A stretch of 64,000 nucleotides of DNA from Squalus acanthias (taxonomy: Eukaryota), in the NCBI GenBank assembly GCA_030390025.1, contig CM059432.1, positions 73,162,001 to 73,226,000 of the forward strand, given 5' to 3'. A program made the translations under genes and the position numbers. This document shows positions 1 through 64,000 of this stretch, in pieces. Position 1 is the first letter of the stretch. Each line of letters begins with the position of its first letter. The notes under the pieces were generated by a model. The model was given only the letters and a program-made list of their open reading frames with translations. It did not search any database and had not been told where the DNA came from.

Positions 1-306
1 CAGACCCACAGCACGCCTCACTTACCCTGGCGGGGTCCCCCGGCGTCAGGAAGCCTGCAGCAGAAGTCTCAAAATTGGAAAAAGCCTCTTAACTGCCTGT
101 TAACTACCTGTTAACAGACATATAGTGGCTATAACCCTCTTCCCGCCGCTAGGAGTTGGGACCCTGTGCAAATCGGGGATCCGACTCCCGGGAAGATTTT
201 TTGGAGGCGGGTTGGGAGCGGGTTCAGGACCCGCTCCCATTCTTTTTGACTTTCCCAGCAGTCCTGCCTCCAAACCCGCCTCCTCAGGGCTGGTAAAATC
301 CAGCCC
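1..306. mobile_element. Right end of a PIF/Harbinger-type non-autonomous element (runs off the window start)
   Basis: Ends in AAAATCCAGCCC, the reverse complement of the GGGCTGGATTTT TIR seen across the window. Shares CTGCCTGTTAACTACCTGTTAACAG with the 14494-15325 element. Confidence 0.75.
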
Positions 307-350
307 TCTATGTGTGCCTCAATGATCTACCCAACTGAGAGAATATTATA

Positions 351-537
351 GGGGGTCATTTTCAAATTTGATGGGGGTGGAAAACTGGCGATAGTAGATT
401 AGCCACCCGTTATAAACCTTGCCCAATTTTCCTTTCCATTGAAGTCAATGCAAAATAAAATTGAGCGGTGTGTATAAAGGCCAACTGATCCACTACCATC
501 AGTTTACTGCTCCTGCCGAAGTTGAAAATGACCCCCC
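351..537. mobile_element. Short MITE (~187 bp), Harbinger-like
   Basis: TIR GGGGGTCATTTTC (351-363) and GAAAATGACCCCC (524-536). Confidence 0.7.
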
Positions 538-782
538 TACATCTCTTCTGAAGGAGTACCACAACTGCAAGTTCAGATCACTTGCTCACAAATTTAATGG
601 CTCACTTTCCCCTCACAATAAGCACATCCTGCAAGCTGAGTTTTCAAAAATATATGAGGAGTGTGTAACATTCACTGGTTTCTGTTCAAAGAAAGATGTA
701 TGGGAGCATGTAGTCTTAAGAACAGAAAGAAGCGTGGAACAAGAAAAGGCATTTCAGCTCATCAAACCCCTTTCCTCTACAA

Positions 783-1078
783 TAGAAAAGAAAAATAACT
801 TGCATTTATATAGTGCCATTCATGACCTTATTATGTCCCAAAGTATTTTAAATGAAGTACTTTTTGAAATGTAGTCACTGTTGTAATGTAAGGAAACACG
901 GCAGCCAATTTGCACACAGCAAGGTCCCACAAACAGCAATAAGATACATGACCAGATAATCTGTTATTTTAGTGATGTAGGTTGAGGGATAAATATTGGC
1001 CCTCTCCTGCTCTTCTTTGAATTGTGCCATGGTATCTTCTTTATCCACCTGAGAGTTTAACATCTCATCCGAAAGACA
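783..1078 (-). mobile_element. tRNA-derived Deu-domain SINE (SacSINE1-like), 3' part; split by a CR1
   Basis: Reverse complement of the SINE body and tail at 23658-24040; continues at 2642-2786. Confidence 0.85.
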
Positions 1079-2641
1079 TAAGAACATAAGAAAATAAGAA
1101 ATAGGAGCAGGAGTAGGCCATTTGGCCCCTCGAGCCTGCTCCACCATTCAATAAGATCATGACTGATCTTCTACCTCAACTCCACTTTCTTGCACTATCC
1201 CCATATCCCTTGATTCCCTTAATATCCAAAAATCTATCGATCTCTGTCTTGAATATACTAAACGAGTGAGACTCCACAGCTCTCTGGGGTAGAGAATTCT
1301 AAAGATTCACCACCCTCTGAACGAAGAAATTTCTCCTCATCTCAGTCCTAAATGGCCAACCCCTTATTCTGAGACTGTGACCCCTGGTTCTAGACTCCCC
1401 AGCCAGGGGAAACATCCTCCCTGTATCTACCCTGTCAAGCCCTGTAAGAATTCTGTATGTTTCAGTGAGATCACCTCTCATTCTTCTAAACTCCAGAGAA
1501 TATAGGCCTAGTCTACTCAATCTCTCCTCATAGGACAATCCCCCCATCCCAGGAATCAGTCTGGTGAATCTGCGTTGCACTCCCTCTATGATAAGTATAT
1601 CCTTCCTTAGGTAAGGAGACCAAAACTGTACACAATACTCCAGGTGTGGTCTCACCAGGGCCCTATATAATTGCAGTAAGGCATCTTTACTCTTATACTC
1701 AAATCCTCTTGTAATAAAGGCCAACATACCATTTGCTTTCCTAATTGCTTGCTGTACCTGCATGTTAACTTTCAGTGATTCATGTACAAGGACACCCAGG
1801 TCCCTCTGAACACCAACATTTCCCAATCTCTCACCATTTAAAAAATACTCTGCTTTTATATTTTTCTTACCGAAGTGGATAACTTCACATTTCTCCACAT
1901 TATATTCTATTTGCCATGTTCTTGCCCACTCACTTAGCCTGTCTATATCCCCTTGAAGCCTCTTGGCATCCTCCTCACAACTTACATTCCCACCTAGCTT
2001 TGTATCATCAGCAAACTTGGATGTGTTACATTTGGTCCCCTCGTCCAAATCATTGATGTAGATTGTGAATAGCTGAGGCCCAAGCACTTATCCTTACGGT
2101 AGCCCACTAGTTACAGTCTGCCAACCCGAAAATGACCCGTTTATTCCTACTCTGTTTTCTGTCCATTAACCAATCCTCAATATTACCCCCAATCCCATGA
2201 GCTCTCATTTTGTTTAATAACCTCTTGTGTGGCACCTTATCGAATGCCTTCTGAAAATCCAAATACACCACATCCACTGGTTCCCCCTTATCTATTTTGC
2301 TAGTTACAACCTCAAAAAACTAACAGATTCGTCAAACATGATTTCCCTTTCATAAATCCGTGTTGACTCTGCCCAATCCTATTATTATTTTCTAAGTGCC
2401 CTGTTACCTCGTCCTTAATAATAGATTCTAGCATTTTCCCTATGCTGATGTCAGGCTAACTAGTCTGTAATTCCCAGTTTTCTCTCTCCCTCTTTTCTTA
2501 ATAGTGGAGTTACATTTGCTGCCTTCCAATCTGCGGGAACCGTTCTAGAATCAATGGAATTTTGGAAGATGACAACCAATGCATCCACTATCTCTGTAGC
2601 CACCTCTTTCAAAACCCTAGGATGTAGGCCATCAGGTCCAC
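1079..2641 (-). mobile_element. CR1 LINE, 5'-truncated (RT and C-terminus, frameshifted)
   Basis: ORF 1299-2087 has YINDLD...KFADDTKL and LVRPHLEYCVQFWSP; ORF 2460-2651 has GPDGLHPRVLKE. 3' tail is (TTCTTATG)n; AAGACA is duplicated at 1073-1078 and 2642-2647. Confidence 0.95.
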
Positions 2642-2786
2642 AAGACAGCATCTCCGATAGTGCTGCACTCCCTCAGTACTGCACTGAAGTGTCAGTCTGG
2701 ATTATATGTTCAAGTCTCTGGCGTGGGAATTGAACCTTTAACCTCTGACTCAGACGAGTGTGCTACCACTGAGCCAAGGCTGACAC
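2642..2786 (-). mobile_element. Deu-domain SINE, 5' part including tRNA-like head
   Basis: Minus strand has TGGCTCAGTGG (A box) and GGTTCAATTCC (B box); collinear continuation of 783-1078. Confidence 0.85.
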
Positions 2787-3269
2787 CATGCAAATTAGAT
2801 ACCCTCGCATTGACCCTCACAAACCCTGGCAGGGTAAACGATGGAGGCTACTGGTGGCGCAAACTGGGTCCTGTGGATTTTCAGGCCCTAAGTCTATAGA
2901 ACAAGTTCAAAGAATTATGGGTACTTAACAAAGCATTTTGCTGACCTACTTGTAGCAGTTACTTAACTCCAGCAGCTACAACAGCATATTATGTTTCCCA
3001 GGCATGTAGGTGTACTCTAGTTAAACTAAGACCATTATACAATCCAATCAATCTCCTGAGTAAAGATTCTGAAGATATTCTCCCTCACCCCCAATATTAA
3101 ATTCAGCAAAGCTCTAGAATACAGAACTGACTTTACATTACGTGTTATACATTGTAGACCAGTTGCCTTCCTTGGCATGATAGTTCCATAGTCTCAGCAG
3201 CTGAGGAACCATCATTAACACACAGTATTTAGTGATCTTTATCGATACTTATCCTTATAACCCTCAGTT

Positions 3270-3590
3270 CTGTTCGTAACCAGATATTCATCCTGCTTTT
3301 TGAAAAATATGTTAATTGGCACAAGATTAACTGTTTTAGCTGGGAGTCTATTCCACATAGTCACTTCTCTATGAGACAAAATAACAATCCTTCTAATCTC
3401 CAGCTTTGCTTGAGGCTTGTTAATTTTGTATTCCTATCTCCTATTTCTGTGCTCAAAGTCCAAGTTAAATGACCTGCTTGCATCTACATTATCTATTCCT
3501 CTAAGTATTTTAATAATCTGGACCATGTCTTCTTTCAGTTTTATCTTCTCCAATAAAATAAGTTACTTTCTGTGAACCTCTCTGGATTAG
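3270..3590 (-). mobile_element. Old, degenerate CR1 3' fragment
   Basis: Weak similarity to the C-terminal region (WNRLP-like) of the other CR1 copies. Confidence 0.45.
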
Positions 3591-3844
3591 CATACGGGAG
3601 AGAAATTAAAACAAGAACAACAAAAAGTAACTTAAAATCAGCAACAATTCTACTACAAAATTAAGTCTTTATTGCTGGGTTAGAATATTTTTATACGCAC
3701 TAAAGATTTTATACTTATAAAGACAGAAAATCACTTTGAACGATTAACTGAACAGCTCCAAGTAACATAATTGGAACCAATGTTAACTATTTATATAAAA
3801 TATACATTTTATATAAATTTTATTGGAGCTCTGACTAGTTTAAA

Positions 3845-4080
3845 TTAATTTAGCAAACGGGTCCTGAAATAAGCACAGGACTCCCATTTCAATATTGAAA
3901 TGAGGCCTGTGCTCATTTCAGGCGGGCGCCAGGGCTGCCTAAAACAAGGCCCTGATGAATTTAGCGGTTGCCTGAACGCTCCTGCAAATCGGGCGCAAGC
4001 CGTCACTCTGCTAAATTTGTAATTGTTGCGCCCGTTTTATGCCTGTAAAATGGGTGCAACGATGTTGAATTTATGCACCA
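3845..4080. mobile_element. Palindromic MITE remnant
   Basis: Internal hairpin 3863-3922 centred on TTCAATATTGAA; CpG-richer than the flanks. Confidence 0.5.
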
Positions 4081-5933
4081 TTGAGTTTTGAAGTGTTGAC
4101 GTTGTATTTGATGTGAACATTCCTAAAATAAGACAACCTGCAGGTCTGGAACCATGAAAAATGCCACTTTGTATCCTGATCTACATTAAAATTGCTCCTA
4201 CTTTAAATTAGGATGCATGTTTGCTGATTTGGCTGCTGTGTCAAAAATGTAAACAAATAAAGATGTGGGTTTCTTCATGCTGTTTTTGTTTAATTAAAAA
4301 ATGTTGACTTCTTTCAACCATTTCCTTCATAATAAAACTCATGTTAAGCAACAAATTGACTCTTATTGTCGTGCAACATGAAATTTCTTCTGTACAACTA
4401 CTGCATCCGGATTTGTTTTAATTGTATTTTCCAGGTAGTGCAGCTGGTTACATTCCTTGTAAAAAAAAGATTTTTGTTTACTGTTTTAACAATTTAAGGC
4501 TAATTCTATTAACCCACACATCTAAAAGGATCACTTCCCTCAGGGTTCAATTAGAGGAAAACCCAATTTAAATCTAAATGTCAACACTGGCTACTAGTAG
4601 AGAGCATTTGCAATAGTATATGTTTCTTTACACTTGGTCTAGGTTTCCTGATTACTAGCTGTGTTTTTTTTGCTTACTATGAGCACATTATGATTTTTAT
4701 TAAATATGATGATGATTAAACAATGGCCATTGTTAATCTTAGAATGTACCTACTTCTCAGTCCAACCATGCTGGACAGGATGCCAAATTGAATTACAGAG
4801 ATTTTTTTGAACATATAGCTGAATAATAAGCAGCTGAAAGTAGGTCAGGATTGTAAATGATGGACTAGTTCCCCTCCCCCAAACATACAATAGGAATATG
4901 TCTGCAGCCTCAGAATGGAATTCGTCTTTTGTGTTATACTCCTTATATGGACTTTTTCTACCAACTGATTCTGGAAAAAAGATACGCAATTTGGCAAACT
5001 GCATTGCTTCAAATGAGGAAAATTATACTGCAATTCTTTCATTAATCCTTGTAGTGTACGAGGTGCTGTAGAAATGTTTTATTTGTTTATTTGCTCACGA
5101 GATCTATCATTTTATAGGTTGTTAGAGCAGGCGCAGTCATTGCCATTTTAACTGCATTTTGAAAATGTAGATATACTGATAACATAACACAGGAAGGGAA
5201 GCTTGTAGTCTTACTGTAAAAGAGAAAAACCACAACATCAGTATCTAGGTGAATGGAAAAACATTTGGTTTCCTTCTGTCATAACTCTCTAATGTTATTT
5301 TTTGTAGTTATTAAAAGAAAAGTAGCTTAAGCTTCAATTATTATAGATCACGTCACAACTAATACACTGCGGCAGTGAGAAATTAAATAGAATGTGGTCT
5401 AATCAATAAACACAATTTTCTTTGAGAGCATCAACTGCACCATTGAAAATTGGCACAAAAACTGCAACTTAATTCACCTTTGTTGCAAATTTCAGTTTCT
5501 ATCTGGTAGCCTGAAATATTTCTATGGGGATTTAATACATGCATGAAGACAGTATAGATTTTTCCTACAGATATTTACACAATTTATTTAAATTTGAAAA
5601 TTCTAACAATTATAAAATACTTACTTGATGAAGCAGAGGAAATTAAAATATAACTTATGTGAAGCTACATTCCAGTTGAAACTGATTCAATTGTAGTCAA
5701 TTATTGTAAAACTTTGACACGGTCAAACTCTACCAGAAAATTAAAATATCTCATTATACCTGAAATAATTTATACAGCTTAAGGACTTACACAGTTCAAA
5801 TTTAACAGTACCCTTAGTAATAAGTACTACTGGCTGTTTGTGTGTGTGTTTGCTTTATTTTTCCATGTATCTAAAAATACTGCCAATTTTACCACATAGT
5901 TCTTTTGCAGTAGCTAATTAGTGATATCAGTAC

Positions 5934-6127
5934 GATAGCAAAATACTGCAGATGCTGGAAATCCGAAATAACAACAGAAAACGCTGGAAAAACTCAGCAG
6001 GCCAGGCAGCATCCGTAGAGAGAAATGAAAGGTCTGATGAAAGGTCATCGACCTGAAACGTCAACTCTCTTTCTCTCTCTACGGATGCTGCCTGGCCTGC
6101 TGAGTTTTTCCAGCGTTTTCTGTTGTT
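5934..6127. mobile_element. Penelope pLTR-derived fold-back mini-element with 17-bp TSD
   Basis: Inverted arms ~5968-6024 and ~6073-6129 match the Penelope 3' end at 24804-24862. ATTAGTGATATCAGTAC at 5917-5933 and 6128-6144. Confidence 0.9.
6030..6066 (+). ncRNA. Minimal hammerhead ribozyme motif (Penelope-type)
   Basis: CTGATGA (6034-6040), stem II AGGTC-ATC-GACCT, GAAAC (6055-6059), GTC cleavage triplet (6060-6062). Stem III is the palindrome ACGT. Confidence 0.8.
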
Positions 6128-6310
6128 ATTAGTGATATCAGTACAATTGCCATTTGCTTGGAATTCAATGGGAAATACAGAAAACCCTGCAGGCAGTAAT
6201 TGACCCACAATGGGCTTGTCAGATTTAACTCTTTTGCTCTTGCATTCTGGAATCAGTGGGTTAATCTTTCCTATGGCTTGTGCATGTCTTATTCAATGAC
6301 TTTTAGGAGG

Positions 6311-6490
6311 CAAAGAAAGAAAGACTTGCATTTATATACCTTTCATGACCTCAGGAAGTCCCAAAGTGCTTTACATGCAATGGAGTACTTTTGAAGTGTA
6401 GTCACTGCTGCAATCTAGGAAACACAGCAACTAATTTGCACACAGCAAGCTCCCACAAACAGCAACGTGATAATAATCAAATAAACTGTT
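6311..6490 (-). mobile_element. Deu-domain SINE, 3' part; split by a 4.4-kb CR1
   Basis: Reverse complement of the SINE tail (AAAGAAAGACTTGCATTTATATA...); resumes at 10951. Confidence 0.85.
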
Positions 6491-7524
6491 TGAGAGCTTG
6501 AGTACAGAGCTTGGAGACGGAACTGGGTGAATTGCAATCAGAGTAGATACAGAAATAGGAGGATAGAGCAGATGAATGCATGGCTGGAGAGATGGTGCAG
6601 GAGGGAGGGTTTAGATTCCTGAGGCATTAGGTCCGGTTCTGGGAGAGGTGGAACCTGTACAAGTCGTCTGGGTTGCACCTCAACAGGGTCGGGACCAATA
6701 TCCTAGCGGTGGGGGAGTGGGGGTTGCTAGAGATGTTGGGGAGGGTTTAAACTAGCTTGGCAGGAGGATAGGAACCTGAGCGTAGATTCAGAAGGGAAAG
6801 AAGCAAAGCTGGAAATGGAAGGCAGAAAATTAGAAAGTGAATTTGGAAGGCAGAGGAAACAAAAGCTAGAAAATAGACAACAAAGGGGTTTGGCAGTGCT
6901 TAATGGTATATACTTCAATGCAAGGAGTCTAGTGAAGAAGGCAGATGAGCTAAGGGCACAGATAGACACATGGAAGTATGACATCATAGCTATTACCAAA
7001 ACATGACTGAAAGAAGGGCAGGAATGGCAGCTCAATATTCCTGGTTACAGGGTTTTCAGACGAGATAGAGAGGGGGATAAAAAAGGAGGGTGGGTCACAA
7101 TATTGGTTAAAGAAACAATTACAGCTGTGAAGAGGGATGATATGTTAGAAGGATCATCAAATGAGGCCATGTGGGTTGAAGTGAAGAACACAAAAGGGGC
7201 AATTACACTGCTGGGAGTGTACTATAGACCCCCAAATAGTCAGAGGGAGATAGAAGAGCAAATATGTAGACAAATTTCTGAGAAGTGCAAAAACAATAGG
7301 GCAGAAATAGTAGGGGATTTCAACTACCCTAACATTAACTGGAATAGAATTATTATAAATGTACAGAGGGTGCAGAATTATTAAAAGACATTCAGGAGTA
7401 CTTTATTAGCCAGTACGTAGCAAGCCCAACAAGAGAGGGAGTGGTTCTGGACTTGGTTTTAGGGAATTAAGTTGGGCAGGTGGAAGGGGTATCAGTGGGA
7501 GAGCATTTTGGTGCTAGTGAGCAT

Positions 7525-8312
7525 GGGGGGAATTTTAACGTAAAAAAAAAAAAAGGGTGGGTTGGGAGCCGGGGGGGGGGTAGTGTTAAAAATCGGAATT
7601 CCGACCTGAACCCGTCTACTTCTGGTTTTAACGGAGGCAGGATGGGGGCAGGCAGTCAACCCACTGCCAGGAGGCGAGACGTCAATTTAAATATTACAAT
7701 GAGGCTATATGTCTCTTCTTTAACCTACATTTTGTGTTTAACTGTAGCTGGTCGGGTTTTACACACCTCGTAAAACCCGGCAGTTATAGCAAGGCGAGGA
7801 TTGCTGCATCCAGGAGGTAAGTGCCTTTATACCTACCTCCTGGATCCAGGGTCCCTGCTTAACCCACCCCCCGCGATCGGAGACCCTCCCAGGCATCGGA
7901 TCACTCCATGAGGCCTCTCCCCACCAGGTCTCCCCCCGCCCCCCATCCTCTTCGGACTCCCCCCGATCTTCTCCCGACCCCCCCACCCCCAATCCTCTTC
8001 CCGGCTCATCCCGGCCCCCGATCTTCTGGCCGACCCCACAGCCTGGCCCGACCTCCCAATCTTCATCCTGGCCCAGCCCCCACGTGAACACTCCCTCCCT
8101 GCTCTGTGAGGCTAGTGCCGCAGGCATACCCGCCCCAAGCCAACCAGCGTCTAAATCTGGCTTGCTGTGGGTGGGAAACAGAGGCTTCACATGCAAATCA
8201 GGCCCTGCCGTTAAATTCGGTAGGGCCTGCGCGAAACCCGTTGTCCTGGGTTCCCGACCGCCTCGGAGCATCCCCCCACCCCCAACCCACCTTCCCCATT
8301 AAAATCCAGCCC
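7525..8312. mobile_element. Harbinger-type MITE inserted in CR1 ORF2
   Basis: Ends GGGGGGAATTTTAA and TTAAAATCCAGCCC; 3-bp TSD CAT (7522-7524, 8313-8315). Removing it restores the CR1 SEHNLVRF segment. Confidence 0.85.
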
Positions 8313-8993
8313 CATAATTTAGTTAGATTTAGCATAGTTATGGAAAAAGGACAAAGATAGACCAGGAGTAAAAGTTCTCAATTGGAAAAGGACAATTTTA
8401 CTCAGCTGAGATGTGATTTAGCAAAAGTGGACTGGAAACAGCTACTTGAAGGTAAATCAGTGTCAGAGCAGTGGGAGGCAATCAAGGAGGAGATAGTGAG
8501 GATTCAGAGCAAATATGTTCCCACAAAGAAAAAGGATGGGACTCCCAAATCTAGAGCCCCCTGGATGTCAAGGGGTATACAGGGTAGGATAAGGCAAAAA
8601 AGGAAAGTTTGTCAGATACCGAGAGCTAAATACTGCAGAAAGCCTAAAGAAGTATAGAAAGTGCAGGGGTGAAATTAAAAAGGAAATTAGGAAAGCAAAG
8701 AGAGGGCATGAAAAAATATTGGCAAGTAAAATCAAGGAAAACCCAAATATATTTTATAAACACACAAAGAGCAAGAGGATAACTAAAGAGTCGGGCCTAT
8801 TAGAGACTATAAAGGTAACCTGTGTGTTGAGGCAGAAGATGTGTGTATGGTTCTTAATGAATACTTTGCGTCTGTCTTCACAAAAGAGAGGGACGATGCA
8901 GACATTGTAGTTAAATAGGAGCAGTGTGAAATATGAGTTGAGATAAACATAGTGAAAGAGGAAATATTAAAGGGTTCAGCATCTTTGAAAGTA

Positions 8994-9412
8994 CAGGAAA
9001 CTTTCGTTTATCCGGCATCGACGGGACCGGCGTGGTGCCGGTTTATCGAAAGTACCGGATAACAGAGAGTTATATCTACCGAGGCTATTTTTAACAAAGA
9101 GACTCCAAGCAGCACGGGAGAATCTACTCATGCTACTGCAATGTTTCGGACTTGCGACAGCGCCAGGAGGCCGAGTAGTGGCACTTTTGAAAAGTACCCC
9201 TACTGACTAAATCGGCGTTCGCGGACTCGGACTCGGGATCGGCAACATTGCCGGTTATTTGAGAGGATTTTTCGGAGCACTCGGCGTTCGCGGAGACTCG
9301 ACTGCGACTCGGCAACATTGCCGGTTATTTGAGAGGAGTTTTCGGAGGATGATTTTTGCCGGTTAAGCGAGAATTCCGGATATTTGGGTGCCGGATAAAC
9401 GAAAGTTTCCTG
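8994..9412. mobile_element. Tc1/mariner (Tigger/pogo-like) MITE inserted in CR1 ORF2
   Basis: Perfect 24-bp TIR CAGGAAACTTTCGTTTATCCGGCA; TA TSD (8992-8993, 9413-9414). Empty site reads LKVDK. Confidence 0.92.
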
Positions 9413-10950
9413 TAGATAAATTGCCAGGCCCCGATGAAATGTATCGCAGGCTGTTAAGGGAAACAAGGGAGGGGATAGCGGAGGCTCTAACCATCATTTT
9501 CCAATCATCTCTGGCTACAGATGTGGTGCCAGAGGACTGCTAAAAAGGGAGAAAGGGATTGACCGAGTAATTATAGGCCAGTCAGCCTAACCTCAGTGGT
9601 GGGCAAATTATTGGAAAAAATTCTGAGGGACAGTATTAATCGTCATTTAGAAAGGCACAGATTAATCAAGGACATTCGGCATGGATTTGTTAAAGGAAGG
9701 TTGTGTCTGACTAACTTGATTACATTTTTTGAGGAGGGTCGATGAGGGTAGCGCATTTGATATAGTCTACATGGATTTTAGCAAGGCTTTTGACAAGGTC
9801 CCACATGGCAAACTGGTCAGAAAAGTAAAAGCCCATGCGATTCAAGGGAAAGTGGCAAGTTGGATCAAAAATTGTCTCAGTGACAAGAAGCAAAGGGTAA
9901 TGGTTGACGGGTGTTTTATGACTGGAAGGCTGTTTCCAGTGGGGTTCCGCAGGGCTCAGTACTAGGTCACTTGTTTTTGTGGTATATACCAATGATTTAG
10001 ACTTCAATGTAGGGGTATGATTAAGAAGTTTGCAGATGATACAAAAATTGGCCATGTGGTTGACAGTGAGAAAGAAAGCTGTAGACTGCAGGAAGATATC
10101 AATGGACTGGTCAGGTCAGCAGAAAAGTGGCAAATGGAATTCAATCTGGAGAAGTGTGAGGTAATGCATTTGGGGAGGACTAACAAGGAAAGGGAATACA
10201 CAATAAATGGTAGGATACTGAGAAGTGTAGAGGAACAGAGGGACCTTGGAGTGCATGTCCACAGATCCCTGAAGGTAGCAGGGCCAAGTAGATAAGGTGG
10301 TTAAGAAGGCATACGGGATACTTACCTTCATTAGCCGAAGCATAGAATATAAGAGCAGGGAGGTTATGTTTGAACTGTATAAAACACTAGTTAGGCCACA
10401 GTTAGAGTACTGCGTACAGTTCTGGTCACCACATTACAAAAGGCATGATTGCACTATAGAGAGGGTACAGAGAAGATTTACAAGGATGTTGCCAGGACTG
10501 GAGAATTTTAGATATGAGGAAAGATTGGATAGGCTGCGGTTGATTTCTTTGGAACAGAGGAGGCTGAGGGGAGACTTAATTGAGGTGTATAAAATTGTGA
10601 GGGGACTAGATAGAGTGGATAGGAAGTACCTATTTCCCTTAGAAGAGAGGTCAATAACCAGGGGGCATAGATTTAAAGTAATTGGTAGAAGGATTAGAGG
10701 GGAGTTGAGGATAACTTTTCTCACCCAGAGGGAGATGGGGGTCTGGAACTCACTGCCTGAAAGGGTGGTAGAGGCAGAAACCCTCATCGCATTTAAAAAG
10801 TACTTGGATATGCACTTGAAATGCTGTAACCTACAAGGCTACAGGCCAAGAGCTGGAAAGTGGGATTAGGCTGGATAGCTCTTTTTCGGCCGGCACAGAC
10901 ACGATGGGCCAAATGATCTCCTTCTGTGCCATATATTTCTGATTCTATGA

Positions 10951-11235
10951 TTTACTGATGTTGATTGAGGGATAAATATTGGCCAGGATACCGGGAATAA
11001 TTCTTCTTCAAAATAGTGCCACAGGATCATTTACATCCATCTGAGAGTGCAGACGTGGCTTCAGTTTAACGTCTCATCTGAAAGACAGCACCTCCGACAG
11101 TGAAGCACTCCCTCAGTACTGCCCTGGAGTGTCAGCCTAGATTGTTTGTGCTCAAGTTTCTGGAGTGGGACTTGAACAGACAACCTTATAACTCCGAGGC
11201 AAGAGTGCTACCCACTGAGCCACGGCTGACGCTGA
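10951..11235 (-). mobile_element. Deu-domain SINE, 5' part with tRNA-like head
   Basis: Continuation of 6311-6490; TGGCTCAGTGG and GTTCAAGTCC boxes on the minus strand. Confidence 0.85.
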
Positions 11236-13283
11236 CAAAGCAAAATTTAGGTGGAATATCTACTTGTGTTAACTGTAAAAAATGGCTAAGTGGACCTTTA
11301 TTCATCTCTGTGGGTTAGTACTGTGCAGTCACCAGCATGAGGCTAGAAAATAAGTTGACATGCGTCAATAAAAACAATTACTAATTAGCAAAACATTGCA
11401 TAAATGTGACTTTTTCATGTCTAGCAGGCATATACAATAGCCTTGATACATCATGGAAGTCAGGTTTCTATTTCCCTCTGTTGCTGCTACACAAAAATCA
11501 TGATCTCTAATGCACTCTTTTAAATGAACACATTCAATTGATTGAGGTATTGCAGTGATATTGTCGAACTGCTGAAGTTTTGTAAAAATCATGTATAATT
11601 CTAGAGGGAAATCTATAATGGGATGTGTTTAGTGTCACCTTTCAGAAATAATTTGACTTTAGCTTTGTACATATTTTTTACATATGGTACGATAGTACTA
11701 TAGCCAGACAAAAGAAATCCAAGAATGTACTAAGAACTACTCTCTTCTAATTGAAGTGAACTTTAAATTAGCCTCAATATTCACCAGTATGCTAAGAGTG
11801 AGGAGGGGGTAAAAAAAATCATTAATATAGTATGCTTACTTATATTATCAGACACTATGGTAATTTCCTAACCAGTTCTTAGTTACATCCAAGTATCATT
11901 TTCATAATTTGCATTATGTGTTTCAAATATTTGGCTGCTGAGAAACCACGACACATTAGAACTTTGAACTCCCAATAAATACATGAAGCTAACTTTCAAA
12001 ACACAGCAGAGACGTATGACACTGCAAAATTTTGAAAAATACGTATTTTATTAAGTTTATTGAACAATCTGAGACACTATATAATACTCTATTATAATAG
12101 GCTCCAGGATTATTCTCTAATGCTTTCTTTCCCGATAATGCACTTTTTTGTTAATTTTTCATGATGTTCTCCTGTTTCTCTCATTTCTGCCCTTGGTCAT
12201 TTTTTTTATCATAAAACATCCTCCTGGAGTCTTTGGAACAACAAAATTTGAACTTTGGCCACCGTCAATGCCACTTCTTATCCGTTAAGAAGATGTAAAC
12301 CAAAAGGCGTACGTCAAAACATTGTTGTTTTTTTCCTCCCCTTGCAATGGAAGGCTTTGTTTTAATGTGGTACTTCTCCTAGCTGCCAATATAAAAACTA
12401 ATAAAACCAAACTCAGCCAACCAATGCAAACTGATTGTAGCTGAAGAGAGAGAGATATTTATAACAGGTTATTGGTAGATGTCCCTTGGACTGAAAATAG
12501 AAACATAACTGGACTGATATGAGCTTACAGTGAAACAAAGAGGCTGAATGTAACTAGAAAGAGGAATGGAGAAAAATTTCCTGGGGAAGATGGAAGACGA
12601 ATGCAAGTCTCCAAAACTATGATAGCTCAGAAGTGGAGGAAGGATAGAGGGGAAACTTAAGAGGCAGCACAAAAAAAATGCAACTGATAAAGATAATTGA
12701 GGCACAGCATATATATGTTTGGGTGATGAAATTCCAACTAAAACAAGCTTGCATTTTTTACTCTTCTAGGATGCAGTGTTCATGATATGTACAATAAGGA
12801 ATGTGAATGCTATATGATTCATTTCAAAATTTCATACTGTACAGGATAGAGAGTAATCTGTCTCAGGTTTAATGTACTTGTCAACCTTGGGGAAATGTAC
12901 TGGGAAGACTGAATCCAGAAAGATAATGTAAGACAGCTACATCTACATGGTGAGATAAAAGATAATAATTCAGTCAAACAGTTGTAAAGACATCATGAAC
13001 TGTAAATGCTAAGCTCAAGCAGTTTATGAACATTGACAAAACCAAGAGATACAATTATTTCTACAATTACAGCTACAATCCAGATGTTTGTATTCGGCAT
13101 TGTTCTTATGCTATTGATTATTTTAAATATTACAATTTATTATAATATCTATTGGAGATGCTTGTCTGGCAAAGGTAGGTGATGGAGATGGAAGGGTAAA
13201 AAAGGCGAGAATAATGTGAGGTTAAAGGAATGCAACTGGTAAATATACTAAACACTACAAAACACAATATAAACAACATATAA

Positions 13284-13661
13284 GGGCTGATTTTAACTCA
13301 GGGCGGGAATCGGGAGTGTGGGTGCCAATGCGGGCAGTAAACCGTTCAGCCCCCCAGAGCTTGAGGTCTGGGAGATTATAGGCTGGATTTTGTCTTGGGG
13401 TCGGGTTGGGGTCGTGTCATCCGCATTCCGTGTTCCCCCCTCCCCCGACTCCAGATTAATGTGGATGAATGATGCAATTTTCACTTAATTGGGCAATTGA
13501 GTTCCAGCATGTGGGAACCCATGTACCAATTAGTGGTTTCAGTCTGAAAGTCGCCTCTGATGATGTCATCATTGCTGCTGCATTGCAGGTCAGAGACTGA
13601 CTGGCTGGTCTCAGAGACTGCCTGGCTGTTGGTGTGAGAGGACCTGGATGCGTGAGAGTGA

Positions 13662-13732
<71 letters not shown>

Positions 13733-14490
13733 AGAGAGTGAGAGTGAGAGTGAGAAAAAAAACCTGCAGCTGATAGTCAGCTATCAACTTGTGCTCCCGC
13801 CAGGTTTCACTGGAGTGTTTCACATCAGGCGTACTTCACGTCGGAAAAGGGTTAAACTAGCTAAAACGTTTCAAAATGGCATTACAGAGCCAACTTAGGG
13901 CTTGTTAAGGGCTTTAATGGCCTCTCCCGCCTCTTAGAGGCGGGACGGAGTCGGGAACCCCGCGACTGATTTTGTCAAAAGTGCGTGGAGGCGGGATGGA
14001 GTCGGGTTGGGGTCGGTACCCCTGACCCCGCAACTTTAACCCCCCACACGCCTCCAAACCCGACTCCTTCAAAATCCAGCCCTTTAACTACCGAGCATCA
14101 TCTGCATGTCCCGAATCTGACTCCTGCCCAAACCAGTGGGAATAACATCACCAAAATTAGTGGCCTAGAAGGAACCTTTAAAATAAAAAATTAAAACAGC
14201 TCTCACTGGCCCTCCTGTGGCCTGGATCTTTGCTGGTGGGCAGGAGACCACGCGGGCCTTAGTTGGGCCTGCGGTTAAAATGGCAGCATGTTCTGCTAAT
14301 GTAATCGGGTTGTGATATTGCTATTTAAATTAGGGTCCCGCTCCTCTGGGGCAGACGGCCTTCCCGTGCCTGAATTCAGGCTAGTAAAAATGGTGGGAGG
14401 CGGGCACTCTTCATGAAGAAACCGCCCGCCATCTTACCTCCCTGTCATTACCGTTCCCACTTAGTTGGGGGGGGCGGTAAGTTTGGACCT
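13284..14490. mobile_element. Harbinger-type element with a nested MITE (13380-14082)
   Basis: Outer start GGGCTGATTTTAAC after TAA. Inner ends GGCTGGATTTTG and CAAAATCCAGCCC; inner element is homologous to 58622-59333. Outer right boundary is approximate. Confidence 0.7.
13652..13755 (+). repeat. (GTGAGA)n microsatellite inside the MITE
   Basis: About 17 tandem hexamers read directly. Confidence 0.95.
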
Positions 14491-14493
14491 ATT

Positions 14494-15325
14494 GGGCTGG
14501 ATTTTGTGAATGGAGGCGAGTTGGAGGCGGGACAGCTGCTTGTTGTGTCAATGTCCCGCCTCCATCTTCGCCTGACCAACCAGAGGGATTTTCCCCTGAT
14601 TGACCTTGTTAAGCCCGCCCTGAGGGCTCAGCAGGCCAATTAGGGAGGAAGTCACTGACAGCACGTCTGACGTTGATGTGCTCTGTCAAGACTTCTTCAA
14701 AGAAGAAATGTCAGCATTTGACAGCTCTGTGAAGCTGTCAAACACTGACATTCTCTTTAGTTTGATGAGTCCTTGTGTTCAGGACTCATCAAACCTTTCA
14801 GATTTGTAAATTTCACATGGCTGTTGGTACGGAGGTTCCAACAGCCAGTCTGTGAAATTGACAAGGAGGACGTCGGCTCTCCCGATCCACCGCGGCTGAA
14901 GGCTGTAGAAAGAAGTGAACACTTTTTAAAACTTATCACTCACCTTGCATACTTACCACTCCACACTTGCACCCATCACTCACCTCTACACCTTACTTCC
15001 AGATGCCTCCGACCGCCGCAAACCTCCTCCACGTCTCCTTCAACCCGGCGGGGTTCTCCAAGGTCGGGAAGCCTTCACCTGTGAAGGTAAAATGGCACTA
15101 ATCCTTTTTTCTGCCTGTTAACTACCTGTTAACAGGCAGTAAAAGGGATTAAATGCCTTTGCCGTCTCCAGGAGACGGGACCCGAAGCTGCACATCTTCC
15201 CGCCTCCTGGCAAAAGGGCACGGAGATGGGATGGGGGCGGCTATGCCAGCCGCCCCCACTTTCTCCGAGTTTACCGGCTGTCCCGCCTCCATGCCCGCCT
15301 CCTCGGGGCTTGGAAAATCCAGCCC
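14494..15325. mobile_element. Harbinger-type MITE
   Basis: TIR GGGCTGGATTTT and AAAATCCAGCCC; flanks ATT/ATA. Confidence 0.85.
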
Positions 15326-15882
15326 ATAGTCTTGCGAGTATCTTGCAAGTATTTTGTTTTAAGTAGAGAACAATTATAGTGAAAGGGCACAGCGAAATCT
15401 AAAACTGTACTTCTTATTTTTTCTGACAAAGTTAAATGCTATAGAAGGTCTCACAGGATTGAAACTTACTTTTTAACATGCACTGACATTTGTTACAACT
15501 GAAAAAAATAGCTGCTTATACATGTTAAAAATCAGTCAAATAAATGAAATGTCAAAAATATGTTTGCAATATCACACTTCATTAATTTTTAAAATAATGC
15601 TTATTCAAATAGTTGTTCCATTATAAAAAAATAACCTTTTGCAACCCTGAAGCTGGACAGAGAGAGAGTGAGCGAGAGAGAGGCTATGAAACAATGCAAG
15701 CTGACAGAAATGGGAAACTCATCATTACTTATATTCATATTTCTTGGAATTGTTAGCACACATTTAAAATACTTCAGAAACTAGTAATGATATGTTAGTT
15801 TTATAAATAATTGGTAACACAAATGTTTAATTACTTCAGATATGTTATTCCTGTTTTTCTTTTATGGATGTCTCCATACTAA

Positions 15883-16660
15883 GGGCTGGATTTTGCGGGG
15901 GCTCAGCGGGTGCGATTGGTGGCGGGTCGGGTAGGAAAGTGTTTTTTTCCCCCCCGTGGGTCAGGACCCCGCTGTGAACCCGCTGCCACACGCCTTTACC
16001 AAATGCCGGGTCTGTCAGCACTGAGCAGACCCGACACGCAGTGGCGGGGGAGGTAATTAAAATCATTAGTGGCTTGTTTACAACCACTTAACAATGGTTT
16101 TTTTTCCCAGCTTTTTGAATTTGACAGGTCGCCCACCGGTTTCCCGCTGTGCCTAGACCTCGTCTGTGAAGCTGAGGCGGGAGGTCAGTGGCCATTGAAT
16201 CAGCTGATGAATTGACAGCTTCAAATGTCAAGTCAAAGCTCCTAGCTGATTGAGAAATGTTCCCTTAACCACTAGCTTCTCTAAACTGCATTTCCACTAC
16301 AGATTCAGGATGCTGCAAGTCTTTACACAAGTCTCCATCCAGTCTGACCTCATTACCTCTCCCACCATTGATAGATCACTTCTGTCATCTATACTTCACC
16401 TGCCATCTATTCCATCAGCATGGGTGCCCTTGAAACTCTCTCACCTTGGTCCTCAGAATCCCACTACAATCAGCCCCAACACCAGCATTACCAGGCACAC
16501 CAGCAGCGCCAACAACAACACCAACCTTCTCCACAATCAGCTGATGCTGCACAGGACAGAGGGCATCAGCACCCGAGCACATTGCTGCCCGGGAGGCCAG
16601 GGATGGCCTCACCATGGCCAGATTTACTTCACTTGATGCTGTACACCCTGGCTGCCACAT
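15883..16660 (+). mobile_element. Left portion of a Harbinger deletion derivative (same family as 60524-62265)
   Basis: Starts GGGCTGGATTTTGCGGGGG; collinear with 60524-61281, including the shared PGRPGMASPWP segment. Confidence 0.85.
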
Positions 16661-16779
16661 AAAATAAAATCCATGGATAACATTTTAGGCTGTAGATTCA
16701 TAGTCCACCTGTATTTCAACTACATTTATATTATGATAATCACATTTTTCAAGTAATAAAAAGAGATAAAAAGAAAAAA

Positions 16780-16895
16780 GTGCAAAAGTTGGTAATCTGG
16801 AATAAAAACAAAACAATTTGGAAATGTGCAGCAGGTTGATTAGTATCAGAAAGAGAAAGATTCTTTGAAGTTTCAGGTGTGACTCGTCATCAGTA
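16780..16895 (-). mobile_element. Degenerate Penelope pLTR remnant with decayed hammerhead
   Basis: Minus strand reads CTGATGACGAGTCACACCTGAAACTTC (16867-16893), followed by sequence resembling the pLTR 3' end. Confidence 0.55.
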
Positions 16896-18026
16896 AAAAT
16901 TTACAGCAGCAGTACAAATTCACTTTACAAAACTATGTACCGTAACTGGATGGCATTATGTGAAATGCGAAACCAGTTAATTCTCATGAGTATGTTGACC
17001 ATGGATATAAAAAATCAATGTAATGATATTCTCTTTATACCTTGACAATTGACATCAGTAGGGTTGCAAAGAATGGTAGGGTTGCAAAGAATGGTAGCCT
17101 GATTAAGCAATTGCTTAATGTTGGGTTCAAAAGTCTTGCAACAATGTGTTTGTACATCAGATCATAGTTTCCTGCTAGTGGCTGTTGTTGAGAAATTCAG
17201 AGGAAGTGGAGGCGACTTGGCTAAAGAGGCAGGAACTTTCTCAGTGGCGGGTGCTGAGAATGCAAGGGACAGGTGAGAAAATGTGAGAGAAGAGAATATG
17301 GCAAGAGAGAGCATGGAATATAAGACAGGCAGGACCATCCTTGAAAACTCTGCAACCAAGCAATGCTATACAGGGCAACATCTTGGAAGGACTAGAGCCT
17401 AATCGATTGACTCTCTCTCAGCAATTTAAGAATATTTCTGATTTTGTGAGTTTGTTCTCCCGCTGATTGCTGGTTACCTGAATCCTGTTACTAGTACCAG
17501 TGGAGTAGCTGGTGTGTATGTTGAAGCATTCCATCAGCTTCCCGCAGAAACCTTCAACTTTGCAAAATCAGGGTGCCAAGATGACCATGATAAAAAGTCA
17601 GTCGATCCCGTGTCCATCCCAGGATTTGGGGTTCCTGAGAGAAGGACCACCTCAATCCCAAGAGGCTCATAATACTTTGATGCAGCCACCTACATCTCAA
17701 GCCCCAGGCCCTCAGGTGGCATATAGAAACAGAGTTAGAATTGAGGTGAGGGAATCATAAATAGCGTGCACAGTGAAAAAAATTAATGTTTTTGTAAATA
17801 TTAGTAATAAATCACTGGAATGTTTGATATAAAGATTGTTTGCTATTTAGTTCTCTTGTACAACAATGGGGAATGGTAATGTGCTGATACTGATGCTCAG
17901 GATTATGTTGTGATGACTAGCTGTGAGGAGCAAGAGACTATACTTAGACTATAGAGAGGTTGGTGGGAGGAGGCAGATCTTTGATGAACCTTCCAAAAAA
18001 CATTGCTCTATACATCTGTGTAGATG

Positions 18027-18938
18027 TCATGAATGAGTCTGACTCACTGCTGCATCTGCTTCCTGTTCTTCATGGACCTGGTCTTTAGCATCAACAGTAT
18101 CATCATCAGGGATATCTACCATCAGTCCTTTCGTGATTGCAAAGTTATGAAGCATATAACATGCTACCATAATCAGTGAGACAGTGCTGGATACATACTG
18201 CAAGGTATCATCAGACTTATCCAGACACCAGAATCTTCCTTTGAGCATTCCAATGGCTTGCTTAGTTCTTATCCTTACCTTCATATGTGCGTCATTGTTG
18301 AACTTCTTTGCAGCAATGATGGTCCTATGAAGTGGCATGATGAGGCATAGGAGTAGCGGGTATCATTTGTCATCCAGCACCCATCCTGCCCCTTGCCCCA
18401 CTGTTGAAATTGAGCTCACATACTGGACAGCTTCCAGATTATTGTGAATTTACATATCGTAAGCTGTGCCTATTGTTGGAAATGAGCTGCACATTTAGTG
18501 AATGGAAGCTTTTGTGGTTTATATAAATATGGGGGTTCACATTTTGGGCTCGCAATGCCACATGGCTACAATTAATAGCCCCCACGGCCTTGGGGAATCA
18601 GGAAATTCTGAAAAATGTTATGGTTCTCTCAGTCATCTGTGTGGGAGCACTGTTGAATTGTATAAACTGAGCTGCCCTGGAAAGAGGGCATTGGTGACTT
18701 GCTTATAGAGAAATGCATGGCAAATTAGCTGATCCGGCAAAAGTTCTCTATAGCTCCCTGTGGTGTAAAAGTTGAGAGTTGTGATCAATATTCCTGTGAC
18801 AGTGAGAGCCTTCTGTGCTGTGGGGTTTTGTTGCAAATCTGGCTGCAGCAATGAACTGAGCTCGTCCAAAGCTTCATGACTGAGGACAGAACTCCTGTGA
18901 AAGGTCTGGAAAAGTGTGCCTAGGTTACATAAGAACAT
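18027..18938 (-). pseudogene. Harbinger/HARBI1-like DDE transposase, frameshifted
   Basis: FNNDAHMKVRIRTKQAIGMLKGRFWCLD and IMVACYMLHNFAI match the HARBI1-family C-terminus; ITTLNFYTTGSY matches the N-terminal HTH region. Confidence 0.85.
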
Positions 18939-19258
18939 AAGAAATAGGAGCAGGAATAGGCCATACGGCCCCTTGAGCCTGCTCTGCCATTCAATAAGAT
19001 CATGGCTGATCTTCTACCTCAACTCCACTTTCTCACCCTATCCCCATATTCCTTAGTGTCCAAAAATCTATCTACCTCAATCTTGAATATGCTCAATGAC
19101 TGATCATCCACAGCCCTCTGGTGTAGAGAATTCCAAAAATTCACTACCCTCTGAGTGAAGAAATTTCTCCTCATCTCAGTCTTAAATGGCCAACCCCTTA
19201 TCCTAAGACGATGACCCCTAGTTCTAGACTCTCCAGTCAGGGGAAATAGCCTTTCAGC
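18927..19258 (-). mobile_element. CR1 3' terminal fragment inserted in the Harbinger transposase
   Basis: Closely matches 1079-1410, including the (TTCTTATG)n tail. Confidence 0.9.
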
Positions 19259-19839
19259 CCATTGTGCAGCCTTTAGATACTAGCTCTCTTTAAATACAAT
19301 GCTCTCCAAGAATAATGTAGAATGTAGATGAAGCTTCCTGTATACAACAATGGCATTTTTTCCCAATACCTGCAATCAGTCCTAAGATATAGCCAAAAGT
19401 CTCCAGAAGCAATCTCACTTTAGCAGTTTCCCTTTAACAAGTACTTCTGTCTTGATAAGCAGGTCCTAAAAAACGGTCTTTTAAATAGTGGCACACAGGT
19501 ATTATAGGAAGTCAGAATTCACAGTGATGCCATCTTGTCCTAACTGATTTACACGTGGCTGCCACTGTGAGGACGGGGCACTTCTTCAGCGCATCCTGAA
19601 ACTTAATGGGCTGCTTCTGGGGTGGAAACCCTGTGGCCGACCCAACCTAAATTCCTGCCCCATAAAGGTGCATCTGCGGACTTACGGCCTCCCCGATTGA
19701 AGCATTTTGGGACCATGGTATATAGTAATCTTTTAGTCATCTTTATGTTAATTATGTAAATATTGACTGGACAACTGAATAGGGAACTGAAGAAAAGATT
19801 AGTGAAGAGTTTGATAGAGTGTGGTGCTGCAACATGGAT

Positions 19840-20108
19840 TTTTTTAAATTCATTTATGGGATGTGGGCGTCGCTGACAAGGCCAGCATTTATTGCCCATC
19901 CCTAATTGCCCTTGAGAAGGTGGTGGTGAGCCGCCTTCTTGAACTTCTGCCGTCCACGTGATGGTACTCCCACAGTGCTGTTAGGTAGGGAGTTCCAGGA
20001 TTTTGACCCAGCGACGATGAAGGACGGCGATATACTTCTAAGTCAGGATGGTGTGTGACTTGGAGCGGAACTTGGAGGTGGTGGTGTTCCCATGCGCCTG
20101 CTGCCCTT
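19840..20108 (-). mobile_element. 3' fragment of the tRNA-headed CR1/Zenon-like LINE
   Basis: Matches 51821-52090 (GGGCAATAAATGCTGGCC...GACGCCCACATCC tail). Confidence 0.9.
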
Positions 20109-20109
20109 G

Positions 20110-20460
20110 GATGCTGAGGAAAGAGCAGGCCAGGCTTCTAGAGAGCTTTGAGATTTGGGTTTGGAGACATATGGAAAAAGTAAAGTAGATGGACAAGTGT
20201 TGACAATGATACAAGAAAAATGTAGTTTGTTTGATGTCATCAGAAAAAAGGCAAATTAACTGGATTGTGCATATGCTGTGAGGGGACGTTGAAAGAAGTG
20301 ACAGAAGGATGGATAGAAGGAAAAAACAAGAAGGAGGAAAAAAAGGATGCTTCTAGACCACCTGAAGAACGTGAGATCATATGAGCAATTGAAGAAAGTA
20401 GCACAAGACAGTATGAGTTGGAGAAGGGAGAAATCTTTCATAGGACATGCACTTCCTATC
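20110..20460 (+). mobile_element. RTE-clade LINE C-terminal fragment, degenerate
   Basis: Translates with frameshifts as DVIRKRQINWI.HM..., EGWIEGK, YEQLKKVAQDSMSWR, typical of the RTE C-terminus. Confidence 0.65.
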
Positions 20461-21241
20461 CACAAATTTTATTTCCTGTTGTCATGAATATGGGTCACAC
20501 TTTAATATCAACATTTATCCTTGTAATTTGCTATGTCGATGTTTCCAATTCAAAGTAACACTTGGAGAATTGATTCAGCTCCCTTACAGATATGCTATCC
20601 TGTCTGCCCAATTTTCCTTTATGCACTGCGCCCAGGCAATCCAATACGCCAAGGCGCAATAACAGGAATATCTACCCCATATTCTTTAATAAATGTTTTC
20701 CTCTCATCTTCTTTCTCTTTCACATTTTTTTCCTTCTGATGTCTTTACTCTCTTTTTTTCACAATCGATCTTTCAACTTATCCTGATCTCATGCATTTTA
20801 ATCCCCATGGGATCTTGGTTTTTCCCTCTGTACAACTGGTAGTCAAGTAAAAGACCCAGTAGTCTTGTAAATTCAAGCCTGCTGGATTTTATTTACACAG
20901 GAGCGATCCAAACACATGCACACACTGAGAAATGAGGGGACTGTGGCAACAAAACTCAGAATATTTATGGTGCTCAGTGTATCAGCTTTTCTCTCATTTC
21001 TTCATCTAGTTTTGAGTTGTTAAATAAGATGGACAGAAGAATATACAGAATATTGTCCTGATTGACAGTGTGAATAACACAACTAATTTAAAATAAGACT
21101 GGGTTTATATTGAGGAAAGTCATATATCATGAATTCCATCACATACAGGGATTACGTTTAGGGTAACAATAGTTAATTAGAATACAGTTAAAAAAATATG
21201 CAGGATACCGACATAACATTCTCCATAATTGTAGGAATCTG

Positions 21242-21970
21242 GGGGTAGAATTTTCACTTGGGGCGCAAACTTTGAATCCAGTGCAAATTGTGCCCGTTTT
21301 GAAAAGTGTTTTCTTCCCCCCCTCCCCCCGCCCGAGTTGCCACTCAAGCTCATTTGCATATTGCAGAATGCAAAATCGGCCATGAACCAGCGCAATCGGG
21401 CAGCGTTTTAAAATTTTGCTTTAAAAAGTATTCCTTGATATATTTAAGAGTGGTAACTTGGTAAAGATTGATTAATACAGCTGAAAATAGGTTTATCATA
21501 AAAAATAAGCATTTTAAATCAGTGTCAATCCACCACCTGTGAGTAACCTGATTTTAAATTACTTTAAAAAAATATACAAACTATTTTCGAGTTAGATTGG
21601 GGTACAGCATTCAGCTCCTTAATAAATTAATAATCAAATTGCATTCAAAACCTTTCAAAACGTAACTATTAGTGACTTTGCACCCAAAAGATCCAACTTA
21701 ATGTTTGGAGCCTCCTCGAAGGCCTGCAAATGAGCACAATTAGTGGAAACTCCCAATGGTGATTAATTCACCCTGGGGGTGTGGCCAGTTTTGTGGTCGG
21801 GGCCTGCTTCTAGTGCGATGTTTTTAAAACTAGCGCAAAAGATCGCGGAAACTCGATTTGCACTGAACGTAATTTGCGCTTAAAATTCCGCGATATTTTG
21901 TGCTGGTTACGCTGATATCGGGCGAATTACGCCAAAAAAAACCAGCTCAATTCAGCAGAAACTGCAGGCC
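21242..21970. mobile_element. Harbinger-like MITE
   Basis: Starts GGGGTAGAATTTTC, ends GAAACTGCAGGCC; CTG on both flanks; CpG-rich ends with an AT-rich centre. Confidence 0.55.
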
Positions 21971-22234
21971 CTGGTATTTTAATACTGGTGGGCATAGATT
22001 GGGGAAGCAGTCCACTTTTGAACTGGAGCTTTAACTTTAGGTTGCTTATATGTAATTAACTCACTCACCTAGTGATTTTCAAAATACTACAGATTTCCAA
22101 ATTTTTTTAAAATTAATCTCCGTTTATTTTTTTCAGTAATTTCTAGCCATATTCTAGTTGTGTGTCAGCTGTGGCTCAATTGGTAACACGCTCACCTCTG
22201 AGTCAGAAGCTTCTAGGTTCAAGTCCCACTCCTG

Positions 22235-23656
22235 GGCTGTGATTTTCTTCCTGGAGGCGGGTTTGCATCGGGAACAGTAGTGGGCGGGTTCCCGTCCCGC
22301 TGCTGGCTCCTGCTGGCCTGCTGACACAATTTTTCGTTGCTTGGCCCAGTTAAGCCCGTCATGTGGGTTACCCGCCCTCATCACAAGGTGCGGGTCAGCT
22401 GATATGCTGACGTGTTTGCAGCCGGTGCATTTAAGGGGGCCATTTCCCCATTAGATCTCAGATGGTTTCTGGTGCTTCTGACCGCTGCTTCTCACTACGA
22501 TGTCTGCAGAGAAACAAAAGGCAGCTCCCCGCTTCAACGAGGACTCCCTCCATGTTCTTGTGGAGGGAGTCAGAGGATGTCGGGAGGTCCTTTACCCATC
22601 TGATGGAAGAATGAAACTTCCTCAGCAGACAAAGGCAGCCTGGCTGTGAATAGCTGAGGAGGTCAGTGACAAGTCTGTGTACAGACGCACCTGGGTCCAG
22701 TGCAGGAAAAGGTTCAATGATCTCCTGCATTCTGGAAGAGTGAGTAGAAAGGCTCACTTACCTTAATTCTGCTGTGCCTGTCATCACATCTCCATCACTC
22801 TGCATTGCTAACCCTACTCCTGCACATCCTGACTCAACCTAACATTCCCTGCACCATCCCCCATCTGTCTCTCCCTGTGCACAGATTCACTTCCCCATCT
22901 TACTATGCACCCCTCACACCCACCCTCAAGGATATGCACTGACAACAACTAACAACTCAAAAGGAGGGAACTTCGTAATGGAAACCCACTCCTTCACAGT
23001 CTCCCTCTAAACATCTATCCTATCCATTCTGTACACTCATTCCATCACTCTCATTGAAATTCCACATCTTTCCCTCATTGCAGGAAGAGAGCCCACAATA
23101 AGAGGGAGAGGGAGAACAGGAGGAGGACCACCATCTTTATCACAGCTGACCAATGCTGAGGAGGCCGCTCTGGAAATTGTGGGATCAGTGGAACAGCTCG
23201 AAGTGGGGGATAGAGAGACAAGCTCAGTTGAACAACCTGGTGACAGAATGCTTCTCCACCCATCTTATTTGGCTTTCATGAGTGACACATATGGCATCTG
23301 ATGTCAATAGAAATTTAATGCTCATCATGTTGCAGCTGTGAAGTTTCCAGCTCATTGGTCTTCCTGACACATTTACCTGGCGTGATCTCTGAACGTCCTG
23401 AAACCCGAATCAAATGTTGGAAAATTGCAAAAGGCTCTCAAAATAGCAGTTAACAAGCACTTAACAAGGAGTTAAGTGCCTTAAATCCCTTATTGCTGCT
23501 TGGTGTCGGGTCTGTTGTGAAATCACAGACCCTACACTCTTGAAACTCAGACGGAGGCAGGTTCGCGGCGGGTTTCTGACCCGCCGTCAATCAGTGCGAG
23601 TTTAACACCTGACCCGCCTCCGAACCCGCCCTCTGAGCGCCGGCAAAATCGTGGCC
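22235..23656 (+). mobile_element. Harbinger deletion derivative carrying the Myb-gene 5' part
   Basis: Ends GGCTGTGATTTT and AAAATCGTGGCC; flanks CTG/CAG; removing it restores the SINE. Confidence 0.88.
22500..23240 (+). pseudogene. Spliced Harbinger Myb/SANT (NAIF1-like) gene remnant; exon 1 22500-22739, exon 2 from 23084
   Basis: Exon 1 MSAEKQKAAPRFNEDSLHVLVEGV...AAWL*IAEEV...RRTWVQCRKRFNDL; donor GTGAGT at 22740; acceptor TTGCAG ending 23083. Exon 2 reads KRAHNKRER...TGGGPP with frameshifts. Confidence 0.85.
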
Positions 23657-24429
23657 CAGAGACTTGAGCACGAAAATCTAGGTTGACACTCCAGTGCAGC
23701 ACTGAGGGAGTGCTGCACTGTCAGAGGTGCCATCTTTCAGATGAGAAATTAAACCTGGTGTCTACTCTCTCAGGTGGATGTAAAAGATCCCATGGCACTA
23801 TTTCAAAGAGTAGGGGAGTTATCCCTGGTGTCCTGGCCAATATTTATCCCTCAATCAACATAACAAAAACAGGTCATTATCACATTGTTGTTTGTGGGAG
23901 CTTGCTGTGCGCAATTGGCTGCCGCGTTTCCTACATTACATCAGTGACTACACTTAAAAAGTACTTCATTGGCTGTAAAGCGCTTTGGGGCGTCCTGAGG
24001 TCATGAAAGGCGCTATATAAATGCAAGTCTTTCTTTCTTTATATTGAAAACTAAAGCTGAAATCTGATCTTCAGTACCACAGTGCATTAGTTTTATCAAT
24101 GTGTTTTAGAGTAGATTGAACTGCTCACAAAGGTGGCATCGGCAACAACTGTGTCAATTTTTATTTCCATACTTCATATGTTGCATGAACACGCAAGGCT
24201 ACATAGCTCCCTTCCCCATTGATCTACCAGGGATCAGATGACAACATATACTACAACAGGTCATCTATACTGCATAGTCTACTATGAATTAAAACCCACC
24301 CTCGTCACATCCCACACACAAACATATACAATGGAAGGCTCCTTCCAGATAAAACTTATTTTAATTAATGAACGTTTAACTTTGTTATTTTAGCTATTGA
24401 AACAGATAAGTTTGTGACATCTAACCAAA

Positions 24430-37432: not shown

Positions 37433-39219
37433 TGTTCTTGCGCAACTGGTGCATCTGATTAAAAAGAATTGGGATTATTTTGCATACATGTTTCTCTGCC
37501 TCTGCTTTGGGCAATGTCACAAATGAATCCTATGCAAAAATAACAGGTTGCACGTTGCAATGCGATGAATTTTCATGGAACTAATCTAACTTTAACCAGC
37601 ATTAAGAATGTTACCGAAGGTTTCCAGCTTTAAACTGCAGAAATACGTTTTCCCTTAGTCAGGTACATTGCTGCTCTGCATATAAAAATGAAAGAAAAAC
37701 AGGGATGGGAAACATCTATTTGCCCCTGTACTACATTAGCTTCCCACCATAGCATCGAACTGTAGTTTGAATAACCACAATGTTTATACCTTTATTATTT
37801 TACTGGTACATTATAGTGAACAATTGTCACTAACTGTTTTATGGCACAGTATCTTCTCTAAAAGTGCCTATTAGTTTCATAGAGGACAGATCACCACTCT
37901 CAGTAGAGGAGAAAGGGATTGACGTGGACAGAACCAAGGAATTACATGATTGGCAACATATGAGCTGAGAAGCAAAGAGATATTTATTGATATAAAAGTG
38001 ACAGAAGCCAATTGTAAGTTAAACAAAATGTGGAGAAACCCCAACACCTACTTAACCCCAGTGGCACAACATAGCGTATATTCAAGCTGAGTGACCACAT
38101 CTGAAACTGATGCAATGATATTAAAATTATACCTTCAGCTAGGAATATATTAGTTTAAATATATCAATTTTACAATTCAGTAACATCACCTCAAAGAAAG
38201 GTCATGAATCACACTCCTGTCTCATGTAGTTACTAGAAATAAGCTATGTGTCTACAAATCAGTTCATAAATATAGACATGAGAATATTGTAACTGAAAGA
38301 AATTCAAAACAACTGGAAAAAGAGCATCACAGGATAGCAGCTGCTAGAACATTTTTTAACTATCATTTTGGTTTTGAATTCAACATCCATTTCAATTTTT
38401 ATAGGAATATTTGTTGAGGTGGTGGGGGAAATCAGTGCAAACTCTTATGAGACAATGAATTAAAATAAAACTTTGACCTACAAATCTATCGAAACATCAA
38501 GTCTTCTGTAATATATACGTACATTGTGCATTCTTATGAATGAACACATTCATTATGAATACTTTAGTAATTCAGAACAGCAGTTATGAAGGGATGTGAC
38601 TGTTCACTGAAGAGTGGTACTGTTGTGTGTCAGGTTTAATCTCCACCAGTGATGTAGTTGTTGTTGGGATACTCTACTAATGATTCACTCTTCACAACGA
38701 AACCAAATAAAACAGTTACTATGACCCATAGCACAGGAAGTATAAATAGTCACACTCCAGCCTATCCATATCTTAGTAAGTATGTTTTATTCTAACATTA
38801 AGAATTTGCAGTATACCTTTTATCACCTACACCCACAATACATGCAATTTGTAAAATGAACATTGATTTCACAACATGTAGTTTACAAGAAACCTAACCA
38901 CCATCTGAACAGTTCAACAAAGAAATTAATTTTTGCAACTTGAAATGTCACACTTTGGTCAAAACATGTCTTTAACAATCCATGATGAATGATAATCTGC
39001 TATTAGAGAACTGTTACTTTTCCATTCTATTCCATTTAACCCACCATATTTTATCATTCATTTGAAGTTGGGAACAGACAGAAATGCTAAAAGCATTTAG
39101 TGCTTGGTTTAATCAGCCCAATTTACTCAATAATCCATAAAGATTGCATATGGTTACAAATTGCTGCAGTAAACTAAGTGATAATGTTAGTTTGATGTTC
39201 TTGGTCAAATTTAAGTCCC

Positions 39220-40242
39220 TGGGCTAGAAATTGGACCTCATTGTGCCCGCTTTACGAAAGTAAACATTTCAGGCCTCAAAATGGGCCTAAAAGAATTTCT
39301 GCTCCCCTGTGTTTCACACAGTTGCCAACCTCAATATATTTAAAGAAGGAAAATTTATAGGGAAAAAAATGGAATGCCATCTGTAACTTTATATATGTAG
39401 ATACATAGAAAAAGCAAATGTTAATTTAAAGATATTCAGTACCTGTAGAAGCACACCCATAGTACTGGTACCTGTCTATTTTTAAATCGTTAAAGTATAA
39501 CCACAGCTATTGAATATTGCATCATGCAGTTCTAAATTCACCGTCGATTGCCCATATTTTCTTATACTAATTATCTTTTTATTTCAGGAATTTTTGCTTC
39601 CCAATATGCTATAGTCTGAACTGATTGGATTTGGAGGTGCTATTGCCGCATTTTGATCATGAAACCCTAAGGAAAACAATCTCCTGTTAAAGCAGGCTAC
39701 ACAGTTACATTTTCTCATTCTTTATGAATATTAAACTATTTTATATTGTTTGCACCTGTGCTAAGCCATTTCATGTAAACTGAAATTAAGCAGTGCAAAT
39801 ACAGTTTAGAGTTATCCTAAAATCTGGTATTTCTTGAAATGTTTCTCGTGCTGGCACTAGGGATGCACTCAGCTGTTTTGGAAGGGGTGGAAGATGTAAG
39901 TTATACATTTTTCCTTTCCTCCCCAAAATATTTGATGTCTTCAGGAAGCCCATTTTGTAGCTCACACCAGCTCTAAGCAGGCATGGTTTTTGCTCGGCAT
40001 GTGGAAGACAAAATGGACATAATTCCAGGGGTAGCCCAGGAATGCATCCAGATACAACCCCAAAGTTACTGCTAGAGGTATGAATGGCAGGCAGAAGGCT
40101 CATGCATCTCTCGCTGACCTGGATTTACCATGAGATATTTAATGGGGTAGGTGGATCCGGATTTAACCCAAATTTCTGCCCCTCCTTTCATGGGTGATCT
40201 GCTGGAATTGCACTCTGCCCCACCCCAAGAATTTCAGTCCCC
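39220..40242. mobile_element. Degenerate Harbinger-like MITE
   Basis: GGGCTAGAAATT start and GAATTTCAGTCCCC end; interior strongly decayed. Confidence 0.35.
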
Positions 40243-41432
40243 TAATGTCTGTACCAAGAGTTTTGGCACTGCCATTTTCAGCTGGTACAATTTACATTTG
40301 GACCATGGATATTCATATGGGAATACCTTTATATTTATGTTATTAGGTGGAAGTAGAGAAGGAAAAAGGGGATTTGACAGGTTGGTAAAATTACACCAAA
40401 GACAGACAGCCTATATCAGCCATTGCCCATGAACCTTGGTACAGAGGTAGAAGTGTGCTTATCCGGATTAGCCCAAGGAATTCTATTTTTGTAGATTGCA
40501 ATTCACAGAGGCATCTTGAAGCAGCTTTTCAGATCCTTTGACAAATCAGGGGACATTATTCAATATAGCCAAAGTCCCTATTTTCATCGTCTGTTATATA
40601 CTGCACAAATTTGCCATCCAATGACGCATAACTGAGGTGCGTCCAAGGAGAAGGACATCCAACTGCAGCAAGATAACCAGGAGAAGCAGGATGAAACAGA
40701 AGAACCTGTCGCAATTTTATGAGCTGCTAGAGTCATATACCAGACTCTCAGACAGGACCTTCACCGAAATGCCAACTGAACGCTTCAGCAGCCCTTTCTA
40801 TATCTTCACCTGTCATGAATAAATCCATATTCACCAACATAAGATTTAGCTGCAAACAAACCATCATGGTTTTCATTCACAACCCCAACTAATATGTTAT
40901 CCAACACCATGCTAAGAACACTCAGTAGAATTTCAATGCAACCTTTTTTTCAAATAAATGTATATATGCCTACTGTTTTCACCACACTACTTCACTTTGG
41001 TGGCAGTGTATAATTTTCATGGCCTAACTCTAACTTAGTGATTCTTCTAGGAAGTAGCCTAGTGGTAGTAATGAGGTGACTGCCTGCTATGAGTGTCGCT
41101 TGGAAATGAGGTGGCCCTCTATCTCCATGAGCTGGGATCTGAGATGGCCCACTTACTGGTTCTTCCACCTTCACAACTGTGGGAGCTGCTTGACCATGCC
41201 CACTGTCTGCTGCATCTGCAGTCATTGTAGTGGGTTGGTGGTAGGGTCAGAATGTGTTTTGTCCTGACAGCCATCACAGTTGTTATGCCAATTGCAGCTT
41301 GCCCATCACTGGGCACTGCCCCACTACTGATGTATGTGTGTTAACAGAGCTGATGGTTCATGGTTCTGTCTAGATGATCCCCAAGCCTGTCGAAATTGGA
41401 GCAGAGAGAGTATTACCTCACTGGAACACAAA

Positions 41433-41810
41433 GGGGGGTGATTTTTACTTTAAGCACTAAAGAGCCTCCGAGGTGGCCAAGATGGGGATTTGAGATGCAA
41501 CTCCGGTTTAGCCCACCGTTAGTGCAAGACGCCATCTTGGTAAAGGAGTTGAAGTGCACGCTAGGAATGGCCGCCCAAGGATCATTAAGGCTCTGATTGC
41601 CAATTAAATTGCCGGAGTGATTATCTGCACGAACATTTTTGTGGCTTTCTGCACACACGCACGGCATCCGGAGCCGCGCATGCATACCCGATCCCCCTCT
41701 GCACATGCACGCTGTTTACCGAGGTCATGCATGCGCAGTACCCAACAGTTGTGGCCTGCAGTAGGCCACGCTTTAGTCAGCTCCATGGGAGAAGGTCACT
41801 GGATCTATGC
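41433..41810. mobile_element. Harbinger-like element left end preceding the GA array
   Basis: Starts GGGGGGTGATTTTT; CpG-rich subterminal region with GCGCATGC motifs like the MITE at 49987. Confidence 0.5.
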
Positions 41811-41814
41811 TGGC

Positions 41815-42018
41815 CAGGGGAAGGAGAGGATCGAAAGGGGAGAGAGAGAGGGAATTGGAGGGGGGTGGGGAATGGGATTGGAAAGGGAATCGGAGGGGGA
41901 GAGGGAAAGGGAGAATCGGAGGGGGAGAGGGAGAATTGGAGGTGGAGAGAGTGTGAATTGGGGGGAGAGAGAGAGAATTGGGGGGAGAAAGAGAATCGTG
42001 GGGGGAGAGAGAGAGAAT

Positions 42019-42059
<41 letters not shown>

Positions 42060-42960
42060 ATTGGAGGGGGAAGAGGGAATCGGAGGGGGGAGAGCGAGTG
42101 TGAGAATCGGAATAGAGAGAGAGAGAGTGAATTGGAGGGGAAAGAGGGAATCAGAGGGGAAAGGGAATCCGAGAAGAGAGAGAGTGAATCTAAGGAGGGA
42201 GAATGAGGGAATCGGATGGGGAGAGGGAGGGAATCGGAGGGGAGAGAGAGTGGGAATCGGAGAGGGAAGAGAATCGGAGGGGGGGAGAGAGAGAGAGAGA
42301 AATGGAGGGGGAGAGAGAGACGGATCGGAGGGGGATAGAGAGGGAGAATCGGAGGGGAGAGAGAGAGGAAATCGGAGGGGGGAGAGAGAGAATCGGAGGG
42401 GAGAGAGAGAGGGAGAGAGAGAGAGAGAGAGAGAATCGCAGGGGGGAGAGAGAGGGTGAATCGGAGGGGGGGGAGGAAGAGGGAATCGGAGAGGGGAGAG
42501 AGAATTGGAGGAGAGAGAGAGGGAATCCGAGAGGAGAGAGAATAAGAGAGGGGTGAGAGAGAATCGGAGCGGGGAGAGGGAGGGAATCGGGGGGGGGAGA
42601 GAGAGAGGGAAATGGAGGGGGGGAGAGAGAGGAAATCGGAGGGGAGAGAGTAGGAATCGGAGAGGGGAGAGAGAGAGAGAGAGAGAGAGAGAGGGATTGG
42701 AGGGGCAGAGAGGGAGGGAAATGGAGGGGGAGAGAGAGGGATCGGAGGGGCAGAGAGAAAGGGGATCGGAGGGGCAGAGAGAAAGGGGATCGGAGGGGCA
42801 GAGAGAAAGGGGATCGGAGAGGGGAGAGGGGAGAGGGGAGAGGGGAGAGGGGAGAGGGGAGAGGGGATCGGGGGGAGAGAGAGAGTGGATCGGGGGGAGA
42901 GAGGGAATAGAGGGGGGAGAGAGAGGGGATCAGAGGGAGGAGAGAGAGAGGGAATCGGGG

Positions 42961-43004
<44 letters not shown>

Positions 43005-43423
43005 CGGAGGGGAGAGAGAGAGCGAGCGAGAGCGAGAGCGAGAGCGCGAGAGCGAGAGCGAGAGAAGAGAGAAGGAATCGGAGAGGGGAGAGAGAGAATC
43101 GGAGCGGGGAGAGGGAGGGAATCGGGGGGGAGAGAGAGGGATCGGAGGGGGAGAGAGAAAGGGGATCGGAGGGGAGGAAGAGAGAGGGGATGGGGAGAGA
43201 GAAGGAGAATCGGAGGGGAGAGAGAGAGGGAATCGGAGGGGGGAGAGGGAGAGAGGATTGGAGTTGGGAGCGAGGGAGTGGATCAGGGGAGAGAGGGAAT
43301 CGGAAGGGGAGAGAAAGAGGGAATTGGAGGGGAGAGGGGGAATTGGAGGGGGGAAAGAGAGAGCGAGAGAGAGCGCGAGAGAGAGAGCGCGAGAGCGCGA
43401 GAGAGAGAGCGCGAGAGCGCGAG

Positions 43424-43454
<31 letters not shown>

Positions 43455-44104
43455 ATCAGAGGGGGGAGAGAGAAGGAATCGGAGAGGGGAGAGAGAATCG
43501 GAGCGGGGAGAGGGAGGGAATCGGGGGGGAGAGAGAGGGATCGGAGGGGGAGAGAGAAAGGGGATCGGAGGGGGGGAAGAGAGAGGGGATGGGGAGAGAG
43601 AAGGAGAATCGGAGGGGAGAGAGAGAGGGAATCGGAGGGGGGAGAGGGAGAGAGGATTGGAGTTGGGAGCGAGGGAGTGGATCAGGGGAGAGAGGGAATC
43701 GGAAGGGGAGAGAAAGAGGGAATTGGAGGGGAGAGGGGGAATTGGAGGGGGGAAAGAGAGAGCGAGAGAGAGCGCGAGAGAGAGAGAGAGAGAGAGAGAG
43801 AGAATCAGAGGGGGGAGAGAGAAGGAATCGGAGAGGGGAGAGAGAGAGAATCGGAGCGGGGAGAGGGAGGGAATCGGGGGGGAGAGAGAGGGATCGGAGG
43901 GGGAGAGAGAAAGGGGATCGGAGGGGGGGAAGAGAGAGGGGATGGGGAGAGAGAAGGAGAATCGGAGGGGAGAGAGAGAGGGAATCGGAGGGGGGAGAGG
44001 GAGAGAGGATTGGAGTTGGGAGCGAGGGAGTGGATCAGGGGAGAGAGGGAATCGGAAGGGGAGAGAAAGAGGGAATTGGAGGGGAGAGGGGGAATTGGAG
44101 GGGG

Positions 44105-44135
<31 letters not shown>

Positions 44136-44150
44136 GGAGAGAGGATCGGA
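41815..44150 (+). repeat. Polypurine (GA-rich) complex array with GAATCGGAGGGG subunits and ~350-400-bp higher-order repeats
   Basis: GAGTTGGGAGCGAGGGAGTGGATCAGG recurs at ~43261, 43660 and 44013; interspersed (GA)n and (GAGC/GAGA)n tracts. Confidence 0.95.
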
Positions 44151-44949
44151 GGGGGAGGAGCTCAGGAACTCTAGGGGAGAGGAGGTCAGGTACTCGGGGT
44201 GGAGGGAGGGGTAAACAGCACGGAGAGCAGAGTGGGGATGGGAGCAGAACGTGATCCAGGTCTAAATGGGGGAGGGGGAATGAGAGCGAGAACGTGATCC
44301 AGATGGTAAGACGGATCATGTTTTTCCAACCCCACCCCCTTTACACCCGTACCACATTCTCCTTCTCCTCTCCCGAGATCTGGTTGGTTTCTCGGAAAGC
44401 TCGGTGCGTGTGTGGCAAGTGACATCATTGGACTGGATGAAATCCGTAAGTCATGATACTGTCACTATTCACTTCATACCCAATGAACCTGTTAACAATC
44501 CGTGACGCACACACAATGCCCCATCTATGGAGGGTGGGGGGATGGTCAGGATATTGTTGGGGGGAGAAGGGCATGAACCTGGAGGGGGAGGAACTTGGGC
44601 AGGGGGAGGAGGTCAGGAACTTGGGCGTCGGGGGCGGGGGGGGGGGCGCAGGTCAGAAACTCGGGTGGGGGGAGGAGGTCAGGAACTTGTTGGGGAGGGA
44701 AGAGGTCAGAAACTCGGGGGTGTGAGGATGGTTAGGAACTTGTTTGGGGGGGGTGGAAGAAAGTCTTAACCCATGAGGATGAGCCCTGTCTGTTCTATGT
44801 GAGCTCTGTTCTGTCTAGAGCAAGGCAGTCAGAAAGGCTCGAATTACACTTTGCTAAGTAATTGATTACTTAGGCAGGCAGGATCTAATTGCATATTCCA
44901 GAGAAATTACTGGGTGTGTCTTGTCCTCCAAGGGGACCAATCAGAAATC

Positions 44950-45817
44950 AGGTGTTGCCTTCTGGTGTTGGAAATAAACACAACCTTAAATTGCCTGCTA
45001 GCGCTCATTAAAGAGGCCGCATGTCATTTTGGTGGCTAACGCTCCAATCAACGACCTCTCCTAAGAGCAACCAGCTGAACAGGAGTAAGCAAGTTGTTGC
45101 TGAGTATTTCTAGTGCTCCTTAAAGACATGCTCAGCTTTCACTGTTCACTTGCTGCAGAAGATATCCTGTGTTTGCAGAAGACTTTTGAGACAAATCAGG
45201 GGACTTTCTGGGACACTTTGTCAAGTCTTCACCAACACTCTATCAACACTTTTCCTGGAAATTCTCTGAGGACTTCACCTAAAGAGAGTAAGTGCTGTGC
45301 TACTGTATCTTATTGAAGAACTTATAGGAGTCAACCTGGAAAAAATGCATGTTTGGTCATGGGGATCTTGCCAGTGGTCCTCCTTGGTCTGGAGGAGGAA
45401 TGGGAGGAGGAGATGATAAGGCCAGGCAGAGCAGAACCAGCTGCTGGAACAGAGACAGGAGGCCGAGATTGGGCTCGTTCTCCCCACCCCGTGCGAGTAC
45501 AGGACATCCCTCCTCCACCAGGACCTCCAGTGCCATGTCCAAGAACCTGTGCACCCTCTCCCTCCGTCCCTAAGCCATCCTGAAACATTCCGTTGTGTGT
45601 CTGCCAGCGCACTCCACACCTTCAGTGGAAGTGAGTGCGTGGAGGCTACATATACCGCTCCACAAAAATTGCTTCTAATCAGCGCTTGAGTGCTGCATCA
45701 TGGTAATCAGTAATTAGCCCCAAAATTGCGGGCTAAAACCAGAATTTCAAACAGGCGTGCCTTATTAGCACAGCACCCACATAGCGCCTGTTTTCACCCT
45801 TCACCAAAATAACGCCC
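44950..45817. mobile_element. Internally deleted Harbinger derivative (left boundary uncertain)
   Basis: Minus-strand Myb start HRFLDMALEVLVEE...DVLY (~45490-45555) abuts a plus-strand transposase-like N-terminus; ends CCAAAATAACGCCC. Confidence 0.6.
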
Positions 45818-46657
45818 ACAGGCTTTAAGGCAGTAGTCATCTGTTCACAAGAGATGCTACCACTGGCTTTAGGGCCTTTGCTGGAGAGGCTCCACTACAG
45901 ATGTCCTTGGAAATTCTGTGTGTGCCAGGGAAGACTAGAGTGCGGAGTCTGTCCTTCACAACTGCATGGATATGAATAATGGACTCCTACATCCTGGTCT
46001 ATTTCTGTTCCAGGTAGGCTAGCACCGTGTCCAATGACTGTAATAATCATCAGTGATTAGAAGTTATGGCGGAAGAGTGGGAGAACCCCTGTGGCATTTC
46101 ATCCCCCTCCAACCCCACCCCCCAATACTATGGAGCTTGACTGTTTGCTTTGGTGGCAGCAGATAGGAGAAGGAGTGAGTGTGTGAATTGAGTGAGAAGA
46201 ACGAACATGAAAAGGATGATACTAACTCTAAAATTTTTCATCTTCTACTACATCTCCATCTCCCACTCCCTCAAATCCTCAGTGGCCAACGATCTGCAGA
46301 GCAGCCTCTTAAAATCAGTCAGTGCTTAGTGATTCCTCTGCCCTTCACCCGTCTGGGTTTGTTACTGCCTATTATTTGTGGCCTTCTCCTGCAAGCAGAG
46401 AATATGAATCGTCAATGATCTAAAACACATACAGTGACAGCCGAGTGCCACACTGCAACCCATAGTGGGTGTATCTACATGTACATGCAATCTGCAGGCA
46501 TCCTGAGATGAAAAAAAAGTTTCAGGATAAATCCCTTAAGATACGAGTGAAAAAGGAGTCACAGGTATTGGGTGCTGATGCTTTGTTCCTTGCAGCTTAA
46601 TATGTATGCATGATAATCATTCAAAGTACTGTGAGACAGAGTAATGGTAAGTAAATA

Positions 46658-49650
46658 CTAGGAGTTCCAGGATTTTGACCCAGCAACGATGAAGAAACAG
46701 CGATATATTTCCAAATTAGGATGGTGTGTGACTTGGAGGGGAACTTGCAGGTGATGGTGTTCCCCTGCCGGCCTTGTCCTTCTAGGTGGTAGATGTCGCA
46801 GGTTTGGGCGGTGCTGTCGAAGAAGCCTTGGTGAGTTGCTGCAGTGCATCTTGTAGATGGTACATACTGCAGCTATGGTGTGCCGGTGGTGGAGGGAGTG
46901 AATGTTTAAGGTGGTGGATGGGTTGCCAATCAAGCGGGCTGCTTTGTCCTGGATGGTGTCGAGCTTCTTGAGTGTTGTTGGAGCTGCACTCACCCAGGCA
47001 AGTGGAGAGTATTCCATCACACTCCTGATTTGTGCCTTGCAGATGATGGAAAGGCTTTGAGGAGTCAGGAGGTGAGACACTCACTGCAGAATGCCCAGCC
47101 TCTGACCTACTCTTGTAGCCACCGTATTTATGTGGCGGGTCCACTTAAGTTTCTGGTCAATGGTGACCCCCAGGATGTTGATGTTGATAGGGGATTTGGC
47201 GATGGTAATGCCATTGAATGTCAAGGGGCAGTGGTTAGACTCCCCTCTCTTGTTGGAGATGGTCATTGCCTGGCACCTGTGTGTGCGAATGTTACTTGCC
47301 ACTTATCAGCCCAAGTCTGAATGTTGTCCAGGTCTTGCTGCAAGCGAGCAGAAATTGCTTCATTATCTGAGGAGTTGCGAACGGAACTGAACACTGCAAT
47401 CATTAGCGAACATCCCCACTTCTGACCATATCATGGAGGGAATGTTATTGTTTAAGCCAGTGGAGAGTTTTCCCCCTGATTCCCATTGATTTCAATTTTA
47501 CTCAGGATCCTTGATGCCACACTTGATCAAAAGCTGCCTTGATGTCAAGGGCAGTCACTCTCTCCTTTCCTCTGGAATTAAGCTCCTTTGTCCATGTATG
47601 GACCAAGGTTGTAATGAGGTCTTAAGCCGAGTGGTCCTGGCAGAACCCAAATTGAGCATCGGTGAGCAGGTTATTTGGTGAGTAAGTGCCACTTGATAGC
47701 ACTGTCGATAACATCTTCCATCACTTTGCTGATGATTGAGAGTTGACTGATGGGGCAGTAATTGGCCAGATTGGATTTGTCCTGCTTTTTGTGGACAGGA
47801 CATACCTGGGCAGTTTTCCACATTGTCGGCTAGATGCTAGTGTTGTAGCTGTATTGGAACAGCTTGGCTAGAGGTACGGCTAGTTCTGGAGCACAAGTCT
47901 TCAGCACAACAGCCGGGTTATTGTCGGGGTCCATAGCTGTTGCTCTATCCAGTGCACTCAGCCATTTCTTGATATCACGTGGAGTGAATCGAATTGACTG
48001 AAGACTGGCTTCTGTGATGGTGGGGCCTCCAGGAGGAGGCCGAGATGGATCATCCATTCAGCACTTCTGGCTGAAGATGGTTGCAAATGCTTTAGCCTTG
48101 TCTTTTGCACTTGTCTGCTGGGCTCTGCCATCATTGAGGATGGGGATGTTCATGGAGCCGCCATCTCCCGTTAGTTGTTTAATGGTCCACCACCATTCAT
48201 GATTAGGTGTGGCAGGACTGCAAAGCTTTGATCTGATCTGTTGGTTGTGGGATTGCTTAGCTCTGTCTATAGCATGCTGCTTCCACTGTTTAGCATGCAT
48301 GTAGTCCTATGCTGCAGCTTCCCCAGGATGGCACCTCATTTTTAGGTACGCCTGGTGCTGCTCCTGGCATGCTCTTCTGCACTCCTTATTGAACCAGAGT
48401 TGGTCGACTGGTTTGATGGTAATGATAGAGTGAGGGATATGCCGGGCCATGAAGTTACAGATTGTGGTAGAATAAAATTCTGCTGCTGCCGATCGCCCAC
48501 AGCGCCTCACGGATGCCCAGTTTTGAGCTGCAAGATCTGTTCTGAATCTATCCATTTAGCACAGTGGTAGTGCCACACAACACGATTGAGGGTGTCCTCA
48601 GTGTGAAGACTGGACTTCGTCTCCACACGGACTGTGCAGTGGTCATTGTTGCCAATACTGTCATGGACAGATGCATCTGCAACAGGTAGATTGGTGAGGA
48701 CGAGGTCAAGTATGTTTTTCCCTCATGTTGGTTCTCTCACCACCTCCTGCAGGCCCAGTCTGGCAGCTAAGTCCTTCAGAACTCAGCCAGCTCGGTCGGT
48801 AGTGGTGCTACTGAGCCACTCTTGATGATGGACATTCTGTGCCCTTGCTACCCTCAGTGCTTCTTCCAAGTGGTGTTCAACATAGAGGAGTACTGATTCA
48901 TCAGCTGAGGGAGGGCGGTAGGTGGTAATCAGCAGGAGGTTTCCTTGCCCATGTTTGACCTGATGCCATGAGACTTCATGGGGCCTGGAGTCAATGTTGA
49001 GGACTCACAGGGCCACTCCCTCCCGACTGTATACCACTGTGCCGCCACCTCTGGTGTCTGGAACACTGGCTGAAAGGTCTGATTCTGTGAGTATGACGAT
49101 GTCAGGCTGTTGCTCAACTCTGTTTCTCTCTCCACGGATGTTGCCTGGCCTGCTGAGTTTTTCCAGCGTTTTCTGTTGTTATGTTGCTTGACTAGTCTGT
49201 GGGACAGCTCTCAATTTTGGCAAAAGTCCCCAGATGTTAGTGAGCAGAGTTTGCAGGGTTGACTGGGCTGGGTGTGCCTTTGTTGTGTCCAAAGCCGGTG
49301 CCTAGGTCAATGCCGGGTGGTTTGTCCGGTTTTCTTTTTTTTGTAACAGTTTGTTACAACTGAGTGGCTTGCTAGGCCATTTCGGAAGGCAGTTAAGAGT
49401 CAACCACATTGTTGTGGGTCTGGAGTCACATACAGGCCAGACCAGGTAAGGATGGCAGATTTCCTTCCCTAAAAGGACATTAATGAACCAGATGGGTTTT
49501 TAAAACAATCTGGCAGTTTCATGGTCACCATACTAGCTTTTTATTCCAGATTTATTTAAAAAACTGAATTTAAATTCCACAGCTGCCATGGTGGGATTTG
49601 AACTCATGTCTCCGGATTATTAGTCCAGTAACATAACCACTATGCCACCC
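46658..49650 (-). mobile_element. CR1-group (Zenon-like) LINE copy 1 with tRNA-like 5' head; decayed, 3' tail missing
   Basis: ORF fragments VLKTCAPELAVPLAKLFQYSY and ICKAQIRSVMEYSPLAW; collinear with 51821-55815. A box 49637-49647, B box 49594-49605. Confidence 0.9.
49115..49181 (+). mobile_element. 67-bp Penelope pLTR fragment inserted in the LINE
   Basis: TSD TGTTGCT (49108-49114, 49182-49188). Empty site GTCAGGCTGTTGCTTGACTAG is present in copy 2 (~55306-55326). Confidence 0.92.
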
Positions 49651-49986
49651 TACCCACATAAAATAGTGGTGGGCAGTCTGAACTTGGCTACCTGGTGAAA
49701 TTTCTAAACTTTTTCCGGACTTAGATCTATGTCCTCTAGGTGTTGCTTTGAGCATTGATGTGTTCGGCTATCTCCTGGTTGATTTTTGCTCTGTGGTGTC
49801 AAGGATGACTTGCTTCAGCAACACTTCTGTTGAAGCACCATTAAACTCTCTTTTCCATCAAAATGCACAAGAAAATTGAAACAAGAAATTTTTATCGGCA
49901 GAAAAGCCTTCCCATTTAAAATGGATTAAAGTGTTACAAGATATAGTCACCATTAGCCCCTTCATTAATGCATGTTGTAACATATA

Positions 49987-50749
49987 GGCCCAGAAATTCG
50001 GCCGAATACGGGAGAGTACGCACTGTGTACTCACCCATATTCGGTCCCGAAGTGCCGGTTTCCTGCATGCACTGCGCATGCGTGGGAAACCGACACTTCC
50101 AATATTGCGAAGGGGGCGGTTCCTAAGTGAACCACGTGCGCACTACAGGCTGTGCGCACGCAGCACACTTAGGTTTTTTTTCAGGTTTGAACGCGAGGGT
50201 AAGTATTGAAGATTTTACACATGAAAAAAGGAGGCGTAAGACCCCCTTTTAACAAGGTAAGTAGTTAATTAAGTATTTTAAATTTTTTTCAACAGGTTTA
50301 TCTTTTTTAGAGACTTTAAAGAAAGGTAAGTTTATTTTTATAACTTTTAAAAAATTTCAAAAATTTCAAAAAATTTAAATTTTTGTTTAAAGTGGTTAAT
50401 TTATTTAACTATAGTTATTTTATTAATGTGATGGTTTTTTTTTTTAAATTTAATTGAGGTTTAGCTGTTCTTTTGGGGGCAAGTTGTATTCATAGTTTTG
50501 ACAGCTCTTCCTGTCAAAACTATGAATGAAAGATGGTGTGCTGCCATTGGCTCTAACTGGCCCACGTGATCCCAGAGGTCGCATCGAACTAACTGCGCCT
50601 CTGGGACACGCACACACTGCGCGCCGGCACCAGGGAGAGGCCCAGGAGCAGAAGTTCGTGTGGGCCCGAACCATAAAGGCAGGCGCGGTAGGTAAGATCG
50701 CGCACGATCCTTACCCCCGCGGCAACCATCGAAGTCTAATTTCTGGGCC
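49987..50749. mobile_element. Harbinger-type MITE
   Basis: 12-bp TIR GGCCCAGAAATT and AATTTCTGGGCC; flanks ATA/ATT. Confidence 0.85.
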
Positions 50750-50859
50750 ATTGTACTCTATATAACTCGGCTCCAAAGGTTGTCAACCTAATCCTAAATT
50801 ATTTGTTAACATGCAGTGCTCACTGGGGGGAAAAAAGTTATCTTCATGGTTGGATCTAT

Positions 50860-51610
50860 ACATAAGAACTTCAGAAAGCAAGGAACAACAAAAGGCCATA
50901 CAACCCATGAAGCCCACTTCTTCCACAGAGCACGTGCAATCTATTCTATCATAAACTCTACCTAACACTTTTAACCTAAGGGAACATTCTGCATAAAAAC
51001 TATTTGATCCCTAAAAGGTGATCAAGTAAAATGTTATTTGATCTATCATCCCCATATCTGCATAATTCAACACCTGGCCAGCTAGACTTCACAAATGAAC
51101 TATTCTTCTCATCCCCAGGATCACATGAACCGTTGTGTCCTGCAAAGTACTTGATCAGCTAGGCTTATACTTATATTTATGTAGCTTTCAGTCCTATGGT
51201 ATTTATCCAGCTCTTTTTTGGAAGAGTTAATTAACATATATCAACATATTTTGCTCGGAGTTTGTTCCACATATGCACTAGTCTGCGAGGAAAAACATAC
51301 TTCTAGTTTGAAGTCTCACTTGAGGCTTGTTGATTTTGAACCTACGTCCTATAAGTCTGTGTTCACAGGCCAAATTAAACAACCTGCTTACATTTACTTC
51401 ATCTGTGCCCCTCAGCATTTTAATGACCTGGATCATGTCTCTCAACCCCCTGCCCTCCGCCCCAACTCCTTTTCTCCAATGCAAAGAAGATTAGCTTTGA
51501 AAGTATATCTTCAGAACTATGAGCCATTTTGTTACACTTCTCTGAACCCTCTCCAATGCACCAATGTCCTTGAGAAGGTAAAGTAGCCAAAAAGAACACA
51601 ATAGGGTTCA
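50860..51610 (-). mobile_element. Old CR1 3' fragment
   Basis: ORF 51278-51484 LRDMIQVIKMLRGTDEVNVSRLF resembles the CR1 RGDLIEVYKI region. Confidence 0.6.
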
Positions 51611-51820
51611 TTCCCTGATCAGGCCCACCAGGCACAATGTGGTATGGGCAGGGACTGCTGGTTGAGAAATTGAATTGCAGGATGCTTTTGCACCACTTTA
51701 AATGGATGGAAAACTGAGCATTGCAGGCCTGTGATCAGGCTCTCTCTGCAAGCACCGTGCTGCACTGGGAGTGTCCAATTGGGGAATAAGTCCTAATATT
51801 TCCAATGTGGCATCATCATC

Positions 51821-54800
51821 TTTTTTTATTTGTTCATGAGATGTGGGCGTCGCTGGCAAGGCCGGCATTTATTGCCCATCCCTAGTTGCCCTTGAGAAGG
51901 TGGTGGTAAGCCGCCTTCTTGAACCGCTGCAGTCCGTGTGGTAAAAGTACTCCCACAGTGCTGTTAGGGAGGGAGTTCAGTATTTTGACCCAGCGACGCT
52001 GAAGGAGCGACGATATACTTCAAGTCAGGATGGAATGTGACTTGGGAGGGGAACTTGGAGGTGGTGGTGTTCCCATGCATCTGCTGCCCTTGTCCTTCTA
52101 GGTGGAAGAGGTCGCGGGTTTGGGAGGTGCTGCCGAAGAAGCCTTGGTGAGTTGCTGCAGTGCATCTTGTAGATGGTACACACTGCAGCCACAGTACACC
52201 GGTGGTGGAGGGAGTGAATGTTTAAGGTGGTGATGGGGTGCCAATCAAGTGGACTGCTTTGTCTTGGATGGTGTCGAGCTTCTTTAGTGTTGTTGGAGCT
52301 GCACTCATCCAGGCAAGTGGAGAGTATTCCATCACAATCCTGACTTGTGCCTTGTAGATGGTGGAAAGGCTTTGGGGAGTCAAGAGATGAGACACTCGCC
52401 GCAGAATACCCAGCCTCTGACCTGCTCTTGTTGCCACAGTATTTATGTGGCTGGTCCAGTTAAGTATCTGGTCAATGGTGACCCCCCAGGATATTGATTG
52501 TGGGGGATTCGGCGAGGGTAATGCCGTTGAATGTCAAGGGGCGGTGGTTAGACTCCCGCTTGTTGGAGATAGTCATTGCCTGGCACTTCTGTGGCGCGAA
52601 TGTTACCTGCCACTTATCAGCCCAAGCCTGAATGTTGTCCAGGTCTTGTTGCATGCGGGCATGGACTGCTTCATTATCTGAGGAGTTGTGAATGGCACTG
52701 AACACTGTGCAGTCATGAGCGCACATCCTCATTTCTGACCTTATGTTGGAGGGAAGGTCATTGATGAAGCAGCTGAAGATCGTTGTGCCTAGGACACTGC
52801 CCTGAAGAACTCCTGCAGCGATGTCCTGGGGCTGTGATGATTGACCTTCAACCACCACAACCATCTTCCTTTGTGCTTGGTATGACTCCAGCTAGTGGAG
52901 AGTTTTTTCCCGATTCCCATTGACTTCAGTTTTACTAGATGCCACACTCGGTCAAATGCTGCCTTGATGTCAAGGGCAGTCACTCTCACCTCTCCTCTGG
53001 AATTTAGCTCCTTTGTCCATGTTTGGACCAAGGCTGTAATGAGGTCGGGAGCAGAGTGGTCTTGGCGGAACCCAAACTGGGCATCAGTGAGCAGGTTATT
53101 GGTGAGTAAGTGCCACTTGATGGAAGCTGTCATGAACAGTGCTATCACTTTGCTGATGATTGAGAGTAGACTGATGGGGCGGTAATTGGCCGGATTGGAT
53201 TTGTCCTTTTTGTGGACAGGACATACCTGGGCAGTTTTCCACATTGTCGGATAGATGCCAGTGTTGTAGCTGTACTGGAACAGCTTGGCTAGAGGCGCGG
53301 CTAGTTCTGGAGCACAAGTCTTCAGCACGATAGCCGGGATGTTGGCGGGTCCCATAGCCTTTGCTGTATCCAGTGTGCTCAGCCATTTCTTGACATCACG
53401 TGGAGTGAATCGAATTGGCTGAAGACTGGCTTCTGTGATGGTGGGGACCTCAGGAGGAGGCCGAGATGGATCATCCACTTAGCACTTTTGGCTGAATGCA
53501 GTTGCAAATGCTTCAGTCTTGTCTTTCGCACTCACGTGCTGAGCTCCACCATCATTGAGGATGGGGATATTCATGGAGCATCCTCCTCTTGTTAGTTGTT
53601 TAATGGTCCACCACCATTCACGACTAGATGTGGCAGGACTGCAGAGCTTTGATCTGATCCGTTGATTGTGGGATCGCTTAGCCCTGTCTATAGCACGCTG
53701 CTTCCACTTTTTAGCATGCATGTAGTCCTGTACTGCAGCTTCCCCAGGTTGGCACCTCATTTTTAGGTATGCCTGGTGCTGCTCCTGGCATGCTCTTCTA
53801 CACTCCTTATTGAACCAGGGTTGGTCCCCTGGCTTGATGGTAATGGTGGAGTGAGGGATATGCCGGGCCATGAGGTTACAGATTGTGGTGGAATACAATT
53901 CTGCTGCTGCTGATGGCCCACAGCGCCTCATGGATGCCCAGTTTTGAGCTGCTAGATCTGTTCTGAATCTATCCCATTTAGTACAGTGGTAGTGCCACAC
54001 AACACGATGGAGGGTGTCCTCAGTGTGAAGACGGGACTTCGTCTCCACAATGAGTTTTAAAGAGTGTGCAGGGACAGAGAGACCTGGAAGGTAATGTGCA
54101 TAGGTCCCTGAAGGTGGCGGGACATATTGCGAAAGTGGTTAGCAAAGCATATGGGATCTTGGGCTTCATAAATAGATTTATTGAGTACAAAGTTAGAGAA
54201 GTTATGCTGAACAGTTATAAAGCGTTGGTTAGGCCACAACTGGAGTACTGCGTCCAGTTCTGGTCACCACACTTTAGGAAGGATGTGAAGGCTCTTGAGA
54301 GGGTGCAGAGGAGATTTACCAGAATGGTTCTGGGGATGGGGGATCTTAGCTACAAGGACAGGTTGGAGAAGCTAGATTTGTTTTCATTTGAGCAAAAGGA
54401 GGTTGCAGGGTGATTTGATAGAGATGTACAAGATTATGACGGGTTTGGATAGGCTAGACAGGGAAAGGCTGTTCCCACTAGTTGATGGTACAAGAACTAG
54501 GGGACACAGATTTAAGGTTTTGGGCAAGAGATACAGGGGGGATGTGAGGAAAAACTTTTTTACGCAGCGAGTGGTGAGGACCTGGAACTCGCTGTTGACG
54601 GAAGTGGTGGAAGCGGAGACACTCAATGTTTTCAAGGGGAGACTGGATAGGCACTTGAGGGAAATACACTTGCAGGGCTATGGGGATAGAGCGGGGGAAT
54701 GGGACTGGCTGGATTGCTCTACAGAGAGCTGGCACGGACTCGATGGGCTGAATGGCCTCCTTCTGTGCCGTTATGACTCTATGACTGTGCGGTGATCACT

Positions 54801-55815
54801 GCTACCAATACTGTCACGGACAGATGCATCTGTGACAGGTAGATTGGTGAGGGTGAGGTCAAGTAGGTTTTTCCCCTCGTGTTGGTTCTCTCACCACCTG
54901 TCGCAGGTATGTCCTTCAGGACTCGGCCAGCTCGGTCAGTAGTGGTGCTACCGAGGCACTCTGGGTGATGGACATTGAAGTCCCCCTCCGAGAGTACATT
55001 CTGTGCCCTTGCTACTCTCAGTGCTTCTTCCAAATGGTGTTCAACATGGAGGAGTACTGATTCATCAGCTGAGGGAGGGTAATCAGCAGGAGGTTTTCTT
55101 GCCCATACTTGACCTGAAGCCATGAGACCTCGTAGGGTCCGGAGTCAATGTTGAGGACTCCCAGGGCCACTCCTTCCCGACTGTATACCACTGTGCCGCC
55201 ACTTCTGGTGGGTCTGTCCTGCCGGTGGGACAGGACATACCCAGCGATGGTGATGGAGGAGTTTGGGACATTGGCTGAAAGGTATGATTCTGTGAGTATG
55301 AATAGGTCAGGCTGTTGCTTGACTAGTCTATGCGACAGCTCTCCCAATTTTGGCACTAGTCCCCAGATGTTGGTGAGGAGGACTTTGCAGGGTCGACTAG
55401 GCTGGGTGTGCCGTTGCCGTGTCCGTAGTCTGTGCCGAGGTCGATGCCGGGTGGTCCGTCCGGTTTCATTCTTCTTATTGTGTTTCGTAGTGGTTTGTTA
55501 CAACTGAGTGGCTTGCTAGGTCATTTCAGAGGGAAGTTAAGAATCAACCACATTGCTGTGGGTCTGGAGTCACAGACCAGGTAAGGACAGCAGATTTCCT
55601 TCCCTAAAGGACATTAATGAACCAGATGGGCTTTTACGACAATCCGATAGTTTCATGGTTACCATTACTGATAGTAGCTTTTTTATTCCAGATTATTTAA
55701 TTAACTGAATTTAAATTCCCCAGCTGCCATGGTGGGATTTGAACTCACATCTCTGATCATTAGCCCAGGCTTCTGGATTACCAGCCCAGTGACATTACCG
55801 CTATGCTACCGTTCC
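51821..55815 (-). mobile_element. Full-length CR1-group (Zenon-like) LINE copy 2: tRNA-like head, APE-RT, 3' tail; interrupted by a CR1
   Basis: APE motifs TNIWGL, ILTESYL, GDFNVHH; RT motifs YRPISLLSIISKV, QFGFR, ALDIKAAFDRVWH, GVLQGSVLG; C-terminal YKAQVRIVMEY. A box 55798-55808, B box 55735-55746; A-rich tail. Confidence 0.92.
54054..54784 (+). mobile_element. CR1 3' fragment nested in LINE copy 2
   Basis: LVRPQLEYCVQFWSP and RGHRFKV motifs; tail TATGACTCTATGA; ATGA at both junctions. Confidence 0.93.
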
Positions 55816-55939
55816 CGTAATTCTTGAATATGGCACTGTAATGGTAAAATATGACAAATATAAACTACTAAATAATTGGCATTCACTAGAAAGATATCAA
55901 GAATGAGTAGTTATAGTTGAAAGAAAGGCTCAAAGACTT

Positions 55940-56375
55940 GCCTGTTTTTTTCATGCAACAGAAGAGCCTAAGGCGGGCGGGGGGGGGGGGGGGGGGGGGG
56001 GGAGGCAGTGGAATCTATTGAGGTTTTCAAGAGGGTCAATAGTGAAAGATTGTTTCCACTGGTTGACAAATCAGTAACAAAGAGGTATAACCTCAGGATT
56101 ATCACTAGAAGAATGAAAGAGGAAGTAAAAAGATTTCTTTTTTACACAGATGGTTATTTGAACATGGAAAGCTTTATCACAGATCGCTATTGAGACAGAC
56201 ACTACAATACAATTTAACAGGGAATTGAATAAGGCTTTGAAAAGGAAGAATATAAAAAGACACAGGAAAAAAAGCCAGAGAATTAGGATTACAGAAGACA
56301 GCTCCAGTAGAAAAGCCAGCACCAGCACAGACACTATGGGCCAAATGGTGCTCTATGCTAATTGAATTCTATGTC
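55940..56375 (+). mobile_element. Old CR1 3' fragment containing a poly-G run (~55979-56002)
   Basis: IEVFKRVNSERLFPLVDKS; tail GAATTCTATG. Confidence 0.65.
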
Positions 56376-57259
56376 TAATTGTCAAAAGTTCCTACCACCA
56401 AATATTTCAAGAATCTTGCAAGGATAAATAAATTCATTGGAAGCCACTGTATATAGAATATTTTAATGTAATTTCTAACATTATCTGAACAAGAACACCT
56501 GTTGTAATCAGTAAGTGTTTTATTGATGAAAGACTACAGTATCATTGCAGAACAAGAATGCTATCACTCAAAACAGGTTGAAAAGGCTTTTTGTATCATC
56601 CCTATGTGTTGGGAAAAGGGGTCATTAACTTTTCCTTAACAATAGACAGAAAGCTATAATAAATTGCATCTAGATTTGCTATGACTAATAGGAATGTCAT
56701 TACAAATATTTATCAGTCATGGTGAAGTATGCAGATCATTCCCTTTCTCACAAGCAAAGTGGCTGTGACATCATAAACTGACAGATTATTCTTGTAGCTA
56801 GGACTTTAAGGGAAAGAACATCAAAGGAGAATACTTTTTATTCAAAATACTCAGCCATTTTTTAGAAAGGAATATTGGCCTCCGGATGATGTTTAAAAAA
56901 ATATTAATTTTCTCACCAGCCTGGAGGTGCTTGACTTGGGTCTCCCTTGCTGCTACACTGCTCCATTTATGCTACCGACGGGGAATATACCCATGCTTCT
57001 CCATAGAAAATGACAAAGATTGTGATTTCAGTCCCGCCTGAGAACAACCCAACCCCAAGGAAACCATGTTACTGTGCGGTAATGCATATTTCCCAGAGCA
57101 CAGTATGGTCTTCAAGGGTCCCGAGAAGCCTTACATGTAAGGTCTGTGGTCAAAATGTAAAGTAGCTTAATTAACTCATTTTCTAAAAGTGAACTCGTGT
57201 TTCCAGTATTTGTTTGCATGAGTTAAGAAATTCATAGAAAATGATGTAATTCTAATGAA

Positions 57260-59786
57260 TTCTCCCTGGATGATGAAAGAGATAGAGAGTAAGATGAAGC
57301 ACAAAAAGAACATGTATGACAGATGTCAGGTTGAGAATACAAGCGAGAATCAGGCTGAATATAGGAAGTTCAGAGGGGAAGTGAAAAAGAAAATAAGAGG
57401 GGCAAAGAGATTATGAGAATAGATTGGAAGGGAATTCAATAGTTTTCTATAGGCATATAAATAGTAAATGGGTAGTAAGAGGAGGGGTGGGGCCGATTAG
57501 GGACCAAAAAGAAGAACTACACATGGAGGCTGAGGTACTAAATGAATACTTTGCATCTGTCTTTACCAAGGAAGAAGATGCTGCCAAAGTCAGAGTGAAA
57601 GAGGGGGTAGTGGAGATACTGGATGAGATAAAAATTGATAGAGGTGGTACTAGAAAGGCTGGCTGTACTTAAAGTTGATAAGTCACCAGGACCAGATGGG
57701 ATGCATCCTAGGATGCTGAGGGAAGTTAAGGAGGAAATCGTGGAGGTACTGGCCATAATCTTCCAATCCTCCTTGGATACAGAGGTGGTGCCAGAGGACT
57801 GGAGAATTGCAAATGTTACACCCTGTTCAAAAAAGGGTGTAAGGATAAACCCAGCAACTACAGGCCAGTCAGTTTAACCTCGGTAGTGGGGAAGCTTTTA
57901 GAAACAATAATCAGGGACAAAGTTAACAGTCACTTGGACAAGTGTGGATTAATTAAGGAAAGCCAGCACGGATTTGTTAAAGGCAAATCTCGTTTAACTA
58001 ACTTGATCAAGTTTTTTGATGACAAAAGAGAGGGTTGATGTGATGTACATGGACTTCCAAAAGTCATTTGATAAAGTGCCACATAATAGGCTTGCCAGCA
58101 AAGTTGAAGCCCATGGAATAAAAGGGACCGTGGCAGCATGGATACAAAATTGGCTATGTGACAGGAAAGAGAGAGTAGTGGTGAACGGTTGTTTTTTGGA
58201 CTGGAGGAAGGTATACAGTGGTGTTCCCCAGGGGTCGTTACTAGGACCACTTCTTTTCTTGATATATATTAATGACTTGGACTTTGGTGTACAGGGCACA
58301 ATTTCAAAATTTGCAGATGACACGAAACTTGGAAGTATAGTGAACAGTGAGGAGGATAGTAATAGACTTCAAGACATAGACAAGCTGGTGAAATGGGCGG
58401 ACACATGGCAAATGAAATTTAATGCAGAAAAGTGCAAAATGATACATTTTGGTAGGAAGAACGAGGAGAGGTAATATCAACTAAAGGATACAATCCTAAA
58501 GGTGGTGCAGGAACAGAGAGACCTGGGGGTATATGTGCACAAATCTTTGAAGGTGGCAGGGCAGGTTAAGAAAGCGGTTAAAAGAGCATACGGGATCCTG
58601 GGCTTCGTAAATAGAGGCATAGGGCTCGATTTTGTCATGGGGCGGGCTGGGGTCATGTCATCTGCTTTTCGTGTTAGCCACCCGACTCCAATTGGATGTG
58701 GGAGAATTATTCGATTTTCCACTAATTGGGCAATTGAGTTCCAGCATGTGGGAACCCATGACCCAATTAGTTTTTTCAGTCTGAAAGTCGCCTCTGATGA
58801 TGTCATCATTGCTGCTGCATTTAAGGTTTGCAAAGACTGGGTAGCTTTTGGCCTTTGCTGTGAGAGGGACCTGGAGGCAAAATGAGCAGCAGGAGACCTA
58901 AGTCTGCTCCCAGATTTTTTTTAGCACCACCACCACCACCACTACTACTACTCCAGGCTCCAAACTTCCACACCAATGGTTATGACTGCTAAAAGTTCCC
59001 CCAGAATGATGATTCATCAAATCTCCTTCTTAATGGTGGACCTGCAGCTGATAGTCAGCAATCCAAGTGTGCTACCGCCAGGTTTCAGAGGAGGCGTGCA
59101 TCACGTCGGAAAAGTCTTAAAATCAGAAAGGCCTCTCAAAATGGGATTATAGAGGCAATTAAGTGGTTGTTAAGGGCCTTAAGGGCCTATCCCGCCTCTT
59201 GGAGACGGGATCAGAAACCACGCATTTGGGAAAATTGCTCGGAGGCGGGGTCGGGTCCGCCCGCCATTTTTTCCAATTTTAACACCCCACACGCCTCCAT
59301 TCCCGCCTCCTCGGGCCTGGCAAAAGCGAGCCCATAGAGTACAAAAGCGAGGAAGTTATGATGAACCTTTATAAAACACTGGTTCAGCCTCAACTGGAGT
59401 ATTGTGTCTAATTCTGGGCACCATACTTTAGGAAGGATGTGAAGACCTTCGAGAGGGTGCAGAAAAGATTTACGAGAATGATTCCAAGGATGCGGGACTT
59501 CAGTTACGTGGATAGACTAAAGAAGCTGGGGTTGTCCTCCTTAGAGCAGAGAAGGTTGAGAGGAGATTTGATAGGTGTTCAAAATCTTGAGGGGTCTAGA
59601 CAGAGTAGATGAAGTGAAACTGTTTCCATTGGCAGAAGGGTCAAGAACCAGAGGACACAGATTTAAGGTGATTGGCAGAAAAACCAAAGACAACATGAGG
59701 AAAAACTTTTTTACACAGTGACTGGTTAGGATCTGGAATGCACTGCCTGAAAGGGTGGTAGAGGCAGACTCAATCGTGGCTTTCAC
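57260..59786 (+). mobile_element. CR1 LINE ORF2 fragment, frameshifted, with a nested MITE
   Basis: SPGPDGMHPRML, YMDFQKSFDKVPH, GVPQGSLLGP, KFADDTKL. Confidence 0.95.
58622..59333. mobile_element. Harbinger-type MITE in CR1
   Basis: TIR GGGCTCGATTTTG and CAAAAGCGAGCCC; TSD ATA. Removing it restores NRGIEYK. Confidence 0.92.
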
Positions 59787-59925
59787 AACCACCGGATGTC
59801 TCAAAGCGCTTTACAGCCAATGAAGTACTTTTTGAAGTGTAGTCACTGTTGTTCTGTAGGAAACGCAGCAGCCAATTTGCGCATACAAGCTCCCACAAAC
59901 AGCAATGTGATAATGACCAGAAAAT
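59787..59925 (-). mobile_element. Deu-SINE 3' fragment
   Basis: Reverse complement of ~63010-63150. Confidence 0.85.
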
Positions 59926-60523
59926 CCTGCTAGGTCCTGATACTCTGTATGCAAAAGTTACAGTTCCATAACTGCTACTTCAATATTCCGTAATGGTAGA
60001 CGTCTGGACTTCTTGCCAACTTCTTTTTTGTACTGAACTGTTGCACATAACAGGATTTCACCTAGTTTCAATTACACACATGCACAGCTTTAATAAAAGC
60101 AAAACCAACTGACCAATGATCATTGTATACTTCTGAAAAATAAATATCAGGGTAAAATTTCTGTTTGAATTTCAAAGCCGATATAGAAAATTCCAGGAAA
60201 AAGACACTACTATAAAGTGTAGTGCTGCCTAATTAGCATTCTCTACAAATTCAGAGATCAGGATGCAGTTGGGCCGATTTTGAAGTGACTGCTTCTGGTG
60301 GATGGAATGAGCCTGCTGCCTGACCGATGGAAGCAGTCCACTGCAGAGCCCAGCCAGTCCAGGTAAATAACAGGGGTTGGAAGGGAGGCAATCCTATGGA
60401 GTGGCCACGGATGCTCCTCTTGATCCCATAGAATTGTTTAAAGAGCCTTTTTAAACTTTATTGGAACAATCTGCAACAGTCCTACACCAAGTACAAATGG
60501 ATGCGGCAATCATCAAACACAAT

Positions 60524-62265
60524 GGGTTGGATTTTGCGGGGGGGTCAGCGGGTGCGATCGGTGGCGGGGTCGGGTGGGAAAGTGTTTTTTTTCCCCAACA
60601 GGTCAGGACCCCGCTGTGAACCTGCCACCATGCACCTTTCCCCGATGTCGGGTCTGTCAGTGCTGAGCAGACCCAACACGCAGCGGCGGGTTCACAGCTG
60701 GGGACCCAATTCAGGTAATTAGTGGCTTGTTTAGAGCCACTTAAGAATGAATTTCAGCTTACCTTCTGCATTTGGCAGCTCGCCCACAGGGTCCACACTG
60801 GTCGTGGACCACGTCTGTCAAGCTGAGGCGGGAGTTTAGTGGCCATTGAATCAGCTGTTGAATTGACAGCTTCAAATGCAAAGTAAAAGCTCCCACCTTA
60901 CAGAGATATCTTCCCTCAGCCACAAACTCTTCCTCACTGCATTTCCACAACAGATTCACCATGCTGCAAGTCTTTACACAAATCTCCATCCAGTCTGACC
61001 TCATTACCTCTCTCACCATTGACGGATCGCTTCTGTCATCTCTACTTCACCTGCCCTCTATTCCATCAGCATAGGTGCCCTTTATACTCCCTCACCTTGG
61101 TCCTCAGAATCCCACTACGATCAGCCCCAACACCAGCAGCACCAACCTTCTCCGCAAGCACCTGATGCTGCACAGGACAGAGAGCATCAGCACCCGACCA
61201 CATTGCTGCCCGGGACGCCAGGGATGGCCTCACCATGGCCAGATTTACTTCACTTGACGCAGTACACCCTGGCTGCCACATGATACGCCAGGTTGGCACC
61301 ACCCCATACCAACACCATAAAGCATTCCTACAATGCCCAAGCCATTCCTTCCATAATCATCACCATTGCGGGGGTACCGTTATGTCTCACCATTCACTGC
61401 AACTCACTAAGCCACTTTCAAAGGTGCACACAAATCTGTCCAAGAATACAAAGTGTTGAAAATAAAGGTTTCAATGTTTGACACCCCTTTAACAGAAACT
61501 TGTACATTGCATAAAACACCTAAGTGCTTTCCTTTGTGTGTTGTTAGTTGGTATGATTGCACTAGGGTGAGGATGAGGGGTGGCGAGTGAGATGGGGATG
61601 TGATAATGTAGATAGAGAGTGATGGGTGGAAGTGCAAGGTAAGTTGGTGTGAGTAAGGATGTGCAGGAATAGGGTAGGGACGGCAGAGTGATGGGGATGT
61701 GATGAGAGGCACAGCAGGATGAAGTTGAGTGTGGCTTTGTACTAACATTTTATTATCTACTGAGATCATTGAAATGTTTGCGGCACTGCACCCAGGTCCT
61801 CCTGACCACATCCCTGTTTGTGTCCTCCTCTGCAATGTGCAACTAGGCTGTGTTGATCTCCTGGGAAGGTCTCTTCCGCCCATCGGAAGGGAAGAGGACC
61901 TCCCTGCATGCTGTGACTCCCTCCATAAGCACATGGAGGGAGGCATGGGAGAGCCTGGGTGCAGCACTGCACCTCTGTACAGTGCTTGTCTGTGTTTGCA
62001 GCACCTCAATGCTGTAGAACACTGACAGCACAAATGTCAAAATAAATTTGGCCATGCTCCCTTTAAGGAAACCAGTTGATGACGCGTCATCAAATGACTT
62101 CACCAGACACGCTTCCTCTAATTGGCCGGGAACGCACTGGGCGGGCTTAACAAGCCCCATCAAGGGAAACTCATTTCAAAGACTGGGTTGGAGACAGCAG
62201 TGGGGTTGAGACCCGCCACCGATGTTGCCCGCCACGGACCCGCCGAGGGTAGTAAAACCGCAGCC
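60524..62265. mobile_element. Harbinger deletion derivative with convergent transposase and Myb remnants
   Basis: Ends GGGTTGGATTTT and AAAACCGCAGCC; TSD AAT. Minus-strand Myb exon AAPRLSHASLHVLMEGV...RRTWVQCRKHFNDL at ~61755-61985. Confidence 0.88.
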
Positions 62266-62275
62266 AATGTCTCTC

Positions 62276-63578
62276 ATAGAAACATAAAATCATAGAATGG
62301 TTACAGCACAGAAGGAGGCCATTCGGCCCATCGAGCCCGTGCCAGCTCTCTGCAAGAGCATTTCAGCTAGTCCCACTCCCCCGCCCTTTCCCCGTGGCCC
62401 TGCAAATTTTTTACCTTCAGGTACTTCTCCAATTCCCTTTTGAAAGTTACGATTGAGTCTGCCTCCACCACCTATTCAGGCAGTGCATTCTAGATCATAA
62501 CCACTCGCTGCGTAAAAAAGTTTTTCCTCATGTCGCCTTTGGTTCTTTTGCTAATCACCTATTTAAGGCCTTCACATCCTTCCTAAAGTGTGGTGTCCAG
62601 AATTGGACATAATACTCCAGTTGAGGCCGAACCAGTGTTTTATAAAGGTTCATCATAACTTCCTCACTTTTGTACTCTATGCCTCTATTTATGAAGCCCA
62701 GGATCCCGTATGCTTTTTTAACCGCTTTCTTAACCTGCCCTGCCACCTTCAATGATTTGTGCACATATACCCCCAGTTCTCTCTGCTCACTTGAGCACAT
62801 AAAGCTAGGCGGACACTCCAGTGCAGTGCTGAGGGAGCGCCGCACTGTTGGAGGTGCCGTCTTTCAGATGAGACTTTAAACCGAGGCCCCATTTGCTCTC
62901 TCAGGTGGACGTAAAAGATCACAAGGCACTATTTCGAGGAAGAGCAGGGGAGTTATCCCCGGTGTCCTGGCCAATATTTATCCCTCAATCCACATAACAA
63001 AAACAGATTATCTGGTCATTGTCACATTGCTGTTTGTGGGAGCTTGCTGTGCGCAAATTGGCTGCCGCGTTTCCCACAGTACAACAGTGACTACAGTCCA
63101 AAAGTACTTCATTGGCTGTAAAGCGTTTTGAGACGTCCGGTGGTCGTGAAAGGCGCTATATAAATGCAAGTCTGTCTTTGTCTTTCTTGCACCCCCCTTT
63201 AGGATTGTATCCTCGTTCTTCCTACCAAAATGTATCATTTTGCACTTCTGTGTTAAATTTCATCTGCCAATTGTCTGCCCATTTCACCAGCCTGTCTGTG
63301 CCTTCTTGAAGTCTATCACTATCCTCCTCACTGTTCACTATACTTCCAAGTTTTGTGTCATCTGCAAATTGTGAAATTGTGCCCTGTACACCCAAGTCCA
63401 AGTCATTAATATATATCAAGAAAAGCAGTGGTCCTAGAACCGACCCCTGTGGAACACCACTGTGTACCTTCCTCCAGTCTGGAAAACAACCGTTCACCAC
63501 TACTCTCTGTTTCCTGTCACTTAGCCAATTTTGTATCCATGCTGCCGCTGTCCCTTTTATTCCTTGGGCTTCAACTCT
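62276..63578 (-). mobile_element. CR1 LINE fragment (internally deleted) with a nested SINE
   Basis: GVPQGSVLGP, FADDTKL, LVRPQLEY; tail repeats ATAGAAAC/ATAGAAT on the plus strand. Confidence 0.9.
62789..63186 (+). mobile_element. Deu-domain SINE, 5'-truncated, inserted in CR1
   Basis: Deu core and tail as at 23657-24040; CR1 sequence resumes on both sides. Confidence 0.92.
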
Positions 63579-63597
63579 GAAAATCACCACGTATATT

Positions 63598-63698
63598 AAA
63601 GAAAGAACTTGCATTTATATAATGCCTTTCACAATCTCAGGAATTTCTAAAGCATTTTACAACCAATGGAGTACTTTTGAAGTGTAGTCACTGTTGTA
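63598..63698 (-). mobile_element. Deu-SINE 3' tail fragment
   Basis: AAAGAAAGAACTTGCATTTATAT...GAAGTGTAGTCACTGTTGTAA. Confidence 0.8.
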
Positions 63699-64000
63699 AA
63701 TTAGTTCAGCACTCTAACAATAGTCGTAACACTTGCAAGTCAATGTGACATTCTCTTTATCACATCAAAAAATGTAAAAAGAACTTTCTGAATGCGTGTG
63801 TGTATATGTATAAAACGGCTCAAAGAGTGACATGGATTATTCTAGGACTTAAGCCTATGAGTTATGACATCTGACTTGCAGAACTGAACTTGTTTTCATT
63901 GAGGAAAAGGAGATTGAGGAATAGTCCAGACATAATCCAGACTGGGTGATGCAATAAACTTGGCCTTGCCCTTTAGAAACATAGAAACATAGAATCTAGG

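Follow-up and report, generated by a model that had tools for sequence, protein, structure and literature searches.

A tRNA-derived head and sense-strand T-run loss in elasmobranch Zenon, a coding LINE that may be transcribed by Pol III

The divide between LINEs and SINEs is drawn at the polymerase: coding LINEs belong to Pol II and non-coding SINEs to Pol III, whose stop signal is a run of T. One LINE, R2, is translated from a non-Pol II transcript without a standard start, and in this it could be likened to the Zenon LINEs of sharks and rays considered here, if Pol III makes their RNA. It differs in that Pol I transcribes it together with rRNA and a ribozyme releases it, and it has no promoter of its own.

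LINEs are normally Pol II products also according to Kojima 2018 (PMC5786205). The SINE2 elements with bipartite RTE/Vingi bodies described there resemble elasmobranch Zenon in having a tRNA head with 5′ and 3′ LINE parts, but in the model of that paper the head is gained by a LINE whose ORF is already lost, whereas in elasmobranch Zenon it sits on a coding element. A possible precedent is RTE-1_DAn with its relatives, LINEs with tRNA-like sequence to which the paper gives one sentence. The T+ SINEs (B2, Dip, Ves; PMC8466645) have the same anatomy of tRNA head, AATAAA, variable T-run and A-tail; they are short and non-coding, whereas elasmobranch Zenon has this anatomy around a 973-codon ORF. 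In layout, the lepidopteran Zenon element BmCR1B (PMC1925062) is alike, with a single ORF, a 312-nt 5′ UTR, a 53-nt 3′ UTR and poly(A). Its deletion derivative Persaeus (PMC6740152) was born repeatedly by head-to-tail deletion, as are the shark derivatives described below, but unlike them is reported to have neither tRNA homology nor a Pol III promoter.

Zenon of elasmobranchs is itself on record. Stuart et al. 2026 (PMC13343379) describe it in five species, >84% alike, ORF1-less, poly(A)-tailed and absent from repeat-database deposits, and give the consensuses SquAca_Zenon-1 and CarCar, RhiTyp, ScyCan and HypSab Zenon-1 (four shark, one ray). The lack of ORF1 is a general trait of Zenon in their account, so it gives the case for Pol III nothing. 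Neither the element nor the absence of ORF1 is therefore new. Within its main text and the supplement text examined, the paper is silent on a tRNA head, Pol III, T-run loss and SINE derivatives: the word ‘tRNA’ occurs in neither, and ‘polymerase III’ does not occur in the main text. CR1-Zenon also comes up in a whale shark preprint, a single time and with neither tRNA nor Pol III mentioned. The literature searched, which lay outside Repbase, Dfam and most subscription journals, yielded no account of a LINE transcribed by Pol III, and the SINE-type promoter, the T-run loss, the T+-like end and the SINE offspring of elasmobranch Zenon were likewise not found in print.

The window is a 64,000-nt stretch of Squalus acanthias contig CM059432.1. 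Judged by their sequence, its two long copies are worn members of this catalogued family (PMC13343379): over its first 400 nt, SquAca_Zenon-1 agrees by eye with a consensus of 18 copies built here, and the lengths are 3314 and 3317 nt. The features of the window are as follows.

51821-55816, minus strand: copy 2, a full-length Zenon LINE with about 3.27 kb of its own sequence and a nested insertion; identity to the 18-copy consensus, 95%
55731-55816, minus strand: tRNA-derived head of copy 2, with A box at 55808-55798 and B box at 55746-55735
55498-55730, minus strand: remaining 5′ leader of copy 2, AT-rich and without T4; two AATAAA-type hexamers in the consensus
55500-55498, minus strand: in-frame TAA at the leader end of copy 2, also the cut site of most SINE derivatives
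55467-55469, minus strand: conserved AUG of copy 2, out of frame (+1) with the long ORF
51882-55497, minus strand: decayed APE-RT ORF of copy 2, interrupted by the insertion as well as by stops and frameshifts
54054-54782, plus strand: nested fragment of an ordinary CR1 in copy 2, about 730 nt, in opposite orientation and not part of the Zenon element
51821-51881, minus strand: short 3′ UTR of copy 2, with AATAAA at 51873-51868 and an A7 tail
46661-49654, minus strand: copy 1, more diverged (90% to consensus), with a short-spacer head and its 3′ end missing
49584-49654, minus strand: tRNA-derived head of copy 1, with A box at 49647-49637 and B box at 49605-49594
49116-49182, minus strand: unrelated repeat inserted in copy 1, 66 nt
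19839-20109, minus strand: 5′-truncated Zenon copy of which the last ~275 nt are left, with T3 before the poly(A)
37363-37432, plus strand: 5′-truncated Zenon copy (last ~70 nt)

Copy 1 also lacks about 120 nt of internal sequence and ends about 150 nt before the tail. The initial annotation of this DNA had seen a tRNA-like head with A and B boxes on both long copies of the minus strand, and a leader running into the APE-RT frame without an ORF1; the boxes can be located in both, and the leader is about 330 nt long. It had also counted one sense T4 in copy 2. The element itself does hold a single T4 (51946-51943), which is missing, as had been said, from the paralogous fragment now placed at 19839-20109, but two more T4+ runs in the nested CR1 had been overlooked. 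The observation that the T4 runs of copy 1 are unshared holds for all six of its T4+ runs, none of which is found at the same columns in copy 2 or in three further copies. The abundance of sense T4 in neighbouring CR1 is borne out by 32 runs in 6285 nt of co-resident CR1 fragments.

The consensus is the majority of 18 copies, namely 16 head-anchored loci and both window copies; 20 head-anchored loci had been taken at full length, of which four were set aside for their large insertions or deletions. Except for copy 1 at 90%, the copies are 94-97% identical to it. The consensus measures 3.3 kb (3317 nt) and comprises a 329-nt leader and one ORF of 973 codons, counted stop to stop. Pfam finds RVT_1 over cut-off in two pieces. 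The APE is marked by GDFN and SDH motifs and by full-length alignment to proteins with PF03372/PF14529; the APE fragment of the window by itself gives no Pfam match and 0 PDB matches. Besides the main ORF there is an overlapping frame of 48 codons only, opened in the consensus by the +1-frame AUG, which is conserved in 45 of 46 measurable copies (50 loci examined). No in-frame AUG precedes codon 287 of the consensus ORF, and the leader carries several AUGs alongside its two hexamers.

ARAGORN calls a tRNA at 49584-49654 in copy 1, and the two heads score 26.6 and 24.2 bits with the Rfam tRNA model, under its gathering cut-off of 29, in a match that spans model positions 7-64 only and leaves out the acceptor stem. 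The spacer between the A and B boxes is 21 nt longer in copy 2 than in copy 1. A head-plus-leader query against the 3.7-Gb genome gave 8986 first-look candidates, 40 of which were scored; APE sequence past nt 580 was present in 28 of the 29 other top loci, a biased figure because the query contained the ORF start. For an unbiased check, an APE-only query was used and upstream DNA was taken for 20 of its 39 non-self matches. The B box is reached by 13 of these APE-anchored copies and the other seven break off within the leader or at the start of the ORF, with no alternative shared 5′ end visible by eye among the 20. Extension of other copies into an ORF1, which the initial annotation had held would tell against its proposal, is thus not what these copies show, as all 20 reach the head or are truncated. 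The leader-to-ORF junction has 400 exact matches genome-wide (control, 0), in line with the earlier argument that a junction shared between copies speaks against chance insertion of a SINE before a LINE; together with the consensuses of five species, these matches rule such an insertion out. The head is a family trait.

By eye, A and B boxes open all five elasmobranch consensuses of PMC13343379, in canonical form in three and one base short in the ray, and their first 400 nt contain no T4. Over the same length, the Zenon consensuses given there for hagfish (two) and coelacanth (one) lack the head and contain T4+ runs. The canonical B-box 12-mer occurs in only three rows of the supplement text examined, all of them elasmobranch Zenon (PMC13343379). 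Among genomic copies the head is not better conserved than the ORF (mismatch 0.032 vs 0.026), a comparison that is a weak test because of post-insertion decay. Clear target-site duplications are seen in none of 17 copies. For an RNA structure of the leader, the covariation term is −0.11 and two-sided change occurs in 1 of 90 pairs, among sequences too alike to test. Paired A and B boxes were found upstream in 0 of 160 relatives’ loci, a negative weakened by the many that lack upstream sequence. Relaxed ARAGORN calls on 80 relatives are scattered and were taken as noise; one of them, upstream of relative L075, comes without T4 depletion. A MetaSINE origin of the leader, with the 66-bp Meta domain behind the head, was not supported, there being no likeness by eye to two bivalve MetaSINE alignments and 0 of 4 short motifs in the bivalve MetaSINE supplement. 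Six short motifs had no match in the hagfish SINE supplement, and in the Kojima 2018 supplement one unrelated RTE motif turned up.

A sense strand purged of T4 was the central claim of the initial annotation. The consensus indeed contains none, against 14 A4, 11 C4 and 9 G4, and so does not show the T4 at expected frequency that the initial annotation had named as refuting it, although T4=0 is by itself weak evidence. Base shuffling predicts 3.8 (P 0.017) and two position-frequency nulls predict 2.6-2.9 (P 0.04-0.05); the expectation is 1.65 when synonymous codons are shuffled with codon usage preserved (P 0.15) and 1.45 by a first-order Markov model (P 0.22). More telling is the gradation with exact run length: observed over expected values under the synonymous shuffle are 1.06 for T1, 0.97 for T2, 0.52 for T3 and 0 for T4+. 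Because depletion increases with run length, avoidance of terminators fits better than dinucleotide bias. A simple bias against TT was rejected on the ground that isolated TT is undepleted, yet little of the T4 signal survives the Markov null. Runs of T3 or longer number 5 against 11.4 expected (P 0.003), there is one window with four T in five where 5.7 are expected (P 0.006), and codon junctions carry 8 TT where 24.4 are expected, a level to which none of 1500 shuffles fell. Per kilobase, the sense strand of 17 copies carries 0.13 T4 and the antisense strand 4.1, compared with 5.1 in 10 co-resident CR1 fragments, and the seven internal T4 of the 17 copies are all private to single copies.

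The depletion is stronger in the Zenon family than in all 68 of 80 metagenome relatives whose ORFs were long enough for the comparison. The lowest values among these are 0.67 for junction TT, 0.81 for T3 and 3.0% for Phe; the Zenon family has 0.33, 0.44 and 1.85%. A further 80 loci yielded L181, from a neighbouring branch, in which junction TT is 13 against 25.6 expected and T4 in the ORF 1 against 3.8. It has T5 and T6 in its 3′ UTR, and the upstream sequence examined comes to 39 nt. This pattern is the main result opposing a Pol III-specific reading of the T loss. L080, of the same branch, is undepleted (junction TT 17 vs 18.0). Several same-branch relatives are low in Phe (1.5-2.6%), and the bias may thus be partly older than the head.

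The 3′ end of the family resembles that of a T+ SINE. AATAAA stands at position 3260 of 3317 in the consensus, about 50 nt ahead of the tail, and a variable T-run is followed by poly(A); full-length copies and most of 20 sampled 3′ ends have A-tails. The terminal T-run is the only place in the family where T4 is common. Counts at one fixed 3′ pattern, which take in truncated copies and derivatives, give T1 in 7822, T2 in 1906, T3 in 1190 and T4+ in 2036 copies; a single T is thus found in about 60% of the 12954 ends, and the T4+ of the 2036 may have arisen by growth after insertion. Terminators of T+ SINEs are described as being shortened and re-elongated, and T-runs also as growing after insertion by slippage (PMC8466645), so the support from the terminal run is modest.

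Short elements are what the head of copy 1 alone mostly returns as a query. In 8 of the best 10 non-self head-anchored loci the leader is joined straight to the final 60-130 nt. Exact junctions of leader to tail number 289 in the genome, compared with 400 of leader to ORF, and at least five types recur among the matches listed. Several junctions retain the first bases of the ORF, which suggests an origin by deletion within the long element. At about 410-430 nt these derivatives are short and non-coding, as SINEs are; the long element codes and so falls outside that definition. Deletion derivatives that keep head and tail act as SINEs and have been amplified with several junctions.

Elasmobranch Zenon, then, combines a fixed A/B-box head at its exact 5′ end, one APE-RT ORF and a strand-specific loss of T-runs with AATAAA and poly(A) at its 3′ end and short derivatives made of head and tail. 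Its polymerase, RNA processing and translation we infer from these features. A Zenon ancestor would have acquired a tRNA-derived, SINE-type head, on which TFIIIC and TFIIIB would make Pol III start at +1, a position 8 nt ahead of the A box. Read-through of 3.3 kb would then be possible because there is no terminator inside the element, and Pol III would halt at the terminal T-run or the next genomic T-run. The AAUAAA would direct polyadenylation of this Pol III RNA, as in T+ SINEs. A little APE-RT protein might be made from the uncapped RNA by a non-standard start, either at a non-AUG codon or by frameshift or re-initiation from the conserved +1-frame AUG. The protein would copy its own RNA by target-primed reverse transcription, and every full-length copy would thereby bring its promoter along; internal deletions sparing head and tail would give SINEs in one step.

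That Pol III transcribes the whole element and that the RNA is polyadenylated, translated uncapped and copied by its own APE-RT is, in our estimate, a little better than evenly likely. On balance we lean, with no greater confidence, towards an autonomous coding retrotransposon of sharks and rays whose whole life cycle runs on Pol III: one uncapped, polyadenylated 3.3-kb RNA would serve as template and as mRNA, with a non-standard start tied to the out-of-frame AUG, in an element that predates the shark-ray split and repeatedly yields SINEs by deletion. If true, a natural 3.3-kb Pol III-made mRNA would break the polymerase rule that separates LINEs from SINEs, give a natural test case for the translation of uncapped Pol III RNA, and show how a LINE can become a SINE in one step. 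If so, a compact, Pol III-driven element with a single ORF would also hold interest as a tool for gene insertion.

A division of labour would account equally well for the head and the T-run loss. Pol III would make the template from the head while the protein came in trans from capped Pol II read-through transcripts in host genes, the long element being in effect a giant SINE carrying its partner’s gene. This would require no translation of uncapped RNA, and trans-mobilisation is efficient, because the non-coding derivatives have been amplified. The several AUGs and two AATAAA of the leader would however hinder a Pol II mRNA, and the ORF, intact in the consensus and >84% alike in the five species (PMC13343379), would more easily be kept so if the RNA that is copied also made the protein, so that we consider this division distinctly unlikely. 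A Pol III-made template, whether self-translated or under split labour, is nevertheless quite probable when the two variants are taken together.

The remaining explanations dispense with Pol III. Pol II is the usual polymerase of LINEs (PMC5786205), and it could be the one here too if the head were an RNA signal or part of a Pol II promoter and T-runs had been lost for RNA processing or stability. Precise 5′ ends common to the copies agree with this, as does L181, partly T-depleted yet with T-runs in its 3′ UTR. The tRNA match, however, stops short of the acceptor stem, and the A-B spacer varies in length and sequence while the boxes persist, the pattern expected of DNA promoter boxes; a depletion specific to T and graded by run length is also poorly explained. 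Transcription by Pol II is thus unlikely, also in the version in which the head is a tRNA-like processing site freeing the 5′ end from a longer transcript, as the ribozyme of R2 does. Historical accident, in which a SINE head fused to an already T-poor Zenon and hitchhikes on a composition inherited as mutational bias, can point to nearby branches low in Phe and T and to the Markov null, which leaves T4=0 non-significant. It would have to accommodate the retention of A and B boxes in the consensuses of four sharks and one ray (PMC13343379), depletion of T3 and T4 but not of isolated TT, and the undepleted L080 of the same branch, and it seems very improbable. The Pol III reading, with the element translated from its own transcript, is the one we prefer.

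No relatives of the Zenon family were found in the viral contigs scanned. In a FastTree phylogeny of 76 RT pieces, made without labelled Repbase references, the family RT lies far from that of the co-resident CR1; a lancelet protein stands beside it, and the sister branch holds butterfly and beetle proteins (support 0.5-0.9). Contigs from four organisms, which give no start, strand or level, cover all 30 bins of the element, with head-to-tail joints in at least three.

The Zenon LINE carries a conserved AUG in the +1 frame relative to its long APE-RT ORF, retained in 45 of the 46 copies in which it could be measured. An A-rich, unstructured stretch precedes this AUG, and a hairpin of -17 kcal lies 3' of it, close to the start of the APE domain. 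In a comparison by eye, the AUG is found in all five published elasmobranch Zenon consensuses (PMC13343379), and the ray consensus has a 6-nt indel, yet the phase of the AUG is unchanged. It is possible that the region of the AUG and hairpin acts as a frameshift or re-initiation signal. This AUG and other features of the window are as follows:

55467-55469, minus strand: conserved +1-frame AUG (consensus 358-504)
54054-54782, antisense to copy 2: ordinary CR1 3' fragment, nested within copy 2
49116-49182 (inserted in copy 1), 5958-6139 (as an inverted pair) and 24804-24904: short repeat
41800-44300: long tandem array, degenerate and rich in GA, containing 300-nt blocks that are almost identical
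25217-26770, minus strand: 517-codon frame without stops
18027-19013, minus strand: interrupted frames

Summed depth of the contig runs aligned to locus L036 peaks mid-leader (L036:675-786), and loose ends are located 5' of L036 positions 658-675. The mid-leader segment may be common to other repeats with different heads.

Avoidance of T may reach beyond sharks, and perhaps the tRNA-like head does too. The lancelet protein P0022 contains only 1.5% Phe, although Lys, Ile and Asn are high, and T-run depletion is partial in L181. The latter belongs to a set of 80 contigs from prokaryote genome bins (L181-L260) that code for animal-type LINE proteins; these are probably host DNA co-binned with symbionts.

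The 517-codon frame, which resembles a Penelope-like element with RT and GIY-YIG, served as a T4 control, with 3 runs in its 1554 nt. The interrupted frames bear a resemblance to a Harbinger-type nuclease.
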